Part shown: positions 1 to 32,000 of the stretch, piece after piece
Layout: every line of letters starts with the position of its first letter
How positions within the stretch are numbered: the first letter of the stretch is position 1
Assembly: GCA_039809905.1 (NCBI GenBank)
Contig: JBDHVY010000001.1
Coordinates: forward strand, 1,110,001 to 1,142,000
Direction of reading: 5' to 3'
DNA length: 32,000 nucleotides
Origin: Candidatus Babelota bacterium
Lineage (GTDB): Bacteria; Babelota; Babeliae; Babelales; Vermiphilaceae
Program-made: the position numbers and the translations under genes
Notes under the pieces: model-generated
The model's input: the letters and a program-made list of their open reading frames with translations, nothing else
The model's database searches: none
What the model was told of the DNA's origin: nothing

Positions 1-1263
1 TTTAAATCTATCTTGGAAAATGAAGTAATCTTAAAACAAGAAATTGTTAAAGAGTTAGAAGAAATTAAAAATCAATACAACGATGATCGCAAAACGCGAA
101 TCGAAGGAGCTATTGATATTCTTACTGAAGCAGATCTTATTCCTGATGAAGAAGCTGTTATTACCTTAACTATGAAGGGATACGTAAAACGTGTTCCGCT
201 TACCGTATTTGGAGTACAGCGTCGTGGTGGTAAAGGTAAAATGGGATTGACTGCGCTTGAAGGTGATATTGTTCAAGACGTGTTTGTTGCAAAAGCACAT
301 GACATGTTATTGTTTTTCACTAATTTAGGTCGCGTGTATAGTTTAAATACATTTGAAGTTCCTGAGGCATCACGCGTTGCGCGTGGCAGAGCGATTGTTA
401 ACTTGTTACCATTGCAAGAAGGTGAATTTGTAGTAAAATTACTGCCTTCTCGTATTATGGAAGGTAAGTTTATGGTAATGGTTACTCGCGAAGGTATTAT
501 TAAACGTACTGATGCATCTGATTTTTCAAAAATTCGCGCAACGGGTATTCGCGCAATTACCTTGCGTGAAGGTGATGAGCTTGTCTTCTGTTCATTAAGT
601 AGCGGTGACAATACTATTGTCTTGGCTACAGCTCGAGGACAAGGAATTAGATTTAAAGAAACTGAAGTACGTTCCATGGGTCGTCAGGCAAGTGGTGTTA
701 TGGGTATTCGCGTGAAAAAAAATGATCGCGTAATTGGTATGGAAGTTATTTCTGATCATGGTGAGATTCTTTTTGCTACTGAAAAAGGTTATGGCAAAAA
801 GGTAAAGATTGAAGATTTCCGTATTGCACATCGTGGTGGTATGGGAGTAAGAACTATACCAACAACTGGTCGCAATGGTGAAGTTATTGGTTTAGCTATT
901 GTTCATGAAGATTCTAATATTTTACTCATTGATCAAGCAGGTAAAATAATTCGTCTTGCTGCCAAAGATATACGTGCGATGGGCCGTCAAGCAAAAGGTG
1001 TTCGTTTAATCAGACTTGATTCAGATCAAAAGCTTCATAATATTGTTGCATTCGAGGGCGGCGAAGCCGCGCAAGAAGGTGATGATGAAGGTGATTCCGG
1101 CATTGAAACTCGTACGTTACCTGTTGCTGAAGCTGGTGGGCAAGACGAGGGCGATGAAGATGAATTAGAAGAAGAAACAGAAGATGATGAATCTTCTGAA
1201 GATATAGAACATGACGAAGATGACAGTGATGATATCGATGAAGAAGAAGAGGTTGATTTTTAA
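1..1263 (+). CDS. gyrA: DNA gyrase subunit A, C-terminal domain (5' end lies upstream of the window)
   Basis: Frame 1 is open from base 1 (FKSILENEV...), so the Met at 13 in the ORF track is internal. GyrA-box QRRGGKGKMG is present. Repeated beta-pinwheel blade-like segments (GYVKRV..., GIIKRT..., GIRFKE..., GYGKKV..., RAMGRQAKGVRLI). Ends in a long D/E tail; stop TAA 1261-1263. Confidence 0.92.
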   Translation, partial: FKSILENEVILKQEIVKELEEIKNQYNDDRKTRIEGAIDILTEADLIPDEEAVITLTMKGYVKRVPLTVFGVQRRGGKGKMGLTALEGDIVQDVFVAKAHDMLLFFTNLGRVYSLNTFEVPEASRVARGRAIVNLLPLQEGEFVVKLLPSRIMEGKFMVMVTREGIIKRTDASDFSKIRATGIRAITLREGDELVFCSLSSGDNTIVLATARGQGIRFKETEVRSMGRQASGVMGIRVKKNDRVIGMEVISDHGEILFATEKGYGKKVKIEDFRIAHRGGMGVRTIPTTGRNGEVIGLAIVHEDSNILLIDQAGKIIRLAAKDIRAMGRQAKGVRLIRLDSDQKLHNIVAFEGGEAAQEGDDEGDSGIETRTLPVAEAGGQDEGDEDELEEETEDDESSEDIEHDEDDSDDIDEEEEVDF

Positions 1264-1266
1264 TCT

Positions 1267-2406
1267 GTGTTTAATACTCAATTTATTCTCCATCTAACGC
1301 TCATCGAGGGTATAGCTCCGAGTGTTATTCAAAAAATTATACAATCACAAAGATCTGGTGTGCAAACATCAGATCTTTACCATTTATCAGCATTTGATTG
1401 GATGAATTATTTTGGTATTTCAGAAAAATATGCACAAAAGTTAGTAGCAGGTCTTTCTGATATGACAATTCTTGAAAAAGAATTAGAACTGATACATGAA
1501 AATAAGATTCAGATAACTACTATTATCGATCAATCATATCCGGCATTATTAAAAGAAATTCATTTGCCTCCGGCGATTTTATATTACCAGGGAGGTAATT
1601 TTCCCTCAAAATCTTTAGCCGTTGTTGGTGCGCGTAAGGGTAATGAATATGGTCAACGTATTATTGATATGATAATTCCTGATCTTGTTGCTGCTGGTTA
1701 TGCGATTATAAGTGGTGGAGCGCTTGGTATTGATACCATGGCTCATCAAGCAGCATTGCGTTGTGGTGGAAAAACAATAGCAATTTTAGGTTCTGGATTA
1801 TTAAAGCCATACCCACCAACAAACAAAAAATTATTTGCTGCAATTATGGAAAGTGGCGGCATTGTTGCAAGTTCATATCCACTAAATATGGATCCATTGC
1901 CACATAACTTTCCTGCGCGTAATCGTATTGTAACTGGCTTATCGCAAGGTTGTTTGGTTGTGCAAGCGGCAAAAAAAAGTGGTGCTCTTATTTCCGCGCA
2001 TTGTGCATTAGAACAAGGCAGAGAAGTATTTGCAGTGCCGGGACCATTTGATGATGAATTAAGTTCTGGATGCAATGAAATTATTCAGCAGGGTGCAAAA
2101 TTAGTAATGAGCAGTGCTGATATATTTAATGAATTTGGTGATAAAATTGTGCATGCTGATAAACAAGCGTTTCAGCAACAAGTATTGTTTTCTCCTGCTT
2201 CATTTATTTCTTCTCAAAAAAAGTTAACAGAAATATATTCTGCTACTCAGCAAAAAATAATTCTTGTATGCAAACAACCAATGTCATTGGAAGATATTAT
2301 AAACATTACAGAATTATCTTTTGAGCAAGCTCAATCAGAATTGTTCAATTTGCAGCTTGATGGTGTTGTAATACAAGATTTTACGGGGATGTGGGTTGTT
2401 TGTTAA
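1267..2406 (+). CDS. dprA: DNA processing/protecting protein DprA (Smf)
   Basis: GTG start 3 nt after the gyrA stop. Classic DprA Rossmann-like core: LAVVGARKGNEYG...ISGGALGIDTMAHQAALRCGGKTIAILGSGLLKPYPPTNKKLF...GGIVASSYPL...PHNFPARNRIVTGLSQGCLVVQAAKKSGALISAHCALEQGREVFAVPGP, followed by a C-terminal winged-helix-like tail. Confidence 0.9.
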   Translation: MFNTQFILHLTLIEGIAPSVIQKIIQSQRSGVQTSDLYHLSAFDWMNYFGISEKYAQKLVAGLSDMTILEKELELIHENKIQITTIIDQSYPALLKEIHLPPAILYYQGGNFPSKSLAVVGARKGNEYGQRIIDMIIPDLVAAGYAIISGGALGIDTMAHQAALRCGGKTIAILGSGLLKPYPPTNKKLFAAIMESGGIVASSYPLNMDPLPHNFPARNRIVTGLSQGCLVVQAAKKSGALISAHCALEQGREVFAVPGPFDDELSSGCNEIIQQGAKLVMSSADIFNEFGDKIVHADKQAFQQQVLFSPASFISSQKKLTEIYSATQQKIILVCKQPMSLEDIINITELSFEQAQSELFNLQLDGVVIQDFTGMWVVC

Positions 2407-3355
2407 CCTGCTCAGAAAAAAGATTAGTTAACTGTTTTATAATGGTATTCAAGGTGCTCACTTCTTTCAGTTCTTTTTCTGGATTTCTTTTATTGTTAGA
2501 TGCAAATAGTCCCAACAAAAGAAACCATGGCGCGAGCATAATTGCTGACGCTGCTGCTAGACCTGGATTATTCGTATCAAAACTAAATAAACTGGATAAA
2601 CCAGAATTGTAATTTTCTGATTTGATTATAGAGACAATAATATTCATTTTTTTATGTTTACAAAGATCGATAAGTTTTAGAAATGAATAATCTTGATGAG
2701 TTAGCAGGAATGTATTCAGTTTTGTTTGATTAATTATACCAAGATTGCTCTCATAAAATTTCATAAAATCTTCATATGTTTGTTCTTGATTATCATTTAA
2801 TGAAGGTATTTCCAAAACATCAGGATACTGATTTTTTATAGTTTCAATAGAAACAGCAATTTTTTTTAGATCAGTCTTAAGTTGCTCTATTTTTACCTCA
2901 ACTGTTTTTTGTTCTCTTTCATACATGAAAAAATCATAGATTGCTCTTCCTGATTGTCGTGCAAAAGCAAAAGCTGAAAGCCCTCCAATAATGCCAGCGG
3001 TTCCCATAGAGATTTTGTCAATAATGCCCCGATAATTCTCTTGCCTTATATATTTGTTAAGATAATTTACACTTAATGCCGGACTTACCATTATTCCCGT
3101 AAATAGCGCTCTTAACAGTGTGTCGCCAACAGTTACGGTATTTTTAGTACGTATTTGTTTATATGTTTGGAACAGTTGTTCATCTAATGCTTGTCGTTTT
3201 TGTAGTAAATCATAAATTTTATCGGCGATTGAAATATCGGTTGCAGAAATTAAGGTATTATTTTTTTGATCTGAAGCTTGAGAATTGATAGAGCTTGTTA
3301 AAACTATATTGCTATAAAAAAATAAAGTGAATAAGAGTGGAATTCTTTTACTCAT
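2381..3355 (-). CDS. Hypothetical exported/membrane protein with coiled-coil-like segments
   Basis: Track ORF is 2381..3406. I prefer the Met at 3355 because MSKRIPLLFTLFFYSNIVLTSSINSQA looks like a signal peptide. Hydrophobic stretches occur mid-protein (ISMGTAGIIGGLSAFAFA) and near the C-terminus (AIMLAPWFLLLGLFA). No catalytic motif recognised. Confidence 0.55.
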   Translation of the reverse strand: MSKRIPLLFTLFFYSNIVLTSSINSQASDQKNNTLISATDISIADKIYDLLQKRQALDEQLFQTYKQIRTKNTVTVGDTLLRALFTGIMVSPALSVNYLNKYIRQENYRGIIDKISMGTAGIIGGLSAFAFARQSGRAIYDFFMYEREQKTVEVKIEQLKTDLKKIAVSIETIKNQYPDVLEIPSLNDNQEQTYEDFMKFYESNLGIINQTKLNTFLLTHQDYSFLKLIDLCKHKKMNIIVSIIKSENYNSGLSSLFSFDTNNPGLAAASAIMLAPWFLLLGLFASNNKRNPEKELKEVSTLNTIIKQLTNLFSEQVNKQPTSP

Positions 3356-3439
3356 GATATTTCCTGTATTATGACTAAAAACTTTCTTCATGCTAAAATA
3401 AAGCACTATTAAAATGCAAGTATTGATAAAAGGTCAGCT

Positions 3440-4375
3440 ATGAGGAAAAAGGTATACAACTACATGAGTGTAATTGTACTCGTGAGCATATTGTTCGTTT
3501 TTTTATATAAACAAAGACTTCATGATAATGGTCAATATAATAACTATACCATTGTTGCTACAACAAGCATGTTGGCTGATGCTGTACGCAATATCGTTGG
3601 AGATGATATGGTTGTGTATGGTCTTATGGGTTGTGGTATTGATCCTCACTTATATCGTACTCGTGAAAGTGATGTACACAAATTAGCAAATGCCGATTTA
3701 GTTATTTATAACGGATTGCATTTAGAAGGAAAAATGGGACAAGTACTTGAAGGCATGAACCGTTTTACTAAAGTTATTAACTCAAGTACAGCAATTGATA
3801 AAAGTTTATTGCGTAGAGCAGATTTTGATGAATTATATGATCCACATATTTGGTTCGATGTAACATTGTGGATATTAGTTGTTCGGTATATTCAAGATTC
3901 CATTATGCAGCTTGATGAGGATAATGCTGCTATCTATAAAAAGAATGGTGATAAGTATGTTGCGCAACTTGAACAATTGCATGAATATGTGCAGCAGCGC
4001 ATTGCGCAATTGCATCAATCACAAAGAATTTTGATTACTGCCCACGATGCATTTGGTTATTTTGGTGACGCATATGGTGTTGAAGTGGTGGGATTACAAG
4101 GCTTAAGTACCGATTCTGATATTAGTACGAGAGATATTCAACAATTAGCTGATTATATTGTAAAAAAAAAGATACCAACTATTTTTGTAGAAGCATCTAT
4201 ACCAGAACGCTCACTGCTTGCTGTGCAGCAAGCAGTTCAAGCGCAAGGTTGGCATGTTGTACTTGGCGATGAACTATATTCTGATGCGCTGGGTGATGAG
4301 GAAAGTGGAGTGGCAACTTATATAAGTATGGTCAAACATAATATTGATACAATTGTTGATGGATTGAGAAGATGA
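3440..4375 (+). CDS. Metal (Zn/Mn/Fe) ABC transporter substrate-binding protein, TroA/ZnuA/SitA family (cluster A-I)
   Basis: N-terminal hydrophobic anchor/signal. Ligand-bearing motifs GIDPHLY, YDPHIWFD, ITAHDAFGYFGDAYGVEV and ELYSDALG give a His/His/His/Asp pattern, as in TroA/ZnuA, rather than the His/His/Glu/Asp of PsaA/MntC (from memory). No His-rich ZnuA loop. Confidence 0.85.
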   Translation: MRKKVYNYMSVIVLVSILFVFLYKQRLHDNGQYNNYTIVATTSMLADAVRNIVGDDMVVYGLMGCGIDPHLYRTRESDVHKLANADLVIYNGLHLEGKMGQVLEGMNRFTKVINSSTAIDKSLLRRADFDELYDPHIWFDVTLWILVVRYIQDSIMQLDEDNAAIYKKNGDKYVAQLEQLHEYVQQRIAQLHQSQRILITAHDAFGYFGDAYGVEVVGLQGLSTDSDISTRDIQQLADYIVKKKIPTIFVEASIPERSLLAVQQAVQAQGWHVVLGDELYSDALGDEESGVATYISMVKHNIDTIVDGLRR

Positions 4376-4581
4376 GAATGATATCAACCGTTTTCTTTAT
4401 TTTAGTTTTTTCTTTTTTTTGCTGCGATGACTGTGATATCGTCCTTCCTCTGCGTAATTATATTTAAGATAAAGGCATACTATCATAACAATACCAAGTA
4501 TAATTAAACTGCTAATACTGTTAAATCCTTTAAGTGATCCAGGCTCTATATATATATAAGTTTTCAAGAGATATTCCTTAT

Positions 4582-5271
4582 TTAGCGGTACTTAAACTTA
4601 AAATTCTTTTTAAAATTATCAAAATGTTTTAATTCTTTTTTTTCAATTTCAAGCTCATTTATTTTTGTTTTAATGTGCATAATCTCAGCATCTATTTTTG
4701 CAGACTCAATTTCAAATGCTTTTCTCAGGTTTTCTATATCTGAATTGATTGATTCGATAGTAATGTTGTTTTGATCCATTTTTTCTTCTAAAAAAGTTAT
4801 TTTATCATTGTTTTCTTTAAGCTTGTTAAACCATTCTTTGCTAGCACCAAATATAGTAAAAGGAACACTAATTGGTAAAAGACCATACGCTAATAAAACT
4901 CTTCCAATTTCTCTGAAGGTCAATTCAATTCCTGCGAATATGAATGTTCCTCTATAGCGTTGAGGAGCTTGGAATGTTTTTTGAAAATGAGAAGATAGTT
5001 GATAAGAAAAAAGTTGTTCTTTTTTTAATCCATCTATTTGATGTGCTATATTACTATTTTCTTCCTTCAGTTGAGATATTTTTTCTTCTGGGCTGATTAT
5101 TTTTTCTCTATTAATTTCTAATTTTTTTTCTTGTTTCATAAAATCTTCAATATTCCATTGCAGATGCAATTGATAGAGCGATGGATAATTGATATTTTCC
5201 TGAGATAGAATAGTTCCAGAAGTTAATAGGAAAGACAATAATAGTGCAATAAATAGAGTCGGGCGAAACAT
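4582..5271 (-). CDS. Hypothetical exported coiled-coil protein with central hydrophobic hairpin
   Basis: N-terminal signal-like MFRPTLFIALLLSFLLTSGTILSQE. K/E-rich heptad-like stretches on both sides of FIFAGIELTFREIGRVLLAYGLLPISVPFTIFGA. No known domain recognised. Confidence 0.55.
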   Translation of the reverse strand: MFRPTLFIALLLSFLLTSGTILSQENINYPSLYQLHLQWNIEDFMKQEKKLEINREKIISPEEKISQLKEENSNIAHQIDGLKKEQLFSYQLSSHFQKTFQAPQRYRGTFIFAGIELTFREIGRVLLAYGLLPISVPFTIFGASKEWFNKLKENNDKITFLEEKMDQNNITIESINSDIENLRKAFEIESAKIDAEIMHIKTKINELEIEKKELKHFDNFKKNFKFKYR

Positions 5272-5618
5272 TATTTTTCCTTTGATATTGCTTGAATTTT
5301 TTAATCATGTTTTCTGTTGTAGTAATGTATGATTATGATAAAAAGCTAAAATTTATATTTATAGTTTTTATGATATATAGATTAAATATTATTTTTCAAT
5401 ATTTATTTGGCAGCAAGAATCATATCAAGATTTTTTACGAATAGCTTATTGCTTTACTGTTTTTAAGTAACAGTTTTGATATGAAATAGTATATTTCATT
5501 AAAAGAATTTGAACGAGGCTATTACGTTATGAAACGCTTAGTTGTCATTTAGGTGTTTGAATAAAATGTAGTATGTTATTCAATATGACGAGCGCAGTAT
5601 GCATTCAATAGATAAATA

Positions 5619-6341
5619 ATGAATAAAAAGAAAAATATTCAAGATCTATCAACATGGGAATTCATTGAGCATATCACAGAGAACATTGATAAAAAGATAT
5701 TGAGTTTTTCGCAAGATAGTATTGATAAGCTTCTTGTTGAAATTCATACTTTTGCACAAGACAAAGTATTTGATGAATTGTATATCATTGGGCGCGTCTT
5801 AGATCATGTTAATCGAAAAAAAGCCTATTATAACAAGCAGGTATATAATGGGGATGCGTTGAAATATATAGCGGGATGGCTGTGTGCTGTTATAATTTTA
5901 GGCTTAATACTTTATTTTATACTTATTTATTATCATTTTCCCAAAGAAAAAGAATTAAATGATTTTATAAAATGTCTTGAAAGATTTGGTATAACTATCA
6001 CTAAATGCAGTAAGCCAGCTTATCGTAGAACACATTATTATTTAGAAGTATCGGCAGTAAGGAAATATTTGTGGCAAGATGATTATTGGATGATAAAACA
6101 GCTATTGGAGCGGATGCACAAAGTTCATGGAGCTTTATATGGCTGGATCAGATCATCAATTATAATTGTGAGTGGATCCATGTTGATGGCTGTTAACATA
6201 TTATTTTCTTGTATTCGCAGCTGGTTGAGGCCATATTATAAAGAACGTCTAGAAGCTTTGTTTTCTATAGAAAAAAGATTGCGTCAGGCAGAAGATTCAT
6301 TATTTGAAGAGAAATATTTTAAAGGTAAATTAAAAAAATAG
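5619..6341 (+). CDS. Hypothetical membrane protein (two predicted TM segments)
   Basis: 240-aa ORF after a 347-bp AT-rich intergenic region. Hydrophobic segments IAGWLCAVIILGLILYFILIYY and SSIIIVSGSMLMAVNILFSCI. No motif recognised. Confidence 0.5.
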   Translation: MNKKKNIQDLSTWEFIEHITENIDKKILSFSQDSIDKLLVEIHTFAQDKVFDELYIIGRVLDHVNRKKAYYNKQVYNGDALKYIAGWLCAVIILGLILYFILIYYHFPKEKELNDFIKCLERFGITITKCSKPAYRRTHYYLEVSAVRKYLWQDDYWMIKQLLERMHKVHGALYGWIRSSIIIVSGSMLMAVNILFSCIRSWLRPYYKERLEALFSIEKRLRQAEDSLFEEKYFKGKLKK

Positions 6342-7304
6342 ATGCATATCTATGTAAGGTTGTGTATGAAGTTATTCTTTTCTATGTTCGGATTGCCATT
6401 ATATGCTTGCGTAATTTTGGTACCTTTTTGTTTTGTTGGATGTAAAAAATCTGATGATAATATACCTCATGTAGAACCAGATATTGAAAATCACTCCATA
6501 TCCTCAGTCTCACAGGTTTTCCCACAAGACTTATTATATGGAAATGTTCCCATTCATCCCTTATGTATTATAAATGCATTGCACAATAAATCTATTCAGC
6601 CCATTAGTATAGATGTTCTGGAGCCAAACTTACCTGATGAGTATGATATAAAAAATCATACTTTTTCTTACAATTTAGAAAGAAAAGAGTGCGCAGGTTC
6701 ATGGGAAGAATTGATTGAAGAAGATTTTACTCGAAGATATTACGCAAGCTACGAATATAAAGGTTCTTATCAAGATAGGCATGTGTTGGAAGCATGCCAA
6801 GAGAATTATGGATCTAGCCATGAATTGAGAAATCTTATACTTATTGAGAGAGAAAAAGATACTATTCACTGTATTGCAGATATAAAGCAGGGAGATTTTA
6901 ACGATGTAGTAGTTGAGAATAATAGATTAAGATTTGAAGATATGTTGCCTGCTGAATGTATTGATATTATAATGCCTCGAGAAGGTATTTCTGATATAGG
7001 AGAAAATATTATTTGCATTGAAAATGATCTTCCGAGATCCAAAAATGGGACATGTTTTGTGTGTTCTTATGAAGTAGATCTTGATGATCCTCTACTAAAG
7101 TTAAAACTTTGTGGAATTTCTTTTTTAGAAAAGGCTCATTATGATTATCCTCGGAATTGGCAAGATGAATGTTTTTGCACAGTTGCATTACAGTATATTG
7201 ATGAAGGCCATGAGAAATTGAATCTTATGCAAACAGAATCATTTGTAAGAGAAATTTGGGAATCTATAGCAGAAAAAATGGCTAAGAATGAAATCTCTTT
7301 ATAG
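6342..7304 (+). CDS. Hypothetical protein, possible lipoprotein
   Basis: ATG directly abuts the stop of the upstream ORF (TAG 6339-6341). An alternative start at 6366 (MKLFFSMFGLPLYACVILVPFCFVGC) gives a leader ending in a lipobox-like FVGC. The rest is Cys-rich with no recognised domain. Confidence 0.5.
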   Translation: MHIYVRLCMKLFFSMFGLPLYACVILVPFCFVGCKKSDDNIPHVEPDIENHSISSVSQVFPQDLLYGNVPIHPLCIINALHNKSIQPISIDVLEPNLPDEYDIKNHTFSYNLERKECAGSWEELIEEDFTRRYYASYEYKGSYQDRHVLEACQENYGSSHELRNLILIEREKDTIHCIADIKQGDFNDVVVENNRLRFEDMLPAECIDIIMPREGISDIGENIICIENDLPRSKNGTCFVCSYEVDLDDPLLKLKLCGISFLEKAHYDYPRNWQDECFCTVALQYIDEGHEKLNLMQTESFVREIWESIAEKMAKNEISL

Positions 7305-7360
7305 TTTTGCTTTCGAAGGTAAATTGAGTAAATTTTTGGTTTTACGTAGATGACGCAAGC

Positions 7361-7888
7361 TTACTGATTATCTACATTTATTCCCAGTTCTTCTGCCTGA
7401 TTCTCGATAGAGCGTCTATTTTTTTGTACTATTCGACTCAATAATACAATAAGGAATCGAACAAAATGTTCAAGCGGCATATCATTTTGTATGCCAAGCA
7501 AGTCGTTAGCCAATAGACGTATATTCTTTTCGTGATCAGAAAGTGTTGTTAATTCTGTGTCTTCTATTTTCAATATGTTTTGGTTTTTTTTATCAGTACG
7601 CCACAACAGCATACGAGGTACATCCGCATAAGACCAATTGCCCAAGTAAAAATACTCAAGATAATGTGTAATTATTTCTTCTTTATTTTTCGTATTTTTA
7701 ATGGTGAATTCAATTTTAGCAGCTTCGATTTTATCGTTATAATTTCCACCAGTAAAATCAATCCAATATTCGAGGTTAGTTATCGATTGTACAAGAGTGA
7801 GTAATTGCGGGTATTTTTGGAGTATACTATCTGCTGTTATAATGTTTTCTATTGTTTTACGTATATTATCTTCCGCATTGTTGTCCAA
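7361..7888 (-). CDS. Hypothetical cytoplasmic protein
   Basis: 175-aa ORF with no signal peptide and no recognised motif. Convergent with the upstream + strand ORF. Confidence 0.45.
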   Translation of the reverse strand: MDNNAEDNIRKTIENIITADSILQKYPQLLTLVQSITNLEYWIDFTGGNYNDKIEAAKIEFTIKNTKNKEEIITHYLEYFYLGNWSYADVPRMLLWRTDKKNQNILKIEDTELTTLSDHEKNIRLLANDLLGIQNDMPLEHFVRFLIVLLSRIVQKNRRSIENQAEELGINVDNQ

Positions 7889-8042
7889 AAAGTTTGCATC
7901 AGATTTATTTTTTTGTATAACTGCTTTACTGGATCAATCTCCATTTAGATTTCTTTTATTAATACCTTACTTGTGTGTTAAGTAAATTTCCCGTACGATA
8001 AAGTACAACACAATTTTATTTTGTGCTGGAGCTAAAACGTAC

Positions 8043-8801
8043 ATGAAAAATATATCACACATACCAGCGGTTGAACTATCTCATCTAAGCGTTTCTTATG
8101 GAGATAACCTTATTTTATCTGATTGTACTGTAACGATCCCCCAAGGAGTTCTTCTTGGTATCCTTGGTCCTAATGGTGCAGGAAAAACTACCTTTATTAA
8201 ATCTATTTTGGGATTAGTTCCAAAACGAGAAGGTACTATTTTTGTGCTTGGGCAGGAATTGAAAAATGTTCGTAATAAAATTGCTTATGTCTCTCAACGT
8301 AGTAGTGTTGATTGGGACTTTCCATTGACAGTTTTTGATATGGTTCTTATGGGATGTTATGGAAAATTGGGCTGGTTTAAACGACCAGGTGATGTTGAAA
8401 ACATCCAAGTGTATGAAGCGTTAGCTGCCGTAGGTTTGGAGCATTATGCGCATAAATCAATTGGAGTTTTATCTGGTGGCCAACAGCAACGAGCATTTAT
8501 AGCACGAGCATTGGTGCAAAATCCGGATGTTTATTTTTTAGATGAACCATTTGCGGGAGTTGATGCACCAGCTGAAAAAATTATTATTGAATTGTTTAAA
8601 AAATTACGTGATCAAGGAAAAACCATTATTGTGGTGCATCATGATATTTTAACCGCATCAGCATATTTTGATTGGGCATTATTATTAAATAAAAAAGTTA
8701 TTGCCTGTGGTCCGATAGAAGATGTTTTAACGCAGCCTTATTTTAATCAGATGTACGGAGAAAATTTTAGATTAAATATTTTTCATAAGATGAGTTTATA
8801 A
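8043..8801 (+). CDS. Metal ABC transporter ATP-binding protein (TroB/SitB/ZnuC-like)
   Basis: Walker A GPNGAGKTT, Q-loop VSQRS, ABC signature LSGGQQQR, Walker B VYFLDEPFAGVD, H-loop VVHHD. Confidence 0.92.
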   Translation: MKNISHIPAVELSHLSVSYGDNLILSDCTVTIPQGVLLGILGPNGAGKTTFIKSILGLVPKREGTIFVLGQELKNVRNKIAYVSQRSSVDWDFPLTVFDMVLMGCYGKLGWFKRPGDVENIQVYEALAAVGLEHYAHKSIGVLSGGQQQRAFIARALVQNPDVYFLDEPFAGVDAPAEKIIIELFKKLRDQGKTIIVVHHDILTASAYFDWALLLNKKVIACGPIEDVLTQPYFNQMYGENFRLNIFHKMSL

Positions 8802-8804
8802 GTT

Positions 8805-9626
8805 ATGTATACTCTATTGCTTGTTTTATGTGGAACTGTTCTTCTTGGTATTACATCTGGTGTATTAGGATGTTTTTCATTATTGCGGCAACAAAGTCTT
8901 CTTGGTGATGCGATATCGCATGCTGCATTGCCAGGAATTGTGATTATGTTTTTGTGTACATATAGTGCAAATCCTTGGCTACTTTTGTGTGGAGGTGTAT
9001 GTGCTGGGTTTATCGGTGTTCTCTGCATGAACTTTGTGTGTGCTCACACAAAGCTAAAAAAAGATGCCATTTTGGGAATTATTTTATCGGTGTTTTTTGG
9101 TTTAGGTCTAGTTTTGATAACTGTTGCGCAAAAAATTCCTGTTGCAAGCCAGGCAATATTAAACAAATTTTTGTTTGGTAGTGCCGCAACATTGCTGGTG
9201 CACGATATTCAGCTCATTCTTTTTGTATCGAGTTTGATTTTTTGCATACTAATTCTTCTTTGGAAAGAATCTATGTTGTATGTTTTTGATCCTAATTTCG
9301 CGCATATGATGGGTTTTAATACAAAAATGATAGAAACAATTCTTACTATTTTATTGGTGTCTGCTATTGCAATTGGATTGCAAACAGTTGGCGTAGTGTT
9401 AATGAGTACTATGCTTATTGCTCCTGCAGCGGCAGCTCGTCAATGGGTAAATAAATTATCTCATATGATGATATTAGCAGGGTTATTTGGTGCATGTTCA
9501 GCAGCTATAGGCGTATATGTAAGTTCAACAATAGATCATTTGCCAACAGGTCCTATGATTGTGATTGTTGCAAGTGTGATTGTCTTTTTTTCTTTAGCAT
9601 GTGCGCCTCGTGTGAGGCAGGCATGA
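8805..9626 (+). CDS. Metal ABC transporter permease 1 (TroC/SitC-like, ABC-3 family)
   Basis: Starts 3 nt after the ATPase stop. Polytopic hydrophobic protein with LLGDAISHAALPG, GLQTVGVVLMSTMLIAPAAAARQW motifs typical of ABC-3 permeases. Confidence 0.88.
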   Translation: MYTLLLVLCGTVLLGITSGVLGCFSLLRQQSLLGDAISHAALPGIVIMFLCTYSANPWLLLCGGVCAGFIGVLCMNFVCAHTKLKKDAILGIILSVFFGLGLVLITVAQKIPVASQAILNKFLFGSAATLLVHDIQLILFVSSLIFCILILLWKESMLYVFDPNFAHMMGFNTKMIETILTILLVSAIAIGLQTVGVVLMSTMLIAPAAAARQWVNKLSHMMILAGLFGACSAAIGVYVSSTIDHLPTGPMIVIVASVIVFFSLACAPRVRQA

Positions 9627-10468
9627 TATATAGCTTGCATATAGAACTTATAATAATTGCAGTTGTTACTGCTATTACGTGTTCGTTGCCAGGAGTTTTT
9701 TTAGTGCTTCGTGGTGTTGCTATGATGAGCGATGCCATTAGCCATGCAATACTGCTTGGTATTGCAGTAATGTTTTTATGTGTAAAAAGGCTCGATTCGC
9801 CATTACTTCTTCTGGGGGCTACTGCAGCAGGAGTATTGACCGTAGCATGCACGCAGATGGTTATAAAAAGTAAACGTCTTAAGCAAGATGCTGCAATTGG
9901 ACTTATTTTTCCTCTTTTTTTTTCTCTTGGAGTTGTTTTAATTTCCCTATATGCCCGTAACGTGCACCTTGATATAGATATGGTGCTATTGGGCGAATTG
10001 GGGTTTGCGCCCTTTAATCGAGTACTGATTGGTACTGTTGATTGCGGTCCTTATGCATTGTGGGTTGTTGGAGCTGCATTATTGCTCAATAGTTGTTTTA
10101 CGCGCCTTTTTTATAAAGAACTCGTGGTAACAACATTTGACGCTACTTTAGCAACAATGGCTGGTTTTACGCCTGCTTTTTTTTATTATTGCTTGATGAT
10201 TATAACGAGCATTACGGCCGTTGCTACCTTTGATGTTGTAGGATCGATAATGGTGGTGGCGCTTATGATAACACCAGCAGCTACCGCTTATCTGGTGGCA
10301 GAAAAGGTTGATCATATGATAGGATTTAGTCTTTTTTTTGCGAGTCTTTCAGCAATTTTTGGCTATATCTTTGCCTTTTGGGCGGATGTTTCAATAGCTG
10401 GATCTATTGCGTGTATGACGGGGATATTTTTTACGGGAGTGCTTGCTAGGTTAAGGTTTTCTATTTGA
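9623..10468 (+). CDS. Metal ABC transporter permease 2 (TroD/SitD-like, ABC-3 family)
   Basis: Track ORF 9494..10468 trimmed to ATG 9623-9625, which overlaps the TGA stop (9624-9626) of permease 1 as ATGA (translational coupling). Paralogous motifs: GVAMMSDAISHAILLG, VGSIMVVALMITPAATAYL. Confidence 0.86.
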   Translation: MIYSLHIELIIIAVVTAITCSLPGVFLVLRGVAMMSDAISHAILLGIAVMFLCVKRLDSPLLLLGATAAGVLTVACTQMVIKSKRLKQDAAIGLIFPLFFSLGVVLISLYARNVHLDIDMVLLGELGFAPFNRVLIGTVDCGPYALWVVGAALLLNSCFTRLFYKELVVTTFDATLATMAGFTPAFFYYCLMIITSITAVATFDVVGSIMVVALMITPAATAYLVAEKVDHMIGFSLFFASLSAIFGYIFAFWADVSIAGSIACMTGIFFTGVLARLRFSI

Positions 10469-10528
10469 CAATTTTTATAAATAGGGTATCCTATCTATAA
10501 TATACAATATTGTCACAAAGGAGGACAT

Positions 10529-10873
10529 ATGGAAAAGAAAGCACTTATTTTAAGCCTGTTATCCTTATTTTCTATAGCTACGTCTGTTACTTGTTTTGGC
10601 AGAGTAGATCATGACCGAGCCAATCGTCAGCAAGCTAATCATCAGCCCAATAATGATCTTAGTGTTCTTGCTATTGGTTGTACTTTTTGTGCTGCTATGG
10701 CTGGTGGATTATATCTAATAGCACCAAAAATTAATTCTCAGGAAGAAAAGCCCTCAGATAATGAAGAAAACAATCAAAAAATTGATGCAAAAGAGCTCTC
10801 GACAACAGCTTTTGCCCTCTGTATGACCGTAGTCGCTTGTATTTATGATGATGAAGTAAAAAATGGGCATTAA
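10529..10873 (+). CDS. Hypothetical small exported/membrane protein
   Basis: Strong SD (aaggagg, 10518-10524) 4 nt upstream of the ATG at 10529. Signal-like MEKKALILSLLSLFSIATSVTCFG, a central TM (LAIGCTFCAAMAGGLYLIA) and a C-terminal hydrophobic stretch. Confidence 0.5.
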   Translation: MEKKALILSLLSLFSIATSVTCFGRVDHDRANRQQANHQPNNDLSVLAIGCTFCAAMAGGLYLIAPKINSQEEKPSDNEENNQKIDAKELSTTAFALCMTVVACIYDDEVKNGH

Positions 10874-10911
10874 TTTTGTTTTGTGTAAATACTCATGTTT
10901 TTAGGTAAGAT

Positions 10912-11955
10912 ATGAATAAGCAATATCAAGCATTTGCTTTGCTCCTGGTTTTTTTAGTTAGCAATAGCGAATGTTCTACTTTTCAAAAAGCACAGGATCA
11001 GGCAATAACATACGCATTTAATACAGCTGTATTAAGTGGAATTATCTATCTGGGTGGAAAAGTAATAGCGCAGCATGAAGTAAAGACTTTGCCAGATGCC
11101 TCACCGCATGTTCAACAATGGGCACGAAAAATTTTTGCAGAAAAAGGGCTAAAAGATGCTGCCTTGGTTCCATTAAAAGTGGGTGATCAGTGGGCAGTCG
11201 GTGGTGGTTCTTTTATTCAAATTGGGTTTAAAGATGAACAGGGGTTGAATACGGTTCTATCAGGAAAATCAAAATTATCTGAAGCAGAACAAAAAAATCT
11301 CCTTGCTGAAAAAGAATATGAAATTCTTCATGAATTAAATCATTATCAAAATGGTGATTTTGGTAAAATATGTTTGGTAACAGGGGCTGTAAGTTCTCTG
11401 GTATTTCCAGTCATAAGAGGAAAAAATGTTGCATTTGGTATGCCTTCTCTCAGTACAGAAACGCTAAAATCAGTTGGGGCTGCTGGCGTTAGTCTATACT
11501 TTACTCCTTATATTAGTATTCCTTATCGAAGATATCAAGAAACAGAAGCAGATCACTATGCTTTTATGGATATATCTTCTTTTAAAAATATTAAAATAGT
11601 CAAAGCTAATCTACAATCTAAAGCAGATATTTGTGAGAAAGTGTTTTTGGATGATAGCATGAACACCCAATTGAATGATCATAGAGGTTTTTGCGGAAAA
11701 CAACTTAATCCTGCTATATTAAAATCACTGCAGGGCATTGAAAAAGACATGGCAGAGACTGATAATGATGCGGATAAACTGTTAGAATTACGCGGTAAAA
11801 AAAGAAGATTAATAGAGTTATCCCATTTATTGTTAGATCCGGACCATCCTAGTTTTCAAACGCGTGCTGAGCTTGCGCAAGAGTGCTATGATAAAAGGAA
11901 AGCACAGCATAAAGAACGCTTTAAGCGGACTCTTAACGTTCTTTTAAGCAAGTAA
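10912..11955 (+). CDS. Putative membrane zinc metalloprotease, HtpX/M48-like (divergent)
   Basis: HELNH (HExxH) at codons 140-144 (11329-11343). It is followed by two hydrophobic segments and then YRRYQETEADHYAF, which matches the M48 pattern HExxH...E-x-x-AD with the HtpX-like TM arrangement. Assignment by motif only. Confidence 0.55.
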   Translation: MNKQYQAFALLLVFLVSNSECSTFQKAQDQAITYAFNTAVLSGIIYLGGKVIAQHEVKTLPDASPHVQQWARKIFAEKGLKDAALVPLKVGDQWAVGGGSFIQIGFKDEQGLNTVLSGKSKLSEAEQKNLLAEKEYEILHELNHYQNGDFGKICLVTGAVSSLVFPVIRGKNVAFGMPSLSTETLKSVGAAGVSLYFTPYISIPYRRYQETEADHYAFMDISSFKNIKIVKANLQSKADICEKVFLDDSMNTQLNDHRGFCGKQLNPAILKSLQGIEKDMAETDNDADKLLELRGKKRRLIELSHLLLDPDHPSFQTRAELAQECYDKRKAQHKERFKRTLNVLLSK

Positions 11956-11969
11956 GATCTAACTTCATT

Positions 11970-11998
11970 TTGCGTTATTTAAAGAAATCACGTATAAT
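11970..11998 (+). promoter_or_regulatory. Candidate sigma70-type promoter for rpmF-plsX
   Basis: TTGCGT (11970-11975), 17-bp spacer, perfect TATAAT (11993-11998), about 64 bp upstream of the rpmF ATG. An AT-rich genome makes chance matches common. Confidence 0.35.
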
Positions 11999-12061
11999 AG
12001 ACCTATATATTTACCATAAATAAAGAATTTACTTATATTTTTAGTTTTTTAGGATGTTGTC

Positions 12062-12319
12062 ATGCCAGTACCGAAACGGAAACGCTCCAGAGCTCGTCGT
12101 GATTCTCGCTTTGCAAATAAGGGTATTAAAGTAAAAGCAATCTCTGGTTGCCTTAATTGCAAAGATCCAATTACTCCTCATACAGCTTGTAAAAACTGTG
12201 GTTTTTACAAAGGTGTTAAAGTGTTAGTAACAAAAGCTGAGAGAAAAGTTAAGCGTCTTGCAGTAAAGGCTCTCAAAAAGCCAGCAAAGCAAGCATCTGC
12301 TGCGTCACAATCTGAGTAA
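12062..12319 (+). CDS. rpmF: 50S ribosomal protein L32
   Basis: MPVPKRKRSRARRDSR N-terminus and CxxC...CxxC zinc ribbon (CLNCKD...CKNCG). Has a Lys/Ala-rich C-terminal extension. Confidence 0.92.
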   Translation: MPVPKRKRSRARRDSRFANKGIKVKAISGCLNCKDPITPHTACKNCGFYKGVKVLVTKAERKVKRLAVKALKKPAKQASAASQSE

Positions 12320-12351
12320 TTATAATAATTTTTCCTAAAGAGGGATTTTCT

Positions 12352-13410
12352 ATGGCGATTGCCGTTGATGTTATGGGGGGCGATTATGCTCCGCAAGAAG
12401 CTGTTCAAGGCGCATTGGCTGCAGCAAAGAAAGGAATCCCTCTTATTCTTTTTGGTAATCAAGATAAAGTAATGCCATTGTTATCGCATTATTGTCCTCG
12501 TTGGCGCTCTCTTCCTATAGAACTTGTCCATTGCGGTGATGTTATTGGTATGGATGAAGATCCACTCAAAGGCATGCTTCGTAAAAAAGATTCCTCTATC
12601 GTTCGTGCATTGCAAGCAGTTAATGCTGGTAAAGCCCAGGCTTTTGTTTCAGCAGGAAATTCAGGAGCGGTTGTTGCAGCTGCAAGCATCATTATAGGAA
12701 GAGTTCCGGGTGTTTTGCGGCCTGCTATCGGCACTTTTTTACCAACTAATCAAGGATCTCTTTTTTGTCTTGATTTAGGGGCAAACCCTGATTGCAAACC
12801 TGAATATCTGGTGCAATTTGCGCATATGGGTTATGCATATACTCGTCTGGTGAAACATATTGCTCAACCACGTGTTGCACTGCTTTCTAATGGGCATGAA
12901 TCATACAAAGGTTCACTGTTAGTTAAAAAAGCTTTTGAGTTGATATCGCAAACTGATATTGAGTTTGTAGGTAATATTGAATCGCGAGATATTTTTTCTG
13001 GACGTGCCGATGTTATCGTAACTGATGGGTTTACCGGAAATATATTGCTGAAAAATATCCAAGGAACAGCAAAAGCGGTTATGGATTGGATGAAAGATGA
13101 AGCATCCCGTTCATTCTTACTTAAAGCATTGCTTGGTTTGACTTATCCTTTGCTCAGCCGCATAAAAAATAAAATTGATTACGCTCGCACGGGCGGTGCA
13201 TTATTGCTTGGTGTAAAAGCACCCATAATCATTGCGCATGGATCATCAAAAGAACCAGCAATTACTCAAGCAATTTTTTTCGCACAAAAAAACGTAGATG
13301 AAAAAATTATTCCCACTTTTAACGAAACGTTGCAACTGCTTTTGGAAAAAAGTGCTGTTACCGTTAAGGCGGCACGACAATCTTCAGTTGTGCGTCAAGC
13401 GCAATTGTGA
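12352..13410 (+). CDS. plsX: Phosphate acyltransferase PlsX
   Basis: MAIAVDVMGGDYAP N-terminus, SAGNSGA, DLGAN, TDGFTGNILLK, GGALLLGV and IIAHGSS motifs. Classic position directly after rpmF. Confidence 0.92.
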   Translation: MAIAVDVMGGDYAPQEAVQGALAAAKKGIPLILFGNQDKVMPLLSHYCPRWRSLPIELVHCGDVIGMDEDPLKGMLRKKDSSIVRALQAVNAGKAQAFVSAGNSGAVVAAASIIIGRVPGVLRPAIGTFLPTNQGSLFCLDLGANPDCKPEYLVQFAHMGYAYTRLVKHIAQPRVALLSNGHESYKGSLLVKKAFELISQTDIEFVGNIESRDIFSGRADVIVTDGFTGNILLKNIQGTAKAVMDWMKDEASRSFLLKALLGLTYPLLSRIKNKIDYARTGGALLLGVKAPIIIAHGSSKEPAITQAIFFAQKNVDEKIIPTFNETLQLLLEKSAVTVKAARQSSVVRQAQL

Positions 13411-13464
13411 TATTTTTTGTTCATATCGCTGGAAATATAGTTAATAAAAAAAATTTATGGAGTT

Positions 13465-14151
13465 GTGATTATGGCTATGCAAAAAGTAAAAACAAATTCA
13501 ATATTTGGAACTATCTTCAATACGTTAAGAGCGCAAAGTAAACCCTTGAGTATTGTTTTGCTCTGTTTAGCAGGGCTTTTTATTTTGTCATGTGCTTATT
13601 CATTTTGGTCAGCACAAAAAGATCGTGCGGCTCAGTATGATTTTAGCGTGCTTATGACAGAGTATGAAACAATATCTCAAGATAAAAATCCAGCGTGGTC
13701 TACATTATTAGAAAAATTTGAAAAGAATTATCAGAAGCATGCAGGTTCTTCATTATTACCATATTATTTGAATTATAAAGTACGTATTTTACTACACCAA
13801 GATAAAAGAGACGAAGCTCTTGAGGTATTAAATACTATAATTGCAAGTAAGTCAGGATCACCTATGCTTTCTCTTTACCATATTGAACGAGCGTTGATTC
13901 AACTGGATGGTAATGATGATGAACAAAGAAAATTAGGACTTAATGCATTGCAAATTTTAGCGCAAGATAAATCTAATCAATATCGTGATAGTGCTCAATT
14001 TTATTTAGGTCGTTATTATTGGGCGATGAATGATATTGATGGAGCTCGTCAAGTTTGGCAACAGCTTGTCGATGACCAGCGTGATGAAAAAATGTCACCA
14101 TCTCCATGGGTATCTTATGTGCAAGATAAACTTAACATCACGATTGTTTAA
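13465..14151 (+). CDS. Membrane-anchored TPR-like protein, YfgM-like (putative)
   Basis: GTG start (ATG alternatives at 13471 and 13477). Single N-terminal TM (LSIVLLCLAGLFILSCAYSFW) followed by a helical-repeat region ending in FYLGRYYWAMNDIDGARQVWQQL. Architecture resembles YfgM/TPR_21; weak by-eye call. Confidence 0.5.
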   Translation: MIMAMQKVKTNSIFGTIFNTLRAQSKPLSIVLLCLAGLFILSCAYSFWSAQKDRAAQYDFSVLMTEYETISQDKNPAWSTLLEKFEKNYQKHAGSSLLPYYLNYKVRILLHQDKRDEALEVLNTIIASKSGSPMLSLYHIERALIQLDGNDDEQRKLGLNALQILAQDKSNQYRDSAQFYLGRYYWAMNDIDGARQVWQQLVDDQRDEKMSPSPWVSYVQDKLNITIV

Positions 14152-14174
14152 AGTTAGTTAGGGATTTAGCAGTT

Positions 14175-15593
14175 ATGGATAAAAAAGTACGTGTTCGTTT
14201 TGCTCCATCACCAACAGGGCATTTGCATATTGGTGGCTTAAGAACAGCGTTATTTAATTGGCTTTTTGCGCGTCATCATGGTGGCGCGTTTTTACTTCGT
14301 ATAGAAGATACTGACGTTGAGCGATCAACACAGGAATATCGTGATTCAATTTTGCATTCATTTGCATGGACTCAATTGGAACATGATGAAGAAATTGTAA
14401 CCCAAAGTGAGCGTATTGCTGAGCATCAAAAAGTTGCAGAGCAACTCATTAAGCAAGGTAAAGCGTATCGCTGTTTTTGTTCACCAGAAGAAGTTGTAGC
14501 GCGTTATGGTAAAGCAACTGATGGTGATGCATTTGTGATGTATGATGGGTATTGCAGGAATCGAACAACGCAAGAAAGTGATAATTCAAGAGCATGTGTT
14601 GTTCGCTTTAAATTACCCGAAGATCGTCAAGAAGTTGTTTTTAATGATCTGATTAAAGGGCCCATTAGCTTCAATTTAGATCAATTTGATGATTTTATTA
14701 TTCTGCGATCTGGCGGATTTCCTATGTATAACTTTGTTGTGGTTGTTGATGATGCCTTTATGAAGATTACCCATATTATCCGAGGTGAAGAGCATATTGT
14801 TAACACACCAAAACAAATTTTGCTTTACCAAGCATGTGGATATGATGTCCCACAGTTTGCTCATTTGCCACTCATTTTAGGACCAAGTGGCGATAAACTG
14901 AGCAAGCGTGATGGTGCAACATCCGTAATTGAATATCGTAAGTCAGGATATATTCCCCATGCATTACTCAATTATTTGGCTCGGCTTGGTTGGTCGCATG
15001 GAGATCAAGAAATATTTTCGTTATCGGAACTTATTCAGCATTTTTCTTTGGATCACATTGGTACAAAAGGTGCCATTTTTGATTTTGAAAAACTTGCATG
15101 GGTAAATAGCGTATATCTGAAAGCAATGACACAAGAAGCGATTCTTGATGCAATTATTGCTGATGTTACTCCGAACTTTTTAACTGATCAGTGTGTTACT
15201 AGAACAGCTGAGGAAGTAAAACAAGTTATCGGGTTATACAAAGAACGAGTAAAAACATTACAGCACATGGTTGAAGAAATTGATCTGGTATTTAATGGCC
15301 CACGTGAACACAATAATGATGATATGCAAAAATGGATTTCAGCTGATTCTCGTCAACATCTGACTGCTATTATAGCAGCTCTGGAAACACAAAATGTTTT
15401 TACGCATGATAATTGTGCAGAAATTGCAAAAGAGCTTGCAACGCAGCTTGGTATTAAGTTAGTAACATTATTACAACCTATTCGTCTTGCCTTGCTTGGT
15501 AAAGCATCCGGTCCGGGAGTATTTGATTTACTTGCGGTAATTGGAAAAGAAGAAAGTATTGAGCGGCTTAGGATGTTTTGCGAGCTGCTTTAA
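14175..15593 (+). CDS. gltX: Glutamyl-tRNA synthetase
   Basis: RFAPSPTGHLHIGGLRTALFNW (HIGH motif), LLRIEDTD, CFC...C Zn-like cluster, HIIRGEEH, KLSKRDG (KMSKS motif), C-terminal anticodon-binding helices. Confidence 0.94.
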   Translation: MDKKVRVRFAPSPTGHLHIGGLRTALFNWLFARHHGGAFLLRIEDTDVERSTQEYRDSILHSFAWTQLEHDEEIVTQSERIAEHQKVAEQLIKQGKAYRCFCSPEEVVARYGKATDGDAFVMYDGYCRNRTTQESDNSRACVVRFKLPEDRQEVVFNDLIKGPISFNLDQFDDFIILRSGGFPMYNFVVVVDDAFMKITHIIRGEEHIVNTPKQILLYQACGYDVPQFAHLPLILGPSGDKLSKRDGATSVIEYRKSGYIPHALLNYLARLGWSHGDQEIFSLSELIQHFSLDHIGTKGAIFDFEKLAWVNSVYLKAMTQEAILDAIIADVTPNFLTDQCVTRTAEEVKQVIGLYKERVKTLQHMVEEIDLVFNGPREHNNDDMQKWISADSRQHLTAIIAALETQNVFTHDNCAEIAKELATQLGIKLVTLLQPIRLALLGKASGPGVFDLLAVIGKEESIERLRMFCELL

Positions 15594-15700
15594 TTTGAAA
15601 ATATAATTTTTTGTAAACAGTTGCTGGTGATAATTCATTCAGTGATGGCTTTAGATATGTTTTAATGAACGTGCCTGTTTAATACAAATAGTTCCTTATT

Positions 15701-15731
15701 CGCGCTCATCCTGAACTTGTTGAAGGATTAA
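15701..15731. repeat. Left arm of perfect 31-bp inverted repeat bracketing the GIY-YIG ORF
   Basis: cgcgctcatcctgaacttgttgaaggattaa is the exact reverse complement of 16057-16087. It lies 25 bp upstream of the ORF start. Confidence 0.9.
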
Positions 15732-15756
15732 GCGCGCTTTAATCAGAGAGTCTAAA

Positions 15757-16101
15757 ATGCAAAATCATTTTTACGTATATATTTTAAAATGTAAGAATGG
15801 AGCTTATTATGTCGGTCATACAGATAATATAGATCAGCGAATGTCACAGCATCATTTGGGCCTGATTGACAATTGTTATACGAAAAAAATGAGGCCTGTA
15901 GAGTTGTTATTTCTACAGGTCTTTTCTACTCGAGATGATGCTTTTCATGCTGAACGTCAAATTAAAGGTTGGTCGCGTAAAAAAAAAGAAGCTTTAATGC
16001 GAGAAGATTGGCAAGAGATAAAGGAGTTAAATGCATTGCAAAAGACGAAGAGCGCTTTAATCCTTCAACAAGTTCAGGATGAGCGCGGCGAAGACTCATA
16101 A
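15757..16101 (+). CDS. GIY-YIG nuclease family protein (small stand-alone UPF0213/YhbQ-like type)
   Basis: FYVYILKCKNGAYYVGHTDNIDQRMSQH (GIY...YVG), then ERQIKGWSRKKKEALM, typical of the short GIY-YIG family. The last approx. 15 codons are encoded by the right inverted-repeat arm. Confidence 0.85.
   Translation: MQNHFYVYILKCKNGAYYVGHTDNIDQRMSQHHLGLIDNCYTKKMRPVELLFLQVFSTRDDAFHAERQIKGWSRKKKEALMREDWQEIKELNALQKTKSALILQQVQDERGEDS
16057..16087. repeat. Right arm of perfect 31-bp inverted repeat (inside the 3' end of the GIY-YIG ORF)
   Basis: ttaatccttcaacaagttcaggatgagcgcg is the exact reverse complement of 15701-15731. Confidence 0.9.
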
Positions 16102-16143
16102 GCGGATTAAAGATATAACGTCTGTTTAATAAGGAATTTATCT

Positions 16144-17067
16144 ATGAAAATAGCATTATTATTTCCTGGATATGGTAATCAATTTGTTGGTATGGGCAAA
16201 GAATTGTATGACGAATATCGCGTTGTGCAAGAATATTTTGAAGAAGCTTCTAATTGTTTGGATATTAATTTTGTAAAGTTATGTTTTGCCTCGTCTGATA
16301 TTGAATTAGGAAAAATTAATAATGCATATACATCTTTGTTTTTAGTTGGTTCTTCAGTATACGCGGTTTTAAAAGAACATGGCATAGAGCCAGATGTTGT
16401 TATGGGCTATAACAATGGAGAAAGTGCGGCATTATTTGCTGCAGGGTGTTTTAGCTTACCTGATGGCCTCTATTTATTAAATAAATTTTCTTCATTTTAT
16501 CAGGAATTTATTGATGAAAATGAAGTTGATGCAATGCAAGTAATTGACTTTTCATCAAGAGATCTTGAAGTTCTTTGTGAAAAAATAAGCACTGATGAGT
16601 ATCCTATTTCGATTGCCATTTATAATAGTCAGACAGATCATATTGTTACAGGAAATCGTATTGGTCTTGGACAATTGCAAGATGCTATTGATGGCAAAGG
16701 AAAAATTGAATTTGTTGGTCCAGAAGTAGGATTACATTCATTATTGATGAATACGATAGTAGATGTATTGAAAAGCTATCTTGAAAAAGTAGATTTTAAA
16801 GATCTTAAAATTCCACTAATTAGTTGTATTGATGGAACTATAGTAACTGAAGGATCTGATACTAAAGATCGTTTTATCCGTCATATTAATTCGCCAATTC
16901 AATTTACCAAAGCAATGGAAAAATTAGTTGATTATGATTGTATTCTTATAACAACTCCTGGTGATGCATTAGCTCAAATGGTGCAGCAACATTATCCTGA
17001 AAAAATGGTTATCTCAATTGCAAAAAAAACAGATGTTGATACATTAAAAGAGACCTTAGGTAAATAG
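16144..17067 (+). CDS. fabD: FabD-family (malonyl-CoA:ACP transacylase fold) protein with substituted catalytic residues
   Basis: Collinear by eye with E. coli FabD: LLFPGYGNQFVGMG (FPGQGSQ), VVMGYNNGESAALFAAG (GHSLGEYSAL), VGLHSLLM (PSHCALM), NSPIQFTKAM (NPVQWTKS). Position next to acpP supports the family. Active-site changes are described in findings. Confidence 0.8.
   Translation: MKIALLFPGYGNQFVGMGKELYDEYRVVQEYFEEASNCLDINFVKLCFASSDIELGKINNAYTSLFLVGSSVYAVLKEHGIEPDVVMGYNNGESAALFAAGCFSLPDGLYLLNKFSSFYQEFIDENEVDAMQVIDFSSRDLEVLCEKISTDEYPISIAIYNSQTDHIVTGNRIGLGQLQDAIDGKGKIEFVGPEVGLHSLLMNTIVDVLKSYLEKVDFKDLKIPLISCIDGTIVTEGSDTKDRFIRHINSPIQFTKAMEKLVDYDCILITTPGDALAQMVQQHYPEKMVISIAKKTDVDTLKETLGK
17031..17067 (+). 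repeat. Copy A of duplicated fabD-like 3' end (the functional end)
   Basis: agatgttgatacattaaaagaga (23 nt, identical to 17118-17140) continues as ccttaggtaaatag. Encodes DVDTLKETLGK*. Confidence 0.9.
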
Positions 17068-17080
17068 TATTTTCTTAATC

Positions 17081-17114
17081 GGGGTCCCCGCGCACAACAG
17101 AGTGGAGCGTGGGG
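17081..17114. repeat. GC-rich hairpin element, copy 1
   Basis: ggggtCCCCGCGCacaacagagtggaGCGTGGGG: 8-bp stem (one G-T pair) and a 13-nt loop. Strikingly GC-rich in an AT-rich intergenic region. A second copy lies at 21607-21641. Confidence 0.8.
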
Positions 17115-17117
17115 CAG

Positions 17118-17154
17118 AGATGTTGATACATTAAAAGAGATGTTAAATAAATAA
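17118..17154 (+). repeat. Copy B (ghost) of the fabD-like 3' end
   Basis: Same 23 nt followed by tgttaaataaataa. In the fabD frame it would read DVDTLKEMLNK*. 32 of 37 nt identical to copy A. Confidence 0.9.
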
Positions 17155-17227
17155 TAATTATAACAAAACATGTTTTTCTCGTTACGAAATTTTCGTACGA
17201 AACAACGTGTAGTATGAGGTATAATCA

Positions 17228-17476
17228 ATGGCAATTGAAATCAATGAAACGGCCAGTAAAATAACTTCTATTATCGCTGAAAAATTACATATTGATGCGG
17301 ATACAGTAAATCCCCAATCAACACTACAAGATCTTGGTGCAGATTCACTTGATATGGTTGATATTATTATGAAAATAGAAGAAGAATTTGGTATTGAAAT
17401 TAATGATGAAGATGCTGAAGGCCTTCATAATGTGCAAGATGTTATCAATTATGTACATGCATTGCGGGTGAAATAA
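17228..17476 (+). CDS. acpP: Acyl carrier protein
   Basis: 82 aa, acidic, with LGADSLDMVDIIMKIEEEFGIEI carrying the DSL phosphopantetheine-attachment serine. SD gagg lies 8 nt upstream. Confidence 0.92.
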   Translation: MAIEINETASKITSIIAEKLHIDADTVNPQSTLQDLGADSLDMVDIIMKIEEEFGIEINDEDAEGLHNVQDVINYVHALRVK

Positions 17477-17497
17477 AATTAGATTTTAAAATGTTGA

Positions 17498-17550
17498 AAT
17501 GAGCTGATTTTATTCTATAAAGTCGAAGAATAAAATCAGCTCATTTTTTT
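17498..17550 (+). terminator. Rho-independent terminator after acpP
   Basis: Perfect 19-bp stem: aatgagctgattttattct (17498-17516) pairs with agaataaaatcagctcatt (17527-17545). 10-nt loop, followed by a T-run to 17550. Confidence 0.8.
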
Positions 17551-17560
17551 ATGGATTATT

Positions 17561-18523
17561 ATGCTTCATTTAAATAAATGCCTTATGCTTTTTTTCTTAA
17601 CTATTTTTTCTTCTCTTTTTTCTTCTTTGAATCATTTTCCCAGAGGTAGAAACTTAGAGCTTAATATTATTTCTTGTTTAAATAGTGGAAGTGATGCAGC
17701 TCGAGCTGTAAGAGATGGCAATTATGATAGAGCCAAACAAATATTTATATTTTTTGAACCGCATTTAAGAATAGAGCTTTTAGATCATATAGAACATAGA
17801 AGAAATGCATTGATTGGTTATGATGAGCAACTCAGGAAATATGGAAAAGTTGAGTGCACTATGGATCCAAAATGTCCACCTAATTATATGCTGGATACAG
17901 ATCAAGAAGTTGAGATGCGTTTTAATGGAGTTGCAGATGGTGCAAAAACGGTGAAATTCGATAAGATGGTAGATATGAAAGAGTATCTAATACCTTATTC
18001 TTTAACTTTATCTGAACAACCGTTCAATACATTTGCTATAGAGATTCCTTATGATCCTGATAATAGCACAATAGAGATTCCTGTCGAGCTTAAAGAAATT
18101 GATTTTGCTCAAAAACAGAGCTATTTGAGCTATTATTATCCGGATGCAAAATCTAAGACGAAAGTATACAGAGGTACATTCTGCAAAAATGATGACATCA
18201 GGAGAAAAGAGCACAATTTTGAGACAATATCAATTCGAGAATTAGTTAAAAATAATAATATGCAAAAGAATGAATATCTCTTTCTAAGCTTAAAGCGTCT
18301 TTCTTCTCTTTCAGATTCTCTTTTTGATCGATTTCCAGATTCGATATATTTAAAAATAAAGTTGGATGTGTCACAAAAAAATAATCTTGTATCAGATAAA
18401 GAAGTAATGCGTAAAGCTTCAATTTATGGATATATTGTAGGCAATAAATTTTATTTCTGTGCATTAACAAGTATGTGTTCTTTGCTTGTATGGTGGTGCT
18501 ATTCGAACTTCAGAAAAGCATAG
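17561..18523 (+). CDS. Hypothetical protein with N-terminal signal-like and C-terminal hydrophobic anchor
   Basis: MLHLNKCLMLFFLTIFSSLFSSLN leader and C-terminal FYFCALTSMCSLLVWWCYSNFRKA. No domain recognised. Confidence 0.5.
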   Translation: MLHLNKCLMLFFLTIFSSLFSSLNHFPRGRNLELNIISCLNSGSDAARAVRDGNYDRAKQIFIFFEPHLRIELLDHIEHRRNALIGYDEQLRKYGKVECTMDPKCPPNYMLDTDQEVEMRFNGVADGAKTVKFDKMVDMKEYLIPYSLTLSEQPFNTFAIEIPYDPDNSTIEIPVELKEIDFAQKQSYLSYYYPDAKSKTKVYRGTFCKNDDIRRKEHNFETISIRELVKNNNMQKNEYLFLSLKRLSSLSDSLFDRFPDSIYLKIKLDVSQKNNLVSDKEVMRKASIYGYIVGNKFYFCALTSMCSLLVWWCYSNFRKA

Positions 18524-18529
18524 TGATAA

Positions 18530-18998
18530 TTAAAATGATATGCCACTCTTTAACCATACACTTGCCTGTCCCATAGTGGTATTTGTTGGTTGATAGGTGT
18601 TACGAGTATTAATACCTTCAAATTCAATTTCAGCACCAATTCCTAAATATGGTACTCGTTGACCTTCCCTGAGATGTGTCCATGCATGAGAAAGATGCCA
18701 AAATAATTTTTGTGTTAAAATAAGCGGCGATGCAGCAGATTTTACGTTAAGATCTTGCGTGGTGATAAACACAGGAAATAAACCATCAGATACAATAGGG
18801 CCTGTTTCATAAATTGTAGCAAGGCTTTCTGTAGTATTATTAGGTTGTCCGGTGATTGGATTTGCTGCAAATTGTATGCCTTTTAAGCCATATTTATTTG
18901 CGGGAATTGTTTCACGTAAACATATTTTTTCTCTACTTCTAATCCATCCATTATAACCAATATCAAAAACAAAATCGTTATACATGTATGCAAACATG
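18530..18998 (-). pseudogene. 3'-terminal fragment (approx. last 155 codons) of the OMP gene at 20024-21577
   Basis: 469 bp collinear without indels with 20024-20492 (20 mismatches by my count). It lacks the signal peptide and the N-terminal two-thirds of the barrel. The ORF begins at an internal Met (MFAYMYNDFVFD vs MFAYTYNDFVFD). Confidence 0.7.
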
Positions 18999-19017
18999 CT
19001 ATTATAGGATGACTGTT

Positions 19018-19872
19018 CTATGTTTGTCTTAGTTTTATATGAATATTGATTTCAAAAAAATAGTGTACAAGAAAACAGGCCATCAAAGATGCAAAACTTA
19101 TGGTAATGATTCTATTGGATGTCAAAAAAGATTTTGCTGTCTTTGAATTTGGTGTATTAGCAGTAGCTCCGCCATCAGGGGAATTAATTTTTGTAGGAGA
19201 TGTTTGAGTTTTTTCCTGTTTCCATGTATTCGGTTCGCAATATACGACTAATTCGTAACCCAGGCAAGGAAAATTATCTGTATTCACATTTCTATTACTT
19301 GCAAAACCGCTATTTGGCTTGAATCTGGCTAAAGTTATTGCTACAGGGCCTCTATACTTTTCTTGGAGCGTTGTACAAAAATATTCTGTTTCATTAGTTT
19401 GTAACATGCTCAGTGTATCCAATCCCTTCGTATATTGAACGTCTTCTTTTTTTGCCCATGCTATTTTTCGAGGGGTAATTATCTGAGATAATTCATCCTT
19501 GGACAGCCAACTTTTTTGCATTTCATCAGTATGGAGCAGTTTTTTTCCGATAAGTTTTAAGGATTTTTTTTGGGGGTCAAGAATTAGTTTTTTAGTAAAA
19601 TGATCTGTGTTGATTCCTGCTATCGTTGTATTTGTTTCTTCTATTTTGCTTATAAGAAAGTAGATATCTTCATCCATTTTTTCATCACGAGTGTTTGTGT
19701 TTATATGCATCATCAGTGTATGTATATCATATTTTTCTTCGGGATCATTAATTTTAAAAGGATGGTCTAACATTCCTTTTGTTTGGTATACACGGCTACC
19801 GCGAGTCTCGCTGCCGAGTGAATAAAAATGAGCTAGAAATAATATTAATATTATAGGTTTTTTTATTTTCAT
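19018..19872 (-). CDS. Hypothetical protein with signal peptide and C-terminal hydrophobic anchor
   Basis: MKIKKPIILILFLAHFYSLGS leader and C-terminal IITISFASLMACFLVHYFF. Sits between the two OMP 3' remnants. No domain recognised. Confidence 0.55.
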   Translation of the reverse strand: MKIKKPIILILFLAHFYSLGSETRGSRVYQTKGMLDHPFKINDPEEKYDIHTLMMHINTNTRDEKMDEDIYFLISKIEETNTTIAGINTDHFTKKLILDPQKKSLKLIGKKLLHTDEMQKSWLSKDELSQIITPRKIAWAKKEDVQYTKGLDTLSMLQTNETEYFCTTLQEKYRGPVAITLARFKPNSGFASNRNVNTDNFPCLGYELVVYCEPNTWKQEKTQTSPTKINSPDGGATANTPNSKTAKSFLTSNRIITISFASLMACFLVHYFFEINIHIKLRQT

Positions 19873-19930
19873 GTACTAAATATAATATGGCCCTACAATT
19901 TTTACAAGAAACGAGAAATAAGATAGGGTT

Positions 19931-19964
19931 TAAAAATGATATTCCACCTTTTAACCAGACACTT
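19931..19964 (-). repeat. Short remnant of the OMP gene 3' terminus
   Basis: taaaaatgatattccaccttttaaccagacactt versus ttaaaatgatagtccaccttttaaccagacactt at 20024-20057. Translates as ...WLKGGISF in track ORF 19796..20002. Confidence 0.6.
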
Positions 19965-20023
19965 TTAGCCCATCTTGCGTTTTTCTCCAGCCGGGCACCC
20001 AAATAAAGACGGGAAAACTTAAT

Positions 20024-21577
20024 TTAAAATGATAGTCCACCTTTTAACCAGACACTTGCTTGTCCCATAGTGGTATTTGTTGGCTGGTAGGCGTTTCTTG
20101 TATTAATACCTTCAAATTCAATTTCAGCACCAATTCCTAAATATGGCACTCGTTGACCTTCCCTGAGATGTGTCCATGCATGAGAAAGATGCCAAAATAA
20201 TTTTTGTGTTAAAATAAGCGGCGATGCAGCAGATTTTACGTTAAGATCTTGCGTCGTGATAAATACAGGAAATAAACCATCAGATACAATAGGGCCTGTT
20301 TCATAAATTGTAGCAAGGCTTTCTGTAGTATTATTAGGTTGTCCGGTGATTGGATTTGCTGCAAATTGTACGCCTTTTAAGCCATATTTATTTGCGGGAA
20401 TTGTTTCACGTAAACATATTTTTTCTCTACTTCTAATCCATCCATTATAACCAATATCAAAAACAAAATCGTTATAGGTATACGCAAACATGAAAATCAT
20501 ATCAACAACAATGCTACAATGAACATTGCATTTTAAGGTAGTGAAATTGATTGCGGGAACAATTCGTTCTGCAAAAATACCATCTTCATCAAATTCTTTT
20601 GCTAAAATATATCGACTAAAAAAACCATTTTTACAGAAATCAAATGAGCGTCTTTGGCGTGCTTTTAACATGGTGGTAAAGTTTGCATCAACCCAAAGCG
20701 CAAGTTCTTGTTCTCCATCTTTTTCCCATAATCGTGTGTGACCAGTAAAACCAAACCCAAGACGCCAATTTTTCCCACAACCGATGATTGGTTCAAAGAA
20801 AAATTCTCCTTTTGGTCTTGATCCTGTAGGTGCAGATGCACGGAAATTAAGACCAAGATGTGATGTTTCTCTTCTGATAAAATCGTAACCAAAAACTATT
20901 TCAAATGCGGCAAATCCACTAAGTGTTTGATCACCACAAATTTTTCCGAATTTTAATTTTTCAACTTCACCAAAAGAAGAAGTTCCTCTCATCGCTTGTA
21001 TAAATGAATCATAGGGTGGAGTAACTTCAGTTGCGGCCATATAGCCAACGGGATATGGAGTATTTTCGCCTTCTTCAAGAATGCTTTCACTTAATTTAAG
21101 ATTCCATTGCGTCCATACTGCTGGTCCACGTAATTGTAAATATAATCCTTGTACCCATGAATCAAACCCAATATATAATGCCATATCCATAATTAAGTTG
21201 CGAATGAGAGGTTTAAAAAATGTGTCATTTGCAAATGCAGGAGAAAGGCCAAAATAATCGGCGAGCAATTCGTTTGTACCTTCACGGCCAGGAAGCTGAC
21301 TGCCAGAAAGAGAAAATGTATCAGAATTAAAAAGGGCAAGTGAAATATTTTTTGGTCTAAGAGATTGATTATACTCAGGAGTAAAAGCAACAACACCATA
21401 ATTTTTTTTTGCATCATAACGGTGAATTAATGGATGCCAGCCAACAATATCGCGCGCAGCATTCATATCTTGTGAGCGAGGACTAAAAAATGAAATTCCG
21501 CGCAGTTGTTCTGATGAATAGAGAAATGATGTTAATGATGTGATAAGCAGAAAAATTATTTTATTTTTTTTAATCAT
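20024..21577 (-). CDS. Large outer-membrane beta-barrel protein (major-OMP/porin-like), paralog 1
   Basis: Track ORF trimmed to the Met at 21577 (MIKKNKIIFLLITSLTSFLYSSEQ is a signal peptide). Alternating amphipathic strands; C-terminus ASVWLKGGLSF ends in Phe. Shares ADYFGL, FEPI(I/V)G...W.LGFG, RRSFD and SRY(I/M)LA motifs with the ORFs at 27761-31413. Resemblance to Legionella/Coxiella-type major OMPs is from memory only. Confidence 0.75.
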   Translation of the reverse strand: MIKKNKIIFLLITSLTSFLYSSEQLRGISFFSPRSQDMNAARDIVGWHPLIHRYDAKKNYGVVAFTPEYNQSLRPKNISLALFNSDTFSLSGSQLPGREGTNELLADYFGLSPAFANDTFFKPLIRNLIMDMALYIGFDSWVQGLYLQLRGPAVWTQWNLKLSESILEEGENTPYPVGYMAATEVTPPYDSFIQAMRGTSSFGEVEKLKFGKICGDQTLSGFAAFEIVFGYDFIRRETSHLGLNFRASAPTGSRPKGEFFFEPIIGCGKNWRLGFGFTGHTRLWEKDGEQELALWVDANFTTMLKARQRRSFDFCKNGFFSRYILAKEFDEDGIFAERIVPAINFTTLKCNVHCSIVVDMIFMFAYTYNDFVFDIGYNGWIRSREKICLRETIPANKYGLKGVQFAANPITGQPNNTTESLATIYETGPIVSDGLFPVFITTQDLNVKSAASPLILTQKLFWHLSHAWTHLREGQRVPYLGIGAEIEFEGINTRNAYQPTNTTMGQASVWLKGGLSF

Positions 21578-21606
21578 TGCGTGCCCTTGTGGTAGGAACT
21601 TTTTAA

Positions 21607-21641
21607 CCCCATGTGAAACAGAGTGGAACATGGGGACCCCG
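21607..21641. repeat. GC-rich hairpin element, copy 2
   Basis: CCCCATGTgaaacagagtggaACATGGGGaccccg: perfect 8-bp stem and 13-nt loop, 11 of 13 loop nt identical to copy 1. Lies about 30 nt upstream of the OMP start codon, on the opposite strand relative to that gene. Confidence 0.8.
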
Positions 21642-21714
21642 TTCAAGAGATCTCTCTTATTGTTACTGTAGAACGTATGAGGCATTGATTACAAGGGATT
21701 TATATAAGCATACT

Positions 21715-21748
21715 ATTAGAGCCTCTGCAAATTAACAGAGGCTCTAAT
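21715..21748 (-). terminator. Terminator-like hairpin downstream of the macro-domain gene
   Basis: Perfect 13-bp stem attagagcctctg / cagaggctctaat with an 8-nt loop. Adjacent 20-nt perfect palindrome aaaaattgttaacaattttt (21749-21768). No clean U-tract on the - strand, hence moderate confidence. Confidence 0.5.
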
Positions 21749-21769
21749 AAAAATTGTTAACAATTTTTA

Positions 21770-22834
21770 TTATTTACGTAACTCATCACTAAATTTTTCG
21801 TAAACATTCATATCATCATTTGAAAAAAGTACAAATCTAATTTCATCAAAAGACTTTGGATTACTTTTTACAAAATCTCTCACTGCAGCAAATGCAACTG
21901 GTGTTGCCTTATTGATATCATAACCAAAAATAGCAGTGCTAATTGCGGGAAAAGCAATACTGCGCAAATTATTTTTTTGAGCTATTTTGAGACTGTTTTG
22001 GTATGCATTACGTAATAATATTTCTTTGTCTGGATTGCTTCCCAGTGGCCCTACGGTATTAATGATATTTTTTATACCAACTTTTTGTAAATTAAATGCA
22101 GGTGTGATTACCGCTTCACCAATTTGACATTTTATATTCGGAGCTTTTACTATTGGCATTTCGTTACAATAATTTTGAAACTTTTGCCCTGCGGCGTCAC
22201 GAATTGCTCGCGCAACTCCTCCACGATTACCCAAATGTTCATTAGCGGCATTAACAATGGCATCAACGTTCTGTTTTGTGATATCACCTTGTTCAAAAGT
22301 AATAAGAGTTTCTCTAATATACAGTTCTTCTTCTGGTTGCTGTGGTAATTGTTGTGCTTGCGCTTGCTTTTGTTTTTTTTCTACAACGGGACGTGCCATG
22401 TGTATTACATGCTTTTGTGGTGCGCGATCTATAATATTTTCAATAGATTTATCTAAAGATTCTATGATTCTATCATTCGTTTTCAGATCATCAGACCATG
22501 TTGCATGAATATGTGCGCCTGCTTGTAGTAATGCTTGTTTTTCGATTTTGGAAATATTTATAGATTTAACGAAATCAATAAAAGATTGAGTGAATACATT
22601 ATTTTTTAATACCTGGTCAGAAGGCATTTTTGTTCTTATTATTTCAAGAGCTTGCGCGTATGATTCTGGTTTTTTAATAGCTTTGCGTTGTCGTATAAAA
22701 GGTGTAGGTTTTACCTGAGCTTGAACGGGATTTATTTCTGGTTGCGGCACCGTAATACCTTTTCTTCCTACTTTTGCATTAAGAGGTTCTAAACAGCACA
22801 ACAAAAAAATAAAAATAATTTTTTTATAATTCAT
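21770..22834 (-). CDS. Secreted modular protein: signal peptide, shared N-module, Q-rich linker, macro domain (ADP-ribose binding/hydrolase type)
   Basis: Leader MNYKKIIFIFLLCCLEPLNAKV. The C-terminal approx. 185 aa carry canonical macro motifs DAIVNAANEHLGNRGGVARAI, GEAVITPAFNL, IINTVGP and SIAFPAISTAIFGYD. Confidence 0.85.
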   Translation of the reverse strand: MNYKKIIFIFLLCCLEPLNAKVGRKGITVPQPEINPVQAQVKPTPFIRQRKAIKKPESYAQALEIIRTKMPSDQVLKNNVFTQSFIDFVKSINISKIEKQALLQAGAHIHATWSDDLKTNDRIIESLDKSIENIIDRAPQKHVIHMARPVVEKKQKQAQAQQLPQQPEEELYIRETLITFEQGDITKQNVDAIVNAANEHLGNRGGVARAIRDAAGQKFQNYCNEMPIVKAPNIKCQIGEAVITPAFNLQKVGIKNIINTVGPLGSNPDKEILLRNAYQNSLKIAQKNNLRSIAFPAISTAIFGYDINKATPVAFAAVRDFVKSNPKSFDEIRFVLFSNDDMNVYEKFSDELRK

Positions 22835-22860
22835 GATTGATTCCTTTGTTTGTGTTGCAA

Positions 22861-23277
22861 TTACAATTTATGTATAGCAGCAGCTATTTGACTTCCAACA
22901 TCTTCTAATATTTCAAGGTTTTCATCTGAATTGTTTGAAAAAACTCCATGCACATCGCGTGCTGTTTGTAACAAAGCTTGCAAATGAGTATCTTCTAACT
23001 GTGCTTGCTGAACTAGGTTTATCATGGAATTAACAAAGGTAGAGTCCAATCTTTTATTTATGTTATCCCATGCAAGTTTTGAATTTTTTACAAAAATCAT
23101 AAGACTTTTAAAGGTGGTGGGCTTTTGTTCACGATGTTGCCTGATTACCGGTTTGGGTTCTGGTTCTGGTTGTACTATTGGATTTGTTGCCACGACAGCT
23201 TTGCGACTACCCTTAGCATCAATACATAGTGCCGAAAATAACATTACCGTGATGAGTGTAATTTTTAAAAATTTCAT
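22861..23277 (-). CDS. Secreted protein consisting only of leader, Pro-rich linker and shared N-module
   Basis: Track ORF trimmed to the Met at 23277 (MKFLKITLITVMLFSALCIDAKG). Residues approx. 52-138 align at low identity with the N-modules of the two flanking genes (F.N..I.LVQ...L....LQALLQ.A..VH..F). Confidence 0.6.
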   Translation of the reverse strand: MKFLKITLITVMLFSALCIDAKGSRKAVVATNPIVQPEPEPKPVIRQHREQKPTTFKSLMIFVKNSKLAWDNINKRLDSTFVNSMINLVQQAQLEDTHLQALLQTARDVHGVFSNNSDENLEILEDVGSQIAAAIHKL

Positions 23278-23365
23278 AAAGATATCCTTTTTTGCGCAAC
23301 TGTGGTTTTCTCTGCGAGAAGAAAGCACATTTGCTGGTTATATGCTATCTATTTGCTTTTTTATC

Positions 23366-24970
23366 TTACTCTGTGTCTGTGTAATAATTTGACAAAGCAT
23401 CCAGCTCAAAAACATGTAAATCCTCCATGATACCTGTAGAATTGGTTGGGGTATCACCAATAAGCTCTTGTTTAATAGGAGAGAATTTTCCTTTTATTGA
23501 TGGTGGCTCTTCATTGGTTTCATAGTAGGTGTTATAGCTAAATGGCTGTTTATCAGTTCCAAGATATAAGCCACCTTTTTTTATTGAATTATGCAATAAC
23601 CTACCTGCGTGAGGAGTTGGAAAAACAGTCATATATTTTTTATTGAAAAATTGCTTTTCTACTGTACCAGCCCAACCATGAAGTTTCATGGCGATATTTC
23701 TATACGTACCTCTAATCTCATTAAAAGGGTTTTTGAATATACCTCTATGTTCTGTTGATATTGGTGATTTTAATTTTTGCAGCATATCAATCCCTACGCA
23801 TATGATAAGATTGGAATAAGCAGTTTCAAATTGCTCAAGAGTAAAAGACTTTAAATTTATTTCTTGTTTAGGTTTAAAAGGACCCGTTATCGGTTCGTTG
23901 GAGGCATAGGCGATATATATTACAGCATTACTGTCTGTATATCTTTGAAGCATTTGCCCTAAACCAGCTATTCCTGCGCCGATTCCTTCTTCAGTGCCAA
24001 AGAGAATAGAAAATTTTTTCTTATTTGGGCACATTTTTTCTAGTAACTGTGTAATGTAAGGATCGTCTAATCTGAACAAATTAGTGGAAGGACTCTTTTC
24101 TTGTTGTGAGAGATATTTTTGGTCATTACATGTTGTATTTAATACGCGAAGGCTATTTATTACTTGCTTATGATCCAGAAGCGCCTTCATATATTTGTCC
24201 CAAACTGGATAATTTTTATTATCCAATTTTTCCATACCAAAGAAAATTTGTTCTGCAGAAGGTGAAATTCCATATCCTACATAAATATCATAACCTTCTA
24301 ATTTTTTGACTTTTCCTAAAAGATCTTGGTGGGTTTTATCTTTCGTTATAATTGGTGCAGGTTGTGCAACTGGTGCAGTTGGCAGTATTGGTTGAATCGT
24401 TGCGATCGGTTTTGCTGGGATTGTTGGTTTAATTTGTTCTATTGGTTTGGTAGGTGTAATTGGTATTATCTTTTCTGCAGATACAACCGGTTTAGGTATG
24501 GTTACTGGTGGAAGTTTCTCTATGGATTTGGTAGCTGATGATTGTTTAGGTTCTGTTGGTTTGATGCGCATAATATTCTGAATAGTATTGTTCAAAGATA
24601 ATAATGTTTGGTTATTAATTTTGTTATTATCAGTCCATGTTGCGTGGATATGTGCTCCAGCTTCTAACAATGCTTTGGTTTCAATTGGAGAAAGGTTAAG
24701 TGATTGTACAAAATCGATAAATTTTTTGGTGAATGTATTATTAACGAGTATTTCATTTGATGACATTTTGGTTTTTATGGCATTAAGTGCTTGGGCATAT
24801 GATGTTGGTTTTGCCATGGGTTGTTGTAATATTCTAGGAGTAACTATAGGTTGTGCTATCGGTTGCGCTATTGGTTTTGTTGCTGCGGGTGCTTTATGAC
24901 CACCTTTGGCATTAACAGAGAGAGCTGATAACAACAGTATACTGATCAAAAGGTTTTTAAAAAAATTCAT
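23366..24970 (-). CDS. Secreted modular protein: signal peptide, shared N-module, approx. 75-aa Pro-rich linker, orphan approx. 320-aa C-terminal domain
   Basis: Leader MNFFKNLLISILLLSALSVNAKG. The module SYAQALNAIKTKM...FIDFVQSLNLSPIETKALLEAGAHIHATWTD is about 55% identical by eye to the macro-protein module. The C-terminal domain is not recognised. Confidence 0.7.
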   Translation of the reverse strand: MNFFKNLLISILLLSALSVNAKGGHKAPAATKPIAQPIAQPIVTPRILQQPMAKPTSYAQALNAIKTKMSSNEILVNNTFTKKFIDFVQSLNLSPIETKALLEAGAHIHATWTDNNKINNQTLLSLNNTIQNIMRIKPTEPKQSSATKSIEKLPPVTIPKPVVSAEKIIPITPTKPIEQIKPTIPAKPIATIQPILPTAPVAQPAPIITKDKTHQDLLGKVKKLEGYDIYVGYGISPSAEQIFFGMEKLDNKNYPVWDKYMKALLDHKQVINSLRVLNTTCNDQKYLSQQEKSPSTNLFRLDDPYITQLLEKMCPNKKKFSILFGTEEGIGAGIAGLGQMLQRYTDSNAVIYIAYASNEPITGPFKPKQEINLKSFTLEQFETAYSNLIICVGIDMLQKLKSPISTEHRGIFKNPFNEIRGTYRNIAMKLHGWAGTVEKQFFNKKYMTVFPTPHAGRLLHNSIKKGGLYLGTDKQPFSYNTYYETNEEPPSIKGKFSPIKQELIGDTPTNSTGIMEDLHVFELDALSNYYTDTE

Positions 24971-24996
24971 AAAAATATCCTTCTCTCACTTCTTAC

Positions 24997-27462
24997 TTAT
25001 TTTTTCACGTGTTCTCTGGTAAATGTAAACAATGCTTGCTCGTCATCTTCTGATTGTACAACCATTGATGGATCTTGCCGGTCAATTTTATTATCGATAT
25101 ATTTGGTAATTGATTCCAATGTTATTGGTTTTCTTATTTTACTTGTTTCTTGTGGTGTTAATAAGCTGTTTGCAATGGTTGCAATAGGAGCTGATTTTAC
25201 TGGCTGTGAACTGAATCTGATTTTTTTCATATATGCGTAAAGATTTTTTGGATCTTCAAAGTTTTTAATTGCAAAGCTACATTGATAGATATTTTGATTG
25301 AGTTCAAAATATACTTTTATATTGAGTCCTATTGTGCCAATTTTAACATCTTGAGCAGTAATAGGGTTCATTTGCATTGGTTGGCTTGGTGTCATAGGAC
25401 TAGAACCAGATACATTTTTCATCTGTATAATAAAGTTTTTAATTGCACCTTGTTGTGCAGGTAATCCAGACTGTTGATAATCAATGCCTTTTAAGGTTTG
25501 GACTACCGATGTTTGCGGGTATTGCCGTGCATTAAGATATGTACTATGAAATAAAAATGATTGGAGTGTGCCTTCAAAGTTTATTTCTTTAAAGCTATGA
25601 ATCGCTTCATATGCAGGAGTGAATTTCGATGGCGATGGAAACACTATAGCAGTATGACCACTACTACTTTCTTTACCTAAGTTGAGAGGAACGCCAATAC
25701 GCCGTGTAGTTATCATAAGAACATCAATATCAGCACTGCGCACATCAATAGGTTTTCTTTCACGTTCATGATCTTGGACAATCTTACGCGTTAAAATTTT
25801 TGTACTTTTGCTTAATGGTATTGCTTTAAAAAAGCCAGCTTTAGGAAAACGAACAAACGCTTGATTTTGTGGCCTATCATCTAAGTTGACAGTTTTAAGA
25901 ATAGTCTGAATAGAATCGTTTCTTCTTTCTTTTGTTGTGATAAACTTTCTTATAAGACTAAAGAATTCTGAGAAGTTTTGCCCTGTAATTTGTATGCCGG
26001 GCTTATCGCTGCGTACTTCTATTTTTACTTGAGATGAGGTATATCCTTCTTGTATTCCTTGCGATGATGCAATAAAATCTACGTCCAGTTTTGAAAGTGT
26101 TTCATTAACAAAAGTTTGATTAGAGCCACCTGCAAAACAGGTTACATAATGTACAAATGCAGTAGTAAGACTTCCATCAAAAAAAGTCATTAATTGTGCA
26201 AAGTCAGGTGCCATGATTCCTGCTATTTGAGCAGATTCAGGGACAAGTTGTGTATTTGACCATCCCGATCTTCCTTCCAACATTTTTTCATATTCTTTTG
26301 CTTTTGCTCCAACAAAAGCTGTTGGCATTCTTTGTTGTGTCTTTGGATCTATTATGTGATAGTTTTTTGGATTATCAAGATGAGCTTTCATCATAGCATA
26401 TTGTTGGCGTACAAATTCCATTGTCATATGAGCTGGGCTACCATGTCCGGTGAGATATATGATCCACTTGCTGTTATCTTGGTTAGGTGAAATTGGTATG
26501 CCATTTCTTTCTTGTATCGTAAACATTGATGTTAGATTAAAAATAAATTTATCACTGTTTTCGGGTTTTGTTTTTTCTATCTGCAGTTGTTTGAGAAGAT
26601 TGTTTGGGGTTGTATCTGTTATTGTGGTCAGTACTGCTTGATTAAAGCCGCATGCTGCTGCTTGATCACTGAGGCTTAAATTTATAGCCTTGGATGAATT
26701 AGCACGAATATATTCTTTTGGTATCAGCAACACTAATTTTTCTGATTTATGAAAGTAGCAATTAAGATTGTTTGCATCAAAAAGAATATTGCCCAGAAAG
26801 AATACTGAAAGAGAACTTATTCCAGCAACTCTGACATTGGCAAGCAACTGTTGTGATGCTTTAAGTTGTTCCATGGCAGATAAGGAGCGTAATTTTTGTA
26901 AATTCTGATCACCTATTTGTTGGCGCACGGTAAGAATAATTTCAAATACATTGTGCGTCATTATTATCGGAGCTGCTTTTTGGTAGAGCGTAATGAGTGC
27001 CGTTTGAACCATTGATTCGGCACCTCTTTCTACCGTTTCTTTTTTTCGGGGATCGAGGGCCATAACAACATTATTGGTGATAAAACCTTTTTCAATAGGT
27101 ATATTTTTTTGTGGTGCTTGAGGCTGTGCAACTGGTTGAACAGGTATTATTGGTTGTGCTTGAGGTATAGGTTTGGGTTGTTGAAATCCTGGTTGTACTG
27201 GTTTTGGTTTCTGCACAGCGGGAGCTTGTGCCGTTGGAATAGGTTTTTGCTGTGCAGGAAGTTGTGCCGCAGGAGCAATCTTTTTTACTGGTTGCGGTGC
27301 GGGTTTTACTGCCGGTATAGGTTTTGCTGGTGTTGGTACTGGTACTGGAACAACTTGTTGTACCGGTTGCTGAGGTATATTTTGTTGAGCTGTTCTCTTT
27401 GCGCTTACCAAATTGATTGCACATAGTGCTAAGAGTATGATGCTATTTTTGAAAATTTTCAT
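24997..27462 (-). CDS. Large secreted protein: signal peptide, approx. 100-aa P/Q-rich region, possible diverged N-module, putative clan-CD (legumain/C13-like) cysteine peptidase core
   Basis: Leader MKIFKNSIILLALCAINLVSAKR. KWIIYLTGHGSP (His340, codon 26443-26445) and AFVHYVTCFAGGS (Cys442, codon 26137-26139), then VDFIASSQGIQEGYTSS. These resemble human legumain VFIYFTDHGS / MVFYIEACESGS / NVYATTAANPRESSY (from memory). Confidence 0.65.
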   Translation of the reverse strand: MKIFKNSIILLALCAINLVSAKRTAQQNIPQQPVQQVVPVPVPTPAKPIPAVKPAPQPVKKIAPAAQLPAQQKPIPTAQAPAVQKPKPVQPGFQQPKPIPQAQPIIPVQPVAQPQAPQKNIPIEKGFITNNVVMALDPRKKETVERGAESMVQTALITLYQKAAPIIMTHNVFEIILTVRQQIGDQNLQKLRSLSAMEQLKASQQLLANVRVAGISSLSVFFLGNILFDANNLNCYFHKSEKLVLLIPKEYIRANSSKAINLSLSDQAAACGFNQAVLTTITDTTPNNLLKQLQIEKTKPENSDKFIFNLTSMFTIQERNGIPISPNQDNSKWIIYLTGHGSPAHMTMEFVRQQYAMMKAHLDNPKNYHIIDPKTQQRMPTAFVGAKAKEYEKMLEGRSGWSNTQLVPESAQIAGIMAPDFAQLMTFFDGSLTTAFVHYVTCFAGGSNQTFVNETLSKLDVDFIASSQGIQEGYTSSQVKIEVRSDKPGIQITGQNFSEFFSLIRKFITTKERRNDSIQTILKTVNLDDRPQNQAFVRFPKAGFFKAIPLSKSTKILTRKIVQDHERERKPIDVRSADIDVLMITTRRIGVPLNLGKESSSGHTAIVFPSPSKFTPAYEAIHSFKEINFEGTLQSFLFHSTYLNARQYPQTSVVQTLKGIDYQQSGLPAQQGAIKNFIIQMKNVSGSSPMTPSQPMQMNPITAQDVKIGTIGLNIKVYFELNQNIYQCSFAIKNFEDPKNLYAYMKKIRFSSQPVKSAPIATIANSLLTPQETSKIRKPITLESITKYIDNKIDRQDPSMVVQSEDDEQALFTFTREHVKK

Positions 27463-27760
27463 ATATATTTCCTTTTAAAGATAATGATTTAATGTAGCAT
27501 GGTGGCAAAGATAAGGATCAAGGGTTTTAAGAGAATAATTTTTGCAAAGCTATCTATGTAGTAGCTATTGCAGTAGATGAACAATATAATCAATTTAACG
27601 AACGTTTTAAGCGTATTAATAAAGATAATATCAATACCAAGCATTTATTAGAATGTACATCTAAAATGAACAATTGTTTACAGATGTTGTGGAGATATAA
27701 AAATAGTTTGTCAGATGCTAGTATTTCCTCAACTCTTGATTTGCCGAATTGTTTACTTCT

Positions 27761-29620
27761 TTACCAAGAAACGCCGCCTTTTAACCAAACGGTCCAAAAG
27801 GAAAGTGCGCAGTTAATACATTTATCATCGCCAATGGCTGGTGGTGGTCCTGCTTGCCTGCCAAATTCAATTTCTGATCCAAGCCCAATGTCTGCATGTG
27901 CTCTGCCACGGGTGTTAATAACATGGTTGTAATGGGTAAATATTTTGTGCGAAAAGCCACTTGTTGTCGCACTATTACAATCAATATCCAAAGAGCTGAT
28001 AAATACTGGTTGAATGGAAGTCTTGATTTGGTTAGTAATTAGACTGTCCTCTTTGGATGCAACAAGACGTTGATTGTTTCCGGCAAATGCAGGTTGTGGA
28101 AAATCAATGCCAGGATTTTTATGAGCATTCTGAATTTGGACAGCACGTTCTGTTGGATTTGAACTGACACCCACTTTGGGCACATTTGCGCCATAATTGA
28201 TTGTTGCCCTTGTTTGCGTTGCAGAAAGTGCAACAGGAGTTTGCAAAGGTAAATCATTAGGATTATTTTGTTCTCCAATAAATCCAAAAACTTGTGCATC
28301 TCCCTTGATTGCCCACGTGTTTTGAGCAAACTGACATTTGTTTGATAGAGAAATTTGTTCGCATCCTCGTTTCCAGGCATTGTAACCAAATGTCCAATAA
28401 TTATCTTTGTGTGTGTAAGAACAGTATAATGCAACGTCAGCTTGTGCATTTGTTCGTACAATAACATCATAGGTGGTTAAATTGACAATTGAAGTAACTT
28501 CACGATCAAATTGTGCAATGGGTGTAATGCCATTTCCGGTCAAATTATCAGTGATTGTTGAAGTCATTTTTTCTGCAAGCATATAGCGGCTGTTTGGTTT
28601 TCCTTTAAGATCAAATGAACGGCGTTGGTGTGCTCTAAAGATGTGGTTTACTAATGCATCGATAAAAAAATCAACACGTTCTTCTTGTTCTTCATTGCTC
28701 CATACAACTGCGTGGGCAGTAACACCAAATCCCAATTCCCAATGATGTTGGTTCCCAACAATTGGTTCAAAAAGATATATACTTTTTGGACGATTACCAC
28801 ACGGGACGGCAACTTGCATTTTTATGCCGACATGATGCAAATCTTTTATAAAATGATCGTACCCTACATTTGTTCGTAATTCAGCACAATGAATTGCTCG
28901 TTGTGAACATGGTGACATTTTACCAAACTGTAATGGATGAAAAGTAAGATCACTAATAGTTGGTACACTGCATCCTGAAATATATTGCATGAACCCATTT
29001 AGAATATCTTTTCGTTCTACGCCATCAGGGTTAAAATATCCTGGAGCGTAACCGTTTGTACCTGCGTTGATGATTGCTTCTTTGATATTGAGATCCCAAT
29101 TGGTATAAACAATGGGTAAAAAGACCTCAGCATATAATCCTTTTACGGCATGATTAAAACCAAAAAAAGATTGTAATTCTACAACAACATTATTCACACG
29201 TGGGCGGAAACGCACCATACTCCTAAAATCAGTTGGTAGACCAAAATAATCAGCGAGCCAATCTTTTTGAGGAGTTCGTTTTTCTGTTTGACTTCCTGAT
29301 ACTATAATAAAATCTTTCCATTCGGTATCACCACTTCCTCGCCATACTACATTTTCTCCGAATAAACACTGATTAATTCGTTCTGGTCTAAAAGATGATT
29401 GTGCTGATAAAGATATCGCGTAAGTGCTATATTTTTTTTCTTGAGTGGGACAATGAATTACTTGATCCCAACCTGATACAACGCGTGGTGTATTAAAACC
29501 TTGCGATCGTGGTGAAATAATAGTAATGACTTGCGTGTTTTGTGAGTGAAGCACAGCAGAAAACAACAAAAATAAATAGATAATAAAATATATATTAATT
29601 ATCTTCATTTTATTTATCAT
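27761..29620 (-). CDS. Large outer-membrane beta-barrel protein, paralog 2
   Basis: Signal-like MINKMKIINIYFIIYLFLLFSAVLHSQN. Family motifs ADYFGLPTDF, FEPIVGNQHHWELGFG, RRSFDL, SRYMLAE. C-terminus SFWTVWLKGGVSW ends in an aromatic residue. Confidence 0.75.
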   Translation of the reverse strand: MINKMKIINIYFIIYLFLLFSAVLHSQNTQVITIISPRSQGFNTPRVVSGWDQVIHCPTQEKKYSTYAISLSAQSSFRPERINQCLFGENVVWRGSGDTEWKDFIIVSGSQTEKRTPQKDWLADYFGLPTDFRSMVRFRPRVNNVVVELQSFFGFNHAVKGLYAEVFLPIVYTNWDLNIKEAIINAGTNGYAPGYFNPDGVERKDILNGFMQYISGCSVPTISDLTFHPLQFGKMSPCSQRAIHCAELRTNVGYDHFIKDLHHVGIKMQVAVPCGNRPKSIYLFEPIVGNQHHWELGFGVTAHAVVWSNEEQEERVDFFIDALVNHIFRAHQRRSFDLKGKPNSRYMLAEKMTSTITDNLTGNGITPIAQFDREVTSIVNLTTYDVIVRTNAQADVALYCSYTHKDNYWTFGYNAWKRGCEQISLSNKCQFAQNTWAIKGDAQVFGFIGEQNNPNDLPLQTPVALSATQTRATINYGANVPKVGVSSNPTERAVQIQNAHKNPGIDFPQPAFAGNNQRLVASKEDSLITNQIKTSIQPVFISSLDIDCNSATTSGFSHKIFTHYNHVINTRGRAHADIGLGSEIEFGRQAGPPPAIGDDKCINCALSFWTVWLKGGVSW

Positions 29621-29622
29621 GT

Positions 29623-31413
29623 TTAAAATGTTGCCCCAGTTTTAACCCATAATCCCCATTGGCAAGCACTGCTTTGAGGATTATGATCTTCACAACTATT
29701 GCAATTTTGTTTTGTTCCCGGTGCCCATTCAACTTCACCACCAAAACCAAGATATGGTTGCCATGCTACTTTATCATTCCAAGTGTATGAAAGATGACCA
29801 AATAATTTATTTGAAGAACCGCTTGTTTGAGCACTATCAAAATTAAGATCATTACGAGTAATAAAAATTGGTGGAACTGATGTATTAATAAAGTTAGCTG
29901 GTGCGGATGGACTATTTGGTGCATAGACTAAATTTATTGGAGTACCGGTAGTAGGATTTGTTTGTGCTGCTTGAGGAAAATCAATGCCAGGATTTGTTGC
30001 AGGGTTAGTAGTATTGCCAGCAGCAGAAATATTTTTGCCTGCGTGTATTGTGGCATTATCTTGTGTTGCAGAAAGAGCAATAGAGGTTGTTGAGTTTGGT
30101 AAATACCCAAAGATTTGAGCATCACCTTTGAGTGCAAACATTTTTTCGGTAAATGATTCATTTTGTCTGAGGGTAATATTATCCGCAGATCTTCCCCAAT
30201 AATTATAGCCAAAATCAAAACTCCAATTTCTATGTGTAGCATTAAGCATTAATACAATATCTGCTTGTATGGCAACGCTTACCTCAACATCAAGCGTGGT
30301 AATATTTGCAAGGGGAAGAAAATCGTTATCAAATTGAGCAGATGGTACTTGTCCATTTGCACCTTTCAAATTTACTGCAGGAGATGTCATTTCCATTGCA
30401 AGCATGTATCTGCTCAAGCTTCCTGCGCGTGTTAGATCAAATGTACGTGCTTGGCGTGTTCTGAAAAGATGGGTGATATTCATATCAATATAAAAACAAC
30501 AATGACTGAGCTCATCTTCACTGTACCAAAAATCATAATGACCATTAAGACCAAAACCAAGTTCCCAAAAATGACCGTTTCCAACTAATGGTTCAAACAA
30601 AAAAAGAGCATCAGGGCGTAAGCCTGTTGGCCATGCAATTTGCCCATTAACACCTACATGATAATCGGGTTTTGCAAAAAAATTCCATCCAACAGCGGTA
30701 CGAATTTCTCCCATGCGACTTTTTAACAAGCGTTCAGTACTCATCTGAGCAAAATTCAATTCTTCAAAAGCAATATTTTCTGTGTTTTGTATAGCTTTAC
30801 CATTAACAAAGTCGGTAAAGCTATCAAGTAATTGATTGCGCATCATGCCACTGGGAGTAAGATATCCTGGTGTGCTATTATTGACACCGGGATTGATAAT
30901 GTTTTCAGTGATATTTAAATCCCATCGTGTATGTGCAAATGGTGCGTGCATGACAAAATAAAGACCTTTTGCCCATGCATCAAGACCAAGATAAAAACCA
31001 AAATCAAGAATAACGTTATCAATAACTGGTTTAAATTGAACTGTACTTTCAAAATCAGTTGGTAAATAAAAATAATCTGCAAGTAAATCACGTGGACCAC
31101 GATTACCTGATTGTGAACCAGAAATTTTAAGGTGTTGTGCGCAATCCTTGCCAATAAGATTATCACCAAACAATGTTTTGGTAATGGTATGACCATGAAA
31201 AGTATGAGTATATTCAGGAGTTATACTTAATGCTCCGTATACTCTTTCAGGAGAATTATCTTTATTAATGTAATTTGTCCATCCTGCAAGATCACGAGCT
31301 GCATTACGAGAAATTGAACGAGTATTAAAAGATGTTGCAACGTTTTGTTCTGCTTGAGCGCAAGGAATGAGAGTTGCAGAAAGCGCAAGAGAATAAAGGT
31401 ATCTTTTTTTCAC
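29623..31413 (-). CDS. Large outer-membrane beta-barrel protein, paralog 3
   Basis: Signal peptide MKKRYLYSLALSATLIPCAQAEQ. Motifs ADYFYLPTDF, FEPLVGNGHFWELGFG, ARTFDL, SRYMLAME. C-terminus CQWGLWVKTGATF. Its stop lies only 2 bp from the start codon of paralog 2. Confidence 0.75.
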   Translation of the reverse strand: MKKRYLYSLALSATLIPCAQAEQNVATSFNTRSISRNAARDLAGWTNYINKDNSPERVYGALSITPEYTHTFHGHTITKTLFGDNLIGKDCAQHLKISGSQSGNRGPRDLLADYFYLPTDFESTVQFKPVIDNVILDFGFYLGLDAWAKGLYFVMHAPFAHTRWDLNITENIINPGVNNSTPGYLTPSGMMRNQLLDSFTDFVNGKAIQNTENIAFEELNFAQMSTERLLKSRMGEIRTAVGWNFFAKPDYHVGVNGQIAWPTGLRPDALFLFEPLVGNGHFWELGFGLNGHYDFWYSEDELSHCCFYIDMNITHLFRTRQARTFDLTRAGSLSRYMLAMEMTSPAVNLKGANGQVPSAQFDNDFLPLANITTLDVEVSVAIQADIVLMLNATHRNWSFDFGYNYWGRSADNITLRQNESFTEKMFALKGDAQIFGYLPNSTTSIALSATQDNATIHAGKNISAAGNTTNPATNPGIDFPQAAQTNPTTGTPINLVYAPNSPSAPANFINTSVPPIFITRNDLNFDSAQTSGSSNKLFGHLSYTWNDKVAWQPYLGFGGEVEWAPGTKQNCNSCEDHNPQSSACQWGLWVKTGATF

Positions 31414-31603
31414 GGTTGTTATCCTTTTTTTTAAGCGCTCATATTACATCTTAAAGCATTATCAGCTTTGATAAAAAAAGGCAACGGTCTAGTGTAACCC
31501 CAATTACGTTTTGCTTCATTGTGGACACCAGTATAGAGTAACGGAGTTGGAAATAAGAGTATTGGCTTAAAGACAGTAATAATTTCAGTTTTTTAATTCT
31601 ATG

Positions 31604-31633
31604 TTGACTTGTTGATAAGCTTTATTGCATAAT
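31604..31633 (+). promoter_or_regulatory. Candidate sigma70-type promoter for the methyltransferase gene
   Basis: TTGACT (31604-31609), 18-bp spacer, CATAAT (31628-31633), about 44 bp upstream of the ATG at 31677. Confidence 0.35.
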
Positions 31634-31676
31634 TGAATTATAAAAACAAGTAGTTTTACTTTAATAAAGGATTGCT

Positions 31677-32000
31677 ATGAAAAAAATAATAAAAATAATG
31701 GTAGTTGTTTTTGTTTGTTATAGCTATGCCATGGATTTAACTAATGAAACATTATATCAAGGTTTATGCACCGAATTTTGGGATTTAGATAAACCAACAG
31801 CTGAACCGAATCAATATAATTTTTTTCGTTCTTATATTGCGCAAGCATCAGGACCTGTTTTAGAGCCAATGTGTGGAACGGGTCGTTTTCTTATTCCACT
31901 CGTTGAAGAAGGGTTTGAAATAGAAGGATTTGATGCTTCTCCATTTATGTTTAATGAGTTATGTAAAAAATGTAAGGCAAAAAATATATCTCCACGCGTA
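31677..32000 (+). CDS. Class I SAM-dependent methyltransferase, 5' part (runs off the window)
   Basis: Not in the ORF track (no stop in the window). My translation: MKKIIKIMVVVFVCYSYAMDLTNETLYQGLCTEFWDLDKP...GPVLEPMCGTGRFLIPLVEEGFEIEGFDASPFMFNEL. It has motif I (E-x-x-C/G-G-T-G) followed by the acidic beta-2 end (GFD). An alternative start is the Met at 31731. Confidence 0.7.
   Translation, partial: MKKIIKIMVVVFVCYSYAMDLTNETLYQGLCTEFWDLDKPTAEPNQYNFFRSYIAQASGPVLEPMCGTGRFLIPLVEEGFEIEGFDASPFMFNELCKKCKAKNISPRV

Follow-up and report, generated by a model that had tools for sequence, protein, structure and literature searches.

A stand-alone GIY-YIG nuclease gene between inverted hairpin repeats in a gltX-fabD spacer, a probable Ssn-like unit

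Anatomy of the locus

In the 32-kb stretch of DNA analysed here (the window), a cassette of about 400 bases lies between two housekeeping genes, gltX and fabD. The upstream host gene gltX (14175-15593, + strand) encodes glutamyl-tRNA synthetase (Pfam PF00749 and PF19269), and the downstream host gene (16144-17067, +) encodes a FabD-like acyltransferase (PF00698), whose relatives are named ACP S-malonyltransferase. An initial annotation of this DNA had pointed to an exact 31-nt inverted repeat, richer in G+C than its surroundings. Both observations were confirmed: 15701-15731 is the reverse complement of 16057-16087, with 325 nt in between, and the G+C content is 49-51% in the arms versus 30-39% around them. 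At up to three mismatches, the 31-mer occurs at these two places only in the window, against an expectation of 0 from 100 shuffles. The match between the arms runs past the 31 nt, with one 1-nt bulge, to GCGC (15732-15735 / 16052-16056), and imperfect matching extends outward as far as about 15694 and 16097. The cassette has a probable conserved extent of 15694-16097 (+), comprising hairpin, gene, hairpin and a few imperfectly repeated outer bases. Its ends were taken from L210 and L212 (protein 88% identical, other genomic context), where the similarity spans from about GTTCCT to about GCGAAGA.

The two arms are single copies of a directional hairpin motif, about 35 nt long. The left hairpin, the left arm of the repeat, reads in the sense direction (15701-15735, +) and scores 36.1 bits (E 1.7e-7) with our covariance model R1. 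The right hairpin, the right arm, is antisense (16053-16087, -), with its tag facing outward to the right, and scores 36.9 bits (E 1e-7). These are the only two copies that R1 detects in the window, and the inverted repeat is perfect over 31 nt because both copies are of the same hairpin subtype. The left hairpin is composed of the tag CGCGCTCA (15701-15708), the stem strand TCC (15709-15711), the core TGAACTTGTTGAA (15712-15724) and the stem strand GGA (15725-15727), and it has an outer stem in which CGCGCT (15701-15706) pairs with AGCGCG (15731-15736). Its predicted fold as single-stranded DNA has a free energy of -10 kcal/mol (z -3.5).

Outside the arms, imperfect direct repeats are present as originally described: aacgtGCctgtttaata on the left (15668-15684, +) and aacgtctgtttaata on the right (16117-16131, +), with CTGTTTAATA exact in both copies. 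They do not abut the arms, being 16 nt (left) and 29 nt (right) further out. Ranked against a mismatched-flank control, the 10-nt exact match comes at roughly the 99th percentile, so the direct repeat is unusual, yet not decisive.

The gene in the cassette (15757-16101, +) encodes a single-domain GIY-YIG nuclease of 114 aa, matching PF01541 over residues 5-77 (E 6.5e-19). A second, weak Pfam match, to the related T5orf172 model PF10544, overlaps it on the same stretch (residues 6-75), and no transposase family in Pfam matched the ORF. The catalytic residues Y8, Y18, R28 and E66 are invariant in our alignment A1. The AlphaFold2 model (mean pLDDT 80.7) predicts one domain plus a C-terminal helix, with no second domain. 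The right arm had been placed within the last 15 or so codons of the ORF; it does lie there, covering codons 101-111. Approximately the last 15 residues are therefore translated hairpin, modelled with pLDDT of 49-60, and close homologues end before the hairpin, at 97-98 aa. The closest solved structures are the UPF0213 proteins 1zg2 (E 3.7e-13) and 1ywl (E 4.6e-11), followed by Slx1 and UvrC, and a Foldseek search with the model again returned 1zg2 and 1ywl as best matches. YazA from B. subtilis is 43% identical to the window protein. No existing record of the exact ORF product was found, nor any close homologue in phage records (best 41%).

A lineage-specific insertion

The initial annotation had proposed a search for empty sites in relatives. 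Among related loci, 69 retain sequence upstream of fabD, and in 69/69 of these gltX stands directly before fabD and the GIY-YIG gene is absent. This makes the cassette an insertion specific to the lineage, and the gltX-fabD site is polymorphic for it. The spacer measures 550 nt in the window versus 18-174 nt in the 69 relatives. Where the nearest empty junction (L123-L125) reads gltX-TAA ATTTTTTAC TAAGGAATTTATCTATG, the window reads ATTTTTTGTAAACAG ... CTGTTTAA TAAGGAATTTATCTATG, and the DNA absent from the former corresponds to 15613-16130, that is the cassette with about 80 nt of spacer on its left and about 33 nt on its right. The suggestion that collapsing the direct repeats would join gltX straight to fabD was not borne out: about 100 nt of spacer would be left, whereas the nearest empty sites have 18-30 nt.

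In some relatives the same spacer holds gene-less hairpin doublets (L225-L228, L230 and L239). We considered whether the cassette could be a pre-existing doublet split by an insertion, and rejected this, since the doublets are oriented (-)(+) and the cassette (+)gene(-). In the reciprocal search, contexts known from other loci (serS, pheT/lspA, trx/spoU) were sought in the window as empty sites, and none was found.

The gene and the hairpin are associated across phyla. Our set of 83 homologue loci consists of the window, two further Babeliales loci (L001 and L002) and 80 genome loci from many bacterial phyla, whose encoded proteins are 43-62% identical. About 50 of the 83 have the layout hairpin(+), gene, hairpin(-). 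Both Babeliales loci share it, L001 in a trx / spoU context with a 44-nt inverted repeat, and L002 in a pheT / lspA context with a 96-nt one. Other copies of the unit had been called for, and related cassettes do occur in different genomic contexts, with the same anatomy.

Aligned copies of the motif have a 5' tag, CCG[T/C]TC[G/A], a 3-bp stem whose pairs covary, and a core that is almost invariant, TGAGCYTGTCGAA. The pattern matched 262 times in 738 kb, versus 1-9 times in shuffled sequence. The stem was examined in 147 copies picked by core sequence alone: the three pairs adjoining the core are paired in 95-99% of them, with 74, 70 and 42 double-sided changes, and the covariation score was reached by 0/500 shuffles. 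An outer stem CCGTTCG / YGAACGG was also tried as a general feature and was dropped, because column composition already accounts for the pairing seen there; what is conserved in the tag is its sequence. Homologues read the hairpin in three different frames in their C-terminal tails, so that it is the DNA sequence that is conserved and not the protein sequence. The strings LRQAQDER, PSTSSG, FDKLRTNG and PELVEG, which end many database proteins, are this hairpin in different reading frames, and these recurrent C-terminal peptides are thereby explained.

The hairpin is also found away from the gene, solo, in doublets and in arrays, which alternate in L184, L168 and L155, and the L230 doublet folds into a long single-strand hairpin. 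Related Babeliales contigs contain solo hairpins and doublets. In other genomes of the clade the far flanks contain 1.1 hairpins per 10 kb, and the highest count in 10 kb is 15 copies. Solo copies were detected in at least 120 contigs of a viral collection, and the gene in none of them.

Origin and possible role of the unit

We consider it probable that the locus is an Ssn-like unit, in which a stand-alone gene for a GIY-YIG nuclease of about 95 aa sits between two inverted hairpins, and that it belongs to a horizontally spreading, REP/RAYT-like system. The hairpin-gene-hairpin block, about 15694-16097, would have entered the gltX-fabD spacer in the host lineage as a whole, and gene-less hairpins and doublets would spread as well. 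The nuclease most likely recognises both flanking hairpins, which are inverted relative to each other and have the conserved 5' tag on the outside. In Neisseria, SsnA binds its hairpin exclusively in single-stranded DNA and on just one of the strands; cleavage falls a few nt 5' of the motif, and duplex DNA and RNA are not acted on (PMC11893778). By analogy, we infer the biochemical activity of the window nuclease: it is probably specific for single-stranded DNA and for one strand, and would cut a few nt 5' of the hairpin.

Several other explanations have to be weighed against this one. The locus was originally read as a cassette bounded by terminal inverted repeats and flanked by a target duplication. 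Part of that reading stands, for the block is compact, inserted, bounded by inverted repeats and missing from all the empty sites; what is not supported is the idea of transposase-type ends, nor is target duplication a feature of the family. For a classical cut-and-paste element, with the arms as transposase-bound terminal inverted repeats and the direct repeats as target-site duplication, speak the inverted-repeat boundaries and the relatives with empty sites, the 10-nt exact flank repeat with its high rank among controls, and flank repeats of 20-24 nt at two other loci, L136 and L145. The family as a whole argues otherwise. When the longest flank match was taken in each of 39 cassettes, the median was 6 nt, just as in controls; flank repeats are absent in most cassettes and never stand at a fixed distance from the arms. 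Each arm is a directional hairpin that covaries internally and is also found singly, as doublets and in arrays; in 18/39 loci the two arms differ in stem type, each still being self-complementary. As its only protein, the cassette encodes a nuclease domain of about 95 aa without a transposase family match. A cut-and-paste element is thus unlikely. The differing arm stems bear equally on a device acting at the RNA level, which had been put forward as an alternative: the arms would pair in a gltX-ORF-fabD transcript, enclosing the ORF in a 31-bp stem for RNase III processing or translational control. Such pairing is thermodynamically possible, the 431-nt region folding as RNA with its arms paired at -143.5 kcal/mol (z -8.2), and co-transcription with gltX is plausible because no promoter-like site was found inside the cassette. 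Any perfect inverted repeat would fold likewise, however, and it is not this long-range complementarity that is conserved among the loci but each arm's own stem. Moreover, the motif occurs without an enclosed ORF, SsnA does not interact with RNA (PMC11893778), and Rfam gave no match, either at gathering thresholds (whole window and 14 G+C-rich homologue loci) or at E<=1 (15550-16200). An RNA device therefore strikes us as quite unlikely.

A free-standing GIY-YIG homing endonuclease gene, inserted into its own palindromic target repeat and splitting it, would fit a GIY-YIG nuclease with an insertion polymorphism, and also the relatives whose gltX-fabD spacer holds hairpin repeats but not the gene. 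The initial annotation had already remarked that GIY-YIG homing endonuclease genes are not known to move in this way, and we agree that this is no homing-endonuclease arrangement: DNA-binding domain, intron and intein are all absent, and the gene lies in a spacer separating two bacterial housekeeping genes. With the NCBIfam model for group I intron endonucleases, TIGR01453, the score is 16.6 bits, below the cut-off of 56, and the opposite orientations of doublets and cassette again speak against a split repeat. Homing is, in our judgement, very improbable. Even less credible is a vertically inherited UPF0213 housekeeping gene of the YazA/YhbQ type with incidental terminator-like hairpins on both sides. 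The best sequence and structure matches are indeed to UPF0213, as described above, but this explanation is already contradicted by the empty sites, the gene being absent from this site in every usable relative. It also sits badly with the unrelated contexts in other genomes and with a flanking hairpin sequence that is conserved across phyla, and yazA itself has no such hairpins.

We infer that the nuclease itself drives the spread. It is conceivable, although we rather doubt it, that the block is an autonomous mobile element of undemonstrated kind, with a single-strand-specific GIY-YIG nuclease of about 95 aa as its sole function, spreading across phyla and with the doublets as non-autonomous, REPIN-like passengers. 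Should this be true, a class of "orphan" hairpin repeats would gain its missing mobilising enzyme. With one occupied site against 69 empty ones, and with recurrent gene-less doublets, mobility is testable. If the predicted specificity is true, the enzyme would in addition be a new site-specific cutter of single-stranded DNA.

Comparison with known systems

Literature searches on GIY-YIG with inverted repeats, UPF0213/YhbQ, COG2827 and REPIN/RAYT returned nothing relevant, and the description of the Ssn family by Chenal et al. came from a broader search. One database query was a hand-typed consensus, and only the real database proteins that it returned entered the analysis. UPF0213 proteins (B. 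subtilis YazA, E. coli YhbQ, BH0048, EF2693) are the closest to the window protein in sequence and solved structure. However, in B. subtilis yazA belongs to a conserved operon, where it overlaps trmNF and rsmI, and no hairpins flank it; the window gene was inserted, has hairpins on both sides and is not a stable, repeat-free operon gene of its host. GIY-YIG homing endonucleases (I-TevI, Seg proteins) share the catalytic fold and gene mobility; the locus differs in having flanking repeats and no DNA-binding module, intron or phage context. IS200/IS605 elements resemble the locus in that their subterminal hairpins are recognised in single-stranded DNA and target duplication is absent, but TnpA (Y1) and TnpB are absent from the locus, and its hairpins lie on opposite strands.

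REP/REPIN sequences with their RAYT genes are similar in architecture, a small gene with a repetitive extragenic hairpin on either side, the two copies being inverted; this hairpin is also found as doublets and alternating arrays. Nevertheless, RAYT is an HUH/Y1 tyrosine transposase and the enzyme here a GIY-YIG nuclease, the GTAG tag of REP is absent from the hairpin, and RAYT systems are single-copy and vertically inherited, whereas the present one is cross-phylum and often multi-copy. The CGTC-tagged REPs (Di Nocera et al., 2013, PMC3733652) are likewise tagged, directional hairpin repeats, mostly in head-to-head dimers, the taxa overlap strongly (sphingomonads, Sulfurovum, Gallionellaceae relatives), and they too were reported to have no transposase of their own. 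They differ from our hairpin in tag and stem-loop sequence, and no gene was reported to go with them (PMC3733652).

Among known systems, Ssn/NTS comes closest: in it a single-domain GIY-YIG nuclease, cutting single-stranded DNA only, is flanked by its own hairpin repeats (Chenal et al., 2025, Nat Commun 16:2388, PMC11893778). As in Ssn, the locus has a single-domain GIY-YIG protein of about 95 aa, and the Ssn limit of <150 aa takes in both the 114 aa of the window ORF and its shorter close homologues. The gene is flanked 5' and 3' by inverted hairpins, each a conserved upstream tag plus stem with the 5' tag outward, in the same orientation as at the canonical loci L214 and L215, and in other genomes of the clade, as in Ssn, repeats also occur dispersed without the gene. 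Movement of the Ssn hairpin-gene-hairpin units was left as a hypothesis in the 2025 description (PMC11893778). At the level of sequence, the window protein is homologous to proteins flanked by the published Ssn-related motif (SRM), as a profile-profile comparison of the two clades demonstrates (hhalign, probability 97.9%, E 4e-13).

The published SRM search sequence, HGTCWYN(0-2)YYVSBRHN(0-5)WNVSBRGN(0-2)RNCYNB (PMC11893778), found the NTS control and L215/L217, but was absent within 500 nt of the gene in all 83 loci (0/83) and gave 8 matches overall versus 5 in shuffled sequence; the hairpin is therefore not a canonical SRM. Its class is CCGYTCR-NNN-TGAGCYTGTCGAA-NNN', as opposed to CGTCATTCCCGCG..GCGGGAATC in Ssn, and the model built for the window clade in turn found no match in canonical Ssn loci. 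Membership of Ssn was defined by CDD cd10448, or by blastp to N. meningitidis SsnA CAX49033.1 with E<1e-10 and >=75% coverage (PMC11893778). With the canonical SRM-flanked P0307 as a proxy for SsnA, BLASTP gave 29% identity over 78 aa (E 2e-9), and the window clade forms a separate protein clade nearer to UPF0213, scoring 55-75 bits to its members and 36-60 bits to canonical SRM-flanked ones. The host differs too, being a Babeliales/Dependentiae-type organism with just the two hairpin copies in 32 kb. In view of the SRM mismatch, the 29% identity and the higher UPF0213 scores, we keep the locus outside the Ssn family as defined. It represents a second cross-phylum pairing, of a distinct protein clade nearer to UPF0213 with a distinct, almost invariant hairpin, suggesting that the design of a small GIY-YIG nuclease plus its cognate hairpin is broader than the Ssn family as first delimited.

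A GIY-YIG gene enclosed by two hairpins

The GIY-YIG ORF (15757-16101, + strand, 114 aa; Pfam GIY-YIG over residues 5-77, E 6.5e-19) lies between gltX (14175-15593) and a gene for a fabD-like acyltransferase (16144-17067). It is enclosed by two arms, 15701-15731 and 16057-16087, which are exact reverse complements of 31 nt each. No further copy of the 31-mer was found in the 32-kb window at up to 3 mismatches, the expectation from shuffled sequence being none. The initial annotation had recognized a perfect inverted repeat around the ORF, GC-richer than its surroundings and reaching into the last 15 or so codons, and we could confirm all of this: the pair is exact and the sole one in the window, the arms have about 50% G+C compared to 30-39% around them, and the right arm makes up codons 101-111. 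We regard the feature as real, non-random and well explained. In the protein alignment, the catalytic residues Y8, Y18, R28 and E66 are intact, and the structure model of the window protein shows a confident GIY-YIG fold with a poorly ordered arm-encoded tail. Farther along, a 320-aa ORF downstream of acpP (17561-18523) gave no Pfam match.

A protein search returned more than 3,400 relatives, the best of which (67-88% identical) come from Babeliales/Dependentiae-type assemblies, sometimes two per contig. In locus L001 the cassette sits between a thioredoxin gene and spoU, with the ORF inside a 44-nt inverted repeat (95% matched), and in L002 between pheT and lspA, with the ORF inside a 96-nt inverted repeat (99% matched). 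Since the L002 ORF ends ahead of the right arm, translation of the arm is an incidental feature. Scanning one genome per species yielded 80 loci from many phyla, encoding proteins 43-62% identical to the window protein; the taxa include Desulfobulbus, Burkholderiales, cyanobacteria, Geobacteraceae, Nitrospirales, sphingomonads, Campylobacterota, Chloroflexota, Legionella, Flavobacterium and Gemmatimonas. With L001, L002 and the window, this gives 83 homologue loci. About 50 of the 83, in a count that pools pattern, covariance-model and inverted-repeat searches and with several other loci cut by contig ends, have a sense hairpin no more than about 250 nt upstream and, at or just past the stop codon, an antisense one. 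The hairpin usually lies about 20 nt from the start codon, and a complete unit measures about 385-400 nt. Hairpin and protein clade are associated across phyla, in a compact hairpin(+), gene, hairpin(-) block.

A directional hairpin motif within and beyond the arms

In most of the 80 scan loci, the best gene-enclosing inverted repeat carries a motif made of CCG[T/C]TC[G/A], three variable bases, TGAGC[C/T]TGTCGAA and the complement of those three bases; the window version is TGAACTTGTTGAA, in which a core G-C pair is changed to A-T. The pattern matched 262 times in 738 kb, compared to 1-9 times in shuffles. Among 147 copies picked by core sequence only, the three pairs adjoining the core are paired in 95-99% of cases, with 74, 70 and 42 double-sided changes. 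The observed covariation score was reached by none of 500 shuffles, and the signal was lost when the partner columns were slid. The 5' tag is conserved as sequence, and its pairing is no commoner than column composition predicts, which makes the motif directional. A covariance model of motif copies gave 321 matches in 84 homologue loci and just two in the window, 15701-15735 (+) and 16053-16087 (-), each with E ~1e-7. Each arm is thus a hairpin motif of its own, directional, its stem covarying and its core near-invariant. It is tempting to speculate that U-A, tandem G.A/A.G and G-C pairs form in the core and close off a loop of five bases.

The hairpin also appears in translation. In protein alignment A1, homologues from Dependentiae, a gammaproteobacterium, a cyanobacterium and Binatia end in C-terminal tails that are one DNA in different frames, with ILRQAQDERG, PSTSSG and FDKLRTNG from one strand and PEPVEG from the other (proteins with such tails: P0004, P0050, P0099, P0103, P0108 and P0068). 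All frames are represented among these annotated protein ends from different phyla. Since the same DNA is read in different frames, the conservation sits in the DNA. These strings, which recur in databases, are probably repeats in translation rather than protein motifs, and the locus accounts for the recurrent spurious peptide tails.

Far from the gene, the motif has a density of about 1.1 per 10 kb, reaching 12-15 copies per 10 kb in some genomes, and makes doublets, tandem arrays and alternating arrays. At least 120 viral-collection contigs carry it, all of them without the nuclease gene. Regular arrays (L199 4066-4352; L155 8900-9099; L184 4374-4888; L168 4638-4950; L150 5349-5530), with copies on the same strand every 42/84, 55 or 72 nt, or on alternating strands every ~120 nt, recall the BIME clusters of REPs. 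Sphingomonads carry nested hairpins (L139 4937-4987, L152 4828-4878, L157, L171, L194, L205) with a full inner motif in the loop of the outer one, TCC-TGAG-TA-[GCCGT TGAGCTTGTCGAA ACGGC]-GTATCGAA-GGA; the loop may have received a self-insertion, or the whole may be a larger structure in two tiers. In L210 (1664-1745) and L002 (3336-3396), the right arm adjoins a second hairpin type, GTTTACTGC-[T/A]GAGCYTGTCGAA-GCAT or GTAT, and then a second copy, 20-26 nt long, of the arm's outer tail (in L210, CAGGATGAGCGCAGCGAAGAACTGGA), an arrangement resembling the insertion of a solo hairpin with a long duplication.

Gain of the block in the gltX-fabD spacer

Relatives of the window FabD at 87%, 75% and 72% identity share the contig order plsX, TPR protein, gltX, fabD, acpP, with gltX-fabD spacers of 23, 18 and 92 nt and no nuclease gene. 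The empty sites by which an insertion could be checked were found in every usable relative: in a metagenome scan, gltX directly precedes fabD in all 69 related loci retaining sequence upstream of fabD, with spacers of 18-174 nt compared to 550 nt in the window, and no GIY-YIG match anywhere in these loci. The gltX-fabD adjacency is therefore ancestral, and the block was gained at this site in the window lineage. When set against the L210/L212 cassette, which lies downstream of serS and encodes an 88% identical protein, the conserved block extends over about 15694-16097; about 110 nt of window spacer around the cassette are missing from the nearest empty site. This outer spacer holds short inverted and direct repeats, formed by GTAAACAG and two CTGTTTAATA copies (15606-15620, 15675-15689 and 16122-16131). 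The pheT-lspA position is common to L002 and L213, indicating that insertions can also persist over time.

Gene-less hairpin copies occupy the orthologous spacer of six relatives (L225, L226, L227, L228, L230 and L239). In five they make up doublets in (-)(+) orientation with tags inward (among them L230 258-343; L228 1084-1186; L227 2341-2485; L225 2115-2199), and L239 has a lone (-) copy overlapping the end of gltX (2291-2325). For the L230 doublet, the fold obtained is a single long hairpin of one strand (-22.8 kcal/mol, z -4.95). That these copies are cassette remnants with the gene lost is ruled out by their opposite orientation, which indicates that hairpins and cassette entered the spacer independently. 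The spacer is either a recurrent landing place or one of few insertion-tolerant places.

The imperfect direct repeats outside the arms (15668-15684 and 16117-16131, CTGTTTAATA exact in each) are present, and had been read as the target duplication of a TIR-bounded cassette. This reading was not upheld. The repeats do not abut the arms, lying 16 and 29 nt farther out, and when the longest exact match between the 80-nt outer flanks was taken for 39 two-hairpin cassettes, its median (6 nt) equalled that of a mismatched-flank control, with no fixed transposase-type target duplication across the 39. The window match of 10 nt falls at about the 99th percentile. L136 and L145 differ from most cassettes in having long exact direct repeats in their outer flanks, of 20 nt (CAGGAGAATTTTGAGGAGTT) and 24 nt (CTGGTACGGAATATGATAATTCCG), whose spacing from the hairpins is irregular. 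The alternative suggestion was that the arms pair in RNA as a 31-bp stem around the ORF, an RNase III or translational control structure. The region does fold as RNA with the arms paired, but this is expected of any perfect inverted repeat. The stem triplets of the two arms are the same in 21 of 39 loci and different in 18 of 39 (chance expectation 22%), while each arm's own stem stays complementary throughout. The motif is also found without an enclosed gene, and Rfam has no matching family, all of which argues against the enclosing stem as the feature under selection. The two arms do tend to resemble each other; a recent origin of both, or gene conversion between them, would account for it.

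Comparison with Ssn, UPF0213 and REP systems

The Ssn family of single-strand GIY-YIG nucleases was described by Chenal et al. (Nat Commun 2025; PMC11893778). Its members are single-domain proteins of ~94 aa (CDD cd10448), and hairpin repeats lie on both sides of their genes; these are called NTS in Neisseria and, in generalised form, SRM. Ssn enzymes bind their hairpin in single-stranded DNA only, on one strand only, and cleave a few nucleotides upstream of it, acting on neither duplex DNA nor RNA; NTS-ssnA-NTS was likened by the authors to an insertion sequence and to REP/RAYT, without demonstrating mobility (PMC11893778). CGTC-tagged REPs, described earlier by Di Nocera et al., were reported without a dedicated transposase (PMC3733652).

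In the canonical SRM-flanked loci L214, L215 and L217, the Ssn-type genes have CGTC-type hairpin flanks with tags outward, as in the window. L214 (Pseudolabrys) holds two canonical Ssn-type genes about 1 kb apart in opposite orientation, 1774-2064 (-) and 3001-3291 (+), each with its own CGTC-type hairpins, which the strict published SRM pattern misses (GG where YY is required). The canonical proteins used are all database entries, retrieved with a consensus query. The window protein matched a canonical protein with 29% identity over 78 aa (BLASTP, E 2e-9), and the window clade matched the canonical proteins with a profile-profile probability of 97.9% (E 4e-13). Judged by these alignments, the window protein is homologous to the canonical SRM-flanked proteins.

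A bit-score matrix nevertheless separates three groups: the window clade (95-182 within it, across phyla), the canonical proteins (139-175) and UPF0213 (76-92), with 55-75 between window clade and UPF0213 and 36-60 between window clade and canonical proteins. The nearest solved structures to the window protein are the UPF0213 proteins BH0048 and EF2693; B. subtilis yazA, a UPF0213 gene, overlaps trmNF and rsmI and lacks hairpins. The published SRM pattern matched 0 of the 83 loci, and the window-type covariance model found no match in the canonical loci. We liken the locus to Ssn but, in view of the bit-score separation, the UPF0213 structures and the SRM-pattern miss, keep it outside the family in its published definition. 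In Dehalococcoidia (L182 6379-7261), the main motif is accompanied by many copies of a differently tagged hairpin, TGTCATTC-TGAG-YGMAG-CGAA-GAAT-CCA; this hairpin joins the CGTC/TGTC-AT...AT-CCA frame of published REPs to the TGAG...CGAA core of the window-type motif, a hint that the two hairpin classes are related.

By analogy with Ssn, the protein would bind the hairpin when the DNA is single-stranded and cut just 5' of the tag. With the tags facing outward, the two predicted cuts would fall on opposite strands, one beyond each end of the block. One may speculate that the block and the gene-less doublets are copied or moved by means of such cuts. The locus may be described as working like an Ssn unit from outside the Ssn family as defined. 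It belongs to a recently described kind and opens no new category; its value is that it widens the Ssn-like kind and provides clear occupied and empty sites.

What the first reader, a model, noticed from the sequence alone, without database searches (positions are those of the whole stretch)
16144..17067. FabD-fold protein with nucleophile, oxyanion and malonyl-binding residues replaced
A by-eye alignment to E. coli FabD is collinear, but the key residues differ. GHSLG becomes GYNNG: the Ser92 equivalent is Asn90 (codon 16411-16413) and the His91 equivalent is Tyr. The Gln11 equivalent in FPGQGSQ is Tyr10 (16171-16173). The Arg117 region (EMRGKFM) reads NKFSSFY, with no Arg. The His201 and Gln250 equivalents are retained (GLHS, PIQF). 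Loss of the acyl-accepting Ser and of the Arg that binds the malonyl carboxylate argues against normal malonyl-CoA:ACP transacylase activity. Yet the ORF is intact and sits next to acpP, so it may be a pseudoenzyme or a repurposed ACP-binding acyltransferase.
Basis: partly seen in the sequence, partly recalled or inferred. Interest (0 to 1): 0.6.

Follow-up and report, generated by a model that had tools for sequence, protein, structure and literature searches.

The report
Catalytically dead FabD kept by parasites
This gene is a fatty-acid-synthesis enzyme (FabD) that has lost its catalytic and substrate-binding residues, yet most Dependentiae parasites that discarded fatty acid synthesis keep it under selection, so it probably has a second, unknown job.

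Summary
ORF 16144-17067 is an intact FabD-fold protein (AF2 pLDDT 92, TM 0.91 to E. coli FabD). Ser92 is Asn, His91 is Tyr, Gln11 is Tyr and Arg117 is Phe. One assignment was wrong: the Gln250 equivalent is His247, not the Gln of PIQF.

The genome (Babeliales, Dependentiae/TM6; 1.23 Mb) has no fabH/F/Z/I, no acc and no lpx genes. It keeps acpP, acpS, an Aas-like ligase and plsX/Y/C.

Across 261 Dependentiae genomes, all 15 FabF-positive genomes examined carry a canonical FabD in rpmF-plsX-TPR-gltX-fabD-fabG-acpP-fabF. FASII-less lineages carry a Ser-less version at the same position. The Ser-less proteins form one clade.

In that clade the malonyl pocket is rebuilt with conserved aromatic residues. 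The nucleophile position drifts between Gly, Asn and Asp. The phosphopantetheine tunnel and the basic ACP/CoA docking patch are no longer conserved. Residues 1-57 stay almost invariant.

dN/dS is 0.05-0.22. The gene survives in lineages that lack ACP, AcpS, PlsX, PlsY, PlsC and Aas, and it is cleanly deleted in some lineages that keep ACP.

Verdict: a conserved FabD-derived pseudoenzyme whose function does not depend on ACP. It is not a malonyl or ACP transacylase. Its actual role is unknown.

The parts
16144..17067 (+). FabD-derived pseudoenzyme gene (307 aa, P0001), the positional orthologue of canonical fabD
16144..16314 (+). Residues 1-57 (strand 1, the FPGYGNQ loop and helices 1-3). This is the most conserved part of the Ser-less clade at about 1.0 bit entropy. 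K19, R26, Q29, A35 and F48 are 100% conserved, and N42 and S51 99%. All are shared with canonical Dependentiae FabD but not with E. coli FabD.
16171..16173 (+). Tyr10 codon, in place of Gln11. Tyr occurs in 93% of Ser-less representatives and Gln in 13 of 13 canonical Dependentiae FabDs.
16327..16329 (+). Tyr62 codon, in place of Gln63. Tyr occurs in 84% of Ser-less representatives.
16408..16413 (+). Tyr89-Asn90 codons, in place of the His91-Ser92 nucleophile elbow. Asn is invariant in the close subfamily. Across the whole clade the position is Gly (47%), Asn or Asp.
16483..16500 (+). Helix segment K114-F115-S-S-F-Y119. Phe115 replaces Arg117 and Tyr119 replaces Met121. Lys114 is ancestral (KKR in canonical Dependentiae FabD).
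16519..16728 (+). Ferredoxin-like small subdomain (residues 126-195). It holds the former phosphopantetheine tunnel and part of the ACP/CoA docking surface. Constraint is relaxed in the Ser-less clade (2.9 bits).
16735..16737 (+). His198 codon (equivalent of His201). It is retained here and in 119 of 120 close homologues, but only in 69% of clade representatives, with Tyr in 21%.
17228..17476 (+). acpP (82 aa), immediately downstream. The adjacency is ancestral.
12062..15593 (+). rpmF, plsX, the YfgM-like TPR gene and gltX. This is the conserved upstream part of the ancestral Dependentiae locus.
15757..16101 (+). GIY-YIG gene inserted between gltX and the FabD-like gene. It was found in none of 29 relatives.

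Best explanation
The gene descends directly from the fabD of a Dependentiae ancestor that still made fatty acids. When the lineage lost type II fatty acid synthesis, fabG and fabF were deleted from the operon but fabD stayed. Its catalytic machinery was then dismantled. The Ser-His dyad, the malonyl-binding Arg and Gln residues, the phosphopantetheine tunnel and the basic ACP/CoA docking patch were replaced or released from constraint. The former malonyl pocket was refilled with bulky aromatic residues (Tyr10, Tyr62, Tyr/Phe89, Phe/Tyr115, Tyr119). The strained nucleophile-elbow position took residues that tolerate that backbone geometry (Gly, Asn, Asp). Selection still preserves the alpha/beta-hydrolase-like large subdomain, above all residues 1-57, helix 105-120 and residues 212-217. 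These segments were already conserved in the canonical Dependentiae enzyme. I therefore read the protein as a non-catalytic pseudoenzyme that carries on a second, ACP-independent function which Dependentiae FabD had before synthesis was lost, most likely binding of a partner through the large subdomain. Shown here: orthology, loss of all transacylase determinants, a pattern consistent with a single origin, purifying selection, and independence from ACP. Inferred: that the pocket is plugged rather than used, that the function is binding rather than a new chemistry, and that it predates the loss of synthesis.
For: (1) There is no fatty acid synthesis in this genome. tblastn with E. coli proteins finds plsX, plsY, plsC, acpP, acpS and an Aas-like ligase, but no fabH, fabF, fabZ, fabI, accABCD or lpxABD. 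There is a single FabD-family gene, below the cut-off. AcpS is confirmed.
(2) Among 261 Dependentiae genomes, 213 have a FabD-family gene and only 49 have FabF. All 15 FabF-positive genomes inspected, from 5 families, have canonical FPGQG[SA]Q / GHS[LS]GE / KR / FHS in the order rpmF-plsX-TPR-gltX-fabD-fabG-acpP-fabF. FASII-less genomes have the Ser-less gene at the same place.
(3) The Ser-less proteins fall on one side of a branch. SH-aLRT is 100, and 94 after removing 12 trait columns.
(4) Residue statistics from 90 diverse Ser-less representatives against 13 canonical sequences: Q11 to Y 93%; Q63 to Y 84%; M121 to Y 81%; R117 to Y/L/F/W; S92 to G/N/D; H201 is H in 69%. Tunnel residues N160, N162 and Q166 and docking residues K190, K283, K286 and R287 are kept in canonical sequences and not in Ser-less ones. 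Their roles are taken from the FabD-AcpP structure paper.
(5) Constraint is concentrated in residues 1-57, at 1.0 bit against 2.9 bits in the small subdomain.
(6) Purifying selection: dN/dS is 0.11-0.22 within the genus. All 29 relatives have intact ORFs, and none of 80 further loci has an early stop.
(7) Independence from ACP: G061, G072 and G055 lack PP-binding, PlsX, AcpS, PlsC, PlsY and AMP-binding hits. They keep the gene with all clade motifs, and dN/dS is 0.05-0.14 in family f5, to which G061 and G072 belong. All 14 genomes of family f5 have the gene, and none has a detectable acpP.
(8) P0001 is very acidic (pI 4.6, net charge -20) and lacks the basic patch. That is a poor match for acidic ACP.
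(9) Precedent for a second role of this fold: human MCAT acts as a mitoribosomal small-subunit assembly factor (PMC9892005).
Against: No partner or ligand has been identified, and neighbours in ACP-less genomes gave no clue. The gene has been cleanly deleted several times (G188, G186, G244, G009, G010) and may be frameshifted in G193, so its function is dispensable in some backgrounds. In the close subfamily Asn90, His198 and Tyr10 are nearly invariant, which could equally mean a site in use. Conservation of the aromatic pocket residues fits a new ligand site as well as a plug. I had no atomic coordinates, so pocket occlusion was not measured. Conservation of residues 1-57 in the 13 canonical sequences is weak evidence, because those sequences are closely related. 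No expression data exist.
Confidence: 0.55

Rival explanations
1. The remodelled aromatic pocket is a new ligand-binding or catalytic site. The protein would bind or process a host-derived molecule, for example a lipid tail or a quaternary-amine head group held in a Tyr/Phe cage, without using ACP or CoA.
For: Five pocket positions changed in one direction, to Tyr or Phe, and are conserved at 81-93% across a clade that is otherwise only 35-60% identical. Asn90, Tyr10 and His198 are nearly invariant in the close subfamily. The organisms must obtain lipids from the host (PMC4776705). From my own knowledge, aromatic cages often bind quaternary amines, and the FabD/patatin superfamily includes phospholipases.
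Against: The nucleophile-equivalent position varies among Gly, Asn and Asp, and His201 is Tyr in 21% of representatives, so no fixed catalytic group is evident. By standard residue volumes (my own estimate, not a structural measurement) the substitutions add about 140-190 cubic angstroms, more than the volume of a malonyl group, which suggests filling rather than opening. The small subdomain that forms the other wall of the gorge is poorly conserved.
Confidence: 0.25
2. It is still an acyl transferase working with ACP, for example loading host-derived acyl-CoA onto ACP by direct transfer without an acyl-enzyme intermediate.
For: The gene lies directly upstream of acpP in most Ser-less genomes. 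This genome runs an ACP-dependent salvage route with Aas-like ligase, AcpS, PlsX, PlsY and PlsC. Replacing Arg117 with a hydrophobic residue would suit non-carboxylated acyl groups (my own knowledge of loading acyltransferases). His198 is retained here.
Against: Phosphopantetheine tunnel residues N160, N162 and Q166 and docking residues K189/R190, K279, K286 and R287 are not conserved. P0001 carries a net charge of -20. The gene persists under dN/dS 0.05-0.14 in lineages without ACP, AcpS, PlsX, PlsY, PlsC or Aas. It is absent from lineages that keep ACP. The acpP adjacency is ancestral.
Confidence: 0.07
3. It is a functionless relic of the fab operon that has not yet been deleted.
For: There are repeated clean deletions, a possibly frameshifted copy in G193, and absence from 25 of 189 high-quality genomes. 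The small subdomain and the C-terminal region evolve fast.
Against: ORFs are intact in 29 of 29 relatives and 80 of 80 further loci. dN/dS is 0.05-0.22. Residues stay invariant across a clade that spans most families of the phylum. Identity tracks only slightly below that of gltX. All this holds in small genomes, which from my own knowledge tend to delete unused DNA.
Confidence: 0.05

Closest known systems
FabD, malonyl-CoA:ACP transacylase (E. coli FabD, PDB 1MLA/2G2Z/6U0J; TIGR00128)
   Same: It has the same two-subdomain fold (TM 0.91) and a collinear alignment. It is the direct positional orthologue of canonical Dependentiae fabD.
   Different: Ser92, His91, Gln11, Gln63, Arg117 and Met121 are replaced. 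The phosphopantetheine tunnel and the ACP/CoA docking patch are not conserved. The score is below the family cut-off. The genome has no fatty acid synthase or acetyl-CoA carboxylase.
Human mitochondrial MCAT as a mitoribosomal small-subunit assembly factor (PDB 8CSP; PMC9892005)
   Same: It is a FabD-fold protein with a second, non-catalytic role. It also appears among the structural matches.
   Different: MCAT keeps its catalytic residues and its enzymatic role. No ribosome link is shown for the Dependentiae protein, which is strongly acidic. This is an analogy only.
Pseudoenzymes with occluded active sites (for example pseudokinases whose nucleotide pocket is filled by hydrophobic side chains; my own knowledge)
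   Same: Catalytic residues are lost, the pocket is refilled by bulky residues, the fold is retained, and the gene is under purifying selection.
   Different: The fold and ancestry are different. Pocket occlusion here is inferred from residue identities and was not measured.
The orphan 'FabD' noted in Babela massiliensis (Pagnier et al. 2015, PMC4378268)
   Same: It comes from the same phylum, and the same puzzle was stated explicitly: a FabD gene with no fatty acid synthesis pathway and an unclear function.
   Different: In the passages I searched, that paper treats it as an enzyme of an incomplete pathway and does not mention loss of the active site. Whether the Babela protein itself belongs to the Ser-less clade was not checked here.
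MdcH (malonate decarboxylase epsilon subunit) and the acyltransferases of polyketide synthases
   Same: They match the same Pfam family, with weaker matches.
   Different: All scores are far below the cut-offs (124 against 297.9 for MdcH). No ketosynthase gene exists in the genome. Those enzymes keep the Ser nucleophile.

Membership tests
FabD / ACP S-malonyltransferase (TIGR00128, EC 2.3.1.39) | FabD fold with a large alpha/beta subdomain and a ferredoxin-like small subdomain | tested here: met
   AF2 pLDDT is 92.4. Foldseek TM is 0.91 to 6U0J and 1MLA.
FabD / ACP S-malonyltransferase (TIGR00128, EC 2.3.1.39) | GHSxG nucleophile elbow with Ser92 | tested here: not met
   The motif is GYNNG, and Asn90 aligns with Ser92.
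FabD / ACP S-malonyltransferase (TIGR00128, EC 2.3.1.39) | Arg117 binding the malonyl carboxylate, supported by Gln11 and Gln63 | tested here: not met
   The residues are Phe115, Tyr10 and Tyr62.
FabD / ACP S-malonyltransferase (TIGR00128, EC 2.3.1.39) | His201 general base | tested here: met
   His198 is present. Only 69% of clade representatives keep His.
FabD / ACP S-malonyltransferase (TIGR00128, EC 2.3.1.39) | Phosphopantetheine tunnel (Asn160, Asn162, Gln166) and basic ACP/CoA docking residues (K189/R190, K279, K286/R287) | tested here: not met
   P0001 has I159, N161 and D165 in the tunnel, and G186, K187, D274, Q281 and Q282 at the docking sites. None of these positions is conserved in the clade.
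FabD / ACP S-malonyltransferase (TIGR00128, EC 2.3.1.39) | Score above the curated family cut-off | tested here: not met
   The score is 164.3 bits against 260.9.
FabD / ACP S-malonyltransferase (TIGR00128, EC 2.3.1.39) | Pathway context: a malonyl-CoA source (ACC) and users of malonyl-ACP (FabH, FabF) | tested here: not met
   There is no accABCD, fabH, fabF, fabZ or fabI.
FabD / ACP S-malonyltransferase (TIGR00128, EC 2.3.1.39) | Malonyl transfer activity | not testable with these tools
   This needs a biochemical assay.
Pfam Acyl_transf_1 (PF00698) superfamily | Score above the gathering threshold | tested here: met
   The score is 69.1 bits against 32.7.
Pseudoenzyme (a homologue of an enzyme that lacks catalytic residues but is kept by selection) | Clear descent from an active enzyme family | tested here: met
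   It is the positional orthologue of canonical Dependentiae fabD and nests with those sequences in the tree.
Pseudoenzyme (a homologue of an enzyme that lacks catalytic residues but is kept by selection) | Key catalytic and substrate-binding residues missing | tested here: met
   
Pseudoenzyme (a homologue of an enzyme that lacks catalytic residues but is kept by selection) | Maintained by purifying selection | tested here: met
   dN/dS is 0.05-0.22. ORFs are intact in more than 100 loci.
Pseudoenzyme (a homologue of an enzyme that lacks catalytic residues but is kept by selection) | Demonstrated absence of the ancestral activity | not testable with these tools
   This needs an assay of recombinant protein.
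MdcH / PKS-type acyltransferases | Score above the family cut-off, with partner genes (a ketosynthase for PKS; mdc genes for MdcH) | tested here: not met
   TIGR03131 scores 124 against 297.9, and PKS models are far below their cut-offs. No ketosynthase exists in the genome. The mdc genes were not searched.

The most novel reading that the evidence does not exclude
Dependentiae FabD has a second function that is under strong selection and unrelated to lipid synthesis, carried by its N-terminal large-subdomain surface. The Ser-less clade would be that moonlighting function in pure form. The human MCAT precedent and co-transcription with gltX next to rpmF suggest a role in assembling a large cellular machine such as the ribosome. 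If so, the family would be a natural separation-of-function mutant for a moonlighting role of FabD that may also exist, hidden, in other bacteria.
Probability: 0.15. Interest if true: 0.85.

Novelty: new variant of a known kind. Interest (0 to 1): 0.62.

Why it matters
FabD is treated as a single-purpose housekeeping enzyme, and automated pipelines annotate these proteins as 'ACP S-malonyltransferase'. That makes metabolic reconstructions of Dependentiae suggest a fragment of fatty acid synthesis that is not there. The orphan FabD of Babela was flagged as unexplained in 2015 (PMC4378268). This work shows that the protein is catalytically dismantled, arose in a pattern consistent with a single origin when synthesis was lost, is kept by selection, and in some lineages outlives every other acyl-lipid gene tested, including ACP. 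That points to an unrecognised non-enzymatic function of the FabD fold. It also turns the 2015 question into a testable one, because a natural series exists within one phylum: canonical, Ser-less with ACP, Ser-less without ACP, and deleted. In practice, the signature FPG-Y-G-x-Q together with a non-Ser elbow lets annotators separate the two forms.

Tried and rejected
I took context from the genome search, the fetch from genomes and the search for related loci instead.
- Expression: no RNA holder was listed for this DNA, and read laying was not used. This is not evidence either way.
- Literature searches for a described Ser-less or inactive stand-alone FabD found nothing relevant. Only the Babela remark and the MCAT precedent bear on it.
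- Neighbours of the gene in ACP-less genomes (an outer-membrane-protein-like gene, BacA, glutamine synthetase, an ankyrin protein) suggested no partner.
- General RNA binding through a basic surface is rejected. The clade is acidic, with median net charge -9.5, and P0001 is at -20.
- The 'stops inside' flags for G249 and G256 are only matches that run past the stop codon; both ORFs are intact. The same applies to the 'TGA inside' flag for this genome's plsY.
- The three-frame copy in G193 could be a real pseudogene or indel errors in a three-contig, 85%-complete assembly. I left this undecided.
- I considered a full proteome comparison of the congeners G185 (gene present) and G188 (gene absent) to find co-lost genes. 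I did not run it because it would have used nearly all remaining fetch calls.
Full report
**What is in the window.** ORF 16144-17067 (+) is open and encodes a 307-aa protein, P0001.
- It matches Pfam Acyl_transf_1 at 69 bits. It matches the FabD equivalog TIGR00128 at only 164 bits, against a 260.9-bit cut-off.
- HMMER alignments to solved FabDs are collinear (E 3e-27 to 1e-23) and give these pairs: FPGQGAQ/FPGYGNQ, GHSLGE/GYNNGE and RKRGQLM/NKFSSFY.
- So Gln11 is Tyr10, His91 is Tyr89, Ser92 is Asn90 and Arg117 is Phe115. His201 is kept as His198.
- An AF2 model built on 51 homologues is confident (pLDDT 92.4). Its best structural matches are E. coli FabD and the FabD-AcpP complex at TM 0.91.
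E. coli Gln250 aligns with His247, not with the Gln of PIQF, which corresponds to Gln256. The oxyanion hole is made of backbone amides, so the Gln-to-Tyr change does not abolish it by itself.

**Genome context.** The window lies in a complete 1.23-Mb genome. The closest homologues of P0001 are annotated as Babeliales, Dependentiae or TM6.
- tblastn with E. coli lipid proteins finds plsX, plsY, plsC, acpP, acpS and an Aas-like AMP-binding ligase.
- It finds no fabH, fabF, fabZ, fabI, accA-D or lpxA/B/D. AcpS and an intact PlsY were confirmed.
- The organism thus has a route from exogenous fatty acid to phospholipid, but no way to make or use malonyl-ACP.
- Published analyses agree that TM6 lacks fatty acid synthesis (PMC4776705). 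Pagnier et al. listed the orphan FabD of Babela as a gene of unclear function (PMC4378268).

**The substitutions are a family trait.**
- In 120 homologues at 53-87% identity, Asn90 is invariant. Position 10 is Tyr or Phe in 119 of 120, Lys114 is invariant, position 115 is never Arg, and His198 is present in 119 of 120.
- An exhaustive profile-free search found about 90 stand-alone representatives down to 35% identity. All but one share FPG-Y-GSQ, K-[YFL]-x3-[FL]-Y and G-L-H-S.
- In these representatives the Ser92 position is Gly (47%), Asn or Asp, and occasionally another residue.
- A scan of 185,579 species genomes with two signature peptides returned only Dependentiae-type records. Some carry a 'Pseudomonadota' label in the record title. 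None has an early stop.

**Origin.** Of 261 Dependentiae genomes, 213 have a FabD-family gene (164 of 189 high-quality genomes; 20 of 21 families). Only 49 have FabF, and these are confined to five families apart from one likely stray.
- In all 15 FabF-positive genomes inspected, the locus is rpmF-plsX-TPR-gltX-fabD-fabG-acpP-fabF.
- The FabD there is fully canonical: FPGQG[SA]Q, GHS[LS]GE, KR and FHS.
- In FASII-less families the same locus reads rpmF-(plsX)-TPR-gltX-FabD-like-acpP.
- The Ser-less gene is therefore the positional orthologue of fabD, left behind when fabG and fabF were deleted.
- In a maximum-likelihood tree of 105 sequences rooted on E. coli FabD, the 91 Ser-less proteins lie on one side of a branch. 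SH-aLRT is 100, and 94 after removing 12 trait columns.
- This is consistent with one origin. The caveats are a single distant outgroup and canonical sequences drawn from few families.

**What was lost and what was kept.** I used the residue roles defined by the FabD-AcpP crystal structure (bioRxiv 10.1101/2020.05.15.098798) and compared 13 canonical Dependentiae FabDs with 90 Ser-less representatives.
- *Malonyl pocket.* It is rebuilt in one direction and then conserved. Q11 is Y in 93%, Q63 is Y in 84%, M121 is Y in 81% (plus F), R117 is Y/L/F/W, and H91 is Y/F/H.
- *Dyad.* S92 is G/N/D. H201 is His in only 69% and Tyr in 21%. So no catalytic dyad is maintained across the clade.
- *Phosphopantetheine tunnel.* N160, N162, Q166, L194 and V196 are 100% conserved in canonical sequences. 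In Ser-less sequences the commonest residue reaches only 19-29%.
- *ACP/CoA docking residues.* K190, K283, K286 and R287 show the same loss. P0001 has Gln281 and Gln282 in place of Lys286 and Arg287, and carries a net charge of -20.
- *Where constraint remains.* Column entropy is 1.0 bit for residues 1-57, about 1.1-1.9 for 101-120 and 1.5 for 211-220. It is 2.9 for the small subdomain and 2.7 for the C-terminal part.
- *Shared conserved residues.* K19, Y22, D23, R26, Q29, E30, E33, A35, N42, F48, S51, D107, Y110, K114, Y212, K215 and D217 are shared with canonical Dependentiae FabD but not with E. coli FabD.
- *Inference from general structural knowledge.* Gly, Asn and Asp are the residues that best tolerate the strained backbone of a nucleophile elbow. 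By standard residue volumes the aromatic substitutions add roughly 140-190 cubic angstroms, more than a malonyl group occupies. Both points suit a fold that is preserved while its pocket is filled. I could not measure this, because model coordinates are not exposed.

**Selection.** All 29 relatives fetched have intact ORFs of 304-329 aa. Their identity to the window tracks just below that of gltX. Nei-Gojobori dN/dS within the genus is 0.11-0.22 at dS 0.5-1.6.

**Independence from ACP.**
- acpP is found in 226 of 261 genomes, but the two genes are uncoupled. Family f5 has the FabD-like gene in 14 of 14 genomes and acpP in 0 of 14. Genus g3 has it in 1 of 8 and acpP in 7 of 8. Family f2 shows 24 against 39 of 41, and f15 shows 1 against 4 of 6.
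- In G188, G186, G244, G009 and G010 the gene is cleanly excised, so gltX abuts acpP.
- In G061, G072 and G055 (95-97% complete) no PP-binding domain, PlsX, AcpS, PlsC, PlsY or AMP-binding ligase is detectable.
- Those three genomes still carry an intact FabD-like gene with every clade motif.
- Within family f5 the gene evolves at dN/dS 0.05 (dS 0.49), 0.10 and 0.14.
- In these lineages it is the last survivor among the acyl-lipid genes tested. Whatever it does cannot require ACP.

**Interpretation.**
- The alternative of an ACP-binding acyltransferase is disfavoured. Adjacency to acpP is inherited synteny.
- My best reading (about 0.55) is a non-catalytic protein whose selected function sits on the large subdomain and probably predates the loss of synthesis. 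In other words, Dependentiae FabD was already moonlighting.
- Human MCAT, which doubles as a mitoribosomal small-subunit assembly factor (PMC9892005), shows that this fold can take on such a role. It is an analogy only, and the acidic surface argues against generic RNA binding.
- The main rival (about 0.25) is that the aromatic pocket is a new ligand site.
- A direct-transfer ACP acyltransferase (0.07) and a functionless relic (0.05) are unlikely.

**Novelty.** I found no description of a Ser-less stand-alone FabD family. Databases name these proteins ACP S-malonyltransferase. An earlier first-stage note of this scan recorded the same eroded cluster, with a FabD homologue lacking its catalytic serine, in another genome. 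I class this as a new variant of a known kind: a pseudoenzyme derived from FabD.

Noticed in passing
window 20024-21685 (-); L054:2649-4358; L056:6562-8112: The 553-aa outer-membrane-protein-like gene downstream of the locus has homologues (26-28% identity, E 2e-41 and 8e-26) placed convergently next to the FabD-like gene in distant families f5 and f3. The wider locus gltX-FabD-like-(acpP)-OMP is therefore conserved. None of the three proteins has a Pfam match.
   Followed up: partly
window 15757-16101: The GIY-YIG gene between gltX and the FabD-like gene was found in none of the 29 relatives fetched, where gltX is followed directly by the FabD-like gene. The insertion is specific to this genome.
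   Followed up: partly
L079 (G193:C3:683580-687053): In one genome of the same family, the FabD-like gene is split over three reading frames by two frameshifts, and acpP matches only in part. This is either a real pseudogene or indel errors in a three-contig assembly that is 85% complete.
   Followed up: partly
L053, L054, L071-L075 (family f5): The FabD-like proteins of the ACP-less family f5 are 350-372 aa long, about 50-60 residues longer than elsewhere, apparently at the C-terminus: the Pfam match ends at about residue 245 of 367.
   Followed up: no
L041-L052, L076-L078, L160-L161: Forty-nine of 261 Dependentiae genomes, including MAGs labelled TM6 UASB124, carry fabD-fabG-acpP-fabF with a canonical FabD. 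This qualifies the published statement that TM6 lacks fatty acid synthesis genes (PMC4776705). FabH, FabZ, FabI and ACC were not checked in these genomes.
   Followed up: partly
L055-L057, L060, L062-L065, L067-L069: plsX is missing from the rpmF-TPR interval in many Ser-less genomes. G188 has ACP, AcpS, PlsC and an Aas-like ligase but no detectable PlsX or PlsY, so the lipid salvage routes differ between lineages.
   Followed up: partly
L085, L091, L092, L155 and others: Many public MAG records titled 'uncultured Pseudomonadota bacterium' carry this Dependentiae-specific locus. One of them (68,614-bp contig CAYUQI010000005.1) matches a contig of the Dependentiae genome G157 in length and in the coordinates of the hit. 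Their taxonomic labels look wrong.
   Followed up: no
genome C1:899408-900856 and C1:969074-969457 (outside the window): The genome encodes an Aas-like AMP-binding ligase (274 bits to PF00501) and a PlsC. Together with AcpS, ACP, PlsX and PlsY, these form a complete route from host fatty acids to phosphatidic acid.
   Followed up: partly

Follow-up and report, generated by a model that had tools for sequence, protein, structure and literature searches.

The 32,000-nt stretch analysed here (the window) contains, at 21770–27462, an array of four co-directional − strand genes flanked by paralogous genes for outer-membrane-protein-like (OMP-like) products. This locus, on the chromosome of an uncultured Babeliales (Dependentiae/TM6) bacterium, is conserved (Table 1). 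The four open reading frames are those listed in an earlier note on this DNA and encode proteins of 354 (macro354), 138 (p138, from ATG), 534 (p534) and 821 (p821) amino acids (aa), with intergenic gaps of 26, 88 and 26 bp. The hairpin placed by that note at 21715–21748 is real (dG −27.6 kcal/mol, z = −7.2 versus shuffles); it was missed by a consensus terminator scan because it has no T-run, and the scan flagged nothing terminator-like on the − strand within the four-gene cluster. The shared strand, the short gaps, the lack of an internal terminator-like site and the strong terminal hairpin make the four genes a plausible candidate for a single operon.

Table 1 Features of the array and its surroundings, in the direction of transcription (nt, positions in the window; aa, residues of the protein).
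Feature	Position (nt)	Strand	Description
OMP-like paralog, 596 aa	29623–31413	−	Upstream of array, in tandem with the 619-aa paralog
OMP-like paralog, 619 aa	27761–29620	−	Upstream of array, in tandem with the 596-aa paralog
p821	24997–27462	−	Leader aa 1–21 (nt 27400–27462); ~100-aa Pro/Gln-rich spacer (nt ~27088–27399)
p821 core	24997–27087	−	~696 aa, conserved; module absent from p821
p534	23366–24970	−	Leader (nt 24908–24970), spacer, A-type module aa 54–137 (nt 24560–24811)
p534 C-terminal part		−	Second Pro-rich spacer aa 138–215; putative GNAT-like domain aa 216–534 (nt 23366–24325)
p138	22861–23277	−	Leader, spacer, B-type module aa 52–138 (nt 22864–23124); no further domain
macro354	21770–22834	−	Leader, spacer, A-type module aa 55–139 (nt 22418–22672), Gln/Lys-rich spacer
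macro354 head	21773–22279	−	MacroD-type macro domain, aa 186–354
Stem-loop	21714–21749	−	15-bp stem, 20 nt past the macro354 stop codon; candidate transcript-end structure
OMP-like gene	20024–21685	−	Downstream of array; 517 aa from MIKKNK start at 21577

The earlier note had described these products as a common leader, a Pro-rich spacer and a shared module carrying exchanged C-terminal domains, an architecture that a profile search confirmed across 155 protein clusters; the genes, the shared N-terminus and the swapped domains of that account stand, while the module copy it suspected in the 821-aa protein and its toxin reading do not. The cassette consists of a 21-residue leader (M-K-[FLI]-[FL]-K-N-x-L, ~15 uncharged residues, Ala, then K/R), a basic, Pro/Gln/Ala/Thr-rich spacer of ~32 aa and a module of ~85 aa that is predicted to be all-helical (one of five AF2 models confident) and carries the motif ALL(E/Q)(A/T)(G/A)xx(I/V)H. 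Behind the module lies either a second Pro-rich spacer with a variable C-terminal domain, here called the head, or nothing. By inspection, the leaders are signal-peptide-like, with classical n/h/c features (a positive n-region and a hydrophobic core of 10–16 residues), Ala at −1 and V/I/L at −3, and the putative cleavage sites in the four proteins (LNA↓K, VNA↓K, IDA↓K and VSA↓K) have Sec type I features. At +1 to +5 after the putative site lie basic residues, which is atypical for such a signal peptide, basic residues directly behind the cleavage site being unusual among Sec substrates. In 76 of 139 proteins, position 22 holds the first charged residue; this residue is K/R in 108 and comes directly behind Ala in 79 of the 139.

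Three proteins of the array share the module, as first noticed: macro354 and p534 are 48% identical over 136 aa (blastp, E = 7.5e-32), and the more diverged p138 shows 26–33% identity over 133–141 aa to both (E = 1e-10 and 1e-12). The 58-aa stretch of macro354 and p534 quoted as about 55% identical by eye is actually 67% identical (39/58). Against the module HMM, p534, p138 and macro354 score E = 2.3e-34, 2.5e-35 and 8.8e-34, respectively. p821 has only the leader and Pro-rich spacer in common with the other three; its best module-HMM match (E = 0.77) lies at residues 781–795, and THNVFEIILTVRQQIG, proposed as its distant module copy, belongs to the conserved core, which in homologs coexists with a true upstream module.

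An exhaustive module-profile search of 1.84 billion representatives at a cut-off of E ≤ 0.001 recovered the 155 clusters, apparently all from the Babeliales lineage (P0028 is named Candidatus Babeliales, and locus L006 is from TM6 bacterium SOIL31). Pfam, NCBIfam, PDB and BFVD contain nothing that matches the module, in line with the first impression of an unrecognised family, and a match to a well-known housekeeping periplasmic domain was not found. An ankyrin repeat was considered and rejected: designed ankyrins gave a local match at ‘LLEAGA’ (E = 0.004, not significant for any single stretch), and this was the only similarity, with no Pfam Ank match and no ankyrin structure among the Foldseek matches.

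The module always lies at about residues 45–150, starting at residues 40–79 in 146 of 166 proteins, and in 82 of the 166 it is followed by fewer than 50 aa, leaving about half of the family headless. Further module genes with different heads occur across the 155 clusters, in at least eight recurrent, unrelated C-terminal classes plus singletons, including the p821 core, FYD-type helical repeats, the macro domain and the p534 C-terminal domain. Variable enzymatic heads, as the module had been thought to carry, are not the general rule, since about half of the proteins are module-only and many heads are helical repeats. The p138-like B-type subtype, defined by the motif LLQTARD in 40 clusters, all of 109–217 aa, is always headless; heads are present in 38/40 of the A-type and 20/20 of the C-type. 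Moreover, A-type and C-type modules can both precede the same macro head, and the module is tandemly doubled in P0001/P0002. The cassette is an undescribed, lineage-restricted unit placed before many unrelated protein domains.

The macro domain recognised earlier in macro354 scores 122 bits with Pfam Macro (PF01661; cut-off 22 bits, E = 1.6e-35) at residues 194–314; the best PDB match is DR_2288 (E = 2.8e-33), and the closest solved structures are MacroD-type. In common with MacroD-type macrodomains (E. coli YmdB, Deinococcus DR_2288, human MACROD1/2, PARP14 macro 1), macro354 keeps NAAN and ISTxxxG, to which it adds a Sec leader and the module. The catalytic motif of MacroD1/YmdB is N-x(6)-GGGV-D-x-x-I-H (Asn plus Asp/His); the MacroD1 ‘GGGVDxxIH’ reads ‘RGGVARAIR’ in macro354, in which the Asn of NAAN is kept and the Asp and His are missing. 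Because of this loss, and because the protein falls below all NCBIfam equivalog cut-offs (O-acetyl-ADP-ribose deacetylase, 147.8 vs 200), hydrolase activity is uncertain; macro354 likely binds ADP-ribose and may bind rather than hydrolyse it.

The C-terminal domain of p534, previously called an orphan domain, has no Pfam match at E ≤ 0.1 and no PDB sequence match, but its AF2 model (pLDDT 89.8, pTM 0.90) gives weak but consistent GNAT-fold matches: the best 50 PDB matches in Foldseek are all GNAT enzymes, with a best E = 1.1e-3, a probability of 0.99 and a weak target-normalised TM of about 0.45. The model points weakly to a GNAT-like domain. Its family has 22 members, most of them stand-alone with a different leader. 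Compared with the GNAT superfamily (e.g., SpeG), the acyl-CoA motif Q/R-x-x-G-x-G/A is not recognisable, and at the corresponding strand–helix junction the family has an invariant ‘EHRGIFKNPF’; the domain further differs in its length of about 320 aa with large helical insertions, its two nearly invariant Cys and its signal peptide.

p821 has 30 homologs of 579–959 aa, with a true module in 23 of the 30 aligned and Pfam domains in 0/30. The 30 sequences of the family share invariant G339-H340-G341 and Y439/C442/F443/G445/G446/N448, and the ‘protease-like core’ named in the earlier note draws its support from this His/Cys motif. As in clan CD cysteine peptidases (caspase, legumain, clostripain, gingipain), the His-Gly and the Cys each lie behind a hydrophobic block (WIIYLT before G339-H340-G341 in WIIYLTGHG, FVHYVT before C442 in FVHYVTCFAGG); in the shortest homolog, about 52 aa separate the His from the Cys. 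In contrast to clan CD, sequence searches of Pfam, NCBIfam and PDB gave no match for the core, and its hhalign probability against caspase-3 is 0.2%. Other folds are possible because of a second invariant Cys/His pair (C271, H238), and the assignment of the core as a protease is unproven.

Recombination among neighbouring genes affects the cassette separately from the heads. Modules are closer to those of their locus neighbours than to those of orthologs: L006_580 and L003_679 have heads that are 87% identical and modules that are only 59% identical, and these modules are 75% or 71% identical to the module of the neighbouring p821-like gene. DNA conversion tracts (78–86% identity over 220–260 nt) lie exactly on the module, and in L003 the first 145 nt of an A-type and a B-type gene, covering leader and spacer, are 91% identical; no DNA-level similarity was found among the window’s own copies. 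The arrays hold a conserved chromosomal position between OMP-like genes and fabD/gltX or secA/hisS. L002, L003 and L006 have p138 orthologs in the same array, and all related loci examined contain a member of the p821 family. Head content differs between close relatives: in L002 the macro gene is deleted and a second module stands in place of p534C, and the small proteins are missing from L005. The conserved location near housekeeping genes also fits an envelope-housekeeping role.

The flanking 619- and 596-aa OMP-like paralogs are 37% identical (E = 2.5e-129), and the 517-aa protein, which ends in WLKGGLSF, is a paralog of both (E = 2e-65 and 2e-80, respectively) with no match in Pfam, NCBIfam or PDB; we take the three as members of a putative lineage-specific beta-barrel family. 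The tandem pair is syntenic in L001–L003 and L005, and the 517-aa gene occupies the same position in L002, L003, L005 and L006. Module arrays are flanked by OMP-like genes in two different conserved locus types, which reduces the association to n = 2 in effect; plain synteny could account for it.

We see an even chance that this lineage-specific cassette docks or sorts Sec-exported proteins, possibly in connection with the OMP-like genes next to it. The leader would direct Sec export with cleavage after Ala, the spacers would serve as flexible tethers, and the module would be a common docking/sorting domain that binds one shared, co-evolving cell-envelope partner. The likeliest partners would be encoded in the same arrays, namely the always-headless B-type paralog (p138) and the OMP-like barrel family. 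Once docked, the heads would be kept at the surface or handed over to a type II system or to vesicles for release; in p821 of the window, the module would have been lost secondarily. It is assumed that signal-peptide proteins of Dependentiae are secreted, and the one secretion system known there is type II (PMC4378268, PMC6561590, PMC4776705). Some heads at least may act on the host, because the substrates usual for macro and GNAT-like domains, ADP-ribosylated targets and acyl-CoA, occur in the host cytoplasm and not in the periplasm, and the cassette may show how these uncultured protist parasites sort or display exported enzymes.

The fixed position right behind the leader and the conserved OMP-like pairing point to an envelope step, and they argue against a secreted module that binds a host component (membrane, organelle or protein) and localises the heads inside the protist, with headless forms as blockers or binders. 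The cytosolic substrates needed by the macro and GNAT-like heads would suit such host targeting, as would the many signal-peptide proteins that Dependentiae are thought to secrete into the host and the weak ankyrin-consensus-like ‘LLEAGA’ of the module, ankyrin proteins being the main presumed effectors of the phylum. However, the Pfam and Foldseek results for ankyrin run counter to this last point, and homogenisation within a locus arises more easily via a bacterial co-evolving partner or gene conversion alone; we regard host targeting as unlikely. Quite improbable, in our view, is a role in periplasmic or outer-membrane maintenance unrelated to host manipulation, with the module as a periplasmic scaffold or a peptidoglycan/OMP-binding domain. 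The outer membrane of Babeliales is degenerate and may need lineage-specific factors (PMC4776705), and the conserved gene neighbourhood and constant presence of the p821 family agree with this role, but the macro and GNAT-like domains have no obvious periplasmic substrates, variation of head content between close relatives (L002, L005) is atypical of housekeeping genes, and the module matches no known peptidoglycan- or OMP-binding domain.

That the N-terminus is a functionless remnant of a common ancestor gene, left by tandem duplication, is very unlikely: the genes are adjacent paralogs and the window’s copies have diverged beyond DNA-level similarity, yet the module keeps its position before unrelated heads in 155 clusters, is doubled in tandem, conserves its motifs across three subtypes, is actively homogenised in several genomes and precedes the same macro head in two subtypes. 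Polymorphic toxin families, a classification reportedly due to Zhang, Aravind and colleagues, combine a constant N-terminal trafficking region with variable, exchangeable C-terminal domains. The array is formally similar in its constant cassette, unrelated C-terminal domains and part-swapping between neighbouring genes, and had been read as a polymorphic effector or toxin family, but a toxin system for interbacterial competition is hardly credible here. No immunity-like small cytoplasmic gene follows any head, the downstream genes encoding leader-and-module proteins or OMP-like products; no known trafficking or toxin domain, including RHS, LXG, TPS or PAAR types, was found with Pfam and NCBIfam; the heads are conserved, syntenic orthologs and not hypervariable tips; and apparently Sec-dependent export, fixed chromosomal loci, the headless half of the family and an obligately intracellular lifestyle differ from such systems.

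The docking/sorting cassette that we favour resembles two-partner secretion, in which an Omp85-type TpsB barrel recognises the TPS domain of TpsA: an N-terminal domain directly follows a Sec leader, and genes for OMP-like products of ~520–640 aa lie at the same locus. Unlike the ~250-aa beta-helix of the TPS domain, however, the module is helical and ~85 aa long, the OMP-like family has no recognisable relatives, and TPS, ShlB or POTRA models (Pfam, NCBIfam) matched neither the module proteins nor 15 OMP-like proteins. Although the module resembles SLH, dockerin and cohesin domains in neither sequence nor fold, it likewise is a small unit on Pro-rich linkers joined to varied catalytic or repeat domains, and by analogy with dockerin–cohesin pairs the headless paralog encoded alongside could be its binding partner.

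The four consecutive minus-strand genes macro354, p138, p534 and p821, named by protein length, are spaced as the earlier note described, with intergenic gaps of 26, 88 and 26 bp. The common N-terminal region of macro354 and p534 aligns by blastp at 48% identity over 136 aa (E=7.5e-32), and p138 holds a diverged version of it (26–33% identity to macro354 and p534 over 133–141 aa in pairwise blastp, E=1e-10 and 1e-12). A 58-aa stretch likened by eye between macro354 and p534 is indeed similar, although its identity computes to 67% and not ~55%. The distant module copy suspected in p821 did not hold up, as the best match of the module HMM there has E=0.77 and the stretch belongs to the conserved core of its own family; p821 has only the leader and Pro-rich tract in common with the other three. 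A hairpin does follow the last gene (15-bp stem, dG −27.6 kcal/mol, z=−7.2); it has no T-run, and a consensus terminator scan did not report it. Promoter-like sites occur at chance level (47 found vs. 46.8 expected). Open reading frames of 105–110 aa lie across the Pro/Gln-rich spacer of p821 on both strands, in frames other than its own; they are by-products of repetitive CCA/CAA-rich sequence, not genes.

Coordinates of the features discussed (window, or comparison loci of relatives)
Locus	Coordinates	Strand	Feature
Window	21770–22834	−	macro354, ORF, 354 aa
Window	22861–23277 (from ATG)	−	p138, ORF, 138 aa
Window	23366–24970	−	p534, ORF, 534 aa
Window	24997–27462	−	p821, ORF, 821 aa
Window	22480–22530		Example of the ALL(E/Q)AGA module motif
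Window	27092–27426	both	ORFs overlapping the p821 spacer
Window	20024–21685		OMP-like gene
Window	27761–29620		OMP-like gene
Window	29623–31413		OMP-like gene
Window	18530–18997		155-aa ORF, near-copy of an OMP-like 3′ end
Window	19018–19872		284-aa orphan gene
Window	15757–16101		GIY-YIG nuclease-domain protein, 114 aa
Window	17031–17072 / 17118–17159		42-nt direct repeat
L002	7279–8408		Macro gene shrunk to 119 aa, and 257-aa protein with tandem modules
L003	12673–14712		p534 ortholog, 679 aa
L003	17829–18824		Stand-alone p534 C-domain, 331 aa
L006	3092–4834		p534 ortholog, 580 aa
L007	12503–14143		OMP-like gene
L008	10325–11947		OMP-like gene

Leader, Pro/Gln-rich spacer and ~85-aa module together form an N-terminal cassette that is restricted to the lineage, recombines, and precedes many unrelated C-terminal regions (heads) in proteins with Sec-type export. 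An exhaustive profile search of 1.84 billion representative proteins, with the aligned ~85-aa cores of 15 module copies (alignment A2) as query, matched 155 clusters at E≤1e-3, of which 66 reach E≤1e-10, bearing out the expectation that other genes join the module to different heads. In a pool of these matches, p821 homologs and the window's proteins, 166 have the full module, which starts at residues 40–79 in 146 and is followed by fewer than 50 residues in 82. The leader reads M-K-[FLI]-[FL]-K-N-x-L and continues with 15.6 ± 2.0 uncharged residues. Among 139 complete proteins, 76 have their first charged residue at position 22, 108 have K/R as that first charged residue and 79 have Ala directly before it. 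The leader belongs to the cassette, because OMP-like proteins encoded beside the cluster and stand-alone homologs of the p534 C-domain have different leaders. With a mean length of 32 aa, the first spacer is rich in P, Q, A and T.

As the earlier note had it, the module is unrecognised, with no significant match in Pfam, NCBIfam, PDB sequences, PDB structures or BFVD. AF2 predicts five helices (pLDDT 89.6, with just one of five models confident), for which Foldseek found no match at E<1 in PDB and BFVD. The most conserved motif, ALL(E/Q)AGA (residues ~45–60), resembles the ankyrin-repeat consensus (LLEAGADVNA), and several multi-ankyrin proteins entered the profile search because of it: a handful among the 155 clusters match through a short "LLEAGA" motif only. 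Homology to ankyrin was rejected, this local motif being the sole signal; the phylum abounds in ankyrin proteins, and the resemblance may be coincidental or a trace of distant ancestry.

Module subtypes differ in what they carry. B-type modules (p138-like, LLQTARD) make up 40 clusters, all of 109–217 aa and headless without exception, whereas A-type modules (LLEAGxxIH) have a head in 38 of 40 clusters and C-type modules in every case. No pattern of charge complementarity hinting at A-type/B-type heterodimerisation was seen. The head classes comprise the p821 core (~38 proteins), helical "FYD" repeats (~22), macro (five clusters and one decayed copy), the p534 C-domain (four), and a remainder of four small clusters and eight singletons; macro alone matches Pfam.

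The macro354 domain (Pfam Macro, residues 194–314, E=1.6e-35) is MacroD-type, with DR_2288 as top PDB match (E=2.8e-33), but reads RGGVARAIR where MacroD enzymes read GGGVDxxIH; its NCBIfam scores fall under the cut-offs. The p534 head, described as an orphan, indeed lacks a Pfam match, but its confidently predicted structure (pLDDT 89.8, pTM 0.90) finds GNAT acetyltransferases in all of the top 50 PDB matches, weakly (E≥1.1e-3, TM 0.45). Its 22 homologs are mostly stand-alone secreted proteins. Locus L003 encodes one with its own leader and no module a few kb from a module-fused copy, and therefore both forms coexist in one genome. Second spacers in p534 orthologs of L003 and L006 are tandem arrays of a ~15-aa unit, PVMPIEQPRPVAIPK (~11 copies in L003), vs. 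only ~75 aa in the window, so that spacer length is highly variable between relatives. In the "protease-like" core of p821, the GHG and C-F-x-G-G motifs are invariant, each after a hydrophobic stretch, in a layout like that of clan CD peptidases; the fold itself was backed by no profile method, and Pfam, PDB and hhalign against caspase-3 gave a clan CD assignment no support.

Modules cluster by locus and not by head. The p534 orthologs L006_580 and L003_679 have heads 87% identical vs. modules 59% identical, and each of these modules shares more with that of the p821-like gene next to it (75% or 71% identity). DNA tracts of 220–260 nt confined exactly to the module reach 78–86% identity, and in L003 one A-type gene and one B-type gene are 91% identical in their first 145 nt (leader and spacer). 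Such conversion tracts were found only in relatives, the window's own module copies having no DNA-level repeats. Moreover, one macro head type stands behind both A-type (window) and C-type modules (P0155, P0158).

The array recurs in relatives (L001–L006), in the order OMP-like genes, one or more p821-like genes, a small B-type gene, A-type genes, a further OMP-like gene and then ACP/fabD/gltX; in these relatives the p821-like proteins have a true A-type module. The L002 macro gene has been shrunk by internal deletion, joining the module straight to the macro protein's final ~35 residues, and the L002 protein at the p534 position (257 aa) has the module twice in tandem and lacks the C-domain. 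A second conserved locus, between secA and hisS, contains one small gene for a module alone, two or three genes that join module and head, and a convergent gene of the OMP family. Upstream of this array lies an orphan protein of 1150–1275 aa (L007, L008, L009, L010 and L012), and many array members have a ~65-aa helical repeat starting FYDxxTNLLxQDYL.

In the window, three paralogs (517/553, 619 and 596 aa) with signal peptides and C-termini such as WLKGGLSF flank the cluster; nothing matched them in Pfam, NCBIfam or PDB, and we call them "OMP-like" by inference only. Their family, putative outer-membrane barrels specific to the lineage (517–642 aa, signal peptides, C-termini such as WLKGG(L/V)S(F/W)), occurs at module loci of both types.

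Dependentiae, obligate parasites of protists, are widespread, and the phylum is nearly all annotated as hypothetical. Up to 44% of their genes have signal peptides and T2SS is the sole known secretion system (PMC6561590, PMC4378268); signal-peptide proteins are believed to be secreted through it or in vesicles (PMC4378268, PMC6561590, PMC4776705). We favour the module as a docking or sorting domain for a common envelope partner, with the Pro-rich spacers as tethers; candidate partners would be the B-type paralog, which has no head, or the OMP-like barrels encoded nearby. Since the substrates that macro and GNAT-like domains require are cytosolic, at least some heads probably have their targets in the host; the macro domain, GNAT-like domain and His/Cys-motif protein form a candidate host-directed set. 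Bolder, and in our judgement improbable, is that the cassette is the recognition tag of a new Dependentiae-specific route of export or surface display through the OMP-like barrels, with the headless B-type paralog as adaptor or pilot; if true, this would explain how parasites without type III, IV or VI systems deliver enzymes (macro domains, acyltransferase-like proteins) to protist hosts.

Rivals to a docking or sorting role are that the module binds the host, that it or its locus serves envelope housekeeping, or that the shared N-terminus is a functionless relic of duplication. A constant N-terminus with swapped C-terminal regions is an architecture of a known kind, which the earlier note took as the signature of polymorphic toxins or effectors, but this reading finds little support, given that immunity genes and toxin or trafficking families are absent, that the heads are orthologous and that half of the members carry none. 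New elements are the module and its leader, the paralog without a head, and the association with undescribed OMP-like genes; we found no paper on any of them. The module, the p534 C-domain and the p821 core are three families absent from Pfam and NCBIfam, and the OMP-like family is an undescribed fourth. A stereotyped, recombining cassette in ~150 protein clusters, linked to OMP-like genes, offers a testable handle on the sorting of exported proteins, as reporter fusions of the module can be made in the cultured species.

The window is chromosomal (G+C ~35%; gyrA, dprA, a metal ABC transporter, plsX, gltX and fabD), and by homology falls in Babeliales (Dependentiae/TM6), with one homolog of p821 named "Candidatus Babeliales bacterium". 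A scan of genome contigs with the module profile, by a narrow pattern-based method, returned one locus, the syntenic one in "candidate division TM6 bacterium SOIL31". The GIY-YIG gene (Pfam E=6.5e-19), situated between gltX and fabD, may be a mobile insertion; in relatives an acyl-carrier-protein gene adjoins fabD, and L005 has a methyltransferase between fabD and gltX. The two copies of the 42-nt direct repeat are 86% identical and 87 nt apart; the first starts in the last fabD codons and the second is just downstream. Further along, the 155-aa ORF nearly copies the 3′ end of the OMP-like gene at 20024–21685 (95% nucleotide identity across 300 nt or more; the copies are spaced 1494 nt). The 284-aa orphan gene lies between the two copies, and its product has a signal peptide and, C-terminally, a hydrophobic segment; the arrangement resembles what an insertion or partial duplication would leave behind.
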